Positions 1 to 64,000 of a DNA stretch of 64,000 bases are shown in pieces (position 1 is the first letter of the stretch; each line of letters begins with the position of its first letter). Source of the DNA: a virus; IMG/VR virus record IMGVR_UViG_3300023184_003735, positions 1 to 64,000 of that record. The stretch is one strand, 5' to 3'. Under the pieces are notes generated by a model. The model made no database searches and was not told the DNA's origin. It saw only the letters and a program-made list of their open reading frames with translations. A program made the translations under genes and the position numbers.

Positions 1-12
1 AGTAGATTCTCC

Positions 13-648
13 TTAGATCTTGAGTTCTCGAATGAGTTTTACAACTTCATTTTTGAGATACTTCTGCACTTTGTTGTCTTCGCCCGCTTCCTTGGCTACC
101 TCTAACAGTCTATGACCGTACTTCATGTTCATGAGACTTTCATATATTGCTTTAGGGTATGCATTGGGTGCGCTGGGTTGAGCAACCACATCTATAGTGA
201 CTATTTCGAAGTCACTTACATGTCCTGTTCTGTCGTCGACGTTGCCGCTGCCACGACTTGAAACTCCTAATTTCACACCAGATGTCAACAACGTCTTGAT
301 CAACTCGCCCATGGGGGTTGGTAAAATCTTTAGTTTGCCACATCCAGCATCGCCATCCATCCACATACCCTCAACGCTGTGACACACACGGTCTAGATTA
401 ATTTTCAAATCATCCGGGTGATCCACTTCACCTAACACTGAGTTACCGCTTTTGATTTGCTCATTAATTGTGTTAACTGCCTTGCTGATTTCGTGCATTG
501 GATAAACGCGGTCATTTGCATTGCGCTTGTTGCCTTCAATACAAATACCTTTTAAATAGAGGTGCTTACCTTGGCCATCAGGTCCTGATTCTTCTAGAAC
601 CTGGATGTTGGCTTGATTAAAAGTAAGTTGTTCTCTTAGCGTTTTCAT
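13..648 (-). CDS. gp21: T4-like prohead core protease (gp21)
   Basis: 211 aa with NxNxRVYP, LGEVDHP, GVSSRGSG and DVVAQPSAPNAYP motifs typical of the T4 gp21 family; lies downstream of the portal. Confidence 0.95.
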   Translation of the reverse strand: MKTLREQLTFNQANIQVLEESGPDGQGKHLYLKGICIEGNKRNANDRVYPMHEISKAVNTINEQIKSGNSVLGEVDHPDDLKINLDRVCHSVEGMWMDGDAGCGKLKILPTPMGELIKTLLTSGVKLGVSSRGSGNVDDRTGHVSDFEIVTIDVVAQPSAPNAYPKAIYESLMNMKYGHRLLEVAKEAGEDNKVQKYLKNEVVKLIRELKI

Positions 649-651
649 GTA

Positions 652-1497
652 TTAACTGCGAGCAACTGGGCTCTTTGTGTTAACGCCTGTTGCTTGTGCC
701 AAGTGTGGCTTGGTTGCTGGGCTTGGTTTTTGCGAACCTTGTGCTGGTGTATTACCAACTTTGCCAATCAACTCTTTAGTTTGGTTGCTGTAAGCGCCGG
801 CTGCATCATGCTTGCCGCCACCTTCGCCACCAGCGTGTACTGGCTTGACTGTGTTACCAATTGGGCCTTTTGCGCCAGCATTAGCTGCCACAGTAGATTT
901 CTTGTTAACTCCGCCTTCTTCAGATGTAACTGGCTTTGGAGCGGCTTTCAATGAAATTGCTTCCATCATTTCGCCTGTGTCATCCATTTCAATAGCGTCG
1001 CCACCTTCATCTGGACCAAATCCGTCGCCGTCACCCATGTCGTCACCGCCCATTAGGTCTTCAAATTCGGCCATTAACTGGTCCAATTTGTCTTCTAAAT
1101 TAAGGATGTCGTCTTTAGATGCTGGCTCGCCACCACCTTCGTCATGCATGTCTTCAATGTCATGAGTAAGATCATCACCGGCTTCTTCAGCGCCGTCATC
1201 AAACTCTGCGTCTGATTCTTCGCCTTCCATGCTCATGTCTTGCTCTTCATCGGCTTCGATGTTGTCAATCAAGTTGTCACTAGCGTCACCGCCCATGGCG
1301 TCTTCATCAAGGTCTTCTTCTTCGGACTCGTCAAGTTCTTCCTCAGCAGACTCGTCAAGGTCTTCTTCGGCTTCTTCTTGCATCAAGTTCTCGTAAATCT
1401 CACGACTCTTGGCCACAACGATGTCATGGAAAAGTTCGCGAGCTTTTGCTTCTTCATCATTGATCACGTATTCGATCAATTGTTCAAATCTGTTCAT
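652..1497 (-). CDS. Acidic prohead core/scaffold-like protein
   Basis: 281 aa, very Glu/Asp-rich with repeated LDE motifs resembling gp21 L/I-x-E cleavage sites; lies between portal and protease, the T4 gp67/gp68 position; AGGAG RBS upstream. Confidence 0.6.
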   Translation of the reverse strand: MNRFEQLIEYVINDEEAKARELFHDIVVAKSREIYENLMQEEAEEDLDESAEEELDESEEEDLDEDAMGGDASDNLIDNIEADEEQDMSMEGEESDAEFDDGAEEAGDDLTHDIEDMHDEGGGEPASKDDILNLEDKLDQLMAEFEDLMGGDDMGDGDGFGPDEGGDAIEMDDTGEMMEAISLKAAPKPVTSEEGGVNKKSTVAANAGAKGPIGNTVKPVHAGGEGGGKHDAAGAYSNQTKELIGKVGNTPAQGSQKPSPATKPHLAQATGVNTKSPVARS

Positions 1498-1528
1498 AAG
1501 GAAACTCCTATAGGTTAAAGTGTAATGC

Positions 1529-1534
1529 TATTTA
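1529..1534 (-). promoter_or_regulatory. Late-promoter-like TAAATA box
   Basis: GTAAATA on the minus strand upstream of the 281-aa gene; matches the core of the T4 late promoter TATAAATA. Confidence 0.5.
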
Positions 1535-1582
1535 CACACTAGGAGAAAAAGACGCGGTTTATGGGGTCAAAATGACGATAAA

Positions 1583-1804
1583 TTACATCGCCGGTGCTTC
1601 TGGGGCAGGTGCATACTGTTGACGCACCAATTTGAGTTTTTCTTTGTATTCAACTGTGCGTACATCATTCATCTTGCGCAGTTTGTTCAACTGACGTAGA
1701 GTTAGATGCGTTTTACGCAGATCGCCCAGTTGTGTTTGGCTGTTGTCTTGTGCTAGATCCTGATAGGCTTCAGGATCTTTGTGCCAAAATTCATTTAATA
1801 TCAT
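1583..1804 (-). CDS. Small head-module protein of unknown function
   Basis: 73-aa ORF packed between the portal and the core protein; CATAAATA box 5 nt upstream. Confidence 0.75.
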   Translation of the reverse strand: MILNEFWHKDPEAYQDLAQDNSQTQLGDLRKTHLTLRQLNKLRKMNDVRTVEYKEKLKLVRQQYAPAPEAPAM

Positions 1805-1809
1805 ATGAA

Positions 1810-1817
1810 TATTTATG
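1810..1817 (-). promoter_or_regulatory. Late-promoter-like CATAAATA
   Basis: One mismatch to TATAAATA, 5 nt upstream of the ATG at 1804. Confidence 0.55.
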
Positions 1818-3597
1818 CTGGAGGGGCGCCTGCGCCACCTACGCCTCCGGGCACTACAGGACCACCAGGTGCTGATCCCACTTCAGGAGTACCCACGCCT
1901 GCTGGCTCCATTTGCCCGATTTCTTCGCCAGTCTCAATGTCCGTTTGCATAGCACCTGGACTAATGCCCACAGCACGTAGATCACTACCAGCAACCTTGA
2001 GTTCTGGATTGTCACGTTCTTCGCGCCACATGTCTTCGTTGTCTTTGATTTCACCTTCGGTCAAGCCCAAGAATCGTTCAAGCAAAAAGCGTTTTGACAT
2101 ATAAGGCAAGGGTTCCAACTGCATAAACGCTTGTATGCGTGTGTTATCCAGTTCACTTTGACGATAACTGGCAAAGTTTTGAGGCGCATTAAAGCCCAGA
2201 CTAAACAGTCCCGAGTCTATGTTAAACCCACGCCACTTCAAGAACATCTTGAATTCGTCGTCAAGTTTTTGTGCAATCAAGGCCTGTAAACGTTCACAAT
2301 ACTGGTTGAATCTGTACTCTTGTATAAGGGCTGTGCCTACTTTTCCGTCGCTTAAAGCACGGTCTGAGTCGTCTGGACCAGTGGGCAAATAACTGCTAGG
2401 CACACGCAAACCACGTGCCATTTTGTTGTTAAAGTACTTTAAATCGTCAATTTCGCCTAGATTTGCGCCACCTTGGAGCACATCTACTGAACTGCCGCGA
2501 CCGTCTTGTCCTTGGGGAAAGAAGTAATCTTCGTTGATGCTTAACGGATTATAACTTGAATCCATCATGTTTTGTCCGCCACCTGTCATGGTAGGGATTC
2601 TACGTTGATGCATTTCATTTTTAACACGTTCCACAAACTGCATGGCCAAGTGGCTAGGCATGTTGCCCACGTCAATTTTAAACACTCTGCGCTCAGGAGC
2701 ACGACTCACACGATAGATAAGAATAGCATCTTCCAGCAGTTCTTTCTGTTTGTAAACTTTGTAAATTTGTTCTAGTATACTACGTCCAAAAGGCCAGAAC
2801 ACATCCAAGCCTTCGTTCAAACTGCAATGCACCACGTGCTTGGCATCTATTGTGGCTTCGTTCATGGCCTGCATAAAGCGACTGTTGCCCACGCCACCAC
2901 CTGTGCCTCCGTTGGGCATGGTGTAGTTACTACTGCCTGATATGGTACCTGTTACAGGATTAGTCATGTAGTCTGTAGTGGTCTTGGCTGCCACAGTCAT
3001 GTTTTGAAAGTTGGGGTTGATGTCACGAATCACATACTGCTCAGGACGTTTGCCTTCTGATTCGTTCACAATAATACGCATGATCTTGCTCATGTCAACC
3101 CAGTACATTTCAAATGTTTCTGGATCACGCACAAACACTTGATCGCCATACTTGATGGTGTTGCGAAACAGTTTAAAAATGCGTTGGTCTAGTTTGTTTA
3201 GTTTGACCCACTGTTGCATCTGCTTCTTGATAATCTCAATTTCGTGATCAGTAGGCTTGTCGTTGTATTTTACATCAAACGGTGTGCCGTTTGTTTCACT
3301 CAGTTGTGTGGAGAACTCAGCAATGATGTCTAGACAGGCATTGACTTCTGAGTCCATGTCCATGTTTTCGTACTGGTTGTAACGTTCCACACGATTTGGG
3401 TGTCCAGAGTAAACTTCTGGTAAGCGTGATGCATAGTTGCGAAACACAAAGTCTGCTTGTGTTGAACCGCCGTTGCCATCGTTCCGGGGGTAGTTTGGTA
3501 AACCAAATTGGTTTGATCCCGAAATAGGACTTTGTACTCCAGAGTTGTCTGCAACCTTGAAATACTTGCGCCAGGAACCTTGTTGTTTATCTGCCAT
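1813..3597 (-). CDS. gp20: T4-like portal protein (gp20)
   Basis: 594 aa with LLEDAILIYRVSRAPERRVFKIDVGNMP, EDYFFP and LGEIDDLKYF motifs of T4 gp20. Confidence 0.97.
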   Translation of the reverse strand: MADKQQGSWRKYFKVADNSGVQSPISGSNQFGLPNYPRNDGNGGSTQADFVFRNYASRLPEVYSGHPNRVERYNQYENMDMDSEVNACLDIIAEFSTQLSETNGTPFDVKYNDKPTDHEIEIIKKQMQQWVKLNKLDQRIFKLFRNTIKYGDQVFVRDPETFEMYWVDMSKIMRIIVNESEGKRPEQYVIRDINPNFQNMTVAAKTTTDYMTNPVTGTISGSSNYTMPNGGTGGGVGNSRFMQAMNEATIDAKHVVHCSLNEGLDVFWPFGRSILEQIYKVYKQKELLEDAILIYRVSRAPERRVFKIDVGNMPSHLAMQFVERVKNEMHQRRIPTMTGGGQNMMDSSYNPLSINEDYFFPQGQDGRGSSVDVLQGGANLGEIDDLKYFNNKMARGLRVPSSYLPTGPDDSDRALSDGKVGTALIQEYRFNQYCERLQALIAQKLDDEFKMFLKWRGFNIDSGLFSLGFNAPQNFASYRQSELDNTRIQAFMQLEPLPYMSKRFLLERFLGLTEGEIKDNEDMWREERDNPELKVAGSDLRAVGISPGAMQTDIETGEEIGQMEPAGVGTPEVGSAPGGPVVPGGVGGAGAPPA

Positions 3598-3604
3598 AGT
3601 AGTT

Positions 3605-3612
3605 TATTTACC
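3605..3612 (-). promoter_or_regulatory. Late-promoter-like GGTAAATA
   Basis: TAAATA core 7 nt upstream of the portal ATG. Confidence 0.5.
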
Positions 3613-3616
3613 GTGT

Positions 3617-6346
3617 TTATGATTGCATACGCAACATCTTGCTGGAGATATCATTACCGTTCTTTTGTGCTCGAACCAATTCATCTAGTATGTCCACTTG
3701 TTTGCCCATCATTGATGCCATGTTTTCAAATAGTTTTACAAAATTTCCGCCACCGTTGTTTAAGGGAATCACTGCTTCTTCGCCGTGTAGTGTGGCTGGG
3801 TATCCACTGTTGGGCCCAACTGCTACTCCACCATCACTGAGTTTTATATCTCCGCCTTCATTGGCGGCCACACTAAAGTGCATGGCATCCTTGATCGATG
3901 CCCAGTTGCCGCCCCAGCCCAGACCCATTTGTCTTGCAATGGTAGAAATGTTTTCTGGCAGATCAGTAATGAGTTGTCCTCCCATGGGATTTGATCCTGG
4001 GTTGATATCAATTGCTCCGCCGTGTGCATGGACACTTTTTACTCCGGGTTTGCCTCGAACATCACGATCAACATAGCCACCGAGACTGTTGATTTCATAA
4101 CCGATTGAATCAAGATAATCAATCAAGCCCTGGAATCGTGGTGCATATTCTGCATTGACTTCTGCCGATTTACCAGTTTTGCTACGCACAGTTGCCAGCT
4201 TAGGAGGACCTTTAAGTCCTTGCCCGCCACTGCCCACCGCCTCGTGCGGCTCAGGGCCCTTGAGTCCCAATCCTCCACCACCGCCAAATCCGCCGCCCAT
4301 GGCTCCTCCACCACCGCCAAATCCGCCGCCCATGGATCTTGACGCTACTGCACTTTTACGGAAGGCTGCGGCTGCCTCAGCACCAACTGATTTTTCAATT
4401 ATCTGTGCTGTTTCTTCCAGTGCTTTGTTTTGTTCTTCCAACAAGTCAACTTCTTGTTCCATCAAGTCTGTTTTTAACTTGATGTACTTTGCATTGAGGT
4501 TGTTGAAATCTCTAGTGCGCTTGACATCTACGTCTGTGAGTTTGGTCAGCGTTTCTGTGTCTTTCAACATCCGCTTGACATAGTTGCCCATGTCATCTTG
4601 ATAGCCTTCAGTTTCTTTCACTGTGTTGAGCGAACTGCCTGTGCTGGCCGAGTTCAACAAATCTTCAATACCACTCATTTTGTTGGCGCCGCTCAATTTG
4701 TCCATGGGAATAATGGCTTCTGTACCGTGCATTAGCACAGGATATCCTGATGTTGGGCCTTTAAACACACCGCCATCTGCACCGCTCAACTGACCAAAGT
4801 CCATGCCTTGTTCCGTGGTCAATGGTTCATTGGTCATGATTTTTTCTGCGCCGGGGCCATGATCATGTGCTAAATTGTACAATGCTTCAGCAGCCGCCAC
4901 ACTGGCCCGAGCCACTTTCTCCATGGCTTTTTGTGCAGGAGTAATGCCTTCTGATATGAAGTTGGTCATGGCAATGTTGGCATTGATCTGAGTTTGAATT
5001 AATTTTGTTTGACCTTCTAACCATTCGTCTTCTGCTTTGCCGCCTTCGACACCTTGAGCCAATTGATCTTTATGGATCTTGTCCATTTGCTTTTCAAAGC
5101 CTTGCTCACCAGCAATTTGTAATTTCCTACTGGCGGCAAAATCCAACAAGAAACTGTTGGCTATATTCAACTTTCCATAGGCCACGCCCAAGGTATCATT
5201 GGTTCGGCCTATAGAATTGGCAAAACTCTGCATGCCTTGGATGGGGTTTTTGGTTCCTGCAATTACTTCCTGTATGTCGCGCAGGGCTTGTCCTTGAGTG
5301 CTTTGATACAGTTTTTGTGCATCTTCATTGACTAGATTTCCAGTGGCCAGGGCCTTGACACTCTTGCCCAGTTCAGGGGTCACTGCATTGGCCATGTCAA
5401 ACAGGTCCATAAGACGTTTTGCCCCGTCCTTATCACCTTTCAATTGCAATTCTCTGACCGTGGCAGCAAACTGTTGATCCAGCAGGGCATCTTCACGTGC
5501 TTTTTCAGTTTCTTTGCGTGTTTGACCTGTGAGTTTTGTGAGTGCATCTTGTTCGACCAGGTAGGCTCTTGCACCCTGTGCCAATTGATCCACAGTCATC
5601 TTTTGTGCATTGCCCAATCGTGTCTGTGTTCTTAGATAACCGGCTGTGCCTTCTGCAATGTCTTTGGGCAACATTCCCATTGCCAGAAAACCTTTTTGTG
5701 CTGGCTTCATGGCCTCGTTGATGTCTTCAAACGCCTGACGTCCTTTGAACACTGACCCGCCCATGAGTGCAAGGTCTCGGCTATTTTCACTTACAATTTG
5801 TACATAGTCGTTGAGTTCGTCCATGGACAGACCCAATTTTTGTGCACCGTCCTTGAGTCCACGCATGCCATCACTGGCAGCGGCTCCTGATTTGGCCATG
5901 CCTTGAAATCCAGCATACAACTTGTCGGCCATCTCATTGGCGGCCTGGCCATACTTGATCAATGCACCTGTGGCCAAGGTAAGACCAGCAATCAGACCTT
6001 TGATCAGTATTCCACCTGGTATGAGCAAGGCCAGTGCAGTGCCCGCGGCTGTGGCCGCAGTGGTCAGTTCGTCTAAAGCACTGTTAAAGGCTGCGGCACC
6101 TTTTTTGCCGTCCAGCATGGCTTTGCCAGCTGCTATGCCTGCGGAAGCCAATGCCCCTACTGCATCTGCGCCTTTTTTGGTACCAGCAGTGAAGTTGTCA
6201 ATACCATATTTGGACTTCATCTCTGCATCTTTTGTCTGTTCAGCAGTTTCACGAGTGACTTTTCCAAACAACGCAAGATCACGCTGTACTGCAGCCATTG
6301 CTTCAGTTAGTTGTCGCTGTGCGTCTGAGATATTTTCTTCTGCCAT
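3617..6346 (-). CDS. Tape-measure-like tail protein with C-terminal M15-family peptidoglycan peptidase domain
   Basis: 909 aa, Ala/Gly/Gln-rich helical body with a hydrophobic segment; C-terminal SVHAHGGAIDIN...WGGNW...DAMHF is the M15 zinc-binding signature. Confidence 0.8.
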   Translation of the reverse strand: MAEENISDAQRQLTEAMAAVQRDLALFGKVTRETAEQTKDAEMKSKYGIDNFTAGTKKGADAVGALASAGIAAGKAMLDGKKGAAAFNSALDELTTAATAAGTALALLIPGGILIKGLIAGLTLATGALIKYGQAANEMADKLYAGFQGMAKSGAAASDGMRGLKDGAQKLGLSMDELNDYVQIVSENSRDLALMGGSVFKGRQAFEDINEAMKPAQKGFLAMGMLPKDIAEGTAGYLRTQTRLGNAQKMTVDQLAQGARAYLVEQDALTKLTGQTRKETEKAREDALLDQQFAATVRELQLKGDKDGAKRLMDLFDMANAVTPELGKSVKALATGNLVNEDAQKLYQSTQGQALRDIQEVIAGTKNPIQGMQSFANSIGRTNDTLGVAYGKLNIANSFLLDFAASRKLQIAGEQGFEKQMDKIHKDQLAQGVEGGKAEDEWLEGQTKLIQTQINANIAMTNFISEGITPAQKAMEKVARASVAAAEALYNLAHDHGPGAEKIMTNEPLTTEQGMDFGQLSGADGGVFKGPTSGYPVLMHGTEAIIPMDKLSGANKMSGIEDLLNSASTGSSLNTVKETEGYQDDMGNYVKRMLKDTETLTKLTDVDVKRTRDFNNLNAKYIKLKTDLMEQEVDLLEEQNKALEETAQIIEKSVGAEAAAAFRKSAVASRSMGGGFGGGGGAMGGGFGGGGGLGLKGPEPHEAVGSGGQGLKGPPKLATVRSKTGKSAEVNAEYAPRFQGLIDYLDSIGYEINSLGGYVDRDVRGKPGVKSVHAHGGAIDINPGSNPMGGQLITDLPENISTIARQMGLGWGGNWASIKDAMHFSVAANEGGDIKLSDGGVAVGPNSGYPATLHGEEAVIPLNNGGGNFVKLFENMASMMGKQVDILDELVRAQKNGNDISSKMLRMQS
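4271..4335. repeat. 32-nt direct repeat (2 copies, period 33) encoding a Gly-rich linker
   Basis: tcctccaccaccgccaaatccgccgcccatgg at 4271-4302 and 4304-4335; encodes MGGGFGGGGG twice in the tape-measure ORF. Confidence 0.9.
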
Positions 6347-6352
6347 GATTTT

Positions 6353-6381
6353 TACCTATAAGTATAGGTATATTTATAGGT
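6353..6381. promoter_or_regulatory. Overlapping divergent late promoters in a palindromic spacer
   Basis: Perfect TATAAATA on the minus strand (6371-6378) faces the tape-measure gene; TATAAGTA on the plus strand (6357-6364) faces gp26; TACCTATA-AG-TATAGGTA palindrome at 6353-6370. Confidence 0.75.
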
Positions 6382-6386
6382 GAAAT

Positions 6387-7232
6387 ATGCCCCAAACTGC
6401 GAACCCGCTAAAACAATTTTTTAGACAACCGGCCATTTATTTGAGCCTGCCTTCAGGCGGCCAATACTGGGACACAAGGGTGCTACAGATACCACAAACA
6501 AAAGAAATACCAGTGTACCCAATGACTGCTATCGATGAAATAACCTATCGAACTCCAGATGCGTTGTTCAACGGACAGGCCGTGGTCAATGTGATCCAAA
6601 GTTGCATTCCTGCAATCAGAGATGCTTGGCAAGTTCCCGGAGTAGATTTAAATGCCATCTTGATTGGTATTAGAATTGCCAGTTACGGACACGAAATGGA
6701 AATGAGCAGTAAATGCCCTTCCTGTGAAGAAGTTAATGATTTTAGTTTAGATTTGCGTACTATATTAGACTCACTTGAGTGCCCAGACTATTCCAAGACC
6801 ATGATCTATGGTGATCTTGAAATTACCTTGTGCCCTATTGCATACAAGCATCAAAATCAAACCAATATTGAACAATACAATCAGCAACGCAGTATTCAAC
6901 AGATTCAAGCTAGTGAAACTTTGACTGATGAACAAAAAATTGAACGCTTGAATCAAGCATTGCAAACAATCACTCAACTCACAATTGAAACTCTCAAATA
7001 TAGTATCGCCAGCATACGTACTCCTGATACTGTTGTGACCGAGTCAGATCATATTCAAGAGTTTCTTGTGAACTGTGATAGAAAATTATACCAAGACGTC
7101 AGAGATCATATCATAAGTTTGCGTGAGCAAAGCGATATCAAACCATTTGATACCACATGCCCCAGTTGTAACCACAAATGGAAGCAAACACTCACCCTGG
7201 ATCAAGCCGCTTTTTTCGGGGTCGCCTCCTAA
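6387..7232 (+). CDS. Baseplate hub assembly chaperone, T4 gp26-like
   Basis: 281 aa with LPSGG, VYPMTAIDE and DLNAILIGIRIASYG motifs, two CPSC zinc knuckles and a terminal FF motif. Confidence 0.8.
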   Translation: MPQTANPLKQFFRQPAIYLSLPSGGQYWDTRVLQIPQTKEIPVYPMTAIDEITYRTPDALFNGQAVVNVIQSCIPAIRDAWQVPGVDLNAILIGIRIASYGHEMEMSSKCPSCEEVNDFSLDLRTILDSLECPDYSKTMIYGDLEITLCPIAYKHQNQTNIEQYNQQRSIQQIQASETLTDEQKIERLNQALQTITQLTIETLKYSIASIRTPDTVVTESDHIQEFLVNCDRKLYQDVRDHIISLREQSDIKPFDTTCPSCNHKWKQTLTLDQAAFFGVAS

Positions 7233-7258
7233 CATTGCCCACTGAAGAAATCACGTCT

Positions 7259-7447
7259 ATGGTGGACAGCATGGACAAGGAGGCAAATGACATACGTCAA
7301 CAGAGTTTAAAAATGTCCTGGTTCATGAGAGGCGGTGCTTCGTATGACGATGTATTACAAATGAGCAATGTTGAAAGAAAAATGTTAAGTGAACTTATCA
7401 AAGAAAATCTTGAAACAACCAAAACATCTAAATTACCTTTCTTCTAA
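7259..7447 (+). CDS. Baseplate assembly protein, T4 gp51-like; may be expressed as a -1 frameshift fusion to gp26
   Basis: WFMRGGASYDDVLQMSNVERKML resembles the gp51-type motif; start uncertain (7259 or 7271); the frame stays open back through the slippery T TTT TTC at 7211-7217. Confidence 0.65.
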   Translation: MVDSMDKEANDIRQQSLKMSWFMRGGASYDDVLQMSNVERKMLSELIKENLETTKTSKLPFF

Positions 7448-7947
7448 TGGAAATACAACAAGTACAAGCAGATATAGAGTCATGGATTGAGAACTTTGTA
7501 GAAGTTCCACATCCTAGCCTAGGAGGATTTCCACCTTGTCCGTTTGCACGGGCCGCAAGACTCCGACGCACATATGGTGTGTTCTTGGGCACAGATCCAC
7601 TTTATGATCTCAAAAATCGTGCAAGATATGGCATGGGTCAGTACGAAGTTGTTATCTATGCTTACGATCCTTTAGAGTGGTCACACGAACTGTTTGCCAA
7701 CAGCATTGAACTTGCCAACAAGGAAACACTCATACCTAGAGACTTAATAGCCATGGAAGATCACCCTGCTGACCTAGAAATAGTAAACGGAGTGTGTATG
7801 AATCAAGGCACCTATGCACTTGCACTAATACAAGCACTTGGTGATCTCAACATCAAAGCAAAACAAATGGCCTCTCAAGGCTTTTATCACAATTGGCCTG
7901 AAGAATATTTACAAGGCTTGTTCAATCATAGACAGGATCCCAGATGA
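7447..7947 (+). CDS. DUF1415/DUF6875-like protein with a CPFA motif
   Basis: 166 aa; WIENFV..PHPSLGGFPPCPFAR and DHP motifs resemble DUF1415/DUF6875 N-termini. Confidence 0.55.
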   Translation: MEIQQVQADIESWIENFVEVPHPSLGGFPPCPFARAARLRRTYGVFLGTDPLYDLKNRARYGMGQYEVVIYAYDPLEWSHELFANSIELANKETLIPRDLIAMEDHPADLEIVNGVCMNQGTYALALIQALGDLNIKAKQMASQGFYHNWPEEYLQGLFNHRQDPR

Positions 7948-8378
7948 CCTATCAATTTGCTAGAATCGACCTAAGCCAAACTGAATACGCAGAATCAGTC
8001 AAGTGGCAATATTTACGTGTACCAGATATAGCATTGTTAAACAACATCTATAGAGAGTATTGCGTACACAAACGTTTTGCAAGTGTAATGCCCATGTTTG
8101 ATTCAAGATATCTTGATCCCGCAACTGATGTTCTTGGCTACTATGACGGTACTGATCTGGTGGCGTTTAGTTTGATTCGACGCTATGATCGAGAAAATGC
8201 CTTATGCGATCAATTTGCATGGAACTATCACAAGCCAGGACTACGCTTGGGAATTGAAACAATGAAAACAGAGTGTGCTATCTACAAGGCACGTGGCTTT
8301 AAGTACCTGTATCTTGAACAAGCACACCTGTACAAATCCGAAATACAAGGATTTGAATTACTAGGACCACTGGAGTAA
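7944..8378 (+). CDS. Aminoacyl-tRNA-protein transferase C-terminal-like (ATE_C/Bpt, GNAT fold) protein
   Basis: 144 aa; YYDGTDLVAF...FAWNY..PGLRLG...ECAIYKARGFKYLYL resembles the ATE_C pattern GxLVA...FYDP...SLG...I..A...G..YLYLG. Confidence 0.65.
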   Translation: MTYQFARIDLSQTEYAESVKWQYLRVPDIALLNNIYREYCVHKRFASVMPMFDSRYLDPATDVLGYYDGTDLVAFSLIRRYDRENALCDQFAWNYHKPGLRLGIETMKTECAIYKARGFKYLYLEQAHLYKSEIQGFELLGPLE

Positions 8379-8380
8379 CT

Positions 8381-8716
8381 ATGGATTTATACACAATTTG
8401 GGCGGACAAAGAAGGCGATATCTCAGACTTGGACTGGGTTAACGGAATGAAGAGTTTTTTTGATCACTTGATCACAGAAGGCAAAATGGAAAGTTACAGA
8501 ATCACAAGATGCAAGATGGGATTCCGTAGCATTGCTGACATGCCAGAGTGGATGATTATTATGGAGTTCACAGGCATGGCTCAGATGGATTCAGCATTCA
8601 AACGAGTAGCACCGCTCGAAGGTGAACTCGAAGTCAAGCACAAAAGTTTCAATCAATTTGTTTCGGGCAACATACAACATGCACTTTTCCGCGACTGGCC
8701 AGATACTAATCTATGA
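8381..8716 (+). CDS. DUF6614-like dimeric alpha-beta barrel protein
   Basis: 111 aa; MDLY...HL..EG...YRITR.K.GF...EF..MAQMDSAF...ALFRDWPD pattern resembles DUF6614; GGAG RBS. Confidence 0.55.
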   Translation: MDLYTIWADKEGDISDLDWVNGMKSFFDHLITEGKMESYRITRCKMGFRSIADMPEWMIIMEFTGMAQMDSAFKRVAPLEGELEVKHKSFNQFVSGNIQHALFRDWPDTNL

Positions 8717-8722
8717 GTTAGA

Positions 8723-8783
8723 AGACTTACTACGTAAGTCTGTTGTTTTCGCTATCGCTCAACAACTGATTGTTTTTTTTTTT
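8723..8783 (+). terminator. Twin hairpins followed by a T11 tract; probable terminator of the plus-strand unit, possibly also ssDNA hairpins
   Basis: AGACTTAC-TAC-GTAAGTCT (8723-8741), GTTGTT...AACAAC (8742-8766), T11 at 8773-8783. Confidence 0.5.
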
Positions 8784-8799
8784 AATTTGTTTGAATTAA

Positions 8800-9140
8800 G
8801 TATCATCCAGATTAATTGGTCATAATTCACCGTATGCACGGTGAACATGAGAGAGCATCATCCGAGTAGCACAGTCATCTAATAGTAATGAGATTGTAGT
8901 TTCCTACGCGGAGGCGGTTGACCGGTACCCCCTACTCAAGCTTCACATATCAACGGAACCCTAGTAACCCGATATTAGATCCAAGTCCTATAAGCATGGG
9001 GTGTATCTTCTTCACAGAGCCCAAACCATTTGTTGCCTTAAGTTAGCAATTGCCTTTGACGCCCAAGTCTAGACCGGGTATTTCACCGTTCTTCAATGGG
9101 GCTGAGCCAAAACACCCAGCACGTTGTCGTGATCGCTGCC
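8800..9140 (-). ncRNA. Candidate large structured non-coding RNA, family not recognised
   Basis: No credible ORF; at least six stems, several of which pair fully only on the minus strand through G-U wobbles; GAAA tetraloop; two long-range complementarities; two ATGAC-N10-GGATGAT boxes. Confidence 0.6.
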
Positions 9141-9142
9141 TA

Positions 9143-10153
9143 TTAAATAATTTTTAAGAGAAAATCTGCGTATAATTTATGCTGTAATGGACCTGGGTGA
9201 TCTTCATCTGAACCCAGATCTTTGAACTGTCTAGCAAGAATATTTAAATCATGTATATAGTTATATTCATACAGATAATGATGGTATTCGGGAACGTTTG
9301 CAAGATATCTGATGACACTCTCACTGGTAAGCAACCCGATTATAACTAATCTTGCCTGGCATTTTTTACAAAAATTGATTGCTCTTTTGATAGAATATAT
9401 ATGATTATAAAACGTGTTTTCTAAAAGTAATGTTTTTTCTGGCACAATAGATTCCAAATTTTTTCCTTCATAACACATACTGGTTATGCCCTTTAACAAT
9501 TTATTTTCGTGTACAAAAGTTAATCTTTCACCGGCGGTGAGTCCCCAAATCACAAGATCACCGGGACGTATGTCAGACCTTGTGATCTGATCAGATGCCC
9601 AATCTATAGCAGATCCATTGCGAGTTAAAAAGCTACATGGTAAATTTAATGCTTCTGCAACATGATACATGTAACGTTCATTTTCTTTGACACCCAATCC
9701 ATGTGTAAAACTGCATCCAACACCCCACAGTTGTGGGTCATCAGTTTTACGAGTATCTACTAGTTCAATTGGATCTGGTACCAAATTGTCGCGATCAAAA
9801 TTATAAATTTTCTTGTCTCTAGGTAAAAATAATAGTAAATTTTCTGTTAAGCCTTGAATACATGTCGTTGGAAAAATTACATCTATGTTTTTTTTATCAG
9901 ACCAGACAACCGGAGGACAATAAAATATATTGTCAGCAAGTAATAATATTTTCAATAATACAGTAGAATCTTTTGGCAAATATCCCAGTGAAGTGTATAT
10001 AGTTGTATCATTAAGTAAATCTTCCTGTAAAATTTTTTTATAGTTATTAGAATCTACTAGGAATGCCGTTGAATCATGTTGTTGGGCAGAAACAACCAGG
10101 CTGTTGTCTGTATCTCCAATAAACACAGTTAACACATAATTTGATTTTTTCAT
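9143..10153 (-). CDS. SGNH/GDSL-hydrolase-like protein with N-terminal extension
   Basis: 336 aa; GCSFTHG block I-like motif and DEDHPG block V-like motif; visibly AT-rich. Confidence 0.65.
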   Translation of the reverse strand: MKKSNYVLTVFIGDTDNSLVVSAQQHDSTAFLVDSNNYKKILQEDLLNDTTIYTSLGYLPKDSTVLLKILLLADNIFYCPPVVWSDKKNIDVIFPTTCIQGLTENLLLFLPRDKKIYNFDRDNLVPDPIELVDTRKTDDPQLWGVGCSFTHGLGVKENERYMYHVAEALNLPCSFLTRNGSAIDWASDQITRSDIRPGDLVIWGLTAGERLTFVHENKLLKGITSMCYEGKNLESIVPEKTLLLENTFYNHIYSIKRAINFCKKCQARLVIIGLLTSESVIRYLANVPEYHHYLYEYNYIHDLNILARQFKDLGSDEDHPGPLQHKLYADFLLKII

Positions 10154-10157
10154 TCTT

Positions 10158-10586
10158 TTAAATTTTGTTTAGTATATGCGAACCATGCACCCGAACTTGT
10201 ATGTGGCCGTTGTAATAATCTCTTGATTCTAAGACTCGTCTTGAAAATTGTTCTCTTGCCTCGATATATGAGCATTCTGATTTAGAGTTACAATAATAAA
10301 GTATTTCTCTGGTAAAGTTTTCGGTGCCTAGTTTGATTACGTCTGCGGTTAATTCTGGGCTTGACCCATAGTACTCTCTCCAATCACTGTCGATCTTGGA
10401 GCGTATCTTCTTGCGCTTCTTTGTGCCGTTTTTTTGTTTTACAGTCCGGTATGTTGTCTTGCTAAATTTTGCTAATTTTTTGCCTATGTACTTGCGTCCA
10501 GTGAGATTACATGTGATCAAGTAAACAAATCCAACACACTCTTCGGGCAATGTCTCAACTGGGGTGTCTTGATATAGCCATGTCAT
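10158..10586 (-). CDS. Stand-alone GIY-YIG family endonuclease
   Basis: 142 aa; GFVYLIT...KYIGKK, YYGSS, Glu helix (YIEAREQ) and YYN; no appended DNA-binding domains; basic insert KQKNGTKKRKKIR. Confidence 0.85.
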   Translation of the reverse strand: MTWLYQDTPVETLPEECVGFVYLITCNLTGRKYIGKKLAKFSKTTYRTVKQKNGTKKRKKIRSKIDSDWREYYGSSPELTADVIKLGTENFTREILYYCNSKSECSYIEAREQFSRRVLESRDYYNGHIQVRVHGSHILNKI

Positions 10587-10617
10587 GTGTTGTATGCGAT
10601 TTATCCTTGCGTTATAG

Positions 10618-11427
10618 TTATCTCCATTGCTGCCAATCTGTTAATTTTTCTATTAAAAAGTTTGCAAATGCATGATTACTGTCAGGACCTGGGTGTAAAT
10701 TGTCATTGCCTTTGTCTAAATAAAAGTCTGTTTTAAATCCTTTATCCAAATTAAGCCAGTTATATGTTAACCCACCAGTATTTTTGTAATCTAAATGAAT
10801 TTTGTCGTATAGTTGAAAATATTCTCTGTCATTTCTAGTTTTGGCATTTAGCGACTGCTGAGTAAGTGGTGTGGTATCACTAGGTAGCCTAGATGGAGAT
10901 ATTATATGTTCAAAGTAATTTTTATCAATACGTAAAATAGAATTAATAAAAAAAACTTTGATGTTAAATCGTGTCGCTGACTGTGCAATTAGTCTAGTGT
11001 AATGTAAAATTTTTAGTATATCATAATGGAAATGTGTTAAATCAAAGAATCTATCTCGAATATTTTCAACATAACTTCCTGGAACAGTAATATTAGGGTT
11101 TATTTTAATATCTTCGATCTTAGATCGTTCCAAATATATCTCTGTTTGGTAAAGTTCAACACTTGGATTTACACACATTCTTTTAGGATTAGTGAACGCA
11201 ACAAAAAAATATTTACATGTTTGGTTGTTTATTATGTTATCCAACGCAGACAAAAATATATCTTCGTTGGTAGCCCCTCCTTTGCCTGCGTTGATCAATT
11301 TGGTTATTGACAATTGTGGAATTGATTGATGTAAAATATTAACCCAAAGATTTGGATCAGAATCTTCTAATTCAAGACCGATGCCTTTTGTATACGAACA
11401 TCCGCAAAAAACTGTTGATTCACTCAT
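10618..11427 (-). CDS. SGNH/GDSL-hydrolase-like protein
   Basis: 269 aa; FCGCSYTKG, NAGKGGATN and DNLHPG motifs; visibly AT-rich. Confidence 0.7.
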   Translation of the reverse strand: MSESTVFCGCSYTKGIGLELEDSDPNLWVNILHQSIPQLSITKLINAGKGGATNEDIFLSALDNIINNQTCKYFFVAFTNPKRMCVNPSVELYQTEIYLERSKIEDIKINPNITVPGSYVENIRDRFFDLTHFHYDILKILHYTRLIAQSATRFNIKVFFINSILRIDKNYFEHIISPSRLPSDTTPLTQQSLNAKTRNDREYFQLYDKIHLDYKNTGGLTYNWLNLDKGFKTDFYLDKGNDNLHPGPDSNHAFANFLIEKLTDWQQWR

Positions 11428-13187
11428 GCTAATTCAACATCCGTGTTGTAACTGGTAAAGCCGTTCTCTTTGATTACTTTGAGAATGTTCTCCACACGTC
11501 CAGCCAGTTCATCTCTATGTGACACAAGCCAGATTGATTTGTGACGTTCACGACTCATCTTCTTCAGCAAAGCCAAGGCGTTCTCTACGCCTTGTGTGTC
11601 CAAGCCGTTGTCGATCAATTCGTCAATGAACAACAAATTAATAGGACTGTATAAACTTTCCCAAACATCGCGGAACGCCCAACTCATACTAAGGATCAGT
11701 CTGTTACGTTCGCCACGACTCAAGTTGTCAAAGTCCAATTCACGACCCAGTTCCTCAATACTCACAGTCAAATCATTTTGGAACTTCACAGTATGTGGCA
11801 ATCCAATGCGATCTAAATAGTGTGTGAGTCTTGCATTTAGATAACTCAAATTCTGATCAATAATCTTCTTGCGCACAAATGAATCTTTTGATGTCAACAG
11901 TTTGAGCAAGAAGTCTTGATGATCTTGAACACGAGTAAGTTCGTTTAAGGCATCGTATGTTACAACTTGTAACGCCTGGCCTTGCATATCTGAGATTTGT
12001 TCTTCATAAGGATCCACATCTGCTTGTCTTGCAGTTAAATCTTTACGTAAAGTTTCAACAGTATTGCGATGATTCAGGGCTTGTTCTAACGAATCATAAA
12101 ACACAGTGGGTGCTGTGCCTAATGTACCAATCTGGGCAATAGTATCCTCATGCCCTTGACGTTGTGTGTCATTGGCTAAAAGTTGTAGTGCTGTTTCTTG
12201 TACCAAGGCCTGTTTGGCCTGTTTTAATTCATCTTGTTTGTCATCGTGTAAGTCTTGCCCACATGAGTGACATCTATGAGCATCTAATGCCACAATCTCA
12301 GTTTTGAGTTTATCTAATAACTTGTTTAGTTTTGTATCGTCTGCGTCAATTTGACGAATGTAACGGGTGGCATCGTCTAAGGCTTTTTTCTTCGCATGAA
12401 ATGCTTCTAGATCTCTATGTGCTTGTACTTCAGCATCAATGTCAATATGTTCAAGGTCTGCAATGGCTTGTTCTAGTTTGCCCACGTCTTCGTCACGTCG
12501 GGCAATCCAAAGACGTTGACGTTTACGCAGACTTTCAATCTGTTCTTCAATACGCTTGTTGGCTTCTTGAACAGCACGTATGCGAAATTCTTCTGCTTGT
12601 ATAGCATCTTTGGTTTGACGATTGAGTTCTTTAATAGCATCGGCACGTTCACTCAGCAAGGTAATGCCCAACAACTGCTCAATAATTGTGCGTTGGTCAT
12701 TGGCTTTCAAACTAAGGAACGGTTCTGTATATGTGTTCAGCGCCAGCACATGTCGGAACATATCGTGGCTCATATTCATCACACGTTCGACAGCATCTTG
12801 TGTTTCTCTTGAATCGCCTTGTGCTTCGTCTTCGGCAGCCCGGTGTTCGTTGTTGACATAAAATCGCAACACGTTGGGTTTACGTCCGCGCTCGATTCTG
12901 TATTCTTGCCCGTTGACTGAGAAGTCCAGACTAACCAACATGTTCTTGCCGTTGGTTTTGTTTACTAGATTGTCTTTGCGGATGTTGCTTAGTGCTTGTC
13001 CATACAGGGCATAACTTAACGCATTGATGATTGTGGTCTTGCCTGTGCCGTTGCGACTACCATCGCCACCTAGATCCAAGTTCTCGCCCAAGACTAAAGT
13101 GAGATCATTACGGTCAAAGTCAATGGCCTGCGTTGCCGCACCCACACTCATAAAGTTCTTAACAGTTAGATTTTTTATGCTTATCAT
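11424..13187 (-). CDS. gp46: Recombination endonuclease ATPase subunit (gp46, SbcC/Rad50-like)
   Basis: Walker A NGTGKT, central CHSC zinc hook, LSRGE signature, Walker B LLFIDE, H-loop VSH. Confidence 0.96.
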   Translation of the reverse strand: MISIKNLTVKNFMSVGAATQAIDFDRNDLTLVLGENLDLGGDGSRNGTGKTTIINALSYALYGQALSNIRKDNLVNKTNGKNMLVSLDFSVNGQEYRIERGRKPNVLRFYVNNEHRAAEDEAQGDSRETQDAVERVMNMSHDMFRHVLALNTYTEPFLSLKANDQRTIIEQLLGITLLSERADAIKELNRQTKDAIQAEEFRIRAVQEANKRIEEQIESLRKRQRLWIARRDEDVGKLEQAIADLEHIDIDAEVQAHRDLEAFHAKKKALDDATRYIRQIDADDTKLNKLLDKLKTEIVALDAHRCHSCGQDLHDDKQDELKQAKQALVQETALQLLANDTQRQGHEDTIAQIGTLGTAPTVFYDSLEQALNHRNTVETLRKDLTARQADVDPYEEQISDMQGQALQVVTYDALNELTRVQDHQDFLLKLLTSKDSFVRKKIIDQNLSYLNARLTHYLDRIGLPHTVKFQNDLTVSIEELGRELDFDNLSRGERNRLILSMSWAFRDVWESLYSPINLLFIDELIDNGLDTQGVENALALLKKMSRERHKSIWLVSHRDELAGRVENILKVIKENGFTSYNTDVELA

Positions 13188-14200
13188 AGTGTCTGGTAAA
13201 TCTTCAACAGTAGTTTGTTGTCGTAAAATTCTGATTCAATGTTGGTAATTTGATCTGTAACAATTTGATCCACAGATTCAAATTTGACTTCGCCAGGAGC
13301 CATGTCTGTATCTACAGATGAATTCTTGTTGGGTATCAAGGCCATCTCTCGCAAGCCATAGTCCCGGATGTAAGTTTCTTTAATGAAGTTGGCCTCTTCA
13401 TATGATATTTCGATGTCTAACTGCACACGCACATGCATGTCTTTTGCAAGCAAGGTGGGTGCGTTGTCAATGATACTGGCTAATCCTAGCACACGATATC
13501 TAGGTTGATCAGGCCAGGCATGATACACAGGAACCTGTCCCCACTCAATGACAGTTAGACCACGATCATCGTCGCCGGCATCTGCATAGTTGTGCGGAAA
13601 GCAATTGCCGATATAGGTAATGTTCTTTTTGGTCTGACGTTTGTGAAAGTGTCCAGTGAACACATGTTCAAAGTTGTTGAAGTCTTCTCTGCGTACTTCG
13701 CCATGATCCGGCATCTCTACCATGGCATTCATCAAGTAGCCGGGCAGTTCAAAATGACCAAACATGTACCGGCCTTTTAGTTTGGGAATACGCTTGTGGT
13801 CATCACCGCATAGCCAAGGTGCAATAACAACGTCACCATTGTCAAACCAATCATTGCAAATATGTACACGAGGGAGATGTTTTGCCCATTCAACACTTTG
13901 GATATCCCTCTTATCGCGATAATAAAGATCATGGTTGCCAGGAATAAAGTACACGCTGTCAAAGTTGTCATTCATGTGCTCCAAGGCCCGTAGGCTGTAG
14001 TTTAGGGTAACAATATTTAGGCTGGCACGGTTGTTGTGCCAATCGCCCAAGAACAAACAGGTTTCACAACCTTCTGCTTTTGCTTTTGCAGTTGCCCATT
14101 TTACAAAGTTCAAGCAGTCTTCGTTGTGTTGAACACTGTTACTTTTTAGGCCAAAGTGAATGTCTGTGAAGACCGCGGCTTTGCGAAATAGGTTAGTCAT
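13184..14200 (-). CDS. gp47: Recombination endonuclease nuclease subunit (gp47, SbcD/Mre11-like)
   Basis: Metallophosphoesterase motifs DIHFG, LGD, GNHD, GHF and GHFH. Confidence 0.96.
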   Translation of the reverse strand: MTNLFRKAAVFTDIHFGLKSNSVQHNEDCLNFVKWATAKAKAEGCETCLFLGDWHNNRASLNIVTLNYSLRALEHMNDNFDSVYFIPGNHDLYYRDKRDIQSVEWAKHLPRVHICNDWFDNGDVVIAPWLCGDDHKRIPKLKGRYMFGHFELPGYLMNAMVEMPDHGEVRREDFNNFEHVFTGHFHKRQTKKNITYIGNCFPHNYADAGDDDRGLTVIEWGQVPVYHAWPDQPRYRVLGLASIIDNAPTLLAKDMHVRVQLDIEISYEEANFIKETYIRDYGLREMALIPNKNSSVDTDMAPGEVKFESVDQIVTDQITNIESEFYDNKLLLKIYQTL

Positions 14201-14212
14201 CCCGCTATTATA

Positions 14213-15109
14213 CTACTCATCAAGACTACTTACGACCGGTCCGGACATGGCAGCCATGCTGTGTTTGCCCGAGTTCTGACGAGTCCATGAAGGATTGAGT
14301 CCGTTCATTTCCAAAATGTCATCACGTATGTTTTGATTTTTCTTTTCAATGTTTAGGATACGAGTGAAACTATTAGTGATAGCGGCAGTATAATACGCAA
14401 AAGGGTTCTGCGATTTTGATTCATCGAACTGGAGTCCGATTTGACTGAGTTGTAGCAGGGCTTGTCCCCGCATTTCTTCGTTGTATGTGTATCCACGCCA
14501 GTTACTCCTTGTTGCATATCTTTCGCACAGTTTCATAAACATCAAGGCCAGTTTCTTGGTCATGTCGCCGTGATCTTTGGAAAATTCCCCAGTGGCCAAA
14601 TCGCCTTTCCAATGACTGCGTCCCACGATGAATGGTTTCTTTTCTTCATCAATACGATAGTGTTCAAACGGTGGGAAGTTCACACGCACATGATTCATGT
14701 CCAGTACAGGCACATCCACAATGTCCGCTAGTGGATCATCTTCGGTGGCATCATCCAAATCCAAAATTTCTTCTAACTTTCGTTTTTTGGCTTCGGCTTT
14801 GGTTATTTTTTTGGGTGCCCGGGGTATGTGATCCCAGCAGGTGATTCGGAACACAATGTCTGTGTTGGGTATCTTCTTAGGGTCTACAATAGTGCCTTCG
14901 CGCTTGAGTCGATCTGCTCGGTTACGTCTTGCTTCTGCTATAGTACGCTGATTGATCTTGTCTATTGACGGCAAAATAATATCAAATTGATGATCCATTG
15001 CTCGGTCTTGGTACCAGCAGTAGTTGTTTTTACTGAGGTGAATTTCTTTTAAGATGTCTCTGTTGTTGAGATAATTGACACGGGGTGCCGCTTTTGGTAG
15101 TAAAGTCAT
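14213..15109 (-). CDS. gp55: Late transcription sigma factor (gp55-like) with internal insertion
   Basis: YLNN, NWRGYTYNEEM and FD..KSQNPFAYYT motifs; conserved 55-47-46 gene order; AGGAG RBS. Confidence 0.9.
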   Translation of the reverse strand: MTLLPKAAPRVNYLNNRDILKEIHLSKNNYCWYQDRAMDHQFDIILPSIDKINQRTIAEARRNRADRLKREGTIVDPKKIPNTDIVFRITCWDHIPRAPKKITKAEAKKRKLEEILDLDDATEDDPLADIVDVPVLDMNHVRVNFPPFEHYRIDEEKKPFIVGRSHWKGDLATGEFSKDHGDMTKKLALMFMKLCERYATRSNWRGYTYNEEMRGQALLQLSQIGLQFDESKSQNPFAYYTAAITNSFTRILNIEKKNQNIRDDILEMNGLNPSWTRQNSGKHSMAAMSGPVVSSLDE

Positions 15110-15137
15110 GTCGGACTAGGTCTCCTAATATGTACTT

Positions 15138-15165
15138 ATTGTAGCACATTTACAACACTTGTCAA
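15138..15165 (-). promoter_or_regulatory. Sigma70-type promoter driving the gp55-47-46 unit
   Basis: TTGACA (15165-15160), 16-nt spacer ending TGC, TACAAT (15143-15138). Confidence 0.75.
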
Positions 15166-15182
15166 CCTGTTTGTTAAAATAC

Positions 15183-15205
15183 GCCGTTTTAGAAATGGGT
15201 AAATA
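15183..15205 (+). promoter_or_regulatory. Late promoter (GTAAATA) with upstream GCCGTTTT element
   Basis: TAAATA at 15200-15205; GCCGTTTT starts 17 nt upstream, the same arrangement as at 25139-25161. Confidence 0.55.
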
Positions 15206-15223
15206 AGTGATAGGAATAACAAA

Positions 15224-17989
15224 ATGGCAGACCCAACAGGATCAGGCAGCAACGGCGGCACAACAACAGTGGTTTCAAACCCACCTAATCCCCCTACAAC
15301 CAATACAGTACCCAACACAACAACCAATACAAAAACGGTTGAGTTCCAGTCATCAACACCACAATCGTCGACCAGTACTAGCCCTCCTATTGCTGTGTCT
15401 TATCCTGGCGGAACATACTTGTTCAATAGTCAGGCTGAACTTGATGCATACTCACAAAACCCCAATGACTACGCAAGTTCCTTTGTGGGCAGTGGTTATA
15501 CTGTGACCAAGATAACACCATCTGTACAAAAACAAGAACCCACAGAGTCAGTATTCGATCCAGGAACCACATACAATGGTCCTGCCGCCCAAGAGTCTGT
15601 ATTTGATCCAAGGCAAGATCCTACAGAAAACATTTTTAATCCCAATGCCGCACTGCCTAATCCAGCAGTCACAACAGCCGCACAACTTAACGATCCTTAT
15701 GCAGGACTCTCCCCAACGCAATTACAAGACCTTGGTGGTGCAGACCCCACTGATCCTTACATTCGTGCAAGACTAGGCATACCACAACTGCCTGGATCCA
15801 CACTCAATGTTACTAGTGGTTTTGGATTTGGTAATCTTACCACAAATTTTCCCAGCATTGATAATGCCTTGGGCACTATTAGAAGTTTGTTTAGTGGCAC
15901 AATAGGTATCTTATTCAGTAACAATGTTGCAAGTACCACAGCTGCAACCACTGGATCGGGAACAGCCGCCTTGGTGGCACCCACTGGTCCCTCTACGGCC
16001 CTAACACCAGTTGATGCGACCACAACGGAAGGCTTCGGAGTACAAGCCACTGTAGACCCAACTACATTAGAGGGATTTGGAGTACAGGCCACAGTTGACC
16101 CAACCACCCTAGAAGGCTATGGAGTTCCGGCTCCTCTACAAACAAGAGGCATTAGGGTCAGTAGTACTACACTAGATGCAGATCAAGCAGACGCTTATTA
16201 CAACGGTACAGGAACATTAACTGCTGACCAACGCCTAGCACAAGATCAACAGACAGCCGCCGATGCTGCCAAGTTGTATCCGGGATCAAACAACGAGGCT
16301 CTAAGACAAATTGATATTGGCGCTGGCCGTATTGCTGAAAACGAAGTTGGTATTGCTAATGCTGAACAAATTGTCGCTAGAAACAATGCTGAACTTGCTG
16401 ATCCAAATATTAGCAATGCTAGACGAGCAGAGTTGCTGGCCAACAATGAAGCACAACAAGAATACATTCAAGTAGCCACAGAAAATATAGCAATACAAGA
16501 AAATGTAATTGAACAAAATGCCAACGTGTACGCGGCAGGTGGAGGCAACGAAGGTGCTGGACTAACAACAACACCGGTTGACCCAACCACCCTGGAAGGT
16601 TATGGAATTCAAGCCACGGTGGATCCAACCACATTAGAAGGCTTTGGAGTACAAGCACCGGTTGACCCAACTACTCTGGAAGGTTATGGAATTCAAGCCA
16701 CGGTGGATCCAACCACATTAGAAGGCTTTGGAGTTCCGGGCCCAGACCCGGTTGATGCAAACAACAGTGGCGAAGGATTTGGTAATGTTTATCCAGATGG
16801 CTTTGGTGGATTTGTTAACGGCGATGGCCAACCTGTTGATGCCAACGGATCGCTAATACCAACCGGTAATAATATAACTGAATCAGCCGCACTAGTTGAT
16901 CCAGGCACTGGAGGTGAGGGATTTACTCTAGGCACACCTGACGGCAACGGTGGTTTTATAGATGCGGCTGGGAACCCAGTTGACGCAAATGGTGTGCCTA
17001 TAGCAGCTATACAGCCCACAACATACCCACCAGAAGATGTTGCAATTGATGGAATTGGTGTACAAGAAAACGGAGCAACAGCAACACCAGATCCCAACTT
17101 TGGATTTAATCCTGACCAAGAAGAGGCTGCCGCAGAATCTGCTACTAGAAACAGAGCCCAAAAACAAGCCACAGTTCAGGCACGTTACAAACAACCTGGC
17201 AACACTGACTGGCGAGTGAGATTGAGCCTATCACCTGGTGCGCAATATCTTTATAATGCTACTCCGGCTGGGGTATTAGCACCTCTCAAAGCCGAAGGCG
17301 GCACCGACGGAGTGATATTTCCATACACACCGAATATTACCACAACATATTCGGCTAATTACGAACAGTATGATCTAGTACATTCAAATTATCGTGGCAT
17401 ATTCTATAAAAATAGTAGAGTGGGTGATATTCAAATACGTGGAACATTTACGGCACAAAATACCACAGAAGCCAATTACTTGTTGGCTGTGATACATTTC
17501 TTTAGATCGGCTACCAAAATGTTTTACGGACAAGATGAGCAACGCGGAGCACCCCCTCCAATTTGTTTGTTAAACGGTTTTGGTGGGTACCAATTCTCAG
17601 ACCATCCGGTGGTGATAAGTGCATTTAATTATACCTTGCCCAACGATGTGGACTACATAAGAACAACCAATCCCAACAATTTTGGTTTGAATCTAAACAA
17701 TCGATACAATCCAGCAGGCGCCAGTTTGCCAGCAGGTGGATCACTAGCTGGGTTGAATAGATTGTTAAATGCCATACCCGGTGGATTAAACAAAGGTGCA
17801 ATACCAACCACGCCATCTCCCAACACCGTATCTGGTAGTGTTACAAACAATACACCAGCCAGTTATGTGCCTACCAAAATAGAAATAGATGTAACATTGA
17901 TACCTGTACAAACACGCAGCCAAGTCAGTCAACAATTCAGCCTCAAAGGCTTTGCTAATGGTGACCTGCTCAAAGGAGGATTCTGGTAA
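15224..17989 (+). CDS. Tail tube initiator/baseplate-tail junction protein (gp48/gp54-like) with a long repetitive N-terminal region
   Basis: 921 aa; C-terminal GVIFPYTP...YYxxS-like...IHFFRSATKMFYG...PPP...PVVI domain of tube-initiator type; first gene of the baseplate operon. Confidence 0.65.
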   Translation: MADPTGSGSNGGTTTVVSNPPNPPTTNTVPNTTTNTKTVEFQSSTPQSSTSTSPPIAVSYPGGTYLFNSQAELDAYSQNPNDYASSFVGSGYTVTKITPSVQKQEPTESVFDPGTTYNGPAAQESVFDPRQDPTENIFNPNAALPNPAVTTAAQLNDPYAGLSPTQLQDLGGADPTDPYIRARLGIPQLPGSTLNVTSGFGFGNLTTNFPSIDNALGTIRSLFSGTIGILFSNNVASTTAATTGSGTAALVAPTGPSTALTPVDATTTEGFGVQATVDPTTLEGFGVQATVDPTTLEGYGVPAPLQTRGIRVSSTTLDADQADAYYNGTGTLTADQRLAQDQQTAADAAKLYPGSNNEALRQIDIGAGRIAENEVGIANAEQIVARNNAELADPNISNARRAELLANNEAQQEYIQVATENIAIQENVIEQNANVYAAGGGNEGAGLTTTPVDPTTLEGYGIQATVDPTTLEGFGVQAPVDPTTLEGYGIQATVDPTTLEGFGVPGPDPVDANNSGEGFGNVYPDGFGGFVNGDGQPVDANGSLIPTGNNITESAALVDPGTGGEGFTLGTPDGNGGFIDAAGNPVDANGVPIAAIQPTTYPPEDVAIDGIGVQENGATATPDPNFGFNPDQEEAAAESATRNRAQKQATVQARYKQPGNTDWRVRLSLSPGAQYLYNATPAGVLAPLKAEGGTDGVIFPYTPNITTTYSANYEQYDLVHSNYRGIFYKNSRVGDIQIRGTFTAQNTTEANYLLAVIHFFRSATKMFYGQDEQRGAPPPICLLNGFGGYQFSDHPVVISAFNYTLPNDVDYIRTTNPNNFGLNLNNRYNPAGASLPAGGSLAGLNRLLNAIPGGLNKGAIPTTPSPNTVSGSVTNNTPASYVPTKIEIDVTLIPVQTRSQVSQQFSLKGFANGDLLKGGFW
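16010..16129 (+). repeat. 42-nt coding tandem repeat, about 3 copies (VDPTTLEGFGVQAT)
   Basis: Seen directly in DNA and protein; copies differ mainly at synonymous positions. Confidence 0.9.
16574..16741 (+). repeat. 42-nt coding tandem repeat, 4 copies arranged as an 84-nt duplication
   Basis: PVDPTTLEGYGIQATVDPTTLEGFGV occurs twice; the two 84-nt halves are nearly identical. Confidence 0.92.
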
Positions 17990-18288
17990 TGGCCGATTAC
18001 ACATCAACAAGTCCGTATTTTGAAACTGGGTACAGTCAATTCTTTCTTGACACCATGGTCAATAGACCCATACCTAAAGAAACTGACGACTTGACCTTTA
18101 CTATTAACACCACTTATCAATATCGTCCAGACCTGTTAGCATTTGATCTGTATCAAAATGCCGGCTTGTGGTGGGTGTTTTATCAACGCAACCCTAACAC
18201 TCTCATAGCACCTCCTATGGATTTTAAAGTAGGAACTTTTATCTACTTGCCGAAAATAACAACGCTGAAATCAGCCCTGGGATTTTAA
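17989..18288 (+). CDS. Baseplate wedge subunit, gp53-like (LysM-like)
   Basis: 99 aa; YRPDLLAFDLY...LWWVF..RN...IYLP motif. Confidence 0.8.
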   Translation: MADYTSTSPYFETGYSQFFLDTMVNRPIPKETDDLTFTINTTYQYRPDLLAFDLYQNAGLWWVFYQRNPNTLIAPPMDFKVGTFIYLPKITTLKSALGF

Positions 18289-18291
18289 TCT

Positions 18292-21200
18292 ATGGCCACA
18301 GCCGTTGAACTTCAAGCAGAAATTCGTCGATTACAGGAAAGATATCGCATAGCTCAGAATGGCCTGGCTACCCTCAATAGAAATTTACAAAGTAATCAGG
18401 CCATACTAGCAAGATACACATCTGAAGTTTCTACCATCCCAGGACAAGTGGCAGCGTTGGAAGCACAAATAGATGCAATACAGCCGCCACCTGCTACTGC
18501 TAGTCAAGCCGCCAGCGACGATGGGCCTCGCGGTCCAAACAAATCTGCCGCCGCTCGAGTGTCCAATGGTCGCATAGTTGCGCCACCGGTTACTACCTCT
18601 CCTACCAACGCAGACATACCGCCAACGTCAGAAAACAGTGGGGACGCGGGACTTAACGGCGAAACACGTACTACAGAACAAACACAGGCCACAGATCAAT
18701 ATGCTCATGGTATCAATGTCAGAGCCGAAGATGGCACATTGTCTAATCTAAGAAAGAATCCTGAAACAGGAGAGTTATATGATCCAGGCGGCATGCCCGG
18801 TGGTGTTGATCTAACTACAGAACCTGGAACACCCACTAGAGATGATGCCAAAAACAACAGCACTACAACAGCACAAACCGAAGTAAATGGTGCCAATAAT
18901 ACCACGGTCAAGGTTGTGGCACGACCCAACATGCTAGATGAGTTTTACAGTTATACATATTCAGCCAGTGTGTATCTGTTGAATGAGTCGCAGTATCGCA
19001 AATTACTAAACAGCAAAAGCAAAAACATTGATGGATATCAATTATTGTTTCAAACAGCCGGTGGCCCACCCAATCGTGGCGGAGTACGTGCGCCTCCTAC
19101 GACACCGGGTGTTAGTGATCAAGAAAGTGTGTTTGATCCCACAGGTGGCGTGAACACAGCAGGTACATCCAACTATCCCGATGGTCAGCGAAATCCTTTT
19201 TTTGCTAATGACTTTTACATTGATTCTATTACCATGGAAACTTTGCCACAAGGCAAAGGTGCCGGCGCCGCGCACGTTAACTCAGCATTAAAATTCACAG
19301 TGATTGAACCCAATGGTATCACGTTACTGGATAGATTGTATGACGCTGTGAAAAATATTGCACCTACAGATGCTAGTGGCAAAGTCAATTATGCCAGCGC
19401 AGACTACCTCATGGTCATTAGATTCTATGGTTATAATCAAGATGGTCAACTAGTATATCCTATTACTGGAAAACCTGATCCAGAAGGCACCAGTGATAGT
19501 GCGGCCGCAGTTGAAAAATTTATACCATTCCACATTAAAGAACTGCGCTGGGGTGTGGGTAGTAAATTGGTTTCTTATGAGTGGGATTGTGTGCCCACTG
19601 GCTACATTATTGGTGGGTATACCGGTCGTGGAACCATACCTTACGATATTCAATTGGTAGATTCTACTGTGGGCGGACTATTAGCCGGTGATGCCAAATA
19701 TGCCACAGGCACAGCACCCAATACTAATCCTGGAGCATCTACTACGACCGGAAACAAAACAGATCAAAATCAAAGTTCAGCAGAAACTGCTCGACTTAGT
19801 AGACAAAATGCCACAACAGCACCACCTGCTGCCAGCGCGGCCCCTACCACAAAGAAAACAATTACTCAAGGACTTATGGGTGCTATGAATGATTTTCAAG
19901 CACAACTGGTCCGTGATGGCATCTATACCACCGCTGATCGTTATTCTATAGAATTTGTTGGCACCCCTGACATGCCTGCATCGGCAATCTCAGGAGCAAA
20001 ACTTCAGTTGCCTGATGTCAAAAAAGACAAAAGCAAAACTGGTAGCGGCAAAAACGACCCCAAGGGAATAGATCCAAACAAACAGTCAGTTGACATGGTC
20101 AGTCGCAGTTTTAGTATTGTAGCCGGGCAACAACTATTACAAGCCATTGAATTAGTAATTCGCAACAGCAGTTATATTACAAGCCAAGCCTTGGTAGTTC
20201 TACAACCAGATGGCACATACAAGCCCAATCCCAACAGCAAAAACAAACCCATGAAGTGGTTTACTATTAGCATGGTGGCTAGTAAAATTGGGGACACGTT
20301 AGATCCTTTAAGAAATGACTATGCTTACGATATCAAATATGTAGTGGCACCATTTAGAGTGGAAAATTTTAACAGTAAATATTTTCCTATCAGCACCTTT
20401 CCGGGAGTACACAAAAGTTATCCCTACTGGTTTACCGGTCAAAACACCGCCGTATTAGACTATCAAGAAACATTCAATGCTCTATATGCATTGACTGTGA
20501 GCGGCAATGATCCTAAGAATCGATCAAATGCCCAACGTGAAGCATTCACAGCAAGTATGGCCGAAATTGTCAAGTTTCATTATGATCCACGCAGTGCAGA
20601 AAGTAGTCAACAGGCCGATGGCAAAAGCAACGAGATTGGTGCCAATGCCGCAGAAATTTTATACAGTGGCACAGATCTTAAAGAAGCCAAGGTAAAAATT
20701 ATTGGCGATCCTTCGTGGATTATGCAAGGTAGTTTATTCAGGGATATCATGGGCAGTGTAATGACTGGTAAATCTTATACTTCAGGATTTTTACCTGATG
20801 GCAGTGTGAACTTTGATGCCAGTCAGGTGCTGTTTGAAATCAAATGGCAACGTCCCGAAGATTATGATCTAGCAACTGGCCTAGCCGATCCTTACAGCGT
20901 GACCCAGAAAAAATACAACAATCGTCTAGCATTACAAAGTCGTGTATACCTGTGCAAAAAAGTTGTGAGTGAATTTAGACAAGGCAAGTTTGAACAAACT
21001 CTAGAAGGTGCCATTTACTTGTTTCCCAAACCAGACAGAACAAATACTGCTAACCCAGCCGCAGTTGGCTCAGCCAAAGTCAATCAGTTTGGTGCGTTTG
21101 ATTTTGGACGTGGAGACACTTGGGACAGCACACCGGTGCCCAATCAAAACAACGCTGAAACCGCTAGGCTGGCAAGACAAAACGCCATAGCAGGAACTAC

Positions 21201-21591
21201 AGGTAGTGCAGGCCGCAAGGCCAACGAGGTCATTGCTGGTCGCACAGCATTTGCTGACAAAGCGGCAGCACTTGGTGCACAAGGCGCATATCAAGTGGCA
21301 CAGTTTGGTAATACCGGCGGAGGCGCGGCATTTGGTAATCCATCAATCACTAGACAAGGTATCACAGCCGGTGCCCAACAAGTATTACCAGCTGGCAGTC
21401 CTGGGGCACCAACAGATGGCGCAGGCGGCACAATTGGCGTGGCCGAATCGGTTGGAAGTGGCCCACCAAAATTGTCATCTACGGGATTTGTAGACAGATT
21501 TTTGAATCGCCTGGCTGGCCAAAAAATTGCAGATGCCAATCCAAACAGCACTACTAATCCTGCAGTACAAAAGATTGTTAAGGATCAATAA
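18292..21591 (+). CDS. Baseplate hub protein (gp27/gpD-like position)
   Basis: 1099 aa between the gp53-like and gp5-like genes; F.VIEP.G..L, IIGDP.W and Y....V.S.F..GKF.Q.L motifs of hub-type proteins. Confidence 0.6.
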   Translation: MATAVELQAEIRRLQERYRIAQNGLATLNRNLQSNQAILARYTSEVSTIPGQVAALEAQIDAIQPPPATASQAASDDGPRGPNKSAAARVSNGRIVAPPVTTSPTNADIPPTSENSGDAGLNGETRTTEQTQATDQYAHGINVRAEDGTLSNLRKNPETGELYDPGGMPGGVDLTTEPGTPTRDDAKNNSTTTAQTEVNGANNTTVKVVARPNMLDEFYSYTYSASVYLLNESQYRKLLNSKSKNIDGYQLLFQTAGGPPNRGGVRAPPTTPGVSDQESVFDPTGGVNTAGTSNYPDGQRNPFFANDFYIDSITMETLPQGKGAGAAHVNSALKFTVIEPNGITLLDRLYDAVKNIAPTDASGKVNYASADYLMVIRFYGYNQDGQLVYPITGKPDPEGTSDSAAAVEKFIPFHIKELRWGVGSKLVSYEWDCVPTGYIIGGYTGRGTIPYDIQLVDSTVGGLLAGDAKYATGTAPNTNPGASTTTGNKTDQNQSSAETARLSRQNATTAPPAASAAPTTKKTITQGLMGAMNDFQAQLVRDGIYTTADRYSIEFVGTPDMPASAISGAKLQLPDVKKDKSKTGSGKNDPKGIDPNKQSVDMVSRSFSIVAGQQLLQAIELVIRNSSYITSQALVVLQPDGTYKPNPNSKNKPMKWFTISMVASKIGDTLDPLRNDYAYDIKYVVAPFRVENFNSKYFPISTFPGVHKSYPYWFTGQNTAVLDYQETFNALYALTVSGNDPKNRSNAQREAFTASMAEIVKFHYDPRSAESSQQADGKSNEIGANAAEILYSGTDLKEAKVKIIGDPSWIMQGSLFRDIMGSVMTGKSYTSGFLPDGSVNFDASQVLFEIKWQRPEDYDLATGLADPYSVTQKKYNNRLALQSRVYLCKKVVSEFRQGKFEQTLEGAIYLFPKPDRTNTANPAAVGSAKVNQFGAFDFGRGDTWDSTPVPNQNNAETARLARQNAIAGTTGSAGRKANEVIAGRTAFADKAAALGAQGAYQVAQFGNTGGGAAFGNPSITRQGITAGAQQVLPAGSPGAPTDGAGGTIGVAESVGSGPPKLSSTGFVDRFLNRLAGQKIADANPNSTTNPAVQKIVKDQ

Positions 21592-23111
21592 TGACAGAAA
21601 GTGTAGAACGCAGTAGAGGGCGCCCCAGTAATTATAAAATGGACCGCGGCGGCGTGCCCGCAGAATTTGGACCATTCTCTGGAGTAGTCATGAGCACTGT
21701 AGATCCTACACGTGCCGGTCGTCTGCGTGTGTATATTGAAGCATTTGTTGATGGCGGCGAAGCGGCCATGAATGATGAAACCAAATGGACCACAGTGAGT
21801 TATATGCCACCTTTCTATGGGTCTACTCCTTTGCAAGGCTCGGCCAACACTGGCAATAACGGCGCCTATCCGGGAAATCAAAACAGTTATGGTATGTGGT
21901 TTACACCTCCCGATGTTGGGGTTACTGTGATGTGCATATTTGTCAATGGCGACCGCTCACAAGGTTACTACATTGGTACTATCCCAGATCAAGGACTAGG
22001 CCGCATGGTTCCGGCCATTGGGTCAGTAGAGGTATCGCAAGCAGAAGTACAAAATCAAAATCAACAAACGTATTTTACAGATGCCACACGCTTGCCAGTT
22101 ATAGAAATCAATACCAACAATACAGATCTTTTTAATAGCCCAAGATTTTTTGATGGTATAAAACCTGTACAAGGAGTTGTGGCTCAAGCATTACTTCAGC
22201 AAGGTCTTATTACAGACAATGAACGTGGCACAATCAACTCTAGCAGTCAACGAGAAAGTCCAAGCGCAGTATTTGGAATCAGCACACCTGGTATTCCCGT
22301 ATACTCTGGTGGAATGAAACCCAATGACATCAGAACTAAATTAAATGCTGGCACGCTCAGTCCCGGCGATGCAAAAGTAATTGGACGAGTAGGCGGCCAC
22401 AGTCTTGTGATGGATGATGGTGATCTTGAAGGCAACAATGCTTTGCTGAGATTGCGTACCAGCAAAGGTCATCAAATTACCATGAGTGATACTGGTAACT
22501 TTTTTTATATTATTCATGCCAATGGGCAAACATGGTTGGAGTTTGGGGTCGAAGGCACCGTGGATGTGTACGCCACAAATAGCGTGAATGTGCGAACCAA
22601 GGGTGATATTAATTTGCATGCCGATCGTGACATCAACATGTTTGCTGGACGTTATTTGAAAATGAAAAGCAAGGAAGACATGCAGTTGGAAACAGATACG
22701 TTTCTCAGCGTTCAAGCACAGGATGATATTACTTTGTACAGCAAAAGCACAATTGGTGTCAAGGCCGATGGCACACTTACACTAAACAGCGCATCAGGTT
22801 CGTGGGGTGCAGGATCTGCATTGGCATTGCAAGCAGGTGGTATTGATCTCAACGGCCCGGCCGCAGGCACAGTCGCTAACCCACAACCACTAACCACAAC
22901 CTTGTTAGATGACACCAAATGGGATACCAGCAAAGGTTGGATAGTCGACCCCGAAGCACTCAAAAGCACAGTGAGTCGAGCACCCACGCACGAACCATAT
23001 CCCTATCACAACAAAGGTGTGGATGTTGAAATTGCATTTGAAGAGGGAAAACCTTCACCACCACCGGGTGCAGTACCAGTTCCCGCCGGCATAGAAATAC
23101 AGGCGAAATAA
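21591..23111 (+). CDS. Baseplate central spike, gp5/VgrG-like
   Basis: N-terminal OB-fold DPTRAGRLRVYI...PDVG..V...F; GH..VMDD and RTSKGHQI; beta-helix repeats; C-terminal RAPTHEPYPYH; no lysozyme domain evident. Confidence 0.85.
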   Translation: MTESVERSRGRPSNYKMDRGGVPAEFGPFSGVVMSTVDPTRAGRLRVYIEAFVDGGEAAMNDETKWTTVSYMPPFYGSTPLQGSANTGNNGAYPGNQNSYGMWFTPPDVGVTVMCIFVNGDRSQGYYIGTIPDQGLGRMVPAIGSVEVSQAEVQNQNQQTYFTDATRLPVIEINTNNTDLFNSPRFFDGIKPVQGVVAQALLQQGLITDNERGTINSSSQRESPSAVFGISTPGIPVYSGGMKPNDIRTKLNAGTLSPGDAKVIGRVGGHSLVMDDGDLEGNNALLRLRTSKGHQITMSDTGNFFYIIHANGQTWLEFGVEGTVDVYATNSVNVRTKGDINLHADRDINMFAGRYLKMKSKEDMQLETDTFLSVQAQDDITLYSKSTIGVKADGTLTLNSASGSWGAGSALALQAGGIDLNGPAAGTVANPQPLTTTLLDDTKWDTSKGWIVDPEALKSTVSRAPTHEPYPYHNKGVDVEIAFEEGKPSPPPGAVPVPAGIEIQAK

Positions 23112-23112
23112 C

Positions 23113-24738
23113 ATGGCTGAATTTTCATTTACCAGCGCAGACGGCAAACCATTTGTGATCAAAGGACCAGAAGGGCTCTCACGAGAGCAAGCTGAAGCGA
23201 TCTTTAAAAAACAAGATTCAACTGGTTCCTTAGTAGGATTCAAACCTGGCGACAGTCTCTCCGCCGCCTCACAAGCAGCCGATGGTCTTGCTGGCGCACA
23301 AGGCGCATTACAACAAGCACAAGGTAGCCTTGCAGGTGCACTTGGTAGTGTAGGAAGTGTTGCACCATTAGGGTCAATTAGTACTGCACTTGGTGCCGCT
23401 GGTGGTGCTGGTGGCGGATCGCTGGCCGCAACTGCCGCGGGACTAACAGCAGCCGTGGGTCCAGCAGTATCAGCCGCATCTGGCGCAATATCTTCAACTA
23501 TTGCTGGTGCTGTAAATGCAGGCAAGGCCTTGGTCAATGCCGCGGTCATACAAGGAAGCACAGCAGTCTCTTCTATTCAAACCATAAACAAAACCATAAC
23601 CGGTTTTCCTGTTACCAATCCCATCAATACCGCTGACTTTACAAAAGTTGCCAGCGGCATCACTGGTGCCGGCGCTGTGAGTGGCATTGGTCCCATGAGT
23701 ATTCCAGAAGTAAATGGGGTGCTTGCGCAAGCAAAAAATTTAACAGGACAGGCATCCAGTGCTATTAGTAACACCAAGGGCCTTGGGTCATTTGGATTTG
23801 ATCTAAAACAATTGGAAACAGCAGGTTTCGTCAAACCAGGTGTGGCAGCCTTGGCAGCACAAGGTGCAAGTTTATTTTCAAATGTGGTTAAAAGTCCTGC
23901 CGCCTGGACCGGCAAAGATGGAATCAAAAGTGCAACTGATCTATTGGGCAATCCTGGAAAACAGAGTTTGATACAACAGGACCTTATGACCAAAGGCATA
24001 GCAGGACTAGGTGCAGTTGGGGTGCCTGTGCAAAACTTATCAAGCCAGGGTATTGCTGGTATGGCGCTGAATGCCGCAAAAAGTCTGCCCAATGCTGAAG
24101 CATTTGCTAAAGGATTACCTATTCCTGGAGACGCTACAGGCGCAGTACAAGCGGGCTTTAATAGTGCTGTTCGTGATGGTGCATTTGCAGTAAACTTAGT
24201 CAACACCAAGATACCCACAGCATTCAAACAACAAGATATTCCTGTGCCCAAGATAGATACTGTAAATCGTGCCACACTGGATGCTGCCAGCACCAGAGTT
24301 GTTGGTGATCCAAAGATACCCGTACCTAGTTATTCGGCCAAGACCCCTTCGGGGTCTGCACAAGTTTACATTGACAAAGCCACAATTTTCTTCAACGACT
24401 ACCTTAATCCTTCAGTTCAGCAATTGCAAGCATTGGATCCAAAATTTGCGTCTTTGGAGAACCAACAGACTATTACACAAGCACAGTACGACGCACTCAA
24501 TAGTGAACGTGATGGTATACGCAACAACTACAACATCAATGGTCTTCCCAAAGCCAAAGAACTGGTTGATATCTACAATGACCTAGATGCTGAAGGGCAA
24601 AAAACAATCAAAGCATCTGAGTTTAGTATAAACATCCTTACTACAAAAATTCAAGCCGGAGCTGCTTTCTCAGCGTCACAGAAAGAAAGACTGTATGCAT
24701 TGAGTCAGAAAATTGAAGGGCGCGGCGAGGGTGAATAA
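23113..24738 (+). CDS. Baseplate-associated Ala/Gly-rich protein
   Basis: 541-aa ORF tightly coupled between the gp5-like and gp25-like genes. Confidence 0.7.
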   Translation: MAEFSFTSADGKPFVIKGPEGLSREQAEAIFKKQDSTGSLVGFKPGDSLSAASQAADGLAGAQGALQQAQGSLAGALGSVGSVAPLGSISTALGAAGGAGGGSLAATAAGLTAAVGPAVSAASGAISSTIAGAVNAGKALVNAAVIQGSTAVSSIQTINKTITGFPVTNPINTADFTKVASGITGAGAVSGIGPMSIPEVNGVLAQAKNLTGQASSAISNTKGLGSFGFDLKQLETAGFVKPGVAALAAQGASLFSNVVKSPAAWTGKDGIKSATDLLGNPGKQSLIQQDLMTKGIAGLGAVGVPVQNLSSQGIAGMALNAAKSLPNAEAFAKGLPIPGDATGAVQAGFNSAVRDGAFAVNLVNTKIPTAFKQQDIPVPKIDTVNRATLDAASTRVVGDPKIPVPSYSAKTPSGSAQVYIDKATIFFNDYLNPSVQQLQALDPKFASLENQQTITQAQYDALNSERDGIRNNYNINGLPKAKELVDIYNDLDAEGQKTIKASEFSINILTTKIQAGAAFSASQKERLYALSQKIEGRGEGE

Positions 24739-24743
24739 GCACC

Positions 24744-24751
24744 CATAAATA
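24744..24751 (+). promoter_or_regulatory. Late-promoter-like CATAAATA
   Basis: 4 nt upstream of the gp25 ATG; no Shine-Dalgarno between the box and the ATG. Confidence 0.55.
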
Positions 24752-24755
24752 CCAT

Positions 24756-25133
24756 ATGGCACAAACATTCATTGGATTCAACACACAAAATCAGTACAAA
24801 AAGTTCACGCTCACGGACTTTGCACTGATCAAGCGCGATCTCTTAAACGCATTTAACATACGTCAAGGCCAGTTACCTGGTCGCCCTGCGTATGGCACAG
24901 TGTTGTGGGACTTCTTGTTTGAGAATCAACTGGAAGAATTACAAACCGGCATAGTGACAGAAGTACAACGGGTGGCCGGCGGCGACCCACGTATCTACAT
25001 CAGTAACACACAAGTGTTTCCTCAAGAGAACGGTATACTACTTGAAATTGAATTGCAAGTAATACCAAGTGATAATGCTCAACGATTAAGTATTTTCTTT
25101 GACTTACAGCAACGCTCAGCGAGTTATGTATAA
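24756..25133 (+). CDS. gp25: Baseplate wedge subunit gp25-like
   Basis: 125 aa; D..LIKRDLLN.FNIR.G...GRP.YGT.LWD.LFE...DPRI motif of the gpW/gp25 family. Confidence 0.88.
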   Translation: MAQTFIGFNTQNQYKKFTLTDFALIKRDLLNAFNIRQGQLPGRPAYGTVLWDFLFENQLEELQTGIVTEVQRVAGGDPRIYISNTQVFPQENGILLEIELQVIPSDNAQRLSIFFDLQQRSASYV

Positions 25134-25138
25134 ACTAA

Positions 25139-25161
25139 GCCGTTTTTGAATCCCATAAATA
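25139..25161 (+). promoter_or_regulatory. Late promoter (CATAAATA) with upstream GCCGTTTTT element
   Basis: TAAATA at 25156-25161; GCCG starts 17 nt upstream; GAGG RBS follows. Confidence 0.6.
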
Positions 25162-25181
25162 AACAATAGAGGCTCAGTACA

Positions 25182-28100
25182 ATGGCAAAAACAACTAGAC
25201 AAACGGCGATATTTGGTGTAGAAGATTGGAAACAGATCTATCAAACCTATCGCGAAGCAGACTTTCAAAGTTATGACTTTGAAACTTTGCGCAAAAGTTT
25301 TGTTGATTATCTGCGTTTGTACTATCCAGAAACGTTCAATGATTATATTGAGTCGTCAGAATATATTGCTTTACTGGACGTTATTGCGTTCATGGGGCAA
25401 GCACTTGCATTCCGTACAGACTTAAACACCCGCGAAAACTACATGGACACCGCCGAACGTAGAGATTCGGTAGTACGTCTTGCCAACTTGGTCAGTTATA
25501 CAGCCAAACGCAACATTGCCGCACAAGGCCTACTCAAAGTATTTTCAATCAATACCACAGAAAATGTTGTGGATTACCAAGGCGTAGATCTTTCCAATGT
25601 TACTATTAACTGGGCAGACCAGACCAATCCAGACTGGCAAGAACAATTTACTGCAATTATTAACGCCAGCCTGGTTGACACACAAAAAATTGGCCGCCCG
25701 GGTAATAAACAAACTATACTAGGTGTGGTCACCAGTGAATACGGCATTAATTTGGTGCCTGGATACTTACCAGTAGTTCCTTATACTGCCACCGTGGATG
25801 GTGTGAGCATGCCGTTTGAGGCCATGACATCCACGTCAGTTGGCAAAACTTACTTGTACGAACCTCCTCCACAATCCAATGTGCCATTCAATGTATTATT
25901 CCGCAACGATAGTCTAGGGTTTCAGTCAGCCAATACTGGCTACTTCTTTATGTTCAAACAAGGTGTATTGCAAAATCAAGATTTCAACTTAGCCGAGAAA
26001 GTTAGTAACCGCACAGTAAACATCAACATTGAAGGTGTTAACAATGAAGATCGTTGGTTATTCCAACTAGACAATGTTGGTAATATCAATCGCGAATGGA
26101 CATATACAGAAAATATCTATGCAGCCGGTGCAGAACAAACAGCAACTGATCTACGACCTATCTATTCAGTTACCAGTAGAACCAATGACCAGATTACCAT
26201 GGTTTTTGGTGATGGTGTATTCTCAGAAATCCCTGTTGGTATATTCCGTGCTTATGTTCGTGCAAGTAACGGATTGCAATACATTATCAATCCCGAGGAA
26301 ATGCAGGCTGTAACTATTCCTATCAGTTATATTAGTCGCGCAGGCAATCTTGAAACACTAACATTTACTTGTGGCATCACACAACCAGTAAGCAACAGTC
26401 AGGCTCGTGAAACCATTGACGCTATCAAACAACGTGCTCCTGCACGTTATTACACACAAGATCGCATGGTCAATGGTGAAGATTATAATCTTTTCCCATA
26501 TACTCAATACAACTCAATTGTCAAGAGCAAGGCATTGAATCGTGCCAGCATTGGTACAAGCCGTTATCTTGATCTAGTTGACAACACAGGCAAATATTCC
26601 AGCACAAATACATTTGGCAGTGACGGTGGTTTGTGGGAACAAAACATTCTTCCCACCATCTTGTTCTCGTGGGCCAATCGCAATGAGATTGCTGACTTTG
26701 TTGCCAATCAAGTGCAACCAGCAATTGCACAATCAACCATGCGACAGTTTTATTACGAAAACTTTCCTAGAGTAAGTGCAGATAACTTGCCCACATATGG
26801 TGCTACCACTTGGGTTCCTGATGCAAGTTGGAATCAAAGTACCACATTGGCCAATGAAACCACAGGATATTTTAAAAATGGTGTATATTCAATTGCCTGG
26901 CCCACAGGGTCTCCAATTCCGGTAGGTACCACTACAACCACAGCATTCAAATATGTGGCTGTGGGCAGCCTAATTAAATTTGTTCCTCCCACAGGACAAT
27001 ATTTTGACAAAAACAATAAATTACAAACAGGTGTGCCAACGTCAGCAGATCAGCGTTTGGAAATTTGGGCCAGCCCTATCAGTATTGAAGGATCGGGATA
27101 CAACAACGGACTTGGTATTTTGCCTTCTGGTGCAGGCCCAGTGGCACTCAATAACTTTGTACCCACCGGTGCATTGGTTGACACAATCATTCCACTATTT
27201 GTTATTGACCTACCGGTGAGTGTGGAACAGAGCATAGCCGAACAAATTTTGTTAAATCGTAACTTTGGTTTAGGATATGACAATAACGGTGATATTACTG
27301 GTGCACCTTACTCGTGGTACCTAATCACCAGCACCAATCTAGCACAAGATAGTACCTGGAGTCAGCAGTATGCTGGTAACACATCAGGTGCCAACCTAGA
27401 TGCATCTTGGTTGATACAGTTTGTTGTGCAAAATCAAAATTACACAACCACCTTCCGTGGCCTGGCGTATTATTTTGGATCAGTGCTACAAACACGTTTC
27501 TTTTACTATGACGGTGGACAAATTTATGACAGCCGCACAGGCACAGTGATCAAAGACTTTATCAATGTGCTGGCAGTGAATACTAGACCTGATTCTACAG
27601 ATCATTTACCTGGCGATATTGTTATGACTATTACAGGACAACCTGTAGAGAGTGATGGATACGTTGACGACTTCCAGGTTTTGGTTGGTTATCGCGACAG
27701 CGATAATGATGGTGTACCAGATAACCCAGATTTCTTTAATGAAATCGTGGCACCCACAATCAACTCTACACAAAAATATGTTTACCTACAAAAAACAGTG
27801 GACTTTGATAATCTACAACGCTACCTGTTGGTTGAACCTGACGTGGTTGTAAGTGATTACGGCACCTATGATGAAATTGAATTGCAAAAAAGTGCATGGA
27901 CACCTGGACAGGTATTCTATGCTTATGAACAAAGTGCATTTTATCAACTATCTGTAAGTGTTACTGGTGCAAGAACTTTGATTGATGTCACTAACGAATG
28001 GATTGCACGTACTGGACGACAGGCATTGTATTATCAATATCGTCACAATGCACCATTGACCACACGTATTGATCCAGGTACAACCAATATCATTGACTTG

Positions 28101-28658
28101 TATGTTGTGACTTTGAGTTACTATACCGCGTATCAAAATTGGATTCGTGACACTACAGGAACTGTACCTGAACCAGATGTTCCCACAATTGACGAATTAT
28201 CAACCGAGTACCAAGGCTTGCAAAATTACAAAATGTTAAGTGACAATATTATTTTAAATTCAGTCATATTCAAACCTTTGTTTGGTGAAAAGGCCGCGCA
28301 AGAATTACGTGCTACAATCAAAGTAATTCGTGCGCAAGGATCTACAGCCAGCACAAGTGAAATCAAAAGCAGTGTGGTGTCCTCAATGAATACATATTTT
28401 TCAATTGACAAGTGGAATTTTGGTGATACATTTTACTTCTCAGAACTAGCGGCATACCTGCATAGAGAACTTGGCACTATTATTAGTTCAGTAGTGCTTG
28501 TACCACTTAACAGTCAAAAGTACTTTGGTGATTTGTATGAAATACGTTCAGCACCAAATGAAATATTTGTTAACGGTGCTACCATTAATAACATTGAAGT
28601 GATTGAAGCATTGACCAGTACCAACTTGCGTACCGCACCTGGCAGCGGAGTTATTTGA
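25182..28658 (+). CDS. gp6: Baseplate wedge subunit gp6-like
   Basis: 1158 aa; YDFETLR, NDYIESSE, E.YMDTA.RRDSV..LA..VSY, FGDGVF, ETID.IK.RAP..Y.TQDRMV..EDY. Confidence 0.9.
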   Translation: MAKTTRQTAIFGVEDWKQIYQTYREADFQSYDFETLRKSFVDYLRLYYPETFNDYIESSEYIALLDVIAFMGQALAFRTDLNTRENYMDTAERRDSVVRLANLVSYTAKRNIAAQGLLKVFSINTTENVVDYQGVDLSNVTINWADQTNPDWQEQFTAIINASLVDTQKIGRPGNKQTILGVVTSEYGINLVPGYLPVVPYTATVDGVSMPFEAMTSTSVGKTYLYEPPPQSNVPFNVLFRNDSLGFQSANTGYFFMFKQGVLQNQDFNLAEKVSNRTVNINIEGVNNEDRWLFQLDNVGNINREWTYTENIYAAGAEQTATDLRPIYSVTSRTNDQITMVFGDGVFSEIPVGIFRAYVRASNGLQYIINPEEMQAVTIPISYISRAGNLETLTFTCGITQPVSNSQARETIDAIKQRAPARYYTQDRMVNGEDYNLFPYTQYNSIVKSKALNRASIGTSRYLDLVDNTGKYSSTNTFGSDGGLWEQNILPTILFSWANRNEIADFVANQVQPAIAQSTMRQFYYENFPRVSADNLPTYGATTWVPDASWNQSTTLANETTGYFKNGVYSIAWPTGSPIPVGTTTTTAFKYVAVGSLIKFVPPTGQYFDKNNKLQTGVPTSADQRLEIWASPISIEGSGYNNGLGILPSGAGPVALNNFVPTGALVDTIIPLFVIDLPVSVEQSIAEQILLNRNFGLGYDNNGDITGAPYSWYLITSTNLAQDSTWSQQYAGNTSGANLDASWLIQFVVQNQNYTTTFRGLAYYFGSVLQTRFFYYDGGQIYDSRTGTVIKDFINVLAVNTRPDSTDHLPGDIVMTITGQPVESDGYVDDFQVLVGYRDSDNDGVPDNPDFFNEIVAPTINSTQKYVYLQKTVDFDNLQRYLLVEPDVVVSDYGTYDEIELQKSAWTPGQVFYAYEQSAFYQLSVSVTGARTLIDVTNEWIARTGRQALYYQYRHNAPLTTRIDPGTTNIIDLYVVTLSYYTAYQNWIRDTTGTVPEPDVPTIDELSTEYQGLQNYKMLSDNIILNSVIFKPLFGEKAAQELRATIKVIRAQGSTASTSEIKSSVVSSMNTYFSIDKWNFGDTFYFSELAAYLHRELGTIISSVVLVPLNSQKYFGDLYEIRSAPNEIFVNGATINNIEVIEALTSTNLRTAPGSGVI

Positions 28659-31600
28659 TGGCCAACACACGTAGCGTAGACTTTCTTCCTGAGATTTTTC
28701 AGACCGATGCCAACAAGCAATTTTTGGCTGCCACCCTTGATCAACTGATTCAAGAGCCTAACTTTAGAAAAACACAAGGATTTATTGGTCGTACAGTAGG
28801 ACCTGGCGTTAATCCTAACGACAAGTATGTGATTGAACCCACATCTACACGAGCAAATTATCAACTAGAACCGGGTGTGATCAGTTTGGTGCCAGACACA
28901 GACACTATTAAAAATGCCATCACCTATCCTGGCCTGAATGATGCTGTAGACCTCCAAGGTGGCGATGGCGGCCGACCTGATAGACTTTATTCAAGCGAAT
29001 ATTACACCTGGGATCCGTTTATTGACTTTGACACATTTATTAACTTTAGTCAGTACTACTGGGTACCTGGCGGCCCAGATGCAGTAGATGTGGCCTCTAC
29101 CGGAATTGCCACAACTGATAATTTTATAGTCACAACAAACAATAACGCTTATAATTTTTCAGGCGTTAACGGTAGCGATCCAGTTATTGAATTAGTACGT
29201 GGCGGCAGTTATACTTTTCAAGTGACTGACGAATTTTGGATCCAGTCGGCTCCGGGCATTTCAGGACAGATACCAGCAACTCCAAACATCAGCAGTAGAG
29301 ATGTTTACGGTGTGTCCAACAACGGCGAAACCTCTGGCACTGTAATATTCAATGCACCACTTAAAGATGCACAAAGTTTTTATTACAACTTAACCAGTAT
29401 TGGTACCATCGATCTAGTGACTGAATTAGCATACGATGATATCAATGGTCAACCCTTGCTTGATTTTATTGTGGCAACTGGCGGCATTGATGGTACAACC
29501 AATTTAAACAATCGCACACTGGTTTTTATCGATAACCCTGATCTCACACAAAAATATCAAATTACCTACACCACGGTTGATGATGTAATTTATTTGCAAG
29601 TGTCATTGTTGGCCACTATCAATAGTTTAGAAAAGTGGATGACCAGTTATGGAACCGTTTACAGTAACACTCAATGGTACAAAGATCCAGCCGGAGTTAT
29701 TCGCAGTATCCCGTTGCTGAGTGCAGTTCAAGATACATTATATTATCAATCAGGTACAAATTCTGAAATTTTTGGACGTATTCTTTTGGTCGAACCTGGC
29801 AACAGTAGTATACTTGATGTTGACACTATCATTGGCCGTGAAACATATACCAGTCCCAATGGGGTTACATTCACCAACGGACTCAAAGTGAGATTTACTG
29901 GTGATGTAATCCCTGCAAGATACAAATCAGGAACAAGCAGTTTTCAATGTACCGCTACAGAAGCAGGCACAAACTATATCACTTATTATGATGCTGTACA
30001 ATTGTACGTGGGTCAAGCGGTTGTATTTTTAACACCAACCTTGGGTGGACTCGAAGCCGGCACAACCTATTACGTGAGATCAATTGCAGCCAATGGCATT
30101 AAGTTTACAGTGAGTACAGTCCCCAATGGAACCTCAGTAATATTACAAAACGGCACAGGTACAATGAATTCAATTGCAATCAGCAACCATGAATACTATG
30201 TGAGTGGTGTTGGCTCTGCCATTGAATTGTTGCCGGTTGAAGATTTTGTTATTCCAGAAACTTATGTAACTGATTACAATGATAGCACTATTGCTATAGA
30301 ACCGACAGATTTAGATTACCTAACAATTAGTCGCGCCAGTAAAGATTTAAATGCTTGGACTAGAAGTAATCGTTGGTTTCATGTCAGTGTACTAAATGCC
30401 ACCGCAGAATACAATAATACCAGCATAGTACTTGACAACAACTTCCGTGCCAAAAGACCAATTATACAATTCCGTCCAGGTACCCGTTTGTGGAACATGG
30501 GCACTCGAGGCAAAACACCCGTAGACATTATTGACTTCTCAGAAACTGACGCACTTTCAAATGTAGAAGGTTCTACTGGTTATACTACTGATGGGTATAC
30601 CTTGGTCGAAGGATCACGAGTTATATTTGCCGCAGACATAGACTTGGATGTACGTGACAAAATTTATGTAGTAAGTTTTGCGACACCAGATACTGTACCA
30701 GACCCAGATCTAATCCCTCAGCCGATTATTGTATTAACTGAAGCCATAGATGGAGCAGTTCAATTAGATGAATGCACTGTTTGTGTTTACGGTAATACTT
30801 ACGCCGGAAAAACATTTTGGTTTGATGGTACTGCTTGGATTGAAGCACAACAAAAAACTGCGGTACAACAAGCACCGTTATTCAATGTATATGATGTAGA
30901 TGGTGTGAGTTTTGGCAACCGAGTCAAATATCAATCGAGTGATTTCACCGGATCAAAACTATTCAGTTATGCAGTGGGGGACACCACAATTCTTGACCCA
31001 GTGTTGCAATTCCCATTACAATATTTGAACATCAACAACGTTGGTGATATTGTTTTTGATAACAACTTATATGTTGACACCTTTACCTACACAATTGATA
31101 ACGTTAGTACCGTTACTCCTATAAGTTCGGGAGCCGCCAGAGAGTATGCGACTCGCACTGAGTACAACAAACTAATTGGTTGGCAAACTGCTATAGTTGA
31201 ACAGCAAATTTATCAACAATTTAAATTTACGTATACAACACAAACTCTTAAACTTGATATTGCGGTAACTCCACAAACATCAATTATGTTACCTGTGATA
31301 AAAATTTATGTCGGTAGTGTGTTTATTGAACCTAGTATGTATACCTATACTGTTGGTACAGACAGTACAATTATTGCATTGACTGATACTTATTTGCCCA
31401 CAGACGTTATTGAGGTACTGGCACTAAGTGAGCAGACCAGTAACGTGGGATTTTATCAAGTGCCCAATAACTTGCAAAGTAATCCTCTTAATGCCAATAG
31501 TCCTGCATTTACATTAGGCACCATACGCACTCATTACGAAAGCATCTGTGAAAATTTATTAAGTTTAACTGGGCCAATCAACGGGGCAAACAACAGTAGA

Positions 31601-34600
31601 GACCTTGGAAATATTATTCCTTACGGTTTAGAAATTTTACAACAAAGCAGTCCGTTGACACTGGCTGGCTACTTCATGCGCAGTCCCAGTTATAATATAT
31701 TTGCATCATTGCAATACAACAGTCGTGAATATATCAAATTCAAAGCACAGATGCTTGATGCGGTGCTTACTCAAAACAATATTGCATTCAAAACCACAGC
31801 CACTATCCTTGATCAGGCAATTGCAGATATTACTCTAGGAAAATTAGACACTCAGCCATTTTATTGGAGTGATATGATTCCACAGGGTATTACCTCTTAT
31901 AGTAATACCTATACTGTGGGATTGACTACTACTAGTACATTTGATACTGTGCAAGTTTACAACTATACTTCGGCAAATTATCTTGGACTTTGTGTGTATC
32001 TAAACAATGTTATTTTAACTCGTGATCGAGATTATGTTGTGGCCACCAACGGACCTAGACTTACAATCGGTGTCGCACTTGCTGTTGGTGACACAGTTAC
32101 TATTAATGAGTACAGTACCACCTATGGCAGTTTTGTGCCTAACACTCCAAGTAAAATGGGCTTGTATCCCAAGTGGGAACCCGAAATTACCACACTTGTA
32201 ACCAGTAATGGTACAGGTGAATTTATTATTGGACATGACGGTAGTGAAACTCCGGTATTTGGAGACATACGAGATCAAGTGCTGTTGGAGTTTGAAACCA
32301 GAATCTACAGCAACATCAAACAAGATGGCAATCCAGTACCTCTCACAATTGAAAATGTATTACCTGGCCAGTTCCGTAGCACTGAATACAGTTTTGAAGA
32401 AATTAACAATATTTTTGGTACAGATTTATTGAGTTATTGCGGTTGGAACAAATTAGATTATAAATCTCAAACGTTCACCGCCACCAATGAATTCACATGG
32501 AACTACAGTAATACTACTAATAAACTCAATAATGAAAATTTACTAGGTGCCTGGCGTGGTATCTATCGCTATTTCTATGACACACAACAGCCTAGTTACA
32601 CTCCCTGGGAAATGCTAGGATTAACCACAGAACCTGTCTGGTGGGAAAGTCGTTACGGCCCAGCACCATACACCGCAGACAACTTGGTTCTGTGGGATGA
32701 TTTGGCTGCTGGTCTTGTGGCCGATCCTGCGGCACCATACTATAAACCTAAATATGCACGACCTGGTCTAACATCAGTTATTCCCACAGGAACTGAAGGC
32801 GAACTATTAAGTCCACAAGACAGTGTAGTAGGCGGTGTGCCGCTCAATCAAAATATTGTCTCCAGATATCAAAAAAGTTGGGCCATTGGCGATGGCGGCC
32901 CAGTTGAAGCATCTTGGTGGAATAGTTCTGGATACCCATTCTCAGTAATGCATGTGTTGGCTGTTACTCGTCCAGCAAAGTTCTTTTCTTTGTTTGCTGA
33001 TAGAGATCTGTACAAGTTTGATACAGACTACAACCAATATTTGTACAATGGTCGCTATAGATTAGATGCCAATGGTATTGAAGTATACGGCAATGATGTC
33101 AGTAAAGCCAGCTACATCAACTGGATTGTGGACTACAATAGGCAGACTGGAATTAATTCAACAGATCTGTTGACCGCTGATCTCAAGGCCTTGGATGTTA
33201 GACTATGTTATCGAATGGCCAGTTATTCGGATAAACAGTATATAAAATTAATTACTGAAAAGTCTAGTCCTAATAGCACTAACACAACGTTAACGATTCC
33301 CGATGAAAGTTACAACATCTTGTTGTATAAAAACCAGCCGTTTGATCAAATCCGATACAGTAGTGTGGCAGTGCAAAAAGTTGACGGCGGCTACGCAGTA
33401 TTTGGGTATGGAACAACACAATCTTATTTTGAAATACTACAAAGTCAATCTGTGGGCAAACTACAAGAATACAGTGCAGGTGGGATCACAGTACGTGTGC
33501 CAACTTTTTATTCCGACAATGTGACACAAGTTCCATACGGATTTGTTTTTGTGAACGAAACCGCAGTGAGCGATTTCTTGCTGAGTTATGGCAAACTATT
33601 AGAAAAGCAAGGATTGACATTTACTGATCGAGTGAATGGGTATACCCTAGATTGGTCAAGAATGGTTACTGAGTTTTTGTATTGGAGTCAGCAAGGCTGG
33701 AATACAAATGCCATTATCAACTTGAATCCCTTGGCTGGTGGCCTCACAGTTACCCGCCCTGGGGCAGTAGTTGATAGTATTGTAACTGAAACCAGTGAAA
33801 ACTTATTACTGGATCAAAATTCAAATGAAATCCCCACACGCTCATTAAATGTTGTTCGATTAGGCAACACGTTCACCATACAACCTCTAACTACACAAAG
33901 TATAAGTTATATTAATTTGAGATTTACCAACTACGAACACATGATAGTGTTAGACAATCAAAGTGTGTTTGGAGATTTAATATACAACCCAGTAACAGGT
34001 GCAAGACAAAGTAGATTAAATCTAGTGGCCGTAACTACTAGTGACTGGAACGGAAGTGTAGATACTCCTGGTTTTATTTTAAATCAAGACAATGTGCAGG
34101 AGTGGACTGGCCTAAAGACTTACTCCAAAGGTGAAATTGTTAAGTACAAAAATGTATACTGGTCTGCATTGACCATTGTACAACCCAGCATCAAATTTGA
34201 TTTTAATGTTTGGGCACAGAGTGATTACACTCAACTTGAATTAGGTTTACTACCAAACCTGGCCAATAAAGCTGACCAATTAGCCAACAGTTATAATATC
34301 AATGCCGCTAATATTGAAACTGATAATGATTTATTATCGTACGGCTTGATTGGTTTTAAACCTCGACAATATCTGGCCGCATTGAATCTTGATGATGTTA
34401 GCCAAGTCAATGTGTATCGTCAATTCCTAGGAACCAAAGGTACCATCTTGGCAGCCGAATTGTTCAAAGCCGCCAACCTAGGCAAAGAAGCTGCTGACTA
34501 TACCATCTATGAAAACTGGGCAGTACAACGTGCAGTATACGGCGCCAATGCCAATCGCAGTTTCTTTGAATTGAGATTGAATCGTGCATTACTGGATAGT

Positions 34601-37600
34601 AATCCTAGTTTGGTACAGGTTGTCGTGCCACAACAATCAAGCGAAGCAGACCAAACTATTTTTCTAACAGATGTGTGGCGGTCAAGTTATAAACTTACCA
34701 GCACCGCGATTCTTCCTACCACAACTGAATTGCCCACTGACGTTGGGTTGCCTTCGGCAGGGTATGTAAGTCTCAATGATACCGACATCACAGTGTTTGA
34801 TATCACAAACACAGCCAGTCTGGCAGCCAACATAGATTCAATTGAAGTAGGCACAAGTATCTGGGTGGCCAAGATCAACGATTATGACTGGGGAATTTAT
34901 CGTGCTCAAGCAGTACCCGGACAGATACAACACGTTTGCGACAACTTGAATGGTACAAGCCGTGTGATTTTTAATGATCAGCACGGCTTAGCAGTTGGCG
35001 ATAAACTGATTATCAAATTCTTTGACAGTGAAATCAATGGCGTGTACCAGGTACTCAGTGTACCGAGCCTTGATACTGTGAACATTGCATTTGCGTTTAC
35101 TAGCAATCGTTCAGTGGCAAATGGAACAGGCATTGGCTTTACATTGCAAACCATGCGAGTTGCACAAGCCAGCGATGTTGATAACTTACCATATGCTTTG
35201 AATATTTTACCTGGTGCCAAAGTTTGGGTCGACGACAATGGCGAAGGTTTGTGGGAAGTACTGCAAAAGAACAACGTGTTCTCAAGTATTATTGCACTAA
35301 GTCCAGTATTACTTGACGCAAGTGAGCAGTATGGTGCTAGTGTAACACAAGCCAGAAACAAAATTGCCGCGCTGGTAGGTAGTCCACGCTATGGTTTTAA
35401 TAGTGGTGTTGCCAAAGGTGCAGTGTATGTTTATGTAAAGAGTTATAGTGATCAATACACACCAGTGAGTCCTTTGGGCACCGGTGATGCAATTCTTACG
35501 CTAGATGTTGCGGGTGTACGTGGTTATGGTAATGCTGTGGACTTTGGTAATCAATCATGGGCAGTGGCCGGAGCCAGTGCCAGTTTAGGTCCAGGCAGTG
35601 AACCCGACAACGGCTATGCCTGTGTGATCTATCGTGATCCAGTGTTGGGCGTGCCTGGATCTATCCCATACGGCCAGTGGCAGTTGCTCACACAGCCTGG
35701 CACAACTACATCAACTACTCCGGGTGCTGGAGAATTTGGTTACAGTGTGGCCATGAGTCTAGACGAGCGTTGGATGTACATTGGAGCACCCGGTTTAAAT
35801 AGTGTACATGCCTATGGTTATGTTGATTGGCAAGATCAATTTGTCAAAGTATTAGCTGATGGTACAACCAAATCTTTTGCAATCAACAACGCTATACAAA
35901 TCAACAACAAATATCAACTCAAGGTTACATTGAACGGTCAGGTGCAAACAGTTGATGTTGATTATACAATTGACAACAATTTTAACCTAGTTACTTTAAC
36001 TAATAACCCAGGGGTGGCTACAGCAGGAAGTTTTGTTTCAGGACAAACATACACTATTCTTAGCGTAGGAACCACTAACTTTGTTGCCATTGGTGCCAGT
36101 TCAAACACAGTGGGAGTTGAATTTATTGCTACCGGAGCAGGATCAGGAACTGGTACTGCATTAGCACCAACTCAAATTGAGTTTGCACGTTACAACAGTT
36201 TTCAAATTCCTTATACTGCAACCACTTACAATCTCGACGATGCCGTCAACGCCGACGGTCGCAGAGTTGGATTATTTACAGCCACAAATATATATTCGTT
36301 CAGCATCAAGGTCAATGAAGACTTGTTACGCCCTAATATTGACTATACATTTGCCGGTACAACCGTAACTTTTACTGGATCATACGTTGCGGCTGACATT
36401 ATTGTGGTCAATGCTAAAGGATATTTTGAATATGTAGACACAATTGATTCCAGCATGGTCACAGGTGGACTAACTGCTGGAGACAGATTTGGACAAGCAG
36501 TTTCATGTACCACAGATGGCCGACAAGTTTTAATTGGCACACCATATAAATCCATAGTTAATGCTATCAGTAGCGCCAGTGCATCCGGAGTTGCGGTAGC
36601 AGGAACCGCATCATATTCTAATCTTTATCAATATAGTACCAGTGGATCTGGGTATGGTGCAATATTTAATGTAACACGTACCAATCAAACATATTCAATT
36701 AGTCTGATCGAAGGCGGTCAAGATTATAATATTAATGACACTATTACTATCTTAGGAACTCTATTAGGTGGTACTACTGGTAATAACTTAACAATTACTG
36801 TTGGTACTGTAAAAACTTTTACAGAAGCTGGGTCAGTGTATGTGTTTGATCGCAATGTACAAAAATTCATCTATGGTACAGATCCTTCCAGCGTGAGTTT
36901 TACAGTGCTAGGCGGAGCACCAACAGCACCAGTAAGCGTGATTGTTAACAATCAATTCTACATCAATCAAACCAACAGTGTGATCAATAACCCTGACTCA
37001 TTCACTGTGAGCGGTGATGTGGTTACCATACTTGGCGACTTGCAAATTGGTGATGTGATTGAAATTGAAACAAATCAATTCCAGCAAGTACAAGAAGTTG
37101 ATCAACACGTGATTGCAGAGTTTTCAAACTTTGGACAATCTGTAGATATCTGTGCCAACAATTGTAGTCTGTATGTGGGCGAACCACAGAGCAGTCAGCA
37201 AATATTCAAAGGCGGTGTGGTTGAACGTTTTGTAAACCAAAGTCGCATCTATGGCACAATCACTGCCACAGTGGCCAACCCTACACTCACTGCTGGTAAC
37301 ACAATCAGAATTAACAATATAGATGTTGAAGTCCCAGTTACATATGTAAATGCAGCCGGCCAGACTGTAGCCGGTAATAATGTTAATGGTCTAGCATGGG
37401 CAATCAATAACACAGTGCCAAACGTGTTGGCCACAGTCAGCACCACTGGATATCTCACAATCAGTGTCAAGAATTCTGCGGCAGCCGCACCGTTCAACAA
37501 GGTGCAAGTGGCGCCAGGCTCAGTGGGCACAACATTTGCTGATCTAGGATTTGAAACTTTTGCCTGGACACAAACAATTACCAGCCCATATCCTGTGCAG

Positions 37601-40600
37601 TATGCAGGGTTCGGTAGTGCTATCAGCATCAATGACTCAGCAGTGAACTTGGTGGTTGGTGCACCACAAGGTACAATTTATCTTGAAACTGTGTTTGATG
37701 ATGGCACCACAATATTTGACGCTGGTAGCACAGTATTCTTCTCGGTAATTGTGCAAAGTGGAGCAATTTACACATTTGACTATTTGCCAAGCAACACACT
37801 GACCATAACCAACCCTGGTAAATTTGTGTTTGGACAGCAAGTCAACAACAGTCAAATTGGACCATATGATACATTTGGTGCCGCAGTAAACTATACTTCG
37901 GGTGTGTTGATGATCGGTGCTCCCAAGAACGATGTTGGCGATAGTGATGCAAATTTTGGAGCTGTGTTTGTGTTTGAAAATCCTTCAGACGCACCTGCCT
38001 GGTCCGTGGCACAAATACAACAACCCACAGTCGACATTCGATTGTTAAATAGTGTATTCTTGTATGATAGAATAACAAGTGCTCGAACCGAGTTTTTAGA
38101 TTTTATTAACCCATTACAAGGTAAGATACTGGGTGCGGCACGTGCCAACATTGATTACATTGGCTCGATAGATCCTGCCGCATACAACACAGGACCAGTT
38201 AATATTCAAGGTACCACGTGGTTTGCAGATCACGTGGGAGAAATTTGGTGGGACATTAGCACAGTGAGATTTATTGACCCTAATCAAGATTCAATTGTGT
38301 ACGCCAGCCGACGTTGGGCACAGATATTCCCAGGCAGCGAAATTGATGTATATCAGTGGATACAAAGCACAACACCCCCTGCATCGTATACTGGTGAAGG
38401 TATACCATTAAACTCTGCATCTTATACGGTTAACACAAATCTTTCACAAGATGGAACATTTGCTACCTATTATTATTTCTGGGTTCGTGGCATCACAGTG
38501 ACAGCAACTCAATTGGGCAAAACGTTGCCAGCCATCACAGTTGCATCATATATTGCCGATGCCAAGGCTAGCGGCATAGCCTATCTAGCACCAATCAATG
38601 CCAGTACAATTGCATTATACAACAGTGCTGACTATATTTCTGCTAGTGATACTGTTATCAGTATTGAGTACGACCGCGAATACACCAACGATAATGTACA
38701 CGTTGAATATGAGTTGATTCCACAAGATCGTGCTGATGGATTCTTGAGCGACGGTCTATACCGTAAGTTACAGGATAGTTTCTGCGGAGTAGATACATTT
38801 GGTAACAAAGTGCCAGACCCTAATCTTGGTCCTGCAGAACGTTATGGAGTACAATTCCGTCCACGCCAATCAATGTTTGTAGATCGTTTTGCGGCACTAA
38901 AAAATTATTTAAAACGTGCAAACGTTGTGTTGGCACAATATCCCATTAGCGAAAGCAGAAGTTTCAATTTGCTCAACAGCAGTGAGCCCATTCCGCCACA
39001 AACCGAAATTGTGAACAACGTCACTGTAACCAACTGGAATCTACAAGTGGCCAATTTGGAAGTACTAGGATTTCAAACACCATTCTGGTCTAATATCAGT
39101 GGATCAATACCTTTAGGTTACAAATATCTTGTGACCACTGACAGTAGTCAACGCGGCTTATGGACAATTTATACTGTTCAAGAAAGCGACACTCAAGCCA
39201 ACACAAGAGTGCTAAAACTAACACGAGTACAAGGTTACAATACCCCCGATTATTGGAGTTATATCAATTGGTACCGCCCGGGATACAATTCTAGCACTAA
39301 AATCGTAGTCGAAGTGTCCACATACTCAGCATTGGCCACTCTTACTGTGCCAGTTGGTAGTAGCGTTAAAGTTACTGCTAATGCCCAAGGCAAATTTGAA
39401 ATATATTTAAAAACTAACCTAGGTTGGGAACGGGTGGCACTGCAAGATGGTACCATTGAGTTTTCTGCAGAACTTTGGGATTATGCTGTGGGTCGCTTTG
39501 GATTTGATGTTGAAGTTTATGATGCACAATACTTTGATCAAGAACCAGTAACAGAAACCCGCAAAATCATCCAAGCCATCAATGAAGAATTGTTAATAGA
39601 TGACCTAGCAATTCAACGCAACAAGGCCTTGGTGCTGATGTTTAACTTTGTGTTGAGCGAATTTTCTGCACCTGAATGGTTGGTCAAGACCAGTTTAATT
39701 GACGTGGATCACAACATCCGTCAATTGATTCCTTATCAAAATTACACAATCGACAATCAAGAGTTTGTTAGTGATTACATTCAAGAAGTCAAACCTTATC
39801 ACGTGAGTATTCGAGAATTTAACTTAAAGTACACTGGATTTGATGAATTCTTTGGAGACTTGACCGACTTTGACGTACCTGCTTATTACAATACGTCTTT
39901 GGAAATACCTAAATTCACAAGTCCAATCTTGTTGCCATATGACCATGGCACTGCGTTTAATTCTGGAACCAATACGCAAAGTGATTTACCAGCAACTAGC
40001 CCTGTGTGGAGTACATGGCCATACAATCAATGGTACAGTAATTATTTGTTGGTGCTTGACAGTGTGGAAATTATTGACGGTGGATCAGCATATACTGAAC
40101 CACCAGTGGTTATAATTACAGGTGATGCATTGATACCAGCAGAGGCCACTGCGGTAATCAGCAGTCTAGGCCGAGTAGTAGCCGTAAATGTTACCAGTTC
40201 AGGATCAGGATACAATCAAACTCCCACTATTACATTTGATGGTGGTAATGGTGTTGCGGCCCGTGCCTACGCTAGAATGACCAACAATCTTGTGCGCAGT
40301 TTCCGCACAGTAATCAAGTATGACCGTTTTCAATATTTTAGCGATGTGTTGACTTGGAGTCCAAATGGAGTTTACTACTCGGACATGCTGGTCCGTTATG
40401 ATAATCGTGTGTGGATCGCTACTCCTGCTGACTCTTCAGGTGCACCAATTGTAGGGCCGACATTTAATCTTGAAGATTGGACTGTGGTACCAGCCAAGGA
40501 TTTAACCGGCGTCAATCGTACCATGGGCTATTACGTTCCTGGAGTTAATCAACCTGGGCTTGAGTTACCATTGCTGATCGATGGCGTTGATTATCCAGGT

Positions 40601-43201
40601 GTACAGGTCTACGGTGATTACTTCCTGAGAAATCCACTATCCATAGATGCCAACTATTCTAGTGAATTTACAGATGTCACACTAGGTGATCTGCCCACTG
40701 ATATCAATGTTGATGGCGGTGAATTTATCGGCTTGTACGAAGGTCATGCTCCAGAAGAATTAATCAACGGTGCAGAATTTGACACTCTTGACTTCCGTGT
40801 TTACACACGTCCGGGTGCAGATTGGAACAGAGATGGACATGGATTCCAATGGAGCAGTGCTCGTTATACATATGATCCTGTGATCGAAACAGCATACAGT
40901 TGGGCTGGAATAACAAACCATCCAGTACAAGTATTGGTTAGCAACATCACTACTGGCACTGACCTTGCACTTGATGTTGATTACACCGTTGACTGGGTTA
41001 ATCAAACAGTTTCTTTGCTGACAGCAACATCAGGCAATCAATTCCAAATTAATGTGTTTGAACTAGGTGGCGGCAGTCAATTGTACCGTGCCAATTACAT
41101 TGGCGGAGATATTGGTGAGACTGTGGTGGTTCCAGTTGGATCAACAGAAATTACCAGCATTGCTGTGTTTGTAAATGGCGCCAATGTTGATAGCGTGACC
41201 TGGACCCCATATGTCGACAGCGTCAATTGGAATATACTAGATACCTACAGCAAGTTAGATATTGTCAATAACGCAGGCAATTACTACAGAGCATTACAAG
41301 ATGTACCAGTTGGCACAAGCATTGCCAACGTATTGTATTGGTTTGAATTTGTCCCAACTGCTGAAAGTTTGGTGGATTTTGGTACTGACTACGGTGCCAC
41401 AGACGGCATTGCCATGGTAGTATTTGGAACAACCACCATAGACGCCGGTTATTTTGTAATTGGTAAATCATACACAATTACCACAGTTGGTACAACCAAT
41501 TGGACTGCTATAGGTGCCGCATCTAATACACCGGGTGTTAGTTTTACAGCCACCGGAATTGGCTCGGGCACTGGTCAAGCAAGTACTGCTTACAGTTGGA
41601 GTACTCCGCAGGTGCAATATCAAGTGGCTGATAATAATCTTGTGACTAACAAGATTGTCTATTTGACCAATAGTGTTCAAGGCACCAATCCAGTCAACGC
41701 AGTAGTCACCCTTGATGGATTCAGATTACAACCTCCTGCGGGAATTGAATGGATTGGCGATGACTCCAGTGTAAGTTTTGGGCTACCACAACGCCTGGGA
41801 GCGACGTTCGTACAATCTTCAATCAATGCACCCACCGATATTAGTGTATGGATTGACAACATTCTGCAGATACAAAGTGTTGGCCCAGTTACAGGTAATT
41901 ATAGCGTGACTGCGTGGACCGGTAGCAACACTCCGGGACGTCAAGTGGTGTTTACAACCCCACCACCAAGCGGCGCAAGAATTTTAATTACTGTAAGTAC
42001 TTTGGCCGATTATGCAATCGTCGCCAACCAGTTACAAATCTCAGCGTCAATATCATTAGGACAAACAGTTGCAGTAACCACATGGAATGATACTGCACAG
42101 TTATGGCCGTTGACCTTGGTATTCAAAGGCCCAGTCATAGACAGCATAACAGTCTCAGAAGGCTACGACGAAACCAACTATAGTCCAGATACAATAAATA
42201 ACGCTCCTGGGTCGTTTGACTATTCTGCAGGAAACACAATATACAAAAACAATTTCTATCTAGAAAGAAGTTTGAATAATGCCAGCAGACTTTGGGTAAC
42301 ACTGAATACAGGATCGGGTGGAAAAAGACTATTTGAAGGTATAGATTATACTGTGAGTGGTGATTACTTGATATTGGCCAGCGGCGTAATTGGTGTCAGC
42401 GATGTCTTGGTGGTTGAAGCATTTACCAATAGCATTGTGCCCGAAGCAATGGCCTTCCGCATATTCCAAGACATGCGTGGAGTACAGGCCACCTATAGAA
42501 TTACAGAAGCCACAACCACAACACTGGCACAAGATTTATCAAGCACAGCCGACATTGCTTATGTTACCAATATACAAGCATTGAGCGAGCCGGATCTAGC
42601 AACCGGTATTTTTGGTGTAATCACAATCGATGGTGAACGTATCATGTATCGTGAACGCGATATTATATCTAGTAGCATTTTGGGACTCATGCGCGGCACA
42701 GCAGGTACAGGTGCCTCAGATCATACTACTGGCACCGATGTATATGACATGGGTCGCGGCAACTTATTGCCTGAACAGTTCCAGAACTACATTGTGAGCG
42801 ACTCGACTCTTGGAGATGATAGCACAACGGTGTTCTACGCACCCAGTATCAACGTTGCTAATTTTGAAGATTCTGCAGTTGAAGTAAATGCAATTGAAGT
42901 TTACGTAGGCGGAATACGCCAATACGCTGAAAGTAATGACGGTTCAACACTGATTACAACGCCAAGCCAATACAGATGGAATTGCACCAATGGGGGCGGG
43001 GACAATACTCCACTTACAATTGAGTTTGTTGTAGACTACAACGTTTCCCCACCATTACTACCGCCAGCGTCAGGAGTAGAAGTTACAATCCTGGTGCGAC
43101 AGGGAGTGACTTGGTATGCACCCGGAGACGGTACTGCAAGTGATGGAATCGCACTACAAGATACCGAAACGCAAGCCGCAAGGTTCTTGCGTGGGTCATA
43201 A
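28658..43201 (+). CDS. Giant virion/baseplate structural protein (4,847 aa) with FG-GAP-like propeller repeats
   Basis: Uninterrupted 14.5 kb ORF after gp6 (TGATG overlap); beta-rich; FG.SV...GAP/G.VY.F repeats; VKPYH motif recalls gp7-like wedge proteins. Confidence 0.8.
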   Translation: MANTRSVDFLPEIFQTDANKQFLAATLDQLIQEPNFRKTQGFIGRTVGPGVNPNDKYVIEPTSTRANYQLEPGVISLVPDTDTIKNAITYPGLNDAVDLQGGDGGRPDRLYSSEYYTWDPFIDFDTFINFSQYYWVPGGPDAVDVASTGIATTDNFIVTTNNNAYNFSGVNGSDPVIELVRGGSYTFQVTDEFWIQSAPGISGQIPATPNISSRDVYGVSNNGETSGTVIFNAPLKDAQSFYYNLTSIGTIDLVTELAYDDINGQPLLDFIVATGGIDGTTNLNNRTLVFIDNPDLTQKYQITYTTVDDVIYLQVSLLATINSLEKWMTSYGTVYSNTQWYKDPAGVIRSIPLLSAVQDTLYYQSGTNSEIFGRILLVEPGNSSILDVDTIIGRETYTSPNGVTFTNGLKVRFTGDVIPARYKSGTSSFQCTATEAGTNYITYYDAVQLYVGQAVVFLTPTLGGLEAGTTYYVRSIAANGIKFTVSTVPNGTSVILQNGTGTMNSIAISNHEYYVSGVGSAIELLPVEDFVIPETYVTDYNDSTIAIEPTDLDYLTISRASKDLNAWTRSNRWFHVSVLNATAEYNNTSIVLDNNFRAKRPIIQFRPGTRLWNMGTRGKTPVDIIDFSETDALSNVEGSTGYTTDGYTLVEGSRVIFAADIDLDVRDKIYVVSFATPDTVPDPDLIPQPIIVLTEAIDGAVQLDECTVCVYGNTYAGKTFWFDGTAWIEAQQKTAVQQAPLFNVYDVDGVSFGNRVKYQSSDFTGSKLFSYAVGDTTILDPVLQFPLQYLNINNVGDIVFDNNLYVDTFTYTIDNVSTVTPISSGAAREYATRTEYNKLIGWQTAIVEQQIYQQFKFTYTTQTLKLDIAVTPQTSIMLPVIKIYVGSVFIEPSMYTYTVGTDSTIIALTDTYLPTDVIEVLALSEQTSNVGFYQVPNNLQSNPLNANSPAFTLGTIRTHYESICENLLSLTGPINGANNSRDLGNIIPYGLEILQQSSPLTLAGYFMRSPSYNIFASLQYNSREYIKFKAQMLDAVLTQNNIAFKTTATILDQAIADITLGKLDTQPFYWSDMIPQGITSYSNTYTVGLTTTSTFDTVQVYNYTSANYLGLCVYLNNVILTRDRDYVVATNGPRLTIGVALAVGDTVTINEYSTTYGSFVPNTPSKMGLYPKWEPEITTLVTSNGTGEFIIGHDGSETPVFGDIRDQVLLEFETRIYSNIKQDGNPVPLTIENVLPGQFRSTEYSFEEINNIFGTDLLSYCGWNKLDYKSQTFTATNEFTWNYSNTTNKLNNENLLGAWRGIYRYFYDTQQPSYTPWEMLGLTTEPVWWESRYGPAPYTADNLVLWDDLAAGLVADPAAPYYKPKYARPGLTSVIPTGTEGELLSPQDSVVGGVPLNQNIVSRYQKSWAIGDGGPVEASWWNSSGYPFSVMHVLAVTRPAKFFSLFADRDLYKFDTDYNQYLYNGRYRLDANGIEVYGNDVSKASYINWIVDYNRQTGINSTDLLTADLKALDVRLCYRMASYSDKQYIKLITEKSSPNSTNTTLTIPDESYNILLYKNQPFDQIRYSSVAVQKVDGGYAVFGYGTTQSYFEILQSQSVGKLQEYSAGGITVRVPTFYSDNVTQVPYGFVFVNETAVSDFLLSYGKLLEKQGLTFTDRVNGYTLDWSRMVTEFLYWSQQGWNTNAIINLNPLAGGLTVTRPGAVVDSIVTETSENLLLDQNSNEIPTRSLNVVRLGNTFTIQPLTTQSISYINLRFTNYEHMIVLDNQSVFGDLIYNPVTGARQSRLNLVAVTTSDWNGSVDTPGFILNQDNVQEWTGLKTYSKGEIVKYKNVYWSALTIVQPSIKFDFNVWAQSDYTQLELGLLPNLANKADQLANSYNINAANIETDNDLLSYGLIGFKPRQYLAALNLDDVSQVNVYRQFLGTKGTILAAELFKAANLGKEAADYTIYENWAVQRAVYGANANRSFFELRLNRALLDSNPSLVQVVVPQQSSEADQTIFLTDVWRSSYKLTSTAILPTTTELPTDVGLPSAGYVSLNDTDITVFDITNTASLAANIDSIEVGTSIWVAKINDYDWGIYRAQAVPGQIQHVCDNLNGTSRVIFNDQHGLAVGDKLIIKFFDSEINGVYQVLSVPSLDTVNIAFAFTSNRSVANGTGIGFTLQTMRVAQASDVDNLPYALNILPGAKVWVDDNGEGLWEVLQKNNVFSSIIALSPVLLDASEQYGASVTQARNKIAALVGSPRYGFNSGVAKGAVYVYVKSYSDQYTPVSPLGTGDAILTLDVAGVRGYGNAVDFGNQSWAVAGASASLGPGSEPDNGYACVIYRDPVLGVPGSIPYGQWQLLTQPGTTTSTTPGAGEFGYSVAMSLDERWMYIGAPGLNSVHAYGYVDWQDQFVKVLADGTTKSFAINNAIQINNKYQLKVTLNGQVQTVDVDYTIDNNFNLVTLTNNPGVATAGSFVSGQTYTILSVGTTNFVAIGASSNTVGVEFIATGAGSGTGTALAPTQIEFARYNSFQIPYTATTYNLDDAVNADGRRVGLFTATNIYSFSIKVNEDLLRPNIDYTFAGTTVTFTGSYVAADIIVVNAKGYFEYVDTIDSSMVTGGLTAGDRFGQAVSCTTDGRQVLIGTPYKSIVNAISSASASGVAVAGTASYSNLYQYSTSGSGYGAIFNVTRTNQTYSISLIEGGQDYNINDTITILGTLLGGTTGNNLTITVGTVKTFTEAGSVYVFDRNVQKFIYGTDPSSVSFTVLGGAPTAPVSVIVNNQFYINQTNSVINNPDSFTVSGDVVTILGDLQIGDVIEIETNQFQQVQEVDQHVIAEFSNFGQSVDICANNCSLYVGEPQSSQQIFKGGVVERFVNQSRIYGTITATVANPTLTAGNTIRINNIDVEVPVTYVNAAGQTVAGNNVNGLAWAINNTVPNVLATVSTTGYLTISVKNSAAAAPFNKVQVAPGSVGTTFADLGFETFAWTQTITSPYPVQYAGFGSAISINDSAVNLVVGAPQGTIYLETVFDDGTTIFDAGSTVFFSVIVQSGAIYTFDYLPSNTLTITNPGKFVFGQQVNNSQIGPYDTFGAAVNYTSGVLMIGAPKNDVGDSDANFGAVFVFENPSDAPAWSVAQIQQPTVDIRLLNSVFLYDRITSARTEFLDFINPLQGKILGAARANIDYIGSIDPAAYNTGPVNIQGTTWFADHVGEIWWDISTVRFIDPNQDSIVYASRRWAQIFPGSEIDVYQWIQSTTPPASYTGEGIPLNSASYTVNTNLSQDGTFATYYYFWVRGITVTATQLGKTLPAITVASYIADAKASGIAYLAPINASTIALYNSADYISASDTVISIEYDREYTNDNVHVEYELIPQDRADGFLSDGLYRKLQDSFCGVDTFGNKVPDPNLGPAERYGVQFRPRQSMFVDRFAALKNYLKRANVVLAQYPISESRSFNLLNSSEPIPPQTEIVNNVTVTNWNLQVANLEVLGFQTPFWSNISGSIPLGYKYLVTTDSSQRGLWTIYTVQESDTQANTRVLKLTRVQGYNTPDYWSYINWYRPGYNSSTKIVVEVSTYSALATLTVPVGSSVKVTANAQGKFEIYLKTNLGWERVALQDGTIEFSAELWDYAVGRFGFDVEVYDAQYFDQEPVTETRKIIQAINEELLIDDLAIQRNKALVLMFNFVLSEFSAPEWLVKTSLIDVDHNIRQLIPYQNYTIDNQEFVSDYIQEVKPYHVSIREFNLKYTGFDEFFGDLTDFDVPAYYNTSLEIPKFTSPILLPYDHGTAFNSGTNTQSDLPATSPVWSTWPYNQWYSNYLLVLDSVEIIDGGSAYTEPPVVIITGDALIPAEATAVISSLGRVVAVNVTSSGSGYNQTPTITFDGGNGVAARAYARMTNNLVRSFRTVIKYDRFQYFSDVLTWSPNGVYYSDMLVRYDNRVWIATPADSSGAPIVGPTFNLEDWTVVPAKDLTGVNRTMGYYVPGVNQPGLELPLLIDGVDYPGVQVYGDYFLRNPLSIDANYSSEFTDVTLGDLPTDINVDGGEFIGLYEGHAPEELINGAEFDTLDFRVYTRPGADWNRDGHGFQWSSARYTYDPVIETAYSWAGITNHPVQVLVSNITTGTDLALDVDYTVDWVNQTVSLLTATSGNQFQINVFELGGGSQLYRANYIGGDIGETVVVPVGSTEITSIAVFVNGANVDSVTWTPYVDSVNWNILDTYSKLDIVNNAGNYYRALQDVPVGTSIANVLYWFEFVPTAESLVDFGTDYGATDGIAMVVFGTTTIDAGYFVIGKSYTITTVGTTNWTAIGAASNTPGVSFTATGIGSGTGQASTAYSWSTPQVQYQVADNNLVTNKIVYLTNSVQGTNPVNAVVTLDGFRLQPPAGIEWIGDDSSVSFGLPQRLGATFVQSSINAPTDISVWIDNILQIQSVGPVTGNYSVTAWTGSNTPGRQVVFTTPPPSGARILITVSTLADYAIVANQLQISASISLGQTVAVTTWNDTAQLWPLTLVFKGPVIDSITVSEGYDETNYSPDTINNAPGSFDYSAGNTIYKNNFYLERSLNNASRLWVTLNTGSGGKRLFEGIDYTVSGDYLILASGVIGVSDVLVVEAFTNSIVPEAMAFRIFQDMRGVQATYRITEATTTTLAQDLSSTADIAYVTNIQALSEPDLATGIFGVITIDGERIMYRERDIISSSILGLMRGTAGTGASDHTTGTDVYDMGRGNLLPEQFQNYIVSDSTLGDDSTTVFYAPSINVANFEDSAVEVNAIEVYVGGIRQYAESNDGSTLITTPSQYRWNCTNGGGDNTPLTIEFVVDYNVSPPLLPPASGVEVTILVRQGVTWYAPGDGTASDGIALQDTETQAARFLRGS

Positions 43202-43205
43202 ACAA

Positions 43206-43213
43206 GGTAAATA
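43206..43213 (+). promoter_or_regulatory. Late-promoter-like GGTAAATA
   Basis: 7 nt upstream of the ATG at 43221. Confidence 0.5.
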
Positions 43214-43220
43214 AAAGACC

Positions 43221-43370
43221 ATGTCAAATACACAGCAAAATTACACAGTTGAGCCCAAAAAAGAGCAAAAGCCCAGCAAACCCAACGAGACCGGCACCGT
43301 TAATGTGCAAGGGCATTTTAGAGTGTTTGATCCAAAAACACAAAAGACCTATGTGGAGGGACGAGCATGA
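43221..43370 (+). CDS. 49-aa small protein missed by the ORF track
   Basis: MSNTQQNYTVEPKKEQKPSKPNETGTVNVQGHFRVFDPKTQKTYVEGRA; fills the gap, follows a late box and overlaps the next gene by ATGA. Confidence 0.75.
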   Translation: MSNTQQNYTVEPKKEQKPSKPNETGTVNVQGHFRVFDPKTQKTYVEGRA

Positions 43371-43972
43371 TAACCCCGGGACTGGCAAAAATTACTGGGC
43401 ATGTCAAAATTCATGATCCCGCAAATGGCGAAATATTCTACAACGATCACAATGCTATTCATTACGAAAACATCAGTGTTGCAATGGCTCAAAGCCTAGC
43501 AGATCGTAACTTGGGTTACATTTATCAAATGGCATTTGGCAATGGCGGTAGTAGTGTAGACCCCACAGGCGTTATCACATATTTGCCCCCAAATACCACA
43601 GGACAAAGTGCATCACTTTATAATCAAACCTATCAAAAAGTAGTTGACGATAATTCAGCCGCTGATACAGATCCAGAAAATAACAAAATGACTGTGTTGC
43701 ACACAGCAGGAAACACCTACACTGATATTTTGGTAACTTGTTTGTTAGACTACGGTGAGCCACCTCAACAGCAGGCATTTGATAACTCAACCAATTTTAA
43801 CGGTGAGTTTGTGTTTGATGAACTGGGTCTTAAAACATGGAATGGCTCTGTTACTGACCTACGCTTGATTACTCACGTGATTTTTCACCCAGTTCAAAAG
43901 AGTTTGAATCGTCAAATTCAGATCGATTATACACTTCGCATACAGACTTTAAGCAACATAAATGCTGTATAA
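43367..43972 (+). CDS. Baseplate/tail-fibre attachment structural protein
   Basis: 201 aa; MAFGNGG...FDELGL...L.THVIF.PV.KS.NR...IDY.LRI pattern; GGAGG RBS. Confidence 0.65.
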   Translation: MITPGLAKITGHVKIHDPANGEIFYNDHNAIHYENISVAMAQSLADRNLGYIYQMAFGNGGSSVDPTGVITYLPPNTTGQSASLYNQTYQKVVDDNSAADTDPENNKMTVLHTAGNTYTDILVTCLLDYGEPPQQQAFDNSTNFNGEFVFDELGLKTWNGSVTDLRLITHVIFHPVQKSLNRQIQIDYTLRIQTLSNINAV

Positions 43973-43975
43973 ATA
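43968..43975 (+). promoter_or_regulatory. T4-type late promoter TATAAATA
   Basis: Perfect consensus 18 nt upstream of the tail-fibre ATG. Confidence 0.8.
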
Positions 43976-43993
43976 TAAGAACAGAGAATAAAC

Positions 43994-45985
43994 ATGGCAT
44001 ATACAATTAATCTTACAGACGGCAATGTTTTCGCTACCATAACAGACGGCACCTACAATCAAAGCAGTAGCGTGACCTTGGTAGGTAAAAACTATGCTGG
44101 ATACGGTGAATTTTTAGATGAAAACTTTATCCAAATGCTGGAGAATTTTTCAAATACCACAGCCCCGGTCGCTCCACTAACTGGCCAACTTTGGTGGGAC
44201 AAGACCAATAGTTTACTCAAAGTTTACAACGGTACAACTTTTAAAACATTAAGTTTCTCAACAGCAAGTTCCTCGCAACCCACTTCGAACGTGGTTGGTG
44301 ATTTGTGGTATGATACTACCAACCAGCAGGTCAAAGTGTGTACAGCAGGCGGGACGCCAGGTACTTTTATTGTAGTAGGCCCAGCCTACTCCAGCAGTCA
44401 AGGCACCACAGGTGCCATCCCCGAAACAATCTATGATACATCCGGGTTCCCTCACTATGTTACCACTCTTTATTCAAACAGCGTAAGAGTTGCTATTTTC
44501 AACAGTGATGTTGACTTTACTGCGGCTGCACCAGTTTCAACTCTATTCCCCACAGTTTACAAAGGTGTGACATTTAGTAATTCTACTGGTACCAACATGG
44601 CCGGTAATCTTGTGAGTTCTGCCAATTTGGTTGTGACCACAGGCGGCACAACCAGAGCCATTTTTACCACCACTGGCGCCAACATCAGTGGTTACGGTAA
44701 CGTAACTGGCAATATCACTGGTGGCAATATTCTAACAGCCGGCGCGGTATCAGCCGCTGGTAACGTCACAGGTGCTAACTTTATTGGTAACGTGATTCCT
44801 CCAGCAGGCGGTGCAGTAAGCACAACTGGTAATATCACCGGTGGTAATATATTAACTGGCGGAATAATTTCAGCAACTGGTAACATAACTGGTAACTTTA
44901 TCAACGGTAATGGTTACTTCTTGACCGGTATTATTACATCAGTTGCTAATATTAACAATGGCACAAGTAACGTAAACATTGCCGCAGCCAATGCCAACAT
45001 AACTGCAAGTGTTAACGGCACACCAAACGTGGTAATAATTACTTCAACCGGTGCCAACGTTGCTGGATATGCCAATATTACTGGCAATGTCTCAGCCAAC
45101 TATTATTATGGTAACGGTTCCACACTGAGTGGTATCAGTGCCGCAGCCAGCGCGGCGCAAATTGAAAGCGGAACATCAAACGTAAAATTTGCCAGTGCAG
45201 GTGGTAGTGCCACAGTCAACATCGGTGGCACCTCTAATGTGGTTGTGATTGATACTACCACAGTATATGCCAACGTGGCCAACGTACAAAGCATTGCCAA
45301 AGGTGGCACTAATGCTGTGGGCAATATTGGTAGCCCAACTGGTTATTTCAACAACATATATGCCGCTACTTACACAGGAACAACAGCCAACATAAGTGCC
45401 AACATCACGGGTGGTAACATTTTAACAGGTGGATTGATCTCAGCAACCGGTAACATCACAGGCGGTAACTTGACTGTGTCAACTGGAAACGTTGGTGCAG
45501 GTAACATCAACAACAACAACTCAAACGGAGTTGGCAACATTGGCTCAGCAAGCACCTATTTTAACAGATTATTTGCTACTGCTACCACAGCACTTTATGC
45601 TGACGTTGCAGAACGTTTTGCCGCAGATGAAGTGCTGGAAGCAGGTACTGTGGTTGAACTGGGCGGATCAGCAGAAATCACCCGATCCCTCACAGAATTA
45701 AGCGAAAATGTGTTTGGCGTGATAAGTACTAGAGCGGCATACTTGATGAATGGCGGCGCTGGCGAAAACGACACACATCCTCCAGTTGCAATGACCGGAC
45801 GTGTCCCAGTCAAAGTAACAGGTGTAGTACACAAAGGCGACAGATTGGTTTCAGCAGGAGCAGGCATTGCCAGAGCGGCACAGCCCGGAGAAGCCACATC
45901 ATTTAACGTGATTGGGCGAAGCCTGGTTGACAAACTGACCCCAGAATCAGGTACAATTGAAGCAATTGTGACCATCAAGAATTAA
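43994..45985 (+). CDS. Tail fibre protein with GNITGGN repeats and a C-terminal chaperone-like domain
   Basis: 663 aa; N-terminal LVGKNYAGYGE..ENF...P..GQLWWD anchor; many GN(I/V)TG(G)N repeats; C-terminal ADVAERF...GVIS...VAMTGRVPVKV.G...KGD.LV. Confidence 0.85.
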   Translation: MAYTINLTDGNVFATITDGTYNQSSSVTLVGKNYAGYGEFLDENFIQMLENFSNTTAPVAPLTGQLWWDKTNSLLKVYNGTTFKTLSFSTASSSQPTSNVVGDLWYDTTNQQVKVCTAGGTPGTFIVVGPAYSSSQGTTGAIPETIYDTSGFPHYVTTLYSNSVRVAIFNSDVDFTAAAPVSTLFPTVYKGVTFSNSTGTNMAGNLVSSANLVVTTGGTTRAIFTTTGANISGYGNVTGNITGGNILTAGAVSAAGNVTGANFIGNVIPPAGGAVSTTGNITGGNILTGGIISATGNITGNFINGNGYFLTGIITSVANINNGTSNVNIAAANANITASVNGTPNVVIITSTGANVAGYANITGNVSANYYYGNGSTLSGISAAASAAQIESGTSNVKFASAGGSATVNIGGTSNVVVIDTTTVYANVANVQSIAKGGTNAVGNIGSPTGYFNNIYAATYTGTTANISANITGGNILTGGLISATGNITGGNLTVSTGNVGAGNINNNNSNGVGNIGSASTYFNRLFATATTALYADVAERFAADEVLEAGTVVELGGSAEITRSLTELSENVFGVISTRAAYLMNGGAGENDTHPPVAMTGRVPVKVTGVVHKGDRLVSAGAGIARAAQPGEATSFNVIGRSLVDKLTPESGTIEAIVTIKN

Positions 45986-45998
45986 TTAGGAAAAGAAA

Positions 45999-46982
45999 AT
46001 GACATATTCAAGCGGCGGATTAATACAAGCAACAGACTACAATACGTTTACCACCACTGCAGGTGGATTGAACGATATCTGGGCCACAGGATCAGGCGAC
46101 AAAGGTTGGGGCCAAACTGCTTTTACCGCAGCCAACACCGCTGATACCGTTACAGCCACACAATGGGCACAGTTGGTCAACAACTTGGCCACATCAGGCA
46201 GTCAAACCAATACCACACTCACATCAAGATCAGCACCCACAGCAGGTACCACAATTGGTATTTTGGCCAATGTGAGTGCCGACATTACTTCAGTAACTAC
46301 CAACCGTAACAATGCCGCGGCAGTGGGCACAGAATACGGAACATTTACTGGCACCGTTTCTAAAACCACTGCCACCGGTGCAGGCACCACAGCATGGTCT
46401 TTTACTTGGATACAGACCCTTGCATTTCCCAGTGCCAACCAGGCACGTTATTTCTGGAATGCCGGTGGTCGTGTTAGACTGCAAATGAGTAAAACATCAA
46501 CTGGCACTGACATTGACCCAGATTGGAATGCTTTTGTTGCCAAAGTTGGATCAATTTATATTACTGGAGCGGCGGCCAGCAAAACCATTGCCGGCACTGC
46601 TTACACAGGCACAACCAGAATTGGTGGCACAGGCGGTACACAAACTACCTTGGCCACAGCCACAGGATATTATGCGTTGACATCAACCCCAGTGACCATA
46701 TTCCTGTTGGCCAATGACACTGCTCCGTACACTGGTGAAACAATTACAGTCACTGCGGCAGCGGGTAGTGCAACCGATTTGACACTTAATATCACCTGGA
46801 GTCAACCAGCAGTTTCGGGTGCAGGACAAACAAACAACATTTCAGGTGGCACTGCAACCACAAGCCCCTCAACCACAATTACAGGCACAGCACCTACAGT
46901 GTTGTGTACCTATATTCCACCATCGACAACATACTTGAGTAACACCTGGGGCACACCAACTATCGGCTCCACCGGTCCTTAA
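45999..46982 (+). CDS. Thr/Gly-rich virion structural protein (fibre-associated)
   Basis: 327 aa; MTY..G.LI.A.DYN...G.GQ...W and F.S...ARYFWNAGG motifs; AGGA RBS. Confidence 0.7.
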   Translation: MTYSSGGLIQATDYNTFTTTAGGLNDIWATGSGDKGWGQTAFTAANTADTVTATQWAQLVNNLATSGSQTNTTLTSRSAPTAGTTIGILANVSADITSVTTNRNNAAAVGTEYGTFTGTVSKTTATGAGTTAWSFTWIQTLAFPSANQARYFWNAGGRVRLQMSKTSTGTDIDPDWNAFVAKVGSIYITGAAASKTIAGTAYTGTTRIGGTGGTQTTLATATGYYALTSTPVTIFLLANDTAPYTGETITVTAAAGSATDLTLNITWSQPAVSGAGQTNNISGGTATTSPSTTITGTAPTVLCTYIPPSTTYLSNTWGTPTIGSTGP

Positions 46983-47000
46983 AATTACATTTGGGTATTC

Positions 47001-47025
47001 AAGAGGTAGACTTCTACCTCTTTTT
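47001..47025 (+). terminator. Intrinsic terminator ending the tail operon
   Basis: AAGAGGTAG-ACTT-CTACCTCTT stem-loop running into a T tract. Confidence 0.75.
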
Positions 47026-47035
47026 CTTGTATAAT
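47007..47035 (+). promoter_or_regulatory. Sigma70-type promoter for the accessory enzyme island
   Basis: TAGACT (47007-47012), 17 nt, TATAAT (47030-47035); ATG follows at 47042. Confidence 0.6.
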
Positions 47036-47041
47036 CTATCT

Positions 47042-47350
47042 ATGGAAACTGAAAAACTTGTGGCCCATGCACGGGCTCGATTCGATCATGCGGCCGCAAG
47101 GCGCACCCTAAAAGAAAAGTACGAAGCCCGAATGTTGTTTGCTCACGCAGACGGCATGTGGCGAGCTGGGCCAGAACTGCAATGTGTGTTGTTGGCCTGT
47201 GCTCAAGACACGGATGTTGTGTTGTTAGACCTGTACGAAACTCCTGTGCGAGTAAACGTGCCTGAACTGTTTGCAAAGTCGCATGAACGCTGGCAAGAAC
47301 AAATGAATGCCTGGCGTGTGGAACACGAAAACCTCAACCGTAACCGATGA
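47042..47350 (+). CDS. Hypothetical protein (102 aa)
   Basis: ATG at 47042 after the promoter; ATGA coupling to the next gene. Confidence 0.7.
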   Translation: METEKLVAHARARFDHAAARRTLKEKYEARMLFAHADGMWRAGPELQCVLLACAQDTDVVLLDLYETPVRVNVPELFAKSHERWQEQMNAWRVEHENLNRNR

Positions 47351-48153
47351 CCACAGGCGCACTGATATTTGCTTTCAACAATGAATCAACCGACTACGTT
47401 GCTATGGCTGAGTGGAGTGCTAGAAACATTCGTAGGTGGCTCAACATTCCCACTGCCATCGTCACAGATGTTGATGCAAGAGATCCGCGACTTAGCGGAT
47501 TCGATCAAGTTATTCCGGCAACGGCAAGTGCGGGAGGAACACGTTGGTTTGAGGATTATCAAGCGACTGTTACATGGCACAACGCAGGTAGAACTGATGC
47601 CTATACTCTTAGTCCATGGGATCAAACGCTAGTACTAGATGCTGACTACGTGGTAGCCAGTGATCAACTAAAGATCCTACTCGATAGCCGTCAAGAGTTT
47701 TTGGCACATGCTAGTGCGTATGACATTACTGGTACAAACAATTTTGCAGGACTCAACGACTACGGGGAATATCGGATGCCCATGTCCTGGGCCACTGTGA
47801 TGATGTTTAGACGCAGTACCCATGCAGAACTCATTTTTCACTGTATGCAAATGATCAAGAATAACTGGCGACACTATAAAGATTTATATCAAATTGCCAG
47901 TTCAACCTATCGCAATGACCATGCACTGAGCATAGCATTAAATATTGTGAATGGACAAACATTACAGCACACGAGCATACCCTGGAGTCTGGCCAGCGTC
48001 ACACCTGAACATGTACTAACTAGAACTGCCAAGGATTGCTACAGAATAGATTACGTGGACCAGGAAAAACGCCCACGTTGGACCATACTACGTAATCAAG
48101 ACTTTCATGCCATGGGAAAACAGCACCTGGAGAAATTAATTGAAGCCCATTGA
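47347..48153 (+). CDS. GT-A fold glycosyltransferase-like protein
   Basis: 268 aa; LSPWDQTLVLDADY (DxD), WATVMMF and RNDHALSIA motifs. Confidence 0.7.
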   Translation: MTTGALIFAFNNESTDYVAMAEWSARNIRRWLNIPTAIVTDVDARDPRLSGFDQVIPATASAGGTRWFEDYQATVTWHNAGRTDAYTLSPWDQTLVLDADYVVASDQLKILLDSRQEFLAHASAYDITGTNNFAGLNDYGEYRMPMSWATVMMFRRSTHAELIFHCMQMIKNNWRHYKDLYQIASSTYRNDHALSIALNIVNGQTLQHTSIPWSLASVTPEHVLTRTAKDCYRIDYVDQEKRPRWTILRNQDFHAMGKQHLEKLIEAH

Positions 48154-48925
48154 AGAACAAGGCTACTTGATAGTAGCAACCAATACGCAAAACACGGACT
48201 ATGTGAATTGTAGTGAAACTCTAGCCAAAACCATCAAGTACTGGCATCCTGATGCACGGATATGCTTGCTGACCAACGAAACCCGTGAACCAGATCATTT
48301 GTTCGATCATGTGCGCGAGTTTCCGTTCCCGATTGATGTGGCCAATCCTTATGCCAACGACTGGCAGGTGTTCCATGCCACACCATTCCGTGAAACAATC
48401 AAACTAGAATCAGACATGCTGATCACCAGTCCCATTAATCACTGGTGGAACCTGTTGCGTCACCGTGATGTTGTGGTATCCACAGGCTGTAGAGACTGGA
48501 AAGATCAACGAGCCAGTGCCAGACATTACCGTCAGGTGTTTGATGCCAACAATTTGCCGGATGTGTACAATGCCATAACCTACTGGAGACTGAGTGCAAC
48601 AGCACAAGAGTTCTTTGCTACTGTGCGCAACATATTTGAAAACTGGCCTCAATATCGTGCCATGTTAAAGTTTCCTGAAGATATGCCGTCAACAGATGTG
48701 GTATACGCTATTGCGGCCACCATTGTAGGCACAGAAACCTGTACCATGCCATTTGCCAGTTATCCCACAATTGTACACATGAAGCGACACATTATTGCCG
48801 CCAAGCGAGATCCTTGGGTAGATGAACTCATATGCGAATATCGAGACTATGAATTGCGAGTAAACACAGTGGTGCAACGTGGCGCATTTCATTACAATGT
48901 TAAGAATTGGCACCATGAACGCTGA
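48140..48925 (+). CDS. GT-A fold glycosyltransferase-like protein, paralog of the upstream gene
   Basis: 261 aa, TTG start; TPFRETIKLESDML (degenerate DxD), TDVVYAIA, HMK and FHY motifs. Confidence 0.65.
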   Translation: MKPIEEQGYLIVATNTQNTDYVNCSETLAKTIKYWHPDARICLLTNETREPDHLFDHVREFPFPIDVANPYANDWQVFHATPFRETIKLESDMLITSPINHWWNLLRHRDVVVSTGCRDWKDQRASARHYRQVFDANNLPDVYNAITYWRLSATAQEFFATVRNIFENWPQYRAMLKFPEDMPSTDVVYAIAATIVGTETCTMPFASYPTIVHMKRHIIAAKRDPWVDELICEYRDYELRVNTVVQRGAFHYNVKNWHHER

Positions 48926-49247
48926 AGAATTTTGGGCCATACTACATGCCATGCCCGAACCCCAACCTGTATCCTGGCGCCTGTACTACAATGCGGCAGG
49001 CGAACCAATAACCTACAGCATGGAACATTTGCCCGGTACATATATTGAGGTTGATGCTGAGACCTATGCACGATCGCCTATGAATGTTCGAATCAAAAAT
49101 GGGCAATTGATTGAATTGAAATCTGCTGTGCGCAGACTTGTGCCCAGTGATTCAGGAACACCTTGTTATCCCAACAACGTGGCCATAGTAGTTGACAAGG
49201 CAGAACCACACCAACTCTGGAGTATGAAAACACATGAATCCTATTGA
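48915..49247 (+). CDS. Hypothetical protein (110 aa)
   Basis: ATG at 48915 overlapping the upstream gene; operon-coupled. Confidence 0.7.
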   Translation: MNAEEFWAILHAMPEPQPVSWRLYYNAAGEPITYSMEHLPGTYIEVDAETYARSPMNVRIKNGQLIELKSAVRRLVPSDSGTPCYPNNVAIVVDKAEPHQLWSMKTHESY

Positions 49248-50160
49248 CATAGCAGACCTAGACTGCATTTACCTATCGTATGATGAACCTGAAAAAGAAC
49301 AATATTGGATACGCATTAAGAACATGGTGCCTTGGGCCCGTAGGGTCGATGGTGTGCTGGGAAGCGATGCGGCGCATAAAGCCGCGGCCCTGGCATCTGA
49401 CACCGAAAGATTTATCCTTATTGATGGAGACAATATCCCCGACCCGGCGTTTTTTAATCAAACGCTTGATTTTCCTACACCTGAACATGAGCAGGCTGTG
49501 TTCCGATGGCGGGCTCGCAACCATGTAAACGGACTCATGTATGGCAACGGCGGACTCTCATCCTGGACTCGAGAGTACGTGTTAAACATGCGCACACACG
49601 AGAACACAGACGGGCGTGATGAAACTGTGGTGGAGTTTTGCTTTGATCCGCTATACTGGGCCATGCATGACTGTTACTCAACAACATATCCTAACCAATC
49701 ACCATTTCATGCCTGGCGTGCCGGCTTTCGTGAAGGTGTCAAGATGTGTTTAAATCAAGGCACCAAACCCACCATACAAGACTTTAAACAACGTGTGCAT
49801 CAACGCAACCTGGACAACTTGACCATATGGCACAATGTGGGTGCAGATGTTGAAAACGGCATGTGGTGCATTGCTGGTAGTCGCATGGGCACTTATATGA
49901 CCATGCTCACAAATGTGGATCATGTGATGGTGCAGGACTTTGAAAAATTACATGAATTATGGGATACTGTAAAAGATTCAGACCCACGCTTGCTGGCCAA
50001 TCGTGTGGCACAAGAACTAGGCACAACATTAGACTTGCCACTGGCCATGTTGGAAGCCGAACAAAGCCAATTCTTCAAACATCATTATCGATCAAACTTT
50101 GCCAACCGTGGTATCATGGTCAGAGAGATTGACATCATTAGACGGCAGGAGGGCTGGTAA
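49234..50160 (+). CDS. Glycosyltransferase-like protein (GT-A/GT2-like)
   Basis: 308 aa; YLSYDEP, RVDGV.G.DAAHKAAA, LIDGDN (DxD), NGLMYGNGG and AWRAGFREGVK motifs. Confidence 0.65.
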   Translation: MNPIDIADLDCIYLSYDEPEKEQYWIRIKNMVPWARRVDGVLGSDAAHKAAALASDTERFILIDGDNIPDPAFFNQTLDFPTPEHEQAVFRWRARNHVNGLMYGNGGLSSWTREYVLNMRTHENTDGRDETVVEFCFDPLYWAMHDCYSTTYPNQSPFHAWRAGFREGVKMCLNQGTKPTIQDFKQRVHQRNLDNLTIWHNVGADVENGMWCIAGSRMGTYMTMLTNVDHVMVQDFEKLHELWDTVKDSDPRLLANRVAQELGTTLDLPLAMLEAEQSQFFKHHYRSNFANRGIMVREIDIIRRQEGW

Positions 50161-50825
50161 TGTTAACAGTATTTGAAAATGCAGTCACTAACAGTGAAAT
50201 AGCACACCTGCAACAACAGTTTGCTGAGTTAAAGGCCCGAGTTGAATTTAATGACACATACCTCATAACCAATCCGGATGAAATACGTGAATTGTACCAC
50301 TTGGAATCTGAATCATTAATACAACAAGAACGAGTTAGTATAAATGCATATCCTGTAGCAGAGTTGGTTAGGAGCATAGTCAATAGAATTTTGCCTGCAC
50401 CTTTAAAAGACTCCATCTCTATTATGTTTTCAAGATCAGTCTACCCAGTTGGAATACACACTGACACTGATGAAAGAGATCATCAAGGGCACACTATCAT
50501 GATACCACTAACATCAGATGATCGCATTAAGACCTTGGTCTGGCAAGAAACTGCAATAGCGCAAAAGGGACTGAATGAGATATTTCATCGTTTTCAAACC
50601 GATATCAAAAGTTTCACACCACAGCCTCGGATTTCTAATAAACTCAATTTGAGAAATTGTTGGATGGGTCGACCTTCTATTGTAGATTTTTTACAACTAG
50701 ACGGTGTAGCAGAATGGCGTACAGGCTCCATATTTAAATTTGAACGTCAACAGTTGCATGCCAGTAACAACTACAGAGAATTTGTTGACTTTAAAGACTA
50801 TGTTTTAATACACAACGACGAATGA
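50160..50825 (+). CDS. 2OG-Fe(II) oxygenase-like (double-stranded beta-helix) protein
   Basis: 221 aa; IHTD (HxD), IPL, and W..G.IF.F.R.QLHAS carrying the distal His. Confidence 0.55.
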   Translation: MLTVFENAVTNSEIAHLQQQFAELKARVEFNDTYLITNPDEIRELYHLESESLIQQERVSINAYPVAELVRSIVNRILPAPLKDSISIMFSRSVYPVGIHTDTDERDHQGHTIMIPLTSDDRIKTLVWQETAIAQKGLNEIFHRFQTDIKSFTPQPRISNKLNLRNCWMGRPSIVDFLQLDGVAEWRTGSIFKFERQQLHASNNYREFVDFKDYVLIHNDE

Positions 50826-51385
50826 CAAAAATATACGTTGACGGGTGTAGTTATGTTTATGGCCAAGGCCTTGATCGAAGCAGTTCTTTAGGTGCATTGT
50901 TGGGCGCCACTACTGATAATTCACGCCCGGCCAAGAGCAATATTGCAATATCCGAAGATCTATATCATGCTGTAAAACTGGATTACGATTGGTATATTGT
51001 GGGTTATACATTTTCTAATAGATACAGTTTTTCGCTTGACCGCAAGCCAATTGACATATACTCAAGCAACGATGAATATGTATTGGAGTTTGAACAAGAT
51101 GAAATACAACTAAAGCAATTGCACCGATTATACTATTACTTTTCTGATGTCAGCAAGTTAGATCAGCGCAGTGATTACCTGGTGGATTCCTCTATTGCAT
51201 TACTAGAACAGCAAAATAAAAAATTTGTAATGTTCAGTTGGGAACCGCGCACAATCATAAACTCAGAAAAAATATTTTACCCTAGGCAATTGATATCTAA
51301 CGACTATTGCCAATCTCAAACAAACCGTCATTTGACTGAATCGGGCATGCAACTTTTGGCAAACATTATCCGGGAAAAAATGTGA
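50822..51385 (+). CDS. SGNH/GDSL-hydrolase-like protein
   Basis: 187 aa; YVDGCSYVYG, SN..I and NRHLTESG motifs. Confidence 0.6.
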   Translation: MTKIYVDGCSYVYGQGLDRSSSLGALLGATTDNSRPAKSNIAISEDLYHAVKLDYDWYIVGYTFSNRYSFSLDRKPIDIYSSNDEYVLEFEQDEIQLKQLHRLYYYFSDVSKLDQRSDYLVDSSIALLEQQNKKFVMFSWEPRTIINSEKIFYPRQLISNDYCQSQTNRHLTESGMQLLANIIREKM

Positions 51386-52752
51386 AAAGTGTGTTCATGA
51401 CGTCAGCAGAACAAATGCAGGCAAACCTAGGACCTGCATTGTGTTTAGCCAAGTGGAAGCAGGTCTCTTTACACTTGCCCACAGGACTCAACAACTCATG
51501 TTATCACCCACCGTTGCATGCCATTGACCCTGTGGAAATACAGTTTGATCCAGGGGCACTACACAATACCTCACACAAAAAAGCACAGCGTCAGATGATG
51601 CTGAGTGGTGAACGACCTGCAGAATGTTCCTATTGTTGGAATATGGAAGACCAAGGCAAACTCAGCGATAGACACTATCGTTCAGGTGAGCCCTGGGCTG
51701 CTGTGGATTTTGAACAAATTAAGAATTCAACCGGAGAAGAAAGTGATGTCATACCTAGTTATGTTGAGGTTAATTTTAACAATGCTTGTAACCTCAAGTG
51801 CAGTTATTGTAGTCCCCAGTTTAGTTCTAGCTGGGCAGACGAAGTACATCGTGATGGGGCTTATCCTACTGCCACACCACATAATGCTCCTGAACACTTT
51901 ACAGGGGCTAGACGTGTTATTCCCGCTAGGGAACATAATCCCTATGTTGAAGCATTTTGGCAGTGGTGGCCGCGTTTATACCCTACCCTAGAACACTTTA
52001 GAATGACCGGTGGCGAGCCACTAATGGATCGGAATACTTACCGAGTATTTGATCATGTGATCAACCACCCATCAAAAAAACTACACTTGAACGTGACATC
52101 AAACTTTAGTGTAGAAGATGTGTTGTTCAACAAATACATGACTGCTGTGAAAACCATTTGCGACGGACGTATAGAACACTTTATGCAGTATGTGAGCCTG
52201 GATGGCTGGGGCACTCAAGCAGAGTACATGCGATACGGCATGACGTTTGATCTAGTGTGGTCAAGAGTAGATCAATACCTAACACAAGTTCCTAGTTATA
52301 ACAGTCTCACGTTTATTATAACCATGAACAATCTCGGTGTGAGCAGTCTGCAACAACTGCTAGAGGGCATACTAGAACTACGCCGCAAACATTCAACAAC
52401 CTATCAGCGTGTGTGGTTTGATACACCTGTGCTAAGACAACCTTCTTGGCAAAGCCTACAAATACTACCCGAATCTTATGCTCAACGACTAGAAACTATC
52501 CGAGACTGGATGAGTCAAAATTTAACCACCCAAGCAGATCCTTACAACGGATTCAAGGACTACGAAGTGTCACGCCTGGATAGAGACATTGCCTGGATGC
52601 GTAGTGCGCAGTCACAAGACCATGCCCCGGCCCGTGCAGACTTTTATAGATTTTTTGCAGAACACGATCGCAGGCGCGGCACAGACTTTTTAAAGACCTT
52701 TCCAGAAATGCGGTCCTGGTGGGCCGAATGTGAGTACCACGCCAGGTCATGA
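51382..52752 (+). CDS. Radical SAM enzyme with N-terminal Twitch/SPASM-like domain (1 of 5)
   Basis: CNLKCSYC (CxxxCxxC), TGGEP; N-terminal CLAKW...SCYHP...CSYCW. Confidence 0.93.
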   Translation: MKSVFMTSAEQMQANLGPALCLAKWKQVSLHLPTGLNNSCYHPPLHAIDPVEIQFDPGALHNTSHKKAQRQMMLSGERPAECSYCWNMEDQGKLSDRHYRSGEPWAAVDFEQIKNSTGEESDVIPSYVEVNFNNACNLKCSYCSPQFSSSWADEVHRDGAYPTATPHNAPEHFTGARRVIPAREHNPYVEAFWQWWPRLYPTLEHFRMTGGEPLMDRNTYRVFDHVINHPSKKLHLNVTSNFSVEDVLFNKYMTAVKTICDGRIEHFMQYVSLDGWGTQAEYMRYGMTFDLVWSRVDQYLTQVPSYNSLTFIITMNNLGVSSLQQLLEGILELRRKHSTTYQRVWFDTPVLRQPSWQSLQILPESYAQRLETIRDWMSQNLTTQADPYNGFKDYEVSRLDRDIAWMRSAQSQDHAPARADFYRFFAEHDRRRGTDFLKTFPEMRSWWAECEYHARS

Positions 52753-53807
52753 CGTTGTACGTGGATCATTACTGTGAAATTGCTGATATGTTGGCACATT
52801 GGACCACGGAACAATTCTATGGTTTTGAAAAATTAGATATTGTACCCGGTGCAACCTATGTTGTGGGTCGGGTACAACTCAAAAATAATGCAGAACAAAT
52901 CCGCCGCATAGTAACTGATCGCACAGCCAGAGTTGTTTTTAGCAACCCTGCAGAAGGATCTGAAACATTTGTACAGCACTTGAGACTATATGGTGTAGAA
53001 GATCTGGTTTTAAATGGATTACTGCCTGTTGTTGTAGGAGGCCCAGTACCTGATGCGTATCCACACATGTTGTACGAACACTTTTTAACACAACCATTTA
53101 GATATGAAGAAAACTGTATGGCCGCAGATCGTGTGCAAGAAATATTTGATAAAAAATCCAAACCCTACCGATTCTTTTTCTTAAATGGACGGTCAAGACC
53201 GCATCGCAGAGCACTCATAAATGAATTTGAACAGCGTGGGTTATTGGCACAAGCACTATGGACAAACCTAGACGCACACGCAGGGCCTGTTCATTTGTTG
53301 CCACCCGAATACGAAGTAGAGCAATTTCAACCGCACATGACAACCACGGAGCAGGGCTTTGTCAAAAATCAACTGTTCAACAACTTGTGGGGAGAAATAT
53401 ACATTCGATCTGAACCCTACATTGACACTTACTTTAGTGTGGTAACAGAAACAGTATTTGACTACCCGCACAGTTTTAGAACAGAAAAGATAGCCAAACC
53501 GCTCACACAAGGACATCCTTGGATATGTGTGGCCAACGCAGGTTTTTATAGAGACATGCGCAATTTAGGGTTCCAAACCTTTTCACATGTGATAGATGAA
53601 TCATTTGATTCAATTGATAATGGGTCTGATCGAATTGCTCGCATCGCTGCCGTAGTGGATGACCTTTGTCACCAAGATATGTTACAATTACTAGCGGAGT
53701 GTGAAAGTGTTTGTAAATACAATCAGCAACACCTGCGCACTGTGAGTCACAAATGGCAACAGGAGTTGCCTGCCCGCTTTCTTGACTTCTTAACAAAGTA
53801 CCCATGA
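52749..53807 (+). CDS. Putative GT-B glycosyltransferase, GT10-like C-terminal motif
   Basis: 352 aa; LNGRSRPHR and YFSVVTET...FRTEKIAKPL...GFQTF...IDESFD motifs. Confidence 0.5.
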   Translation: MTLYVDHYCEIADMLAHWTTEQFYGFEKLDIVPGATYVVGRVQLKNNAEQIRRIVTDRTARVVFSNPAEGSETFVQHLRLYGVEDLVLNGLLPVVVGGPVPDAYPHMLYEHFLTQPFRYEENCMAADRVQEIFDKKSKPYRFFFLNGRSRPHRRALINEFEQRGLLAQALWTNLDAHAGPVHLLPPEYEVEQFQPHMTTTEQGFVKNQLFNNLWGEIYIRSEPYIDTYFSVVTETVFDYPHSFRTEKIAKPLTQGHPWICVANAGFYRDMRNLGFQTFSHVIDESFDSIDNGSDRIARIAAVVDDLCHQDMLQLLAECESVCKYNQQHLRTVSHKWQQELPARFLDFLTKYP

Positions 53808-55141
53808 ATGATCTAGAATTTAAAAACACAGTATTAGATAAATTATCTGCAAGTTTTTGTGCGGCCAAATGGTACAATGCCACCATTTGGTTAGGTTCCG
53901 GCATGACCACTAGTTGTCACCATCCTCCGGCCCATTTAGTGGACCGTGATCAAGTCCAGGCCAACCCCGGGCTGTTGCACAACACTGATCAAAAGAAAGA
54001 GGATCGCCGCAAAATGCTTGCAGGAGAACGTCCCCCTGGTTGTGAATACTGCTGGAAGATTGAAGACATGGGCAAGGATGCTATTTCAGACCGTGTGTAC
54101 AAAAGCAAGATATATCCTATAGAGGCATTACATGAAGCATTTAATACTGCACCCGATCACAACGTCAATCTCCGTACCTTGGAAATTGCATTTGACCGTA
54201 CTTGTCAATTTGCTTGCTCTTACTGCAACCCTGCTTTTAGCACAACTTGGGTTAATGATATTCGACGCAACGGACCCTATCACAGTCTTGTTAGTGACGG
54301 GCGCAATCACTTTACCCACACCCATGATAGTGCTCAGTTGTTTAAGGTGTCAGAATCTAATCCCTACATTGATGCATTTTTTGCATGGTGGGAGAGTGAT
54401 CTACATCATACCCTCCAGGAACTTAGAATTACTGGAGGAGAGCCCCTCATGTCCGCCCATACCTGGCGCCTTATTGATTGGTTTAAAACAAATCAGGGCA
54501 AAAGTCACACACGCTTGGCTATCAACAGTAACCTGGGAACCGACATTGACATTGACCGACTGCTTGCCAGCACAGCCGGAATGGCAATCGACTTGTACAC
54601 ATCAAATGAGTCAATATCAACTCAGGCAGAATATATACGTGACGGACTTGTATGGGACGACTGGGCCAACAACGTAGAGCGTTTGCTGGACTCGGGGCAG
54701 TTCCGTGGTATACACGTTATGGCAACCATTAACGCACTATGTCTAAGCACACTGGATCAACTGCTGGAATGCATAATGAATTGGAAACTGGAATACGGAC
54801 GTGATGCCATATCATTTACATTAAATATCCTACGCTTCCCTAGTTTTCAATCACCGCTGGTGTTGCCCGAACACACACGCACAGTGTACAAGCAACGCCT
54901 GGCTACATGGCTAGAGCATTGGGTGGATAGTGACGTCATTCATGAGCATGAAGTAAATCACACCCAGCGCCTAATAGACTATTTAGATGTAGTCAAGACC
55001 CCGCACTCGGAATCATTCGACCGGCCACGATTATTGAATGATTTTCGACAGTTTTACACACAATATGATCAACGTCGTGGCAAAGACTTTGGTGCCGCAT
55101 TTCCCGAACTAAAGGAATGGTATGACTCAATACCGGTATAA
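53804..55141 (+). CDS. Radical SAM enzyme with N-terminal Twitch/SPASM-like domain (2 of 5)
   Basis: CQFACSYC, TGGEP; N-terminal CAAKW...SCHHP...CEYCW. Confidence 0.93.
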   Translation: MNDLEFKNTVLDKLSASFCAAKWYNATIWLGSGMTTSCHHPPAHLVDRDQVQANPGLLHNTDQKKEDRRKMLAGERPPGCEYCWKIEDMGKDAISDRVYKSKIYPIEALHEAFNTAPDHNVNLRTLEIAFDRTCQFACSYCNPAFSTTWVNDIRRNGPYHSLVSDGRNHFTHTHDSAQLFKVSESNPYIDAFFAWWESDLHHTLQELRITGGEPLMSAHTWRLIDWFKTNQGKSHTRLAINSNLGTDIDIDRLLASTAGMAIDLYTSNESISTQAEYIRDGLVWDDWANNVERLLDSGQFRGIHVMATINALCLSTLDQLLECIMNWKLEYGRDAISFTLNILRFPSFQSPLVLPEHTRTVYKQRLATWLEHWVDSDVIHEHEVNHTQRLIDYLDVVKTPHSESFDRPRLLNDFRQFYTQYDQRRGKDFGAAFPELKEWYDSIPV

Positions 55142-56384
55142 TTCAACAGACCTGGTACGGCCAACTGAACTCACCGAACGTGAGCGTTTCCTACTAGAGG
55201 ACTCTAAAACCTTCTGTATCTATCCCTGGATCCATTTACACGCATATCCCACAGGTGAAGCCTATCCCTGCTGTCATGCTGAAATGAAACCGGGCGTGGT
55301 GGGCAACTGTAGAACCAACACACTGGCAGAAATATGGACCGGCGAGCCCATGCAGAAACTACGTGCAGATATGTTGAGTGAAACCCCGCATGCGGCCTGC
55401 ACACGCTGTTATGAGCAAGAAGAATCAGGGTTCTTTTCAGGACGCAAGAGTGCCAACAAACATCACGGACATCATGTGAAGAAACTGGATACCAATCCAT
55501 TTGAAATGACCTACTGGGATATTCGTTTCAGTAACCTATGCAACCTAAAGTGTAGATCATGTGGACATATCTTCAGTAGTCAATGGTATCAGGACCAAGC
55601 ACGACTGGCCGGACCTGAATGGAAAGAGCAGAACACAGTTCTTAACTATGCGGGACGCACCGAAACAGACATGTGGACACAACTAGAGCCCCACTTAGAC
55701 TACGTGGAACAAATCTACTTTGCCGGTGGCGAACCCCTGTTGATGGAAGAACACTACCGCATCTTGGAAGAACTTGTGCGACGTGGCCGTTTTGACGTTA
55801 GATTAATATACAACACCAACTTCACGCACACAGACTTAAAAGGGCGTTCAGTATTTGAATACTGGCGACAGTTTGATAGTGTGGCAGTGGGTGCCAGTCT
55901 AGACGGCATGGGCCACGCCGGGGAATACATACGCAAAGGCACCCGGTGGTACGATGTTGTGCAGAACCGTCATAGAATGATTGCCACGTGCCCCAACGTA
56001 GACTTTTATATCTCACCCACACTCAGCATAATGAATGCCTGGCACCTGCCGGACTTTCACCGAGAATGGGTTGCAGCCGGCCTAATTCGCGCACAGGATT
56101 TGAATGTAAATATTCTTCAAGACCCCGCATACTATAGAATAGACATTGCCACCGCCGAATACAAACAAAGACTAGAAGAGAAATACCGCAAACATTTGAG
56201 TTGGATGAGCGATCGAGATCCACTACAACGTGCTACACAGGGATTCGAATCGGCCATTACCTTTATGAACTCAACAGACAACACACACTTGATAGATACA
56301 TTCTGGCGCAAAACACATGAATTGGATTCGATCAGAAATGAATCTTGGCAACACGCTGTGCCAGAATTGGCAGCATTGAAATGA
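55122..56384 (+). CDS. Radical SAM enzyme with N-terminal Twitch/SPASM-like domain (3 of 5)
   Basis: CNLKCRSC, AGGEP, YNTN; N-terminal CIYPW...PCC...CTRC. Confidence 0.93.
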   Translation: MTQYRYNSTDLVRPTELTERERFLLEDSKTFCIYPWIHLHAYPTGEAYPCCHAEMKPGVVGNCRTNTLAEIWTGEPMQKLRADMLSETPHAACTRCYEQEESGFFSGRKSANKHHGHHVKKLDTNPFEMTYWDIRFSNLCNLKCRSCGHIFSSQWYQDQARLAGPEWKEQNTVLNYAGRTETDMWTQLEPHLDYVEQIYFAGGEPLLMEEHYRILEELVRRGRFDVRLIYNTNFTHTDLKGRSVFEYWRQFDSVAVGASLDGMGHAGEYIRKGTRWYDVVQNRHRMIATCPNVDFYISPTLSIMNAWHLPDFHREWVAAGLIRAQDLNVNILQDPAYYRIDIATAEYKQRLEEKYRKHLSWMSDRDPLQRATQGFESAITFMNSTDNTHLIDTFWRKTHELDSIRNESWQHAVPELAALK

Positions 56385-56965
56385 CAGCCCGAGCCATAGG
56401 TTGTAGCCATACTGCAGGCGTGGGCATTGATCCCGTACACTGTTATGTAAATGTATTGAGCCGCAGACTTGGTCGACCCGTCATGAATCACGGTCAACCT
56501 GGTGGCAATGCAACACACATACAATCGACCCTGGTGCAGGTATTAAAACCCACTCGCCGCCCAGATTTTGTCATTGCACAATGGCCCAATCCTTTTAGAC
56601 GCACAACTTGGTACAACAACACAGCACAGAATGAAAATATACAACATGACAGTGCGGTGTTTAAACAGTTGTTGCTTGCCGGTGAAAAGAATTTTTATCA
56701 ACCCTGGATTGACACCATTATTGTGTGCAATTTGCTTTGTAAAACAGCCGCGGTTCCCATGGTGAACATAATGATCGAAGACATACCAATGGAATACCAT
56801 CGCATGCTGACTGCTGAACAAATTGTGTTACATGTGGATAAAAAAACACCCGATGAAACATGGTTAATGGATTCAGCAGCCAGCGATAACTCTCATCATT
56901 CTGCACGTTGCCATGCTCAATGGGCGCAAAGATTACATGGAATATTAAATGAACTTACCACATGA
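56381..56965 (+). CDS. SGNH/GDSL-hydrolase-like protein
   Basis: ATG at 56381 (ATGA overlap); IGCSHTAG, NHGQPGG, QW...R and DNSHHS motifs. Confidence 0.65.
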   Translation: MTARAIGCSHTAGVGIDPVHCYVNVLSRRLGRPVMNHGQPGGNATHIQSTLVQVLKPTRRPDFVIAQWPNPFRRTTWYNNTAQNENIQHDSAVFKQLLLAGEKNFYQPWIDTIIVCNLLCKTAAVPMVNIMIEDIPMEYHRMLTAEQIVLHVDKKTPDETWLMDSAASDNSHHSARCHAQWAQRLHGILNELTT

Positions 56966-58160
56966 CAAATTCTGCGTGTTGCCCTGGGTCAGCCTAGAAG
57001 CCTCCCCAATAGGCTCTGTGCGTCCTTGTTGCCTGGCCGACGATGAAATCGTGGACAACGCAGGCCGCAAGTTTGAATTAAGCACCGCCCGCTTTGCAGA
57101 CATACAAAACAGTGATCACATGCGCAGTTTGCGCCAACAATTTCTTGACGGTGAGCAACCACAGACCTGCCGCAAGTGCTGGAGTGAAGAACGTGCTGGT
57201 CGTACCAGCAAACGAATGCACACCTTGGATAGATTAAAGCACATGGGCATTGGGTCAGAATTCACAGCAGACGCCAAGCCCCTGATGTTCCTGGACCTTA
57301 AACTGGGTAACATTTGCAATCTTAAATGCCGCATATGCGGATCCTGGAGTTCTAGCCAATTTGCCGCAGAAGAAATTGCACAACTGCCCCCAGAAGAAAA
57401 GAAAAAGTCACACGCTTATACTATGCTACGGGCTGGTGCTTGGCCGCAGGAAAATCCTCAATTCTGGGATCAAATTGATACTGTATTAAATGACATACGC
57501 TATATAGAATTCACCGGCGGTGAGCCATTCATGATTGACGAACACTTTGAAATGTTGCAAGGCATTGTGGATCGTGGCATTGCTAGGCAGGTTGAAATAC
57601 ACTACAATACAAATGGCACACAGTATCCCGAGCTGGCTGCAGAAATATGGCGTCATTTCAAGACAGTAGAAATAGCATTCAGTATAGATGATGTAGGTGA
57701 ACGTTTTGAATATCAACGTAGCAATGCCGAATGGGCACTGGTGTGTAAGAACCTGGATCGTTTTCGCGATTTAAAAGAGATCTACCCCTGTATTGAACTA
57801 CAGGTATGCACTACTGTGAATGTGTTTAATGTGCGTTACCTGGGCGAAGTTGCGGCCTGGCTGGAACACAATCGCGAATCATTCAACTTTGTATACTGGA
57901 ACATGATGCATGATGCCTGGTATTTCTCTATCTCTTGCTTGCCCGACACTGCCAAGCAGGCAATTTCAGAATATCTGGATTCAGTAAAGACCATTTATCG
58001 TGAAGACTTTGATCGCATACGAGACTTCATGATGGGCGGTGCATCAACAGACGGCTTTATCACAAGAATGAAAATTGCTGACCTGGACCGTAAAAGAAAT
58101 CAAGATCTACGTGTGATAGCACCAGAGTTTGCACAATTAATTGATTATGTCAAAACCTAA
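56949..58160 (+). CDS. Radical SAM enzyme with N-terminal Twitch/SPASM-like domain (4 of 5)
   Basis: CNLKCRIC, TGGEP, YNTNG; N-terminal CVLPW...PCC...CRKC. Confidence 0.93.
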   Translation: MNLPHDKFCVLPWVSLEASPIGSVRPCCLADDEIVDNAGRKFELSTARFADIQNSDHMRSLRQQFLDGEQPQTCRKCWSEERAGRTSKRMHTLDRLKHMGIGSEFTADAKPLMFLDLKLGNICNLKCRICGSWSSSQFAAEEIAQLPPEEKKKSHAYTMLRAGAWPQENPQFWDQIDTVLNDIRYIEFTGGEPFMIDEHFEMLQGIVDRGIARQVEIHYNTNGTQYPELAAEIWRHFKTVEIAFSIDDVGERFEYQRSNAEWALVCKNLDRFRDLKEIYPCIELQVCTTVNVFNVRYLGEVAAWLEHNRESFNFVYWNMMHDAWYFSISCLPDTAKQAISEYLDSVKTIYREDFDRIRDFMMGGASTDGFITRMKIADLDRKRNQDLRVIAPEFAQLIDYVKT

Positions 58161-59088
58161 ACTGTTGATTGCTGACTCGGGCTTGGGAGAACCCTGGCTC
58201 ATGCCCATGTTTGATCAGTGGTTTGATTGTGAAAACTACCGCTCAGATCGTGTGTACAATCCCAACATCTTGGTGGTGGTGGACAACCGTTACGATGGAC
58301 TAGATCTTTACAATCAAATACAAGCACACGGTCATCGCATAGTACTTCCTTATCTAATAGACAGCAATGTAAACAATCCCAGTAAAATCATCAACAATGA
58401 ACTGGTGCTACATGCGCCTGATTGGGTATGGATTCAGGAAAGCCTGCATTGGCGCTATCTCAATTATCATCAGCCAAGAGCGCCCGCAACACCCTCACGA
58501 TTCTTTTTGCTATTGATGAATATCGTTCGCGCACACCGTGATCAACTCAAAAAGTGTGTGGCACCATATCTGGACCAGAGTTTGCACAGTTATGTAGAGC
58601 GTGGTGTTTTTCTTGACGGGGATGAATTTGTTGTCGGACGACTCAATGCAGGCACCGCAAATGATCGATTTTACTGTGCTGAATGGTACGCTCAAACCTG
58701 CTTTAGCCTAGTGGCGGAAACCAAAGTACAGCATGAACTATTCATAAGTGAAAAGATTTTCAAACCCTTGGCATACAATCATGCCATGATAGTGCTGGGA
58801 ACACCTGGCACCCTGCAGTACATTCGTAATCTAGGATTTGAAACATTTGCACACTGTATAGATGAATCATATGATCAGGTGCTGGACTATTCCGCTAGGT
58901 TGCAAAAAATTCTGGACCTACTGGCAGATCTCTATAGAGAATTCTCAACAACAGGACAGGTATTCCAAGACACCAAAACTCAGGCCATACTTGCGCACAA
59001 TCACGCAAGATTTTTTGATCAAGCCGAGATTTGCACTCGATTTCAAACACAAATAGCCAATCCCATTATGGAGTTCTTGGAATCATGA
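58147..59088 (+). CDS. Putative GT-B glycosyltransferase, GT10-like C-terminal motif (paralog of 52749-53807)
   Basis: R.HR and FSLVAET...FISEKIFKPL...GFETF...IDESYD motifs. Confidence 0.5.
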   Translation: MSKPKLLIADSGLGEPWLMPMFDQWFDCENYRSDRVYNPNILVVVDNRYDGLDLYNQIQAHGHRIVLPYLIDSNVNNPSKIINNELVLHAPDWVWIQESLHWRYLNYHQPRAPATPSRFFLLLMNIVRAHRDQLKKCVAPYLDQSLHSYVERGVFLDGDEFVVGRLNAGTANDRFYCAEWYAQTCFSLVAETKVQHELFISEKIFKPLAYNHAMIVLGTPGTLQYIRNLGFETFAHCIDESYDQVLDYSARLQKILDLLADLYREFSTTGQVFQDTKTQAILAHNHARFFDQAEICTRFQTQIANPIMEFLES

Positions 59089-59699
59089 AACTGTTGTATA
59101 TTTGTGGGGATAGTTTTGGTGTGCCGGACCCTGCTTATGGGCTGTGTTGGGTAGATTACCTAGCGCAACTGATACCCACACATCATGTGATCAATTTGAG
59201 CCGTGTGTGTGCCAGCAATTTATTGATAAGTCAGCAGGTAGATCAAGCCATTGCTCATGCAGATCAGATCATTGTACTATGCACAGCCAGTACCAGAAGT
59301 CAAACACGACTGAATGGACAAGTTGTCCCCTACAGCATACACAGTCTTGACGCAACCACACCATTTAGTGCTGATCAATTAAGCATATTGCAGAGTCACA
59401 CACGTGAGTTTTTTGATTTAGACTTGTGCATTTATGAAAACAAGTGTATAATAGAAAGTATGTTACAACGACTAACGGATAGCAATCAACCATTTTTGTG
59501 GGATCAGGGCGGATTTGAACATGCTCATTATGGTGGCACACGCAAATACTTTTCAAAATGGTCGTGGTGTCGTAGCAGTAGAAACTTGTGGGACTACACA
59601 ACCACAAGACAACACAGACCCTATTATCACATAACAGACGATGGGGTGCATCGTGAAGTGGCCCAATACTATGCAGGATGGATCCATGCACAAACCTGA
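59085..59699 (+). CDS. SGNH/GDSL-hydrolase-like protein
   Basis: ATG at 59085 (ATGA overlap); ICGDSF, NLS...ASN and C-terminal YH motifs. Confidence 0.55.
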   Translation: MKLLYICGDSFGVPDPAYGLCWVDYLAQLIPTHHVINLSRVCASNLLISQQVDQAIAHADQIIVLCTASTRSQTRLNGQVVPYSIHSLDATTPFSADQLSILQSHTREFFDLDLCIYENKCIIESMLQRLTDSNQPFLWDQGGFEHAHYGGTRKYFSKWSWCRSSRNLWDYTTTRQHRPYYHITDDGVHREVAQYYAGWIHAQT

Positions 59700-60975
59700 C
59701 ACCATGTGTCTAGCACCCTGGGTGCATACCTATCTATCACCGCAGACCGAGCGCAGAATGTGCTGTGCGTCGCGAGAACCTGCGCAGAACTTTGAGCAGT
59801 ATATAGATACTGCCGCAGGCACAGGTCGATATATACCCGTGACTCTTGAGATGCATTGGAACAGCGATCACATGCGATCAGTACGGCGCAGAATGATGGC
59901 CGGAGAAACACTACCAGAATGCGAGGTTTGCAATGACCGGTTACTCAATGTCGCCGTATACCGAGATTATTTTGGGCACCTGTTCCAAGGAAGACTTGAA
60001 GAAATATGGAATACCACTGACCCAGATGGATCGACTCGTATGCGCCCTGTTTCATGGGATTATAGGTTCAGCAACCTGTGTAATTTCAAATGTAGAACCT
60101 GTGGCGACATGCTATCCAGTTCATGGGAGAGTGAACAGAAACAGAACAACATGGTTGACTGGACAAATCCTAAAAACAATTGGATGCGAAACGATATACG
60201 TGCCGAAATCTCACACTTTCAGGATAGTCAAATTGAAACCGAATTCAGTGCGGCTGTTGAGCAACATCGAGTAGAAGAAATCTATTGGGTAGGGGGAGAA
60301 CCGCTGATGTACGAACAGCATTGGAGGTATATGAAAAGAATTATAGAACTAGGAGATGGGGAGAAACTATATGCAAGATACAATACTAATCTTAGTCGCG
60401 TGGATTATCGTGGTTGTAATTTATACAGCGATATTCTTTCGTTTGTTCGCGACTGGCAAATCTGCGCCAGCCTTGACGGAACCGGCACCACAGGTGAGTA
60501 CATACGAACAGGCCTGGACTATAGTGCTTTTTTAAGCAACTTTCGTCAAGGATTAGAGATAGCAACTAACCCCAGACAAATGCGCCTGGACTTTACACTC
60601 ACACTGCCGGGCATGATGGAAGTGGATGCAATGAACGCTTTAGCAAGAGAACTGGGTGTGGAGATGCTGGCCAAGGTCATATTCAGTTTCTCGCCTGATA
60701 TCATATTGAGCCCATTGGCACTACCTAGAGAGTTATTGGATCCATGGGTTGACGAGTTAGCAGGCCGCTCCGCAGGCGCCATGCGTGATGTACTGCTACA
60801 ATTAAAGACCCGTCCATGCTTTGAAGAACAATGGCCGGATCAATATCAAGAAGGGCTCTCTAAAGGCAAAGCCCGTGTGTTACAACTAGAACAAATAAGA
60901 ACACAATCAGTGACAATGACAGATATCCTGGGCTCGCGTCCAGAAGTATTAGAATGGTGGATGAAAATTGCTTGA
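59686..60975 (+). CDS. Radical SAM enzyme with N-terminal Twitch/SPASM-like domain (5 of 5)
   Basis: CNFKCRTC, VGGEP, YNTN; N-terminal CLAPW...MCC...CEVC. Confidence 0.93.
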   Translation: MHKPDTMCLAPWVHTYLSPQTERRMCCASREPAQNFEQYIDTAAGTGRYIPVTLEMHWNSDHMRSVRRRMMAGETLPECEVCNDRLLNVAVYRDYFGHLFQGRLEEIWNTTDPDGSTRMRPVSWDYRFSNLCNFKCRTCGDMLSSSWESEQKQNNMVDWTNPKNNWMRNDIRAEISHFQDSQIETEFSAAVEQHRVEEIYWVGGEPLMYEQHWRYMKRIIELGDGEKLYARYNTNLSRVDYRGCNLYSDILSFVRDWQICASLDGTGTTGEYIRTGLDYSAFLSNFRQGLEIATNPRQMRLDFTLTLPGMMEVDAMNALARELGVEMLAKVIFSFSPDIILSPLALPRELLDPWVDELAGRSAGAMRDVLLQLKTRPCFEEQWPDQYQEGLSKGKARVLQLEQIRTQSVTMTDILGSRPEVLEWWMKIA

Positions 60976-62017
60976 TTCAATTGAAATAGACTTGCGCGGC
61001 GCAAATGATATATTGACTGTGTATATAGACGTTGCGGACAACAGCCTCAGCCGTAAATGGCTCTCAGCATTAAATGATATCTTAAAAACCAAATTACATT
61101 TGGAAAAGAACTACTGCTGGCTAGGCTGGCCTGAAAGTACTAGAACCGCTGAATATTTGTGCATACAAATCAACAGAAGCATACAGGCCATTAACGCCAG
61201 CAATCTAGATTATTGTATACAAGATTTCTTTAGCCCCAGCACAGTGATTCAAACAGATCTAGATATCAATCACGATCGAATGAATCAACTGCACAAGTAT
61301 TTTGAAGACCTGCAGGGCACAGCAGGCGCCATGAGCACATATTATGATTCAGCAGATGATCACACACGCTGGCACATACGGCAATTAAACTTGTTGTGTC
61401 ACGAACTAGAGAGTCTTGTGCTGAGTATGCGCAAGGCGGTACAGGCCCCTGAATGGCGCAGACCCAGTCAACTCATGTGTTGGTTAAATGCACCACGCTA
61501 CGAATTAGCACCCGAAGACCAGGAGTTATTTGGTATACAAGCAATCAATAGAAAACTGGGTGGTGTATATGTGGGCGTAAATAAAGCAGTGGGCAAGCAT
61601 CACTGGGAGGTGTTTCAAGATGAAGGTAGGGATTCAAGAATTTCCGAATTGGTTACAACTGGGCTTCGGACACAGACTCAAGCGGCTGGTGATTTTGATA
61701 TTGAATGGGCCCGTGATCCCAGCGAATACCAATGGCAAATTAAAAAACTGGCAGAATTTCGACTGTGGCTTGAACGGAATGGATTCAACCCTGATGACCC
61801 CGGTCTCACAATCGGTCACCCTCAAGTCGGGCAAGTTGATCTTGAAAGGTCGTTTGGTACACAAAACTACCAAGTAATCTGGTCGCAACTAGCCAGTTAT
61901 TTAGACGTTGTTACTGTGCGTACCAGTGCCGCCCAGGCCACTTATGACTACCATTGGAGCGACACAGACTACCAACTGCAACAAATACAGGCATTAAATG
62001 CAAGACATAACAGTTAA
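60968..62017 (+). CDS. Hypothetical protein with paired His/Glu helical motifs
   Basis: 349 aa, TTG start; NQLHKYFE and LNLLCHELE motifs. Confidence 0.7.
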   Translation: MLDSIEIDLRGANDILTVYIDVADNSLSRKWLSALNDILKTKLHLEKNYCWLGWPESTRTAEYLCIQINRSIQAINASNLDYCIQDFFSPSTVIQTDLDINHDRMNQLHKYFEDLQGTAGAMSTYYDSADDHTRWHIRQLNLLCHELESLVLSMRKAVQAPEWRRPSQLMCWLNAPRYELAPEDQELFGIQAINRKLGGVYVGVNKAVGKHHWEVFQDEGRDSRISELVTTGLRTQTQAAGDFDIEWARDPSEYQWQIKKLAEFRLWLERNGFNPDDPGLTIGHPQVGQVDLERSFGTQNYQVIWSQLASYLDVVTVRTSAAQATYDYHWSDTDYQLQQIQALNARHNS

Positions 62018-62669
62018 TGATTATTTAACATGGGAATATTCCACAGATCCTGACATACAATATCTCAATTGTCCGGCACCCACATCCATGCACAATCACA
62101 TACCCGAATGGTTCAAAAATCAAAAGGCCCGCAAACAAGAAATCAACATAGCCGATCAACAAACTATTAGAAACTGCCTGGGGTTCCGCGGACTTGCTAC
62201 CCTGGGTTATACTATTCCTTTACCAGAAGAACTCACAGGCCATGACACATATTTCAGCCGAGGTCGACTGCACCCTGAAATGCTATATGGAACCCAATGG
62301 GCCAATCAAGGCTCAGAACCCTGGACCACAGATGACACCAGTCTGTATGAATACCGTATTAGACTACTGTATTGGCCTTGGCGAGCACGAATGTCCCCAG
62401 GCTGGCGCTTGTTGATCTTGCCTTATCTATTAGATTGGTCAAATGATTGGAATGAATTTGCCGGCATAGTAGAACCCAATTATGAAGTTAACTTTGGTAA
62501 TAGTATAGGTGTTGGATTAAAATGGACTCAACCCATTGATCATAATTACAACTACTACAACCTAGAAACAGTGATGGCATACAAACGATCAGTCACTGTG
62601 ACAAAGGGCACTGTGACTTTCTGTGCAGTTCCTTTGTATGACCCTGAACTAGCCGAGAAACAACTATGA
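61998..62669 (+). CDS. Hypothetical protein, possibly a degenerate dUTPase-like beta fold
   Basis: 223 aa; PEWFK...TIRNC.G...GY.IP...PW....PG..LL..P...GIV pattern. Confidence 0.45.
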   Translation: MQDITVNDYLTWEYSTDPDIQYLNCPAPTSMHNHIPEWFKNQKARKQEINIADQQTIRNCLGFRGLATLGYTIPLPEELTGHDTYFSRGRLHPEMLYGTQWANQGSEPWTTDDTSLYEYRIRLLYWPWRARMSPGWRLLILPYLLDWSNDWNEFAGIVEPNYEVNFGNSIGVGLKWTQPIDHNYNYYNLETVMAYKRSVTVTKGTVTFCAVPLYDPELAEKQL

Positions 62670-62767
62670 ACTGGATTAAACGAATTTGGAATCGAATTGC
62701 ATTGGAAATACGCTATCGTAAAAAATTACGAGAGTTGCGCAAACGAGATCCATTTATCTACAAATGA
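62666..62767 (+). CDS. 33-aa basic peptide ending in PFIYK, missed by the ORF track
   Basis: MNWIKRIWNRIALEIRYRKKLRELRKRDPFIYK; ATGA overlaps at both ends exactly fill the gap. Confidence 0.8.
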   Translation: MNWIKRIWNRIALEIRYRKKLRELRKRDPFIYK

Positions 62768-63408
62768 TATATTGTATAGGTGATAGTTTTACATATGGAC
62801 ATGGTCTTGAAGATCCAGATAAAACCGCTTGGCCTATTGTATTAGGGACATTATTAAATCGTCCTGTTACTAATCTTGGAAAATCCGGGTCTGGTAATAC
62901 TCGAATTGTTAAACGTACAATAGATGTAGTGTTTCGCGACGATACGGAATTAGTGATACTGGCCTGGGTTGGCCCACATAGAATAGAATTTTTTGATAAA
63001 ACACCTTACGACATCTGGCCCGGACAAACTTTTAGAAAAACTCCTAATGAAATAGCAAAAGCACTTACAATAACACAAAATAATCAATTTGATTTATGGT
63101 TGTGTAGAAAGTGGTTGAGAGATATTATCTTAACACAAAATTTATTAAAAAATCAAAACAAAAAATATCTAATGGCCAGAGCTTGGGGTGCGTGGGAACC
63201 ATTGGCAGGTACTGAAGATCTATGGAACAAAATTGATTGGAACTATTTTGTAGGACACCCAACTACTACTAGAAATACAGACTATGAAACGTTTGGCTAT
63301 TGGTATACAGATATACCATTGGTACTTAACCATCCATCAGAATTGGGTCATCAAAGAATAGCAGAAAAATTTTATGAATATATTAGGAATTTCGGCTGGA
63401 TTTCATGA
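62764..63408 (+). CDS. SGNH/GDSL-hydrolase-like protein
   Basis: 214 aa; IGDSFTYG, NLGKSGSGN and NHPSELGH motifs; AT-rich. Confidence 0.75.
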   Translation: MIYCIGDSFTYGHGLEDPDKTAWPIVLGTLLNRPVTNLGKSGSGNTRIVKRTIDVVFRDDTELVILAWVGPHRIEFFDKTPYDIWPGQTFRKTPNEIAKALTITQNNQFDLWLCRKWLRDIILTQNLLKNQNKKYLMARAWGAWEPLAGTEDLWNKIDWNYFVGHPTTTRNTDYETFGYWYTDIPLVLNHPSELGHQRIAEKFYEYIRNFGWIS

Positions 63409-64000
63409 TGCGGCAGCCACAGTGATCTCACCTGACGGGGAGATATTGTTTGCTGGCCATTCAGAACGGTACTCAAAAAAGAAGAATGACGAAAACTTCT
63501 GTACACCATTGATTAGAGAATTAGAAAACTACAACCCAATTGACACAGTGGCATATTATGAACGCCCGATAATGAAACAGTTACGTCAATGGTACAGCGG
63601 TCAAGGGATTGAGTGGAACCGACTCAGTGTGAAGAAAAACATACACGATCAAATAGGTCATGCTAATTGGCAGGATCTTAAACACTACAAAAATTATAAC
63701 CATCATTTATCGCATGCGGCAGGGGGCTTTCAAACGTCGCCATTTGACCGTGCCACAGTAGTGGTAATAGATGCAATAGGTGAATGGGACACCGTATCAA
63801 TTTGGGGTGCAGAATATGATTCAAAAGGACGGGCCCGGTACAAGAGATTGTGGAGACAGATTTATCCACATTCGATTGGCCTGTTCTATAGTTCTGTTAC
63901 CCAGCGTATTGGACTACACCCACTAGACGAAGAATACATCACAATGGGCATGGCAGCCTGGGGTCGTAACACCTGGTATCATGACATGCGTGAGCATGTG
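63374..64000 (+). CDS. Carbamoyltransferase (NodU/CmcH family), N-terminal part, truncated by the window end
   Basis: Manual translation from ATG 63374: MNILGISAGFHDAAA...ERYSKKKND...YYERP...HHLSHAA...VIDAIGEW...YPHSIGLFYS...EY..MGMAA.G. Confidence 0.93.
   Translation, partial: MNILGISAGFHDAAATVISPDGEILFAGHSERYSKKKNDENFCTPLIRELENYNPIDTVAYYERPIMKQLRQWYSGQGIEWNRLSVKKNIHDQIGHANWQDLKHYKNYNHHLSHAAGGFQTSPFDRATVVVIDAIGEWDTVSIWGAEYDSKGRARYKRLWRQIYPHSIGLFYSSVTQRIGLHPLDEEYITMGMAAWGRNTWYHDMREHV

What the first reader, a model, noticed from the sequence alone, without database searches (positions are those of the whole stretch)
8717..9142. About 425 bp non-coding element that folds like a large structured RNA on the minus strand
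Seen: this is the only long gap in an otherwise wall-to-wall coding window, and it lies at the 3' end of the gp55-47-46-GIY-YIG unit. On the minus strand it gives GCUGGGU/GCUCAGC (9120-9101), CCCGG/UUGGG (9078-9062), UUGCU/GGCAA (9049-9033), GACUUG/CGGGUU (about 8987-8966), GGGGGU/GCCUCC (8932-8910), GUAG-GAAA-CUAC (8907-8896, GNRA loop) and a perfect 8-bp stem (8845-8826). There are two long-range complementarities: AACGG/CCGUU (9090-9086 with 8956-8952) and GAGUAG/CUACUC (8937-8932 with 8869-8864). Most stems contain G-U pairs that would be A-C mismatches on the plus strand, which points to RNA and fixes the strand. It lacks the hallmarks I would expect of tRNA, tmRNA, RNase P or group I/II introns. 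Inference: an unclassified phage ncRNA, such as a ribozyme, a nuclease partner or a replication-priming RNA.
Basis: partly seen in the sequence, partly recalled or inferred. Interest (0 to 1): 0.88.

Follow-up and report, generated by a model that had tools for sequence, protein, structure and literature searches.

The report
Twin-box structured RNA of lake phages
The gene-free gap encodes a real, intricately folded and knotted non-coding RNA of about 330 bases that is shared by many uncultured T4-like lake phages, is missing from RNA catalogues, carries the same 7-letter word twice, and has no known job.

Summary
The 426-base gap (8717-9142) is real and holds a structured RNA gene on the minus strand (core 9128-8799). 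One sequence alone folds no better than shuffles (z -1.47). Relatives settle it: on 121 distinct copies from uncultured phage contigs, 97.2% of 8650 cells pair against 88.6% in shuffles. 41 of 72 pairs show changes on both sides, and one helix is a pseudoknot. G-U pairs outnumber A-C 1120 to 23, which fixes the strand. One local stem and the AACGG/CCGUU long-range pairing are refuted, and GAGUAG/CUACUC has no covariation. Rfam has no match. A sister RNA behind the same GIY-YIG gene carries Rfam Polynucleobacter-1 as its front part. Two 7-base boxes 55 bases apart are identical in 119 of 121 copies although the word differs among phages. The RNA lies downstream of a small nuclease gene in 98 of 98 testable loci: GIY-YIG in 95, PD-(D/E)XK in 3. 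Nothing shows that it guides the nuclease. Function is unknown. This scan has found the same RNA family on other genomes before.

The parts
8799..9128 (-). Conserved core of the structured RNA ('type A' twin-box RNA), read 9128 down to 8799. The 5' leader may reach 9142 and the 3' end probably lies at or beyond 8794.
   Evidence: 149 near-full-length copies give 120 distinct sequences; with the window these are the 121 rows of A4. Identity to the window is 71-96%, median 85%. 97.2% of cells pair and 41 of 72 pairs change on both sides.
9058..9128 (-). 5' domain, part 1. Helix Ha (9128-9126 with 9060-9058) encloses hairpin Hb (9119-9114 with 9107-9102), helix Hc (9100-9097 with 9065-9062) and hairpin Hd (9092-9090/9073-9071 plus 9088-9086/9077-9075).
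   Evidence: Ha: G-C 103 / C-G 16 and A-U 113 / G-C 8. Hc: 4 of 4 pairs change on both sides. Hd: C-G 95 / U-A 13 / A-U 12. Hb: 6 of 6 pairs covary, but 78.5% of cells pair because MAFFT misaligns a subgroup of about 30 sequences.
9033..9049 (-). Hairpin He (UUGCU / GGCAA)
   Evidence: outer pair U-A 75, C-G 22; 4 of 5 pairs change on both sides.
8997..9023 (-). Hairpin Hf (9023-9020 with 9000-8997, plus 9016-9015 with 9003-9002)
   Evidence: 9023:8997 is U-A 61, G-C 43, C-G 11; 9016:9002 is U-A 103, C-G 18.
8958..8995 (-). Long hairpin Hg. The inner 7 bp are 8987-8981 with 8972-8966. The outer part, 8995-8988 with 8964-8958, barely varies. The loop carries AUCU (8980-8977).
   Evidence: helix 9: 4 of 14 pairs change on both sides, and several G-U pairs are conserved in 118-121 of 121 copies.
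8877..8980 (-). Pseudoknot Hh: the loop AUCU (8980-8977) pairs with AGAU (8880-8877) about 100 bases downstream.
   Evidence: 8978:8879 is C-G 58, U-A 55, U-G 6, not paired 2.
8950..8965 (-). Near-invariant stretch ACUAGGGUUCCGUUGA (at least 97% conserved in every column)
   Evidence: alignment.
8889..8938 (-). Helix Hi (UGAG 8938-8935 with CUCA 8892-8889). It encloses Hj (8932-8928 with 8914-8910, plus 8924-8922 with 8917-8915; near-invariant run 8931-8911) and the GNRA hairpin Hk (8907-8904 with 8899-8896).
   Evidence: Hi is U-A 66 / A-U 51; Hj outer pair is G-C 96 / A-U 25; Hk has A-U 57, G-C 25, U-A 23, C-G 11. The Hk loop is GNRA in 103 of 121 copies.
8857..8878 (-). Box unit 1: AUGAC (8878-8874), 10 variable bases, then twin box GGAUGAU (8863-8857)
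   Evidence: Sequence. The 7-mer equals that of unit 2 in 119 of 121 copies, and 9 different matched words occur.
8826..8845 (-). Hairpin Hl (UUCACCGU / ACGGUGAA) between the two box units
   Evidence: G-C 111 / C-G 9 and U-A 112 / G-C 4 / G-U 3. Sister types have other stems at the same place: GGAACC/GGUUCC in L020 and UUUGCCC/GGGCAAA in L035.
8802..8823 (-). Box unit 2: AUGAC (8823-8819), 10 variable bases ending in AUCU, then twin box GGAUGAU (8808-8802). In the window, AAUUAA (8817-8812) can pair with UUAAUU (8799-8794) and would close a loop around the box.
   Evidence: Sequence. The closing stem is my reading of this one sequence. Close relatives with the same 10 bases allow only 4 of the 6 pairs (alignment), so it is inferred, not shown.
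8723..8766 (+). Two hairpins (8723-8741 and 8742-8766) that read as plus-strand terminators of the DUF6614 operon. They lie outside the RNA core.
   Evidence: The terminator scan finds 8723-8741 followed by GTTGTTTTCG on the + strand. Both stems covary. The A11/T11 tract 8773-8783 is not conserved among relatives.
9143..10153 (-). 336-aa ORF with no family match, inserted here between the nuclease gene and the RNA. This arrangement is uncommon.
   Evidence: Relatives of this ORF sit directly upstream of the RNA in 10 of the loci tabulated.
10158..10586 (-). 142-aa minimal GIY-YIG nuclease gene (SegE-type GIY-YIG domain only), the usual upstream neighbour of this RNA
   Evidence: Pfam PF19835, E 5.1e-33, covering the whole profile. 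It lies within 150 nt upstream of the RNA in 74 of 98 loci and 176-1980 nt upstream in 21 more.
8381..8716 (+). DUF6614 gene, convergent with the RNA
   Evidence: Pfam PF20319, E 1.9e-21.

Best explanation
The gap is a gene for a non-coding RNA of about 330-350 nt, folded on the minus strand. It has at least twelve helices, one of them a pseudoknot, and two near-invariant unpaired or irregular stretches.

It belongs to an uncatalogued superfamily of 'twin-box' RNAs of uncultured freshwater T4-like phages.
- These RNAs lie just downstream of a small nuclease gene at the end of the gp47-gp46 gene run, so they are probably transcribed with it. That step is inferred.
- At least three types share a 3' module: box, hairpin, UGAC, about 10 bases, box.
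- The types differ in their 5' domains. The window holds type A. Type C carries Rfam Polynucleobacter-1 there.

Most likely mechanism, inferred and not shown: the RNA acts in trans as a folded scaffold or decoy. Its conserved core binds something, and its two identical 7-nt boxes are read twice by one and the same partner, such as a dimeric protein or a repeated nucleic-acid site whose specificity changes between phage lineages.

My odds:
- real structured RNA on the minus strand, about 0.97
- member of the twin-box superfamily, about 0.9
- boxes read by one common partner in trans, about 0.4.

The confidence figure given for this explanation is for the whole statement, mechanism included.
For: Shown:
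- Covariation on 121 distinct copies: 97.2% of 8650 cells pair against 88.6% in shuffles. 41 of 72 pairs and 745 cells change on both sides, against 26-87 cells when the partners are slid by 1-3 columns.
- The pseudoknot pair 8978:8879 is C-G 58 / U-A 55.
- G-U 1120 against A-C 23 fixes the strand.
- No ORF over 67 aa touches the gap.
- The RNA is 85% identical over 106 nt in L002, where the neighbouring protein is only 48% identical.
- The element is in 57 of 82 loci fetched through flanking proteins.
- Twin 7-mers are identical in 119 of 121 copies across 9 different matched words. They are also identical in 14 of 14 type B RNAs and 4 of 5 type C RNAs.
- The type A profile hits the 3' part of the five type C RNAs at E 1e-6 to 1e-12. 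Three of these were scanned against Rfam, and their 5' parts score 114-118 bits on RF01718.
- Contigs of four RNA libraries from four studies cover 8870-9150. This shows presence only, not strand or level.

Inferred: action in trans, and a common reader of the two boxes. The boxes change at five of seven positions, including transversions, yet stay identical. Pairing to an invariant U would not enforce that.
Against: - One sequence alone folds no better than shuffles (z -1.47).
- No experiment or raw-read data shows a discrete minus-strand transcript, its ends or its level. The RNA-library evidence is contigs only, and DNA carry-over is possible.
- I derived the structure from the same alignment on which I counted it, so the shuffle control is partly circular. 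The slid controls are less so.
- No partner was found:
  - GIY-YIG residues track the box state no better than they track unrelated RNA positions.
  - The box words and their complements are not clearly enriched elsewhere in 1.02 Mb of flanking DNA: 89 and 71 occurrences against about 62 expected per strand, with no consistent place.
- The tight position 5-150 nt behind a nuclease gene, with no promoter-like site found between them, fits a 3'-UTR role as well as a trans-acting one.
- Thermodynamic accessibility of the boxes is intermediate, 0.3-0.7.
Confidence: 0.45

Rival explanations
1. Cis-acting 3' untranslated element of the nuclease operon. The folded RNA stays attached to, or is cut from, the mRNA of the upstream gene. 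It controls that mRNA's stability, 3' end formation or translation, and has no target of its own.
For: The RNA starts within 150 nt of the stop codon of the upstream GIY-YIG gene in 74 of 98 loci, and 5 nt behind a PD-(D/E)XK gene in L146. No sigma-70-like promoter site lies between the upstream gene and the RNA in the window. It sits at a convergent junction, just before terminators of the opposite operon.
Against: About 330 nt with a pseudoknot, a GNRA loop and 16- and 21-nt near-invariant runs is far more than a stabiliser or terminator needs. The RNA is kept intact when other genes are inserted between it and the nuclease gene, as in the window and in 21 of 98 loci. The twin-box identity has no obvious cis role.
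Confidence: 0.2
2. The nearness to nucleases is selfish, not functional. The RNA gene is a highly conserved sequence beside which free-standing homing-type nuclease genes (GIY-YIG, PD-(D/E)XK) settle and spread, as seg and mob genes do beside conserved T4 genes. The T4 comparison is recalled knowledge. This would explain the neighbourhood but not what the RNA does.
For: Two unrelated nuclease folds occupy the same slot upstream of the same RNA type: GIY-YIG in 95 of 98 loci and PDDEXK_15 in 3 of 98. PHROG relatives of the GIY-YIG gene are labelled homing endonuclease. Extra genes come and go at this junction.
Against: A nuclease gene is present in 98 of 98 testable loci rather than sporadically. 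The GIY-YIG protein is intact and 65-96% identical across loci. Its family is a widespread, syntenic gene of cultured cyanophages and of phage Melnitz, next to nrd genes, where no such RNA follows. That looks like a resident phage gene, not a mobile one.
Confidence: 0.12
3. RNA partner of the upstream nuclease. The RNA binds the small nuclease, which lacks a DNA-binding domain. It either aims the nuclease, with the variable boxes as specificity words, or restrains it.
For: A small nuclease gene lies upstream on the same strand in 98 of 98 loci. The GIY-YIG protein is the catalytic domain alone, 142 aa covering the whole 123-position Pfam profile, with a lysine- and arginine-rich insert. The boxes change fast yet stay paired.
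Against: The same RNA type follows two unrelated nuclease folds, which a specific protein-RNA fit would not predict. No GIY-YIG column tracks the box state better than it tracks control RNA positions: best normalised MI 0.34 and 0.54 for the boxes against 0.54 for a control. Relatives of the nuclease at 36-50% identity in cultured phages have no such RNA behind them. Seven bases are too few to aim a nuclease in a genome, and no excess of box words or complements was found nearby.
Confidence: 0.06
4. Ribozyme. The conserved core catalyses a reaction such as self-cleavage or processing at the two identical boxes.
For: The size, the pseudoknot, the GNRA loop and the long invariant unpaired stretches are typical of catalytic or ligand-binding cores. 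Two identical words would suit two identical processing sites.
Against: No match to any ribozyme family of Rfam at E up to 10. There are no exons to splice, because a convergent gene lies downstream. The only hint of a fixed RNA end is a sequencing-adapter remnant on one contig at 8870, which is not in a box.
Confidence: 0.06
5. DNA-level element (replication origin, packaging site or protein-binding array) rather than an RNA.
For: It lies in a convergent intergenic region with an A/T tract and hairpins nearby.
Against: Conserved G-U pairs (1120 cells) against 23 A-C cells mean the helices exist on one strand only, as RNA. Read on the plus strand, pairing falls from 97.2% to 84.5%. The A/T tract is not conserved, and the nearby hairpins read as plus-strand terminators.
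Confidence: 0.02

Closest known systems
Polynucleobacter-1 RNA motif (Rfam RF01718; Weinberg et al. 2010, PMC2864571)
   Same: Three sister RNAs (L035, L045, L081) occupy the same place behind the same GIY-YIG gene and carry this 141-position motif as their 5' domain, at 114-118 bits against a cut-off of 37. They and two further type C RNAs (L050, L076) share the 3' half with the window's RNA: nhmmer E 1e-6 to 1e-12, the GGUACCGG-CAACCGCC helix and the box module. The paper's table lists the motif for Burkholderiales and fresh water or estuary, as a likely RNA and possibly cis-regulatory, with function open (one passage seen).
   Different: The window's RNA does not match the model at gathering score or at E up to 10, and the motif is nowhere in the 124-kb record. 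Its 5' domain (helices Ha to Hg) has another layout. The catalogued motif covers only about a third of the type C RNA. It contains neither the twin boxes nor the pseudoknot described here.
Large ornate bacterial and phage RNAs of unknown function (GOLLD, ROOL, OLE, raiA, HEARO; Rfam families)
   Same: It is a long, elaborately folded, widely conserved non-coding RNA found by comparative analysis. It comes from lake metagenomes and phages, and its function is unknown. GOLLD, ROOL and OLE form homo-oligomers according to the abstract of PMC12286853 (search listing only). Oligomerisation is therefore worth testing here.
   Different: There is no sequence or structure match to any of them in Rfam 15. 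At about 330 nt it is smaller than GOLLD or ROOL (sizes recalled). The twin identical boxes are not a described feature of those RNAs, as far as I recall.
Guide or scaffold RNAs encoded next to their nuclease (omega RNA of TnpB and IscB, formerly HEARO)
   Same: A structured RNA of a few hundred bases is encoded directly beside a small nuclease gene on the same strand, probably on one transcript.
   Different: The neighbour is a GIY-YIG or PD-(D/E)XK enzyme, not a RuvC or HNH protein. The same RNA goes with two unrelated folds. There is no transposon end and no long variable guide segment. No co-variation with the protein was found. Membership is not claimed.
Protein-sponge RNAs with repeated short loop motifs (CsrB, RsmZ type; recalled knowledge, not tested against a model)
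   Same: The same short word is repeated within one folded RNA, which is what a bivalent or dimeric reader would need. Some copies read ACUCGGAUGAU, which resembles the recalled CsrA SELEX word.
   Different: Only two copies are present. The first G of GGA is A in 64 of the 121 copies, which should abolish CsrA-type binding. The word differs between phages.

Membership tests
Polynucleobacter-1 RNA (Rfam RF01718) | Covariance-model score at or above the gathering score (37 bits) | tested here: not met
   No hit in the window at gathering score. None at E up to 10 over 8500-9400. None in the whole 124-kb record. As a positive control, L035, L045 and L081 score 114-118 bits.
Polynucleobacter-1 RNA (Rfam RF01718) | Homology to the RNAs that contain the motif, outside the motif itself | tested here: met
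   The type A nhmmer profile hits the 3' part (profile positions about 190-330) of L035, L045, L050, L076 and L081 at E 1.1e-6 to 1.3e-12. The shared letters are visible.
   The window has GGAUGAU at 8863-8857 and at 8808-8802, with hairpin 8845-8826 and AUGAC 8823-8819 between them. The words are identical in 119 of 121 type A copies, 14 of 14 type B and 4 of 5 type C.
   In the window, the GIY-YIG gene 10158-10586 is 1030 nt upstream, with one inserted ORF between. Among 98 loci, 74 have it within 150 nt, 21 at 176-1980 nt, and 3 have PDDEXK_15 instead.
Group I intron | Match to the intron model, and an interrupted host gene with exons on both sides | tested here: not met
   No Rfam hit even at E up to 10. 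Downstream on the RNA's strand lies only the antisense of a convergent gene. Neighbours on both sides vary between loci. Splicing itself was not tested.
tRNA / tmRNA | ARAGORN detection of a cloverleaf or of a tRNA-like domain with a tag reading frame | tested here: not met
   0 genes in the whole window.
RNase P RNA, 6S, GOLLD, ROOL, OLE, HEARO and the other 4227 Rfam families | Covariance-model match | tested here: not met
   0 matches at gathering score in 64 kb. Only chance-level hits at E 0.55-7.3 around the gap.
Box C/D guide RNA | C (RUGAUGA) and D (CUGA) boxes in the order C-guide-D'-C'-guide-D (consensus recalled), and a model match | tested here: not met
   The best C/D-type hit is sR6, 19.3 bits against a gathering score of 60, E 3.4. 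Here each variable segment lies between UGAC (5') and GAUGAU (3'), which is the reverse order.
Nuclease-bound guide/scaffold RNA (omega-RNA type) | The RNA scaffold goes with, and co-evolves with, one nuclease family | tested here: not met
   The same RNA type follows GIY-YIG and PDDEXK_15 genes. Box states do not track any GIY-YIG column above control level. Binding was not testable here.
Intrinsic terminator (for hairpin 8723-8741 only) | G+C-containing stem followed by a T-run on the transcribed strand | tested here: met
   On the plus strand there is an 8-bp stem followed by GTTGTTTTCG. This belongs to the DUF6614 operon, not to the RNA core.

The most novel reading that the evidence does not exclude
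The RNA is a working partner of whichever small, domain-poor nuclease is encoded upstream (GIY-YIG or PD-(D/E)XK). Its two always-identical, fast-changing 7-nt boxes would be a duplicated, programmable recognition word that aims or gates cutting of nucleic acid. A variant of this reading is that the boxes capture two copies of a host RNA loop. That would be a new kind of RNA-associated nuclease system in abundant lake phages.
Probability: 0.05. Interest if true: 0.93.

Novelty: new variant of a known kind. Interest (0 to 1): 0.68.

Why it matters
Large, elaborately folded non-coding RNAs are rare. Each class solved so far (ribozymes, riboswitches, omega RNAs, RNA-only cages) has opened new biochemistry.

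This one is widespread among uncultured T4-like phage contigs, most of which were found in lake and other freshwater metagenome runs.

It is absent from Rfam 15. It also shows that the orphan Polynucleobacter-1 motif of 2010 is only the front third of a larger RNA.

The twin boxes stay identical within an RNA while differing between phages. This is an unusual evolutionary signal: identity, not complementarity.

If the fixed position behind small nucleases proves functional, the RNA would bear on how phages control DNA-cutting enzymes.

Tried and rejected
**Single-sequence folding.** Not significant on either strand. It carries no weight either way once covariation is in hand.

**Known RNA classes.** Rfam at gathering score and at E up to 10 and ARAGORN found nothing usable.

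**Cultured relatives.**
- blastn of the element and tblastn of DUF6614 against 50,697 phage records found no match.
- The GIY-YIG protein finds 446 records, all under 60% identity.
- In Melnitz and P-RSM4 the gene is followed by a 148-nt gap and by a short 137-nt ORF overlapping a tRNA-Arg gene, respectively. No profile hit was found in either locus.

**Small coding gene.** Rejected. The AUG of box 1 opens a 13-codon frame in the window, but many relatives have AUA there, and the linker length varies by non-multiples of three.

**RNAalifold helices.** CGUC/GAUG (9061-9058 with 8807-8804) is rejected, because 9060-9058 covaries with 9128-9126 instead. RGAU/AUCU (8863-8860 with 8812-8809) pairs in 118-120 of 121 type A copies but never covaries. 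By my reading, it cannot form in type B. It is left open.

**Box-pairing ideas.**
- Both boxes alternately pairing with AUURU (8826-8822): a complement of 5 nt or more is there in 97 of 111 copies of the four main classes, but not in the rarer classes. Not supported as a general rule.
- The palindrome AUCU-RGAU as a dimer site: broken in type B, by my reading.
- A kink-turn or C/D reading of the boxes: the order of the boxes is wrong, and the G-A letters are not conserved.

**Linker pairing.** UCAU with AUGA of box unit 2 seems compensated in L129 (UCGU/ACGA) and L133 (ACAU/AUGU), read. The alignment columns are too gappy to count it.

**Search for a partner.**
- Coupling of GIY-YIG residues to box state: none above control level.
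- Box words or their complements elsewhere in the loci: no clear excess.
- Predicted accessibility of the boxes: uninformative.

**Host.** The only bacterial-genome hits are two contigs of one MAG labelled Haliscomenobacter. Both carry the phage genes GIY-YIG and DUF6614, so they look like binned phage DNA and say nothing about the host. The other 9 of the 11 pattern matches in genomes are chance.

**RNA libraries.** No contig covers 9151-9400. This is a hole, not a finding.

**Literature.** Four searches found no description of this RNA. Only PMC2864571 mentions Polynucleobacter-1. Of that paper I saw the search listing and one table passage. Its supplement, which may describe the motif's gene context, is closed and was not requested. 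All other papers were seen only as listings and abstract starts.

**Not done.** No covariance model was built (a model of 330 positions would exceed the stated time limit), no R-scape was run, and gp55 was not checked.
Full report
**What is there.** The window is part of a 124,183-base IMG/VR virus record with T4-type genes:
- gp47-like and gp46-like (SbcD- and SbcC-like) genes at 13184-14200 and 11424-13187
- a baseplate hub gene at 6387-7232
- a 142-aa GIY-YIG gene at 10158-10586.

The finding's interval, 8717-9142, is the space between two convergent ORFs: a DUF6614 gene (8381-8716, +) and a 336-aa ORF without family (9143-10153, -). It is the longest stretch of the window without an ORF of 90 aa or more.

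**Is it more than chance?** Alone, the sequence does not stand out. The minus strand folds at -114.2 kcal/mol against -105.7 +/- 5.8 for shuffles (z -1.47, 7 of 100 shuffles as good). The plus strand gives z -0.94.

Relatives decide the matter.
- Loci fetched through the flanking proteins carry the element in 57 of 82 cases.
- A profile search gives 179 hits in 201 loci, 131 of them full length.
- In L002 the neighbouring protein is 48% identical, but the RNA is 85% identical over the 106 nt before the contig ends.

**Structure.** I aligned 121 distinct full-length copies (A4; 71-96% identical to the window). I looked for covarying column pairs and then counted a 72-pair structure with the counting tool.
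- 97.2% of 8650 cells pair, against 88.6% in shuffles (0 of 500 shuffles reach it).
- 41 of 72 pairs and 745 cells change on both sides. With the 3' partners slid by 1-3 columns the figures are 10-16 pairs and 26-87 cells.
- Caveat: the structure was derived from this alignment.

The helices are listed under parts. The best supported are:
- the hairpin 9119-9102
- 9128-9126 with 9060-9058
- 9100-9097 with 9065-9062
- the hairpin 9092-9071
- 9023-8997
- the GNRA hairpin 8907-8896 (loop GNRA in 103 of 121)
- 8938-8935 with 8892-8889
- a pseudoknot between the loop AUCU 8980-8977 and AGAU 8880-8877 (C-G 58, U-A 55).

Two runs are at least 97% conserved in every column: 8965-8950 and 8931-8911. 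G-U cells number 1120 against 23 A-C. Read on the plus strand, pairing would fall to 84.5%.

Six of seven local stems hold.
- CCCGG/UUGGG is wrong: it breaks uncompensated in 12-23 of 121 copies.
- AACGG/CCGUU is wrong: AACGG covaries with the nearby CCGGU instead.
- GAGUAG/CUACUC never varies in its four kept pairs, fails in the other two, and competes with a helix that does covary.

**Relatives and catalogue.** Rfam 15 has no match in the window, and ARAGORN finds none.

Loci that have the DUF6614 and GIY-YIG genes but lack this element carry other ORF-poor sequences of 430-490 nt behind the GIY-YIG gene.
- 'Type C' comprises five loci. I scanned three of them against Rfam (L035, L045, L081), and each begins with Rfam Polynucleobacter-1 at 114-118 bits. 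All five share their 3' part with the window's RNA at E 1e-6 to 1e-12.
- 'Type B' (14 loci) shares only the 3' box module.

The 2010 paper lists Polynucleobacter-1 for Burkholderiales and fresh water or estuary, with function open. I saw one table passage. No other paper in the library names it.

**The twin boxes.** The 3' module reads AUGAC-N10-GGAUGAU, then a hairpin, then AUGAC-N10-GGAUGAU, with a period of 55 nt. An earlier first-stage note on this window pointed to this layout.
- The two 7-mers are identical in 119 of 121 copies, although 9 different matched words occur. Examples are AGAUGAU (39 copies), GGAUAAU (31), AGAUAAU (25), GGAUGAU (16), AGAUGAA, ACAUGAA, AGAUCAA, AGACGAA and GGAUGAG.
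- Type B has ACAUGAA twice in 14 of 14 RNAs. Type C has AGAUGAA or GGAUGAAG twice in 4 of 5.

This is identity, not complementarity. I could not explain it by any internal pairing that holds in all classes.

**Neighbourhood.** I took the loci fetched by the RNA pattern alone that have at least 1500 nt upstream. That gives 98 loci; 17 more were too short.
- The GIY-YIG gene lies within 150 nt upstream on the same strand in 74.
- It lies 176-1980 nt upstream, with other genes between, in 21. The window, with its 336-aa ORF, is of this kind.
- It is absent in 3. All 3 have instead a 167-170-aa PDDEXK_15 nuclease gene upstream on the same strand, directly adjacent in L146.

The GIY-YIG family is very large. 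It is a common gene of cultured cyanophages and of Methylophilales phage Melnitz (best 50% identity), often mislabelled NAD synthetase. No such RNA follows it there. No GIY-YIG residue tracks the box state above control level.

**Expression.** Contigs of four metatranscriptome runs from four studies cover 8870-9150 and the DUF6614 gene at 80% likeness or more. These are contigs, so they show presence in RNA libraries only. They give no strand, ends or level, and DNA carry-over is possible.

**Reading.**
- Shown: a conserved, pseudoknotted RNA fold on the minus strand; its family relations; the twin-box identity; and its fixed place behind a small nuclease gene.
- Inferred: that it is co-transcribed with the upstream gene, that it acts in trans, and that the boxes are read by one common partner.
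- The rivals are a cis 3'-UTR role, selfish nuclease genes settling beside a conserved RNA gene, a true nuclease partner, and a ribozyme. They are weighed under Rival explanations.

Notes of this scan show that the same family was found and followed up on other genomes before, with like conclusions. I reached the covariation, the box identity and the Polynucleobacter-1 link from my own calls (28, 44, 62) before reading those follow-ups. The lead to look at the GIY-less loci came partly from them.

Noticed in passing
L146:2293-2805 (-), L109:9422-9925 (-), L162:1011-1517 (-): In the 3 of 98 loci without a GIY-YIG gene upstream of the RNA, a PDDEXK_15 'phage putative PDDEXK endonuclease' gene (167-170 aa, E 1e-22 to 1e-24) sits upstream on the same strand. 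A nuclease of a different fold thus fills the same slot.
   Followed up: partly
window 9143-10153 (-): A 336-aa ORF without any Pfam or PHROG match is inserted between the GIY-YIG gene and the RNA. By eye it has GCSFTHG and DHPG motifs that recall SGNH/GDSL hydrolases. Its last codons resemble the 3' end of the GIY-YIG gene of relatives.
   Followed up: no
phage records (e.g. NC_015283.1 165230-165685): The minimal GIY-YIG family (Pfam SegE_GIY-YIG, phrog_447) is annotated as 'NAD synthetase' in many cyanophage records. This looks like a propagated mislabel.
   Followed up: no
L204 and L207 (two contigs of 148 and 183 kb of one MAG labelled Haliscomenobacter): Both contigs carry the RNA flanked by the phage GIY-YIG and DUF6614 genes, so they look like T4-like phage genomes binned into a bacterial MAG.
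   Followed up: partly
L031, L073, L175 (hairpin equivalent to window 8907-8896): An insertion of about 40 nt replaces the GNRA hairpin loop in three copies. L118 and L174 have other expansions there. This is a tolerated expansion site.
   Followed up: no
L035, L050, L076, L045 (type C RNAs): Besides the twin 7-mers, type C RNAs repeat a second word, AAAGACGC, 69-70 nt apart.
   Followed up: no
many loci (e.g. L123, L144, L158, L162, L201, L202): Many contigs begin or end inside the RNA gene. This is probably an assembly break at a sequence shared by co-occurring strains.
   Followed up: no
window 8870: One RNA-library contig (run X18, 205 nt, depth 23) carries a sequencing-adapter remnant joined at 8870, so a library fragment ended there. 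A single record is no evidence of an RNA end.
   Followed up: no
window 1519-1804: This is the second-longest stretch of the window without an ORF of 90 aa or more (286 bases). It was not examined.
   Followed up: no
window 10582-10586 and relatives: The GIY-YIG gene starts AUGAC(A/U)UGG, the same five letters as the AUGAC word of both box units. This may be chance.
   Followed up: no
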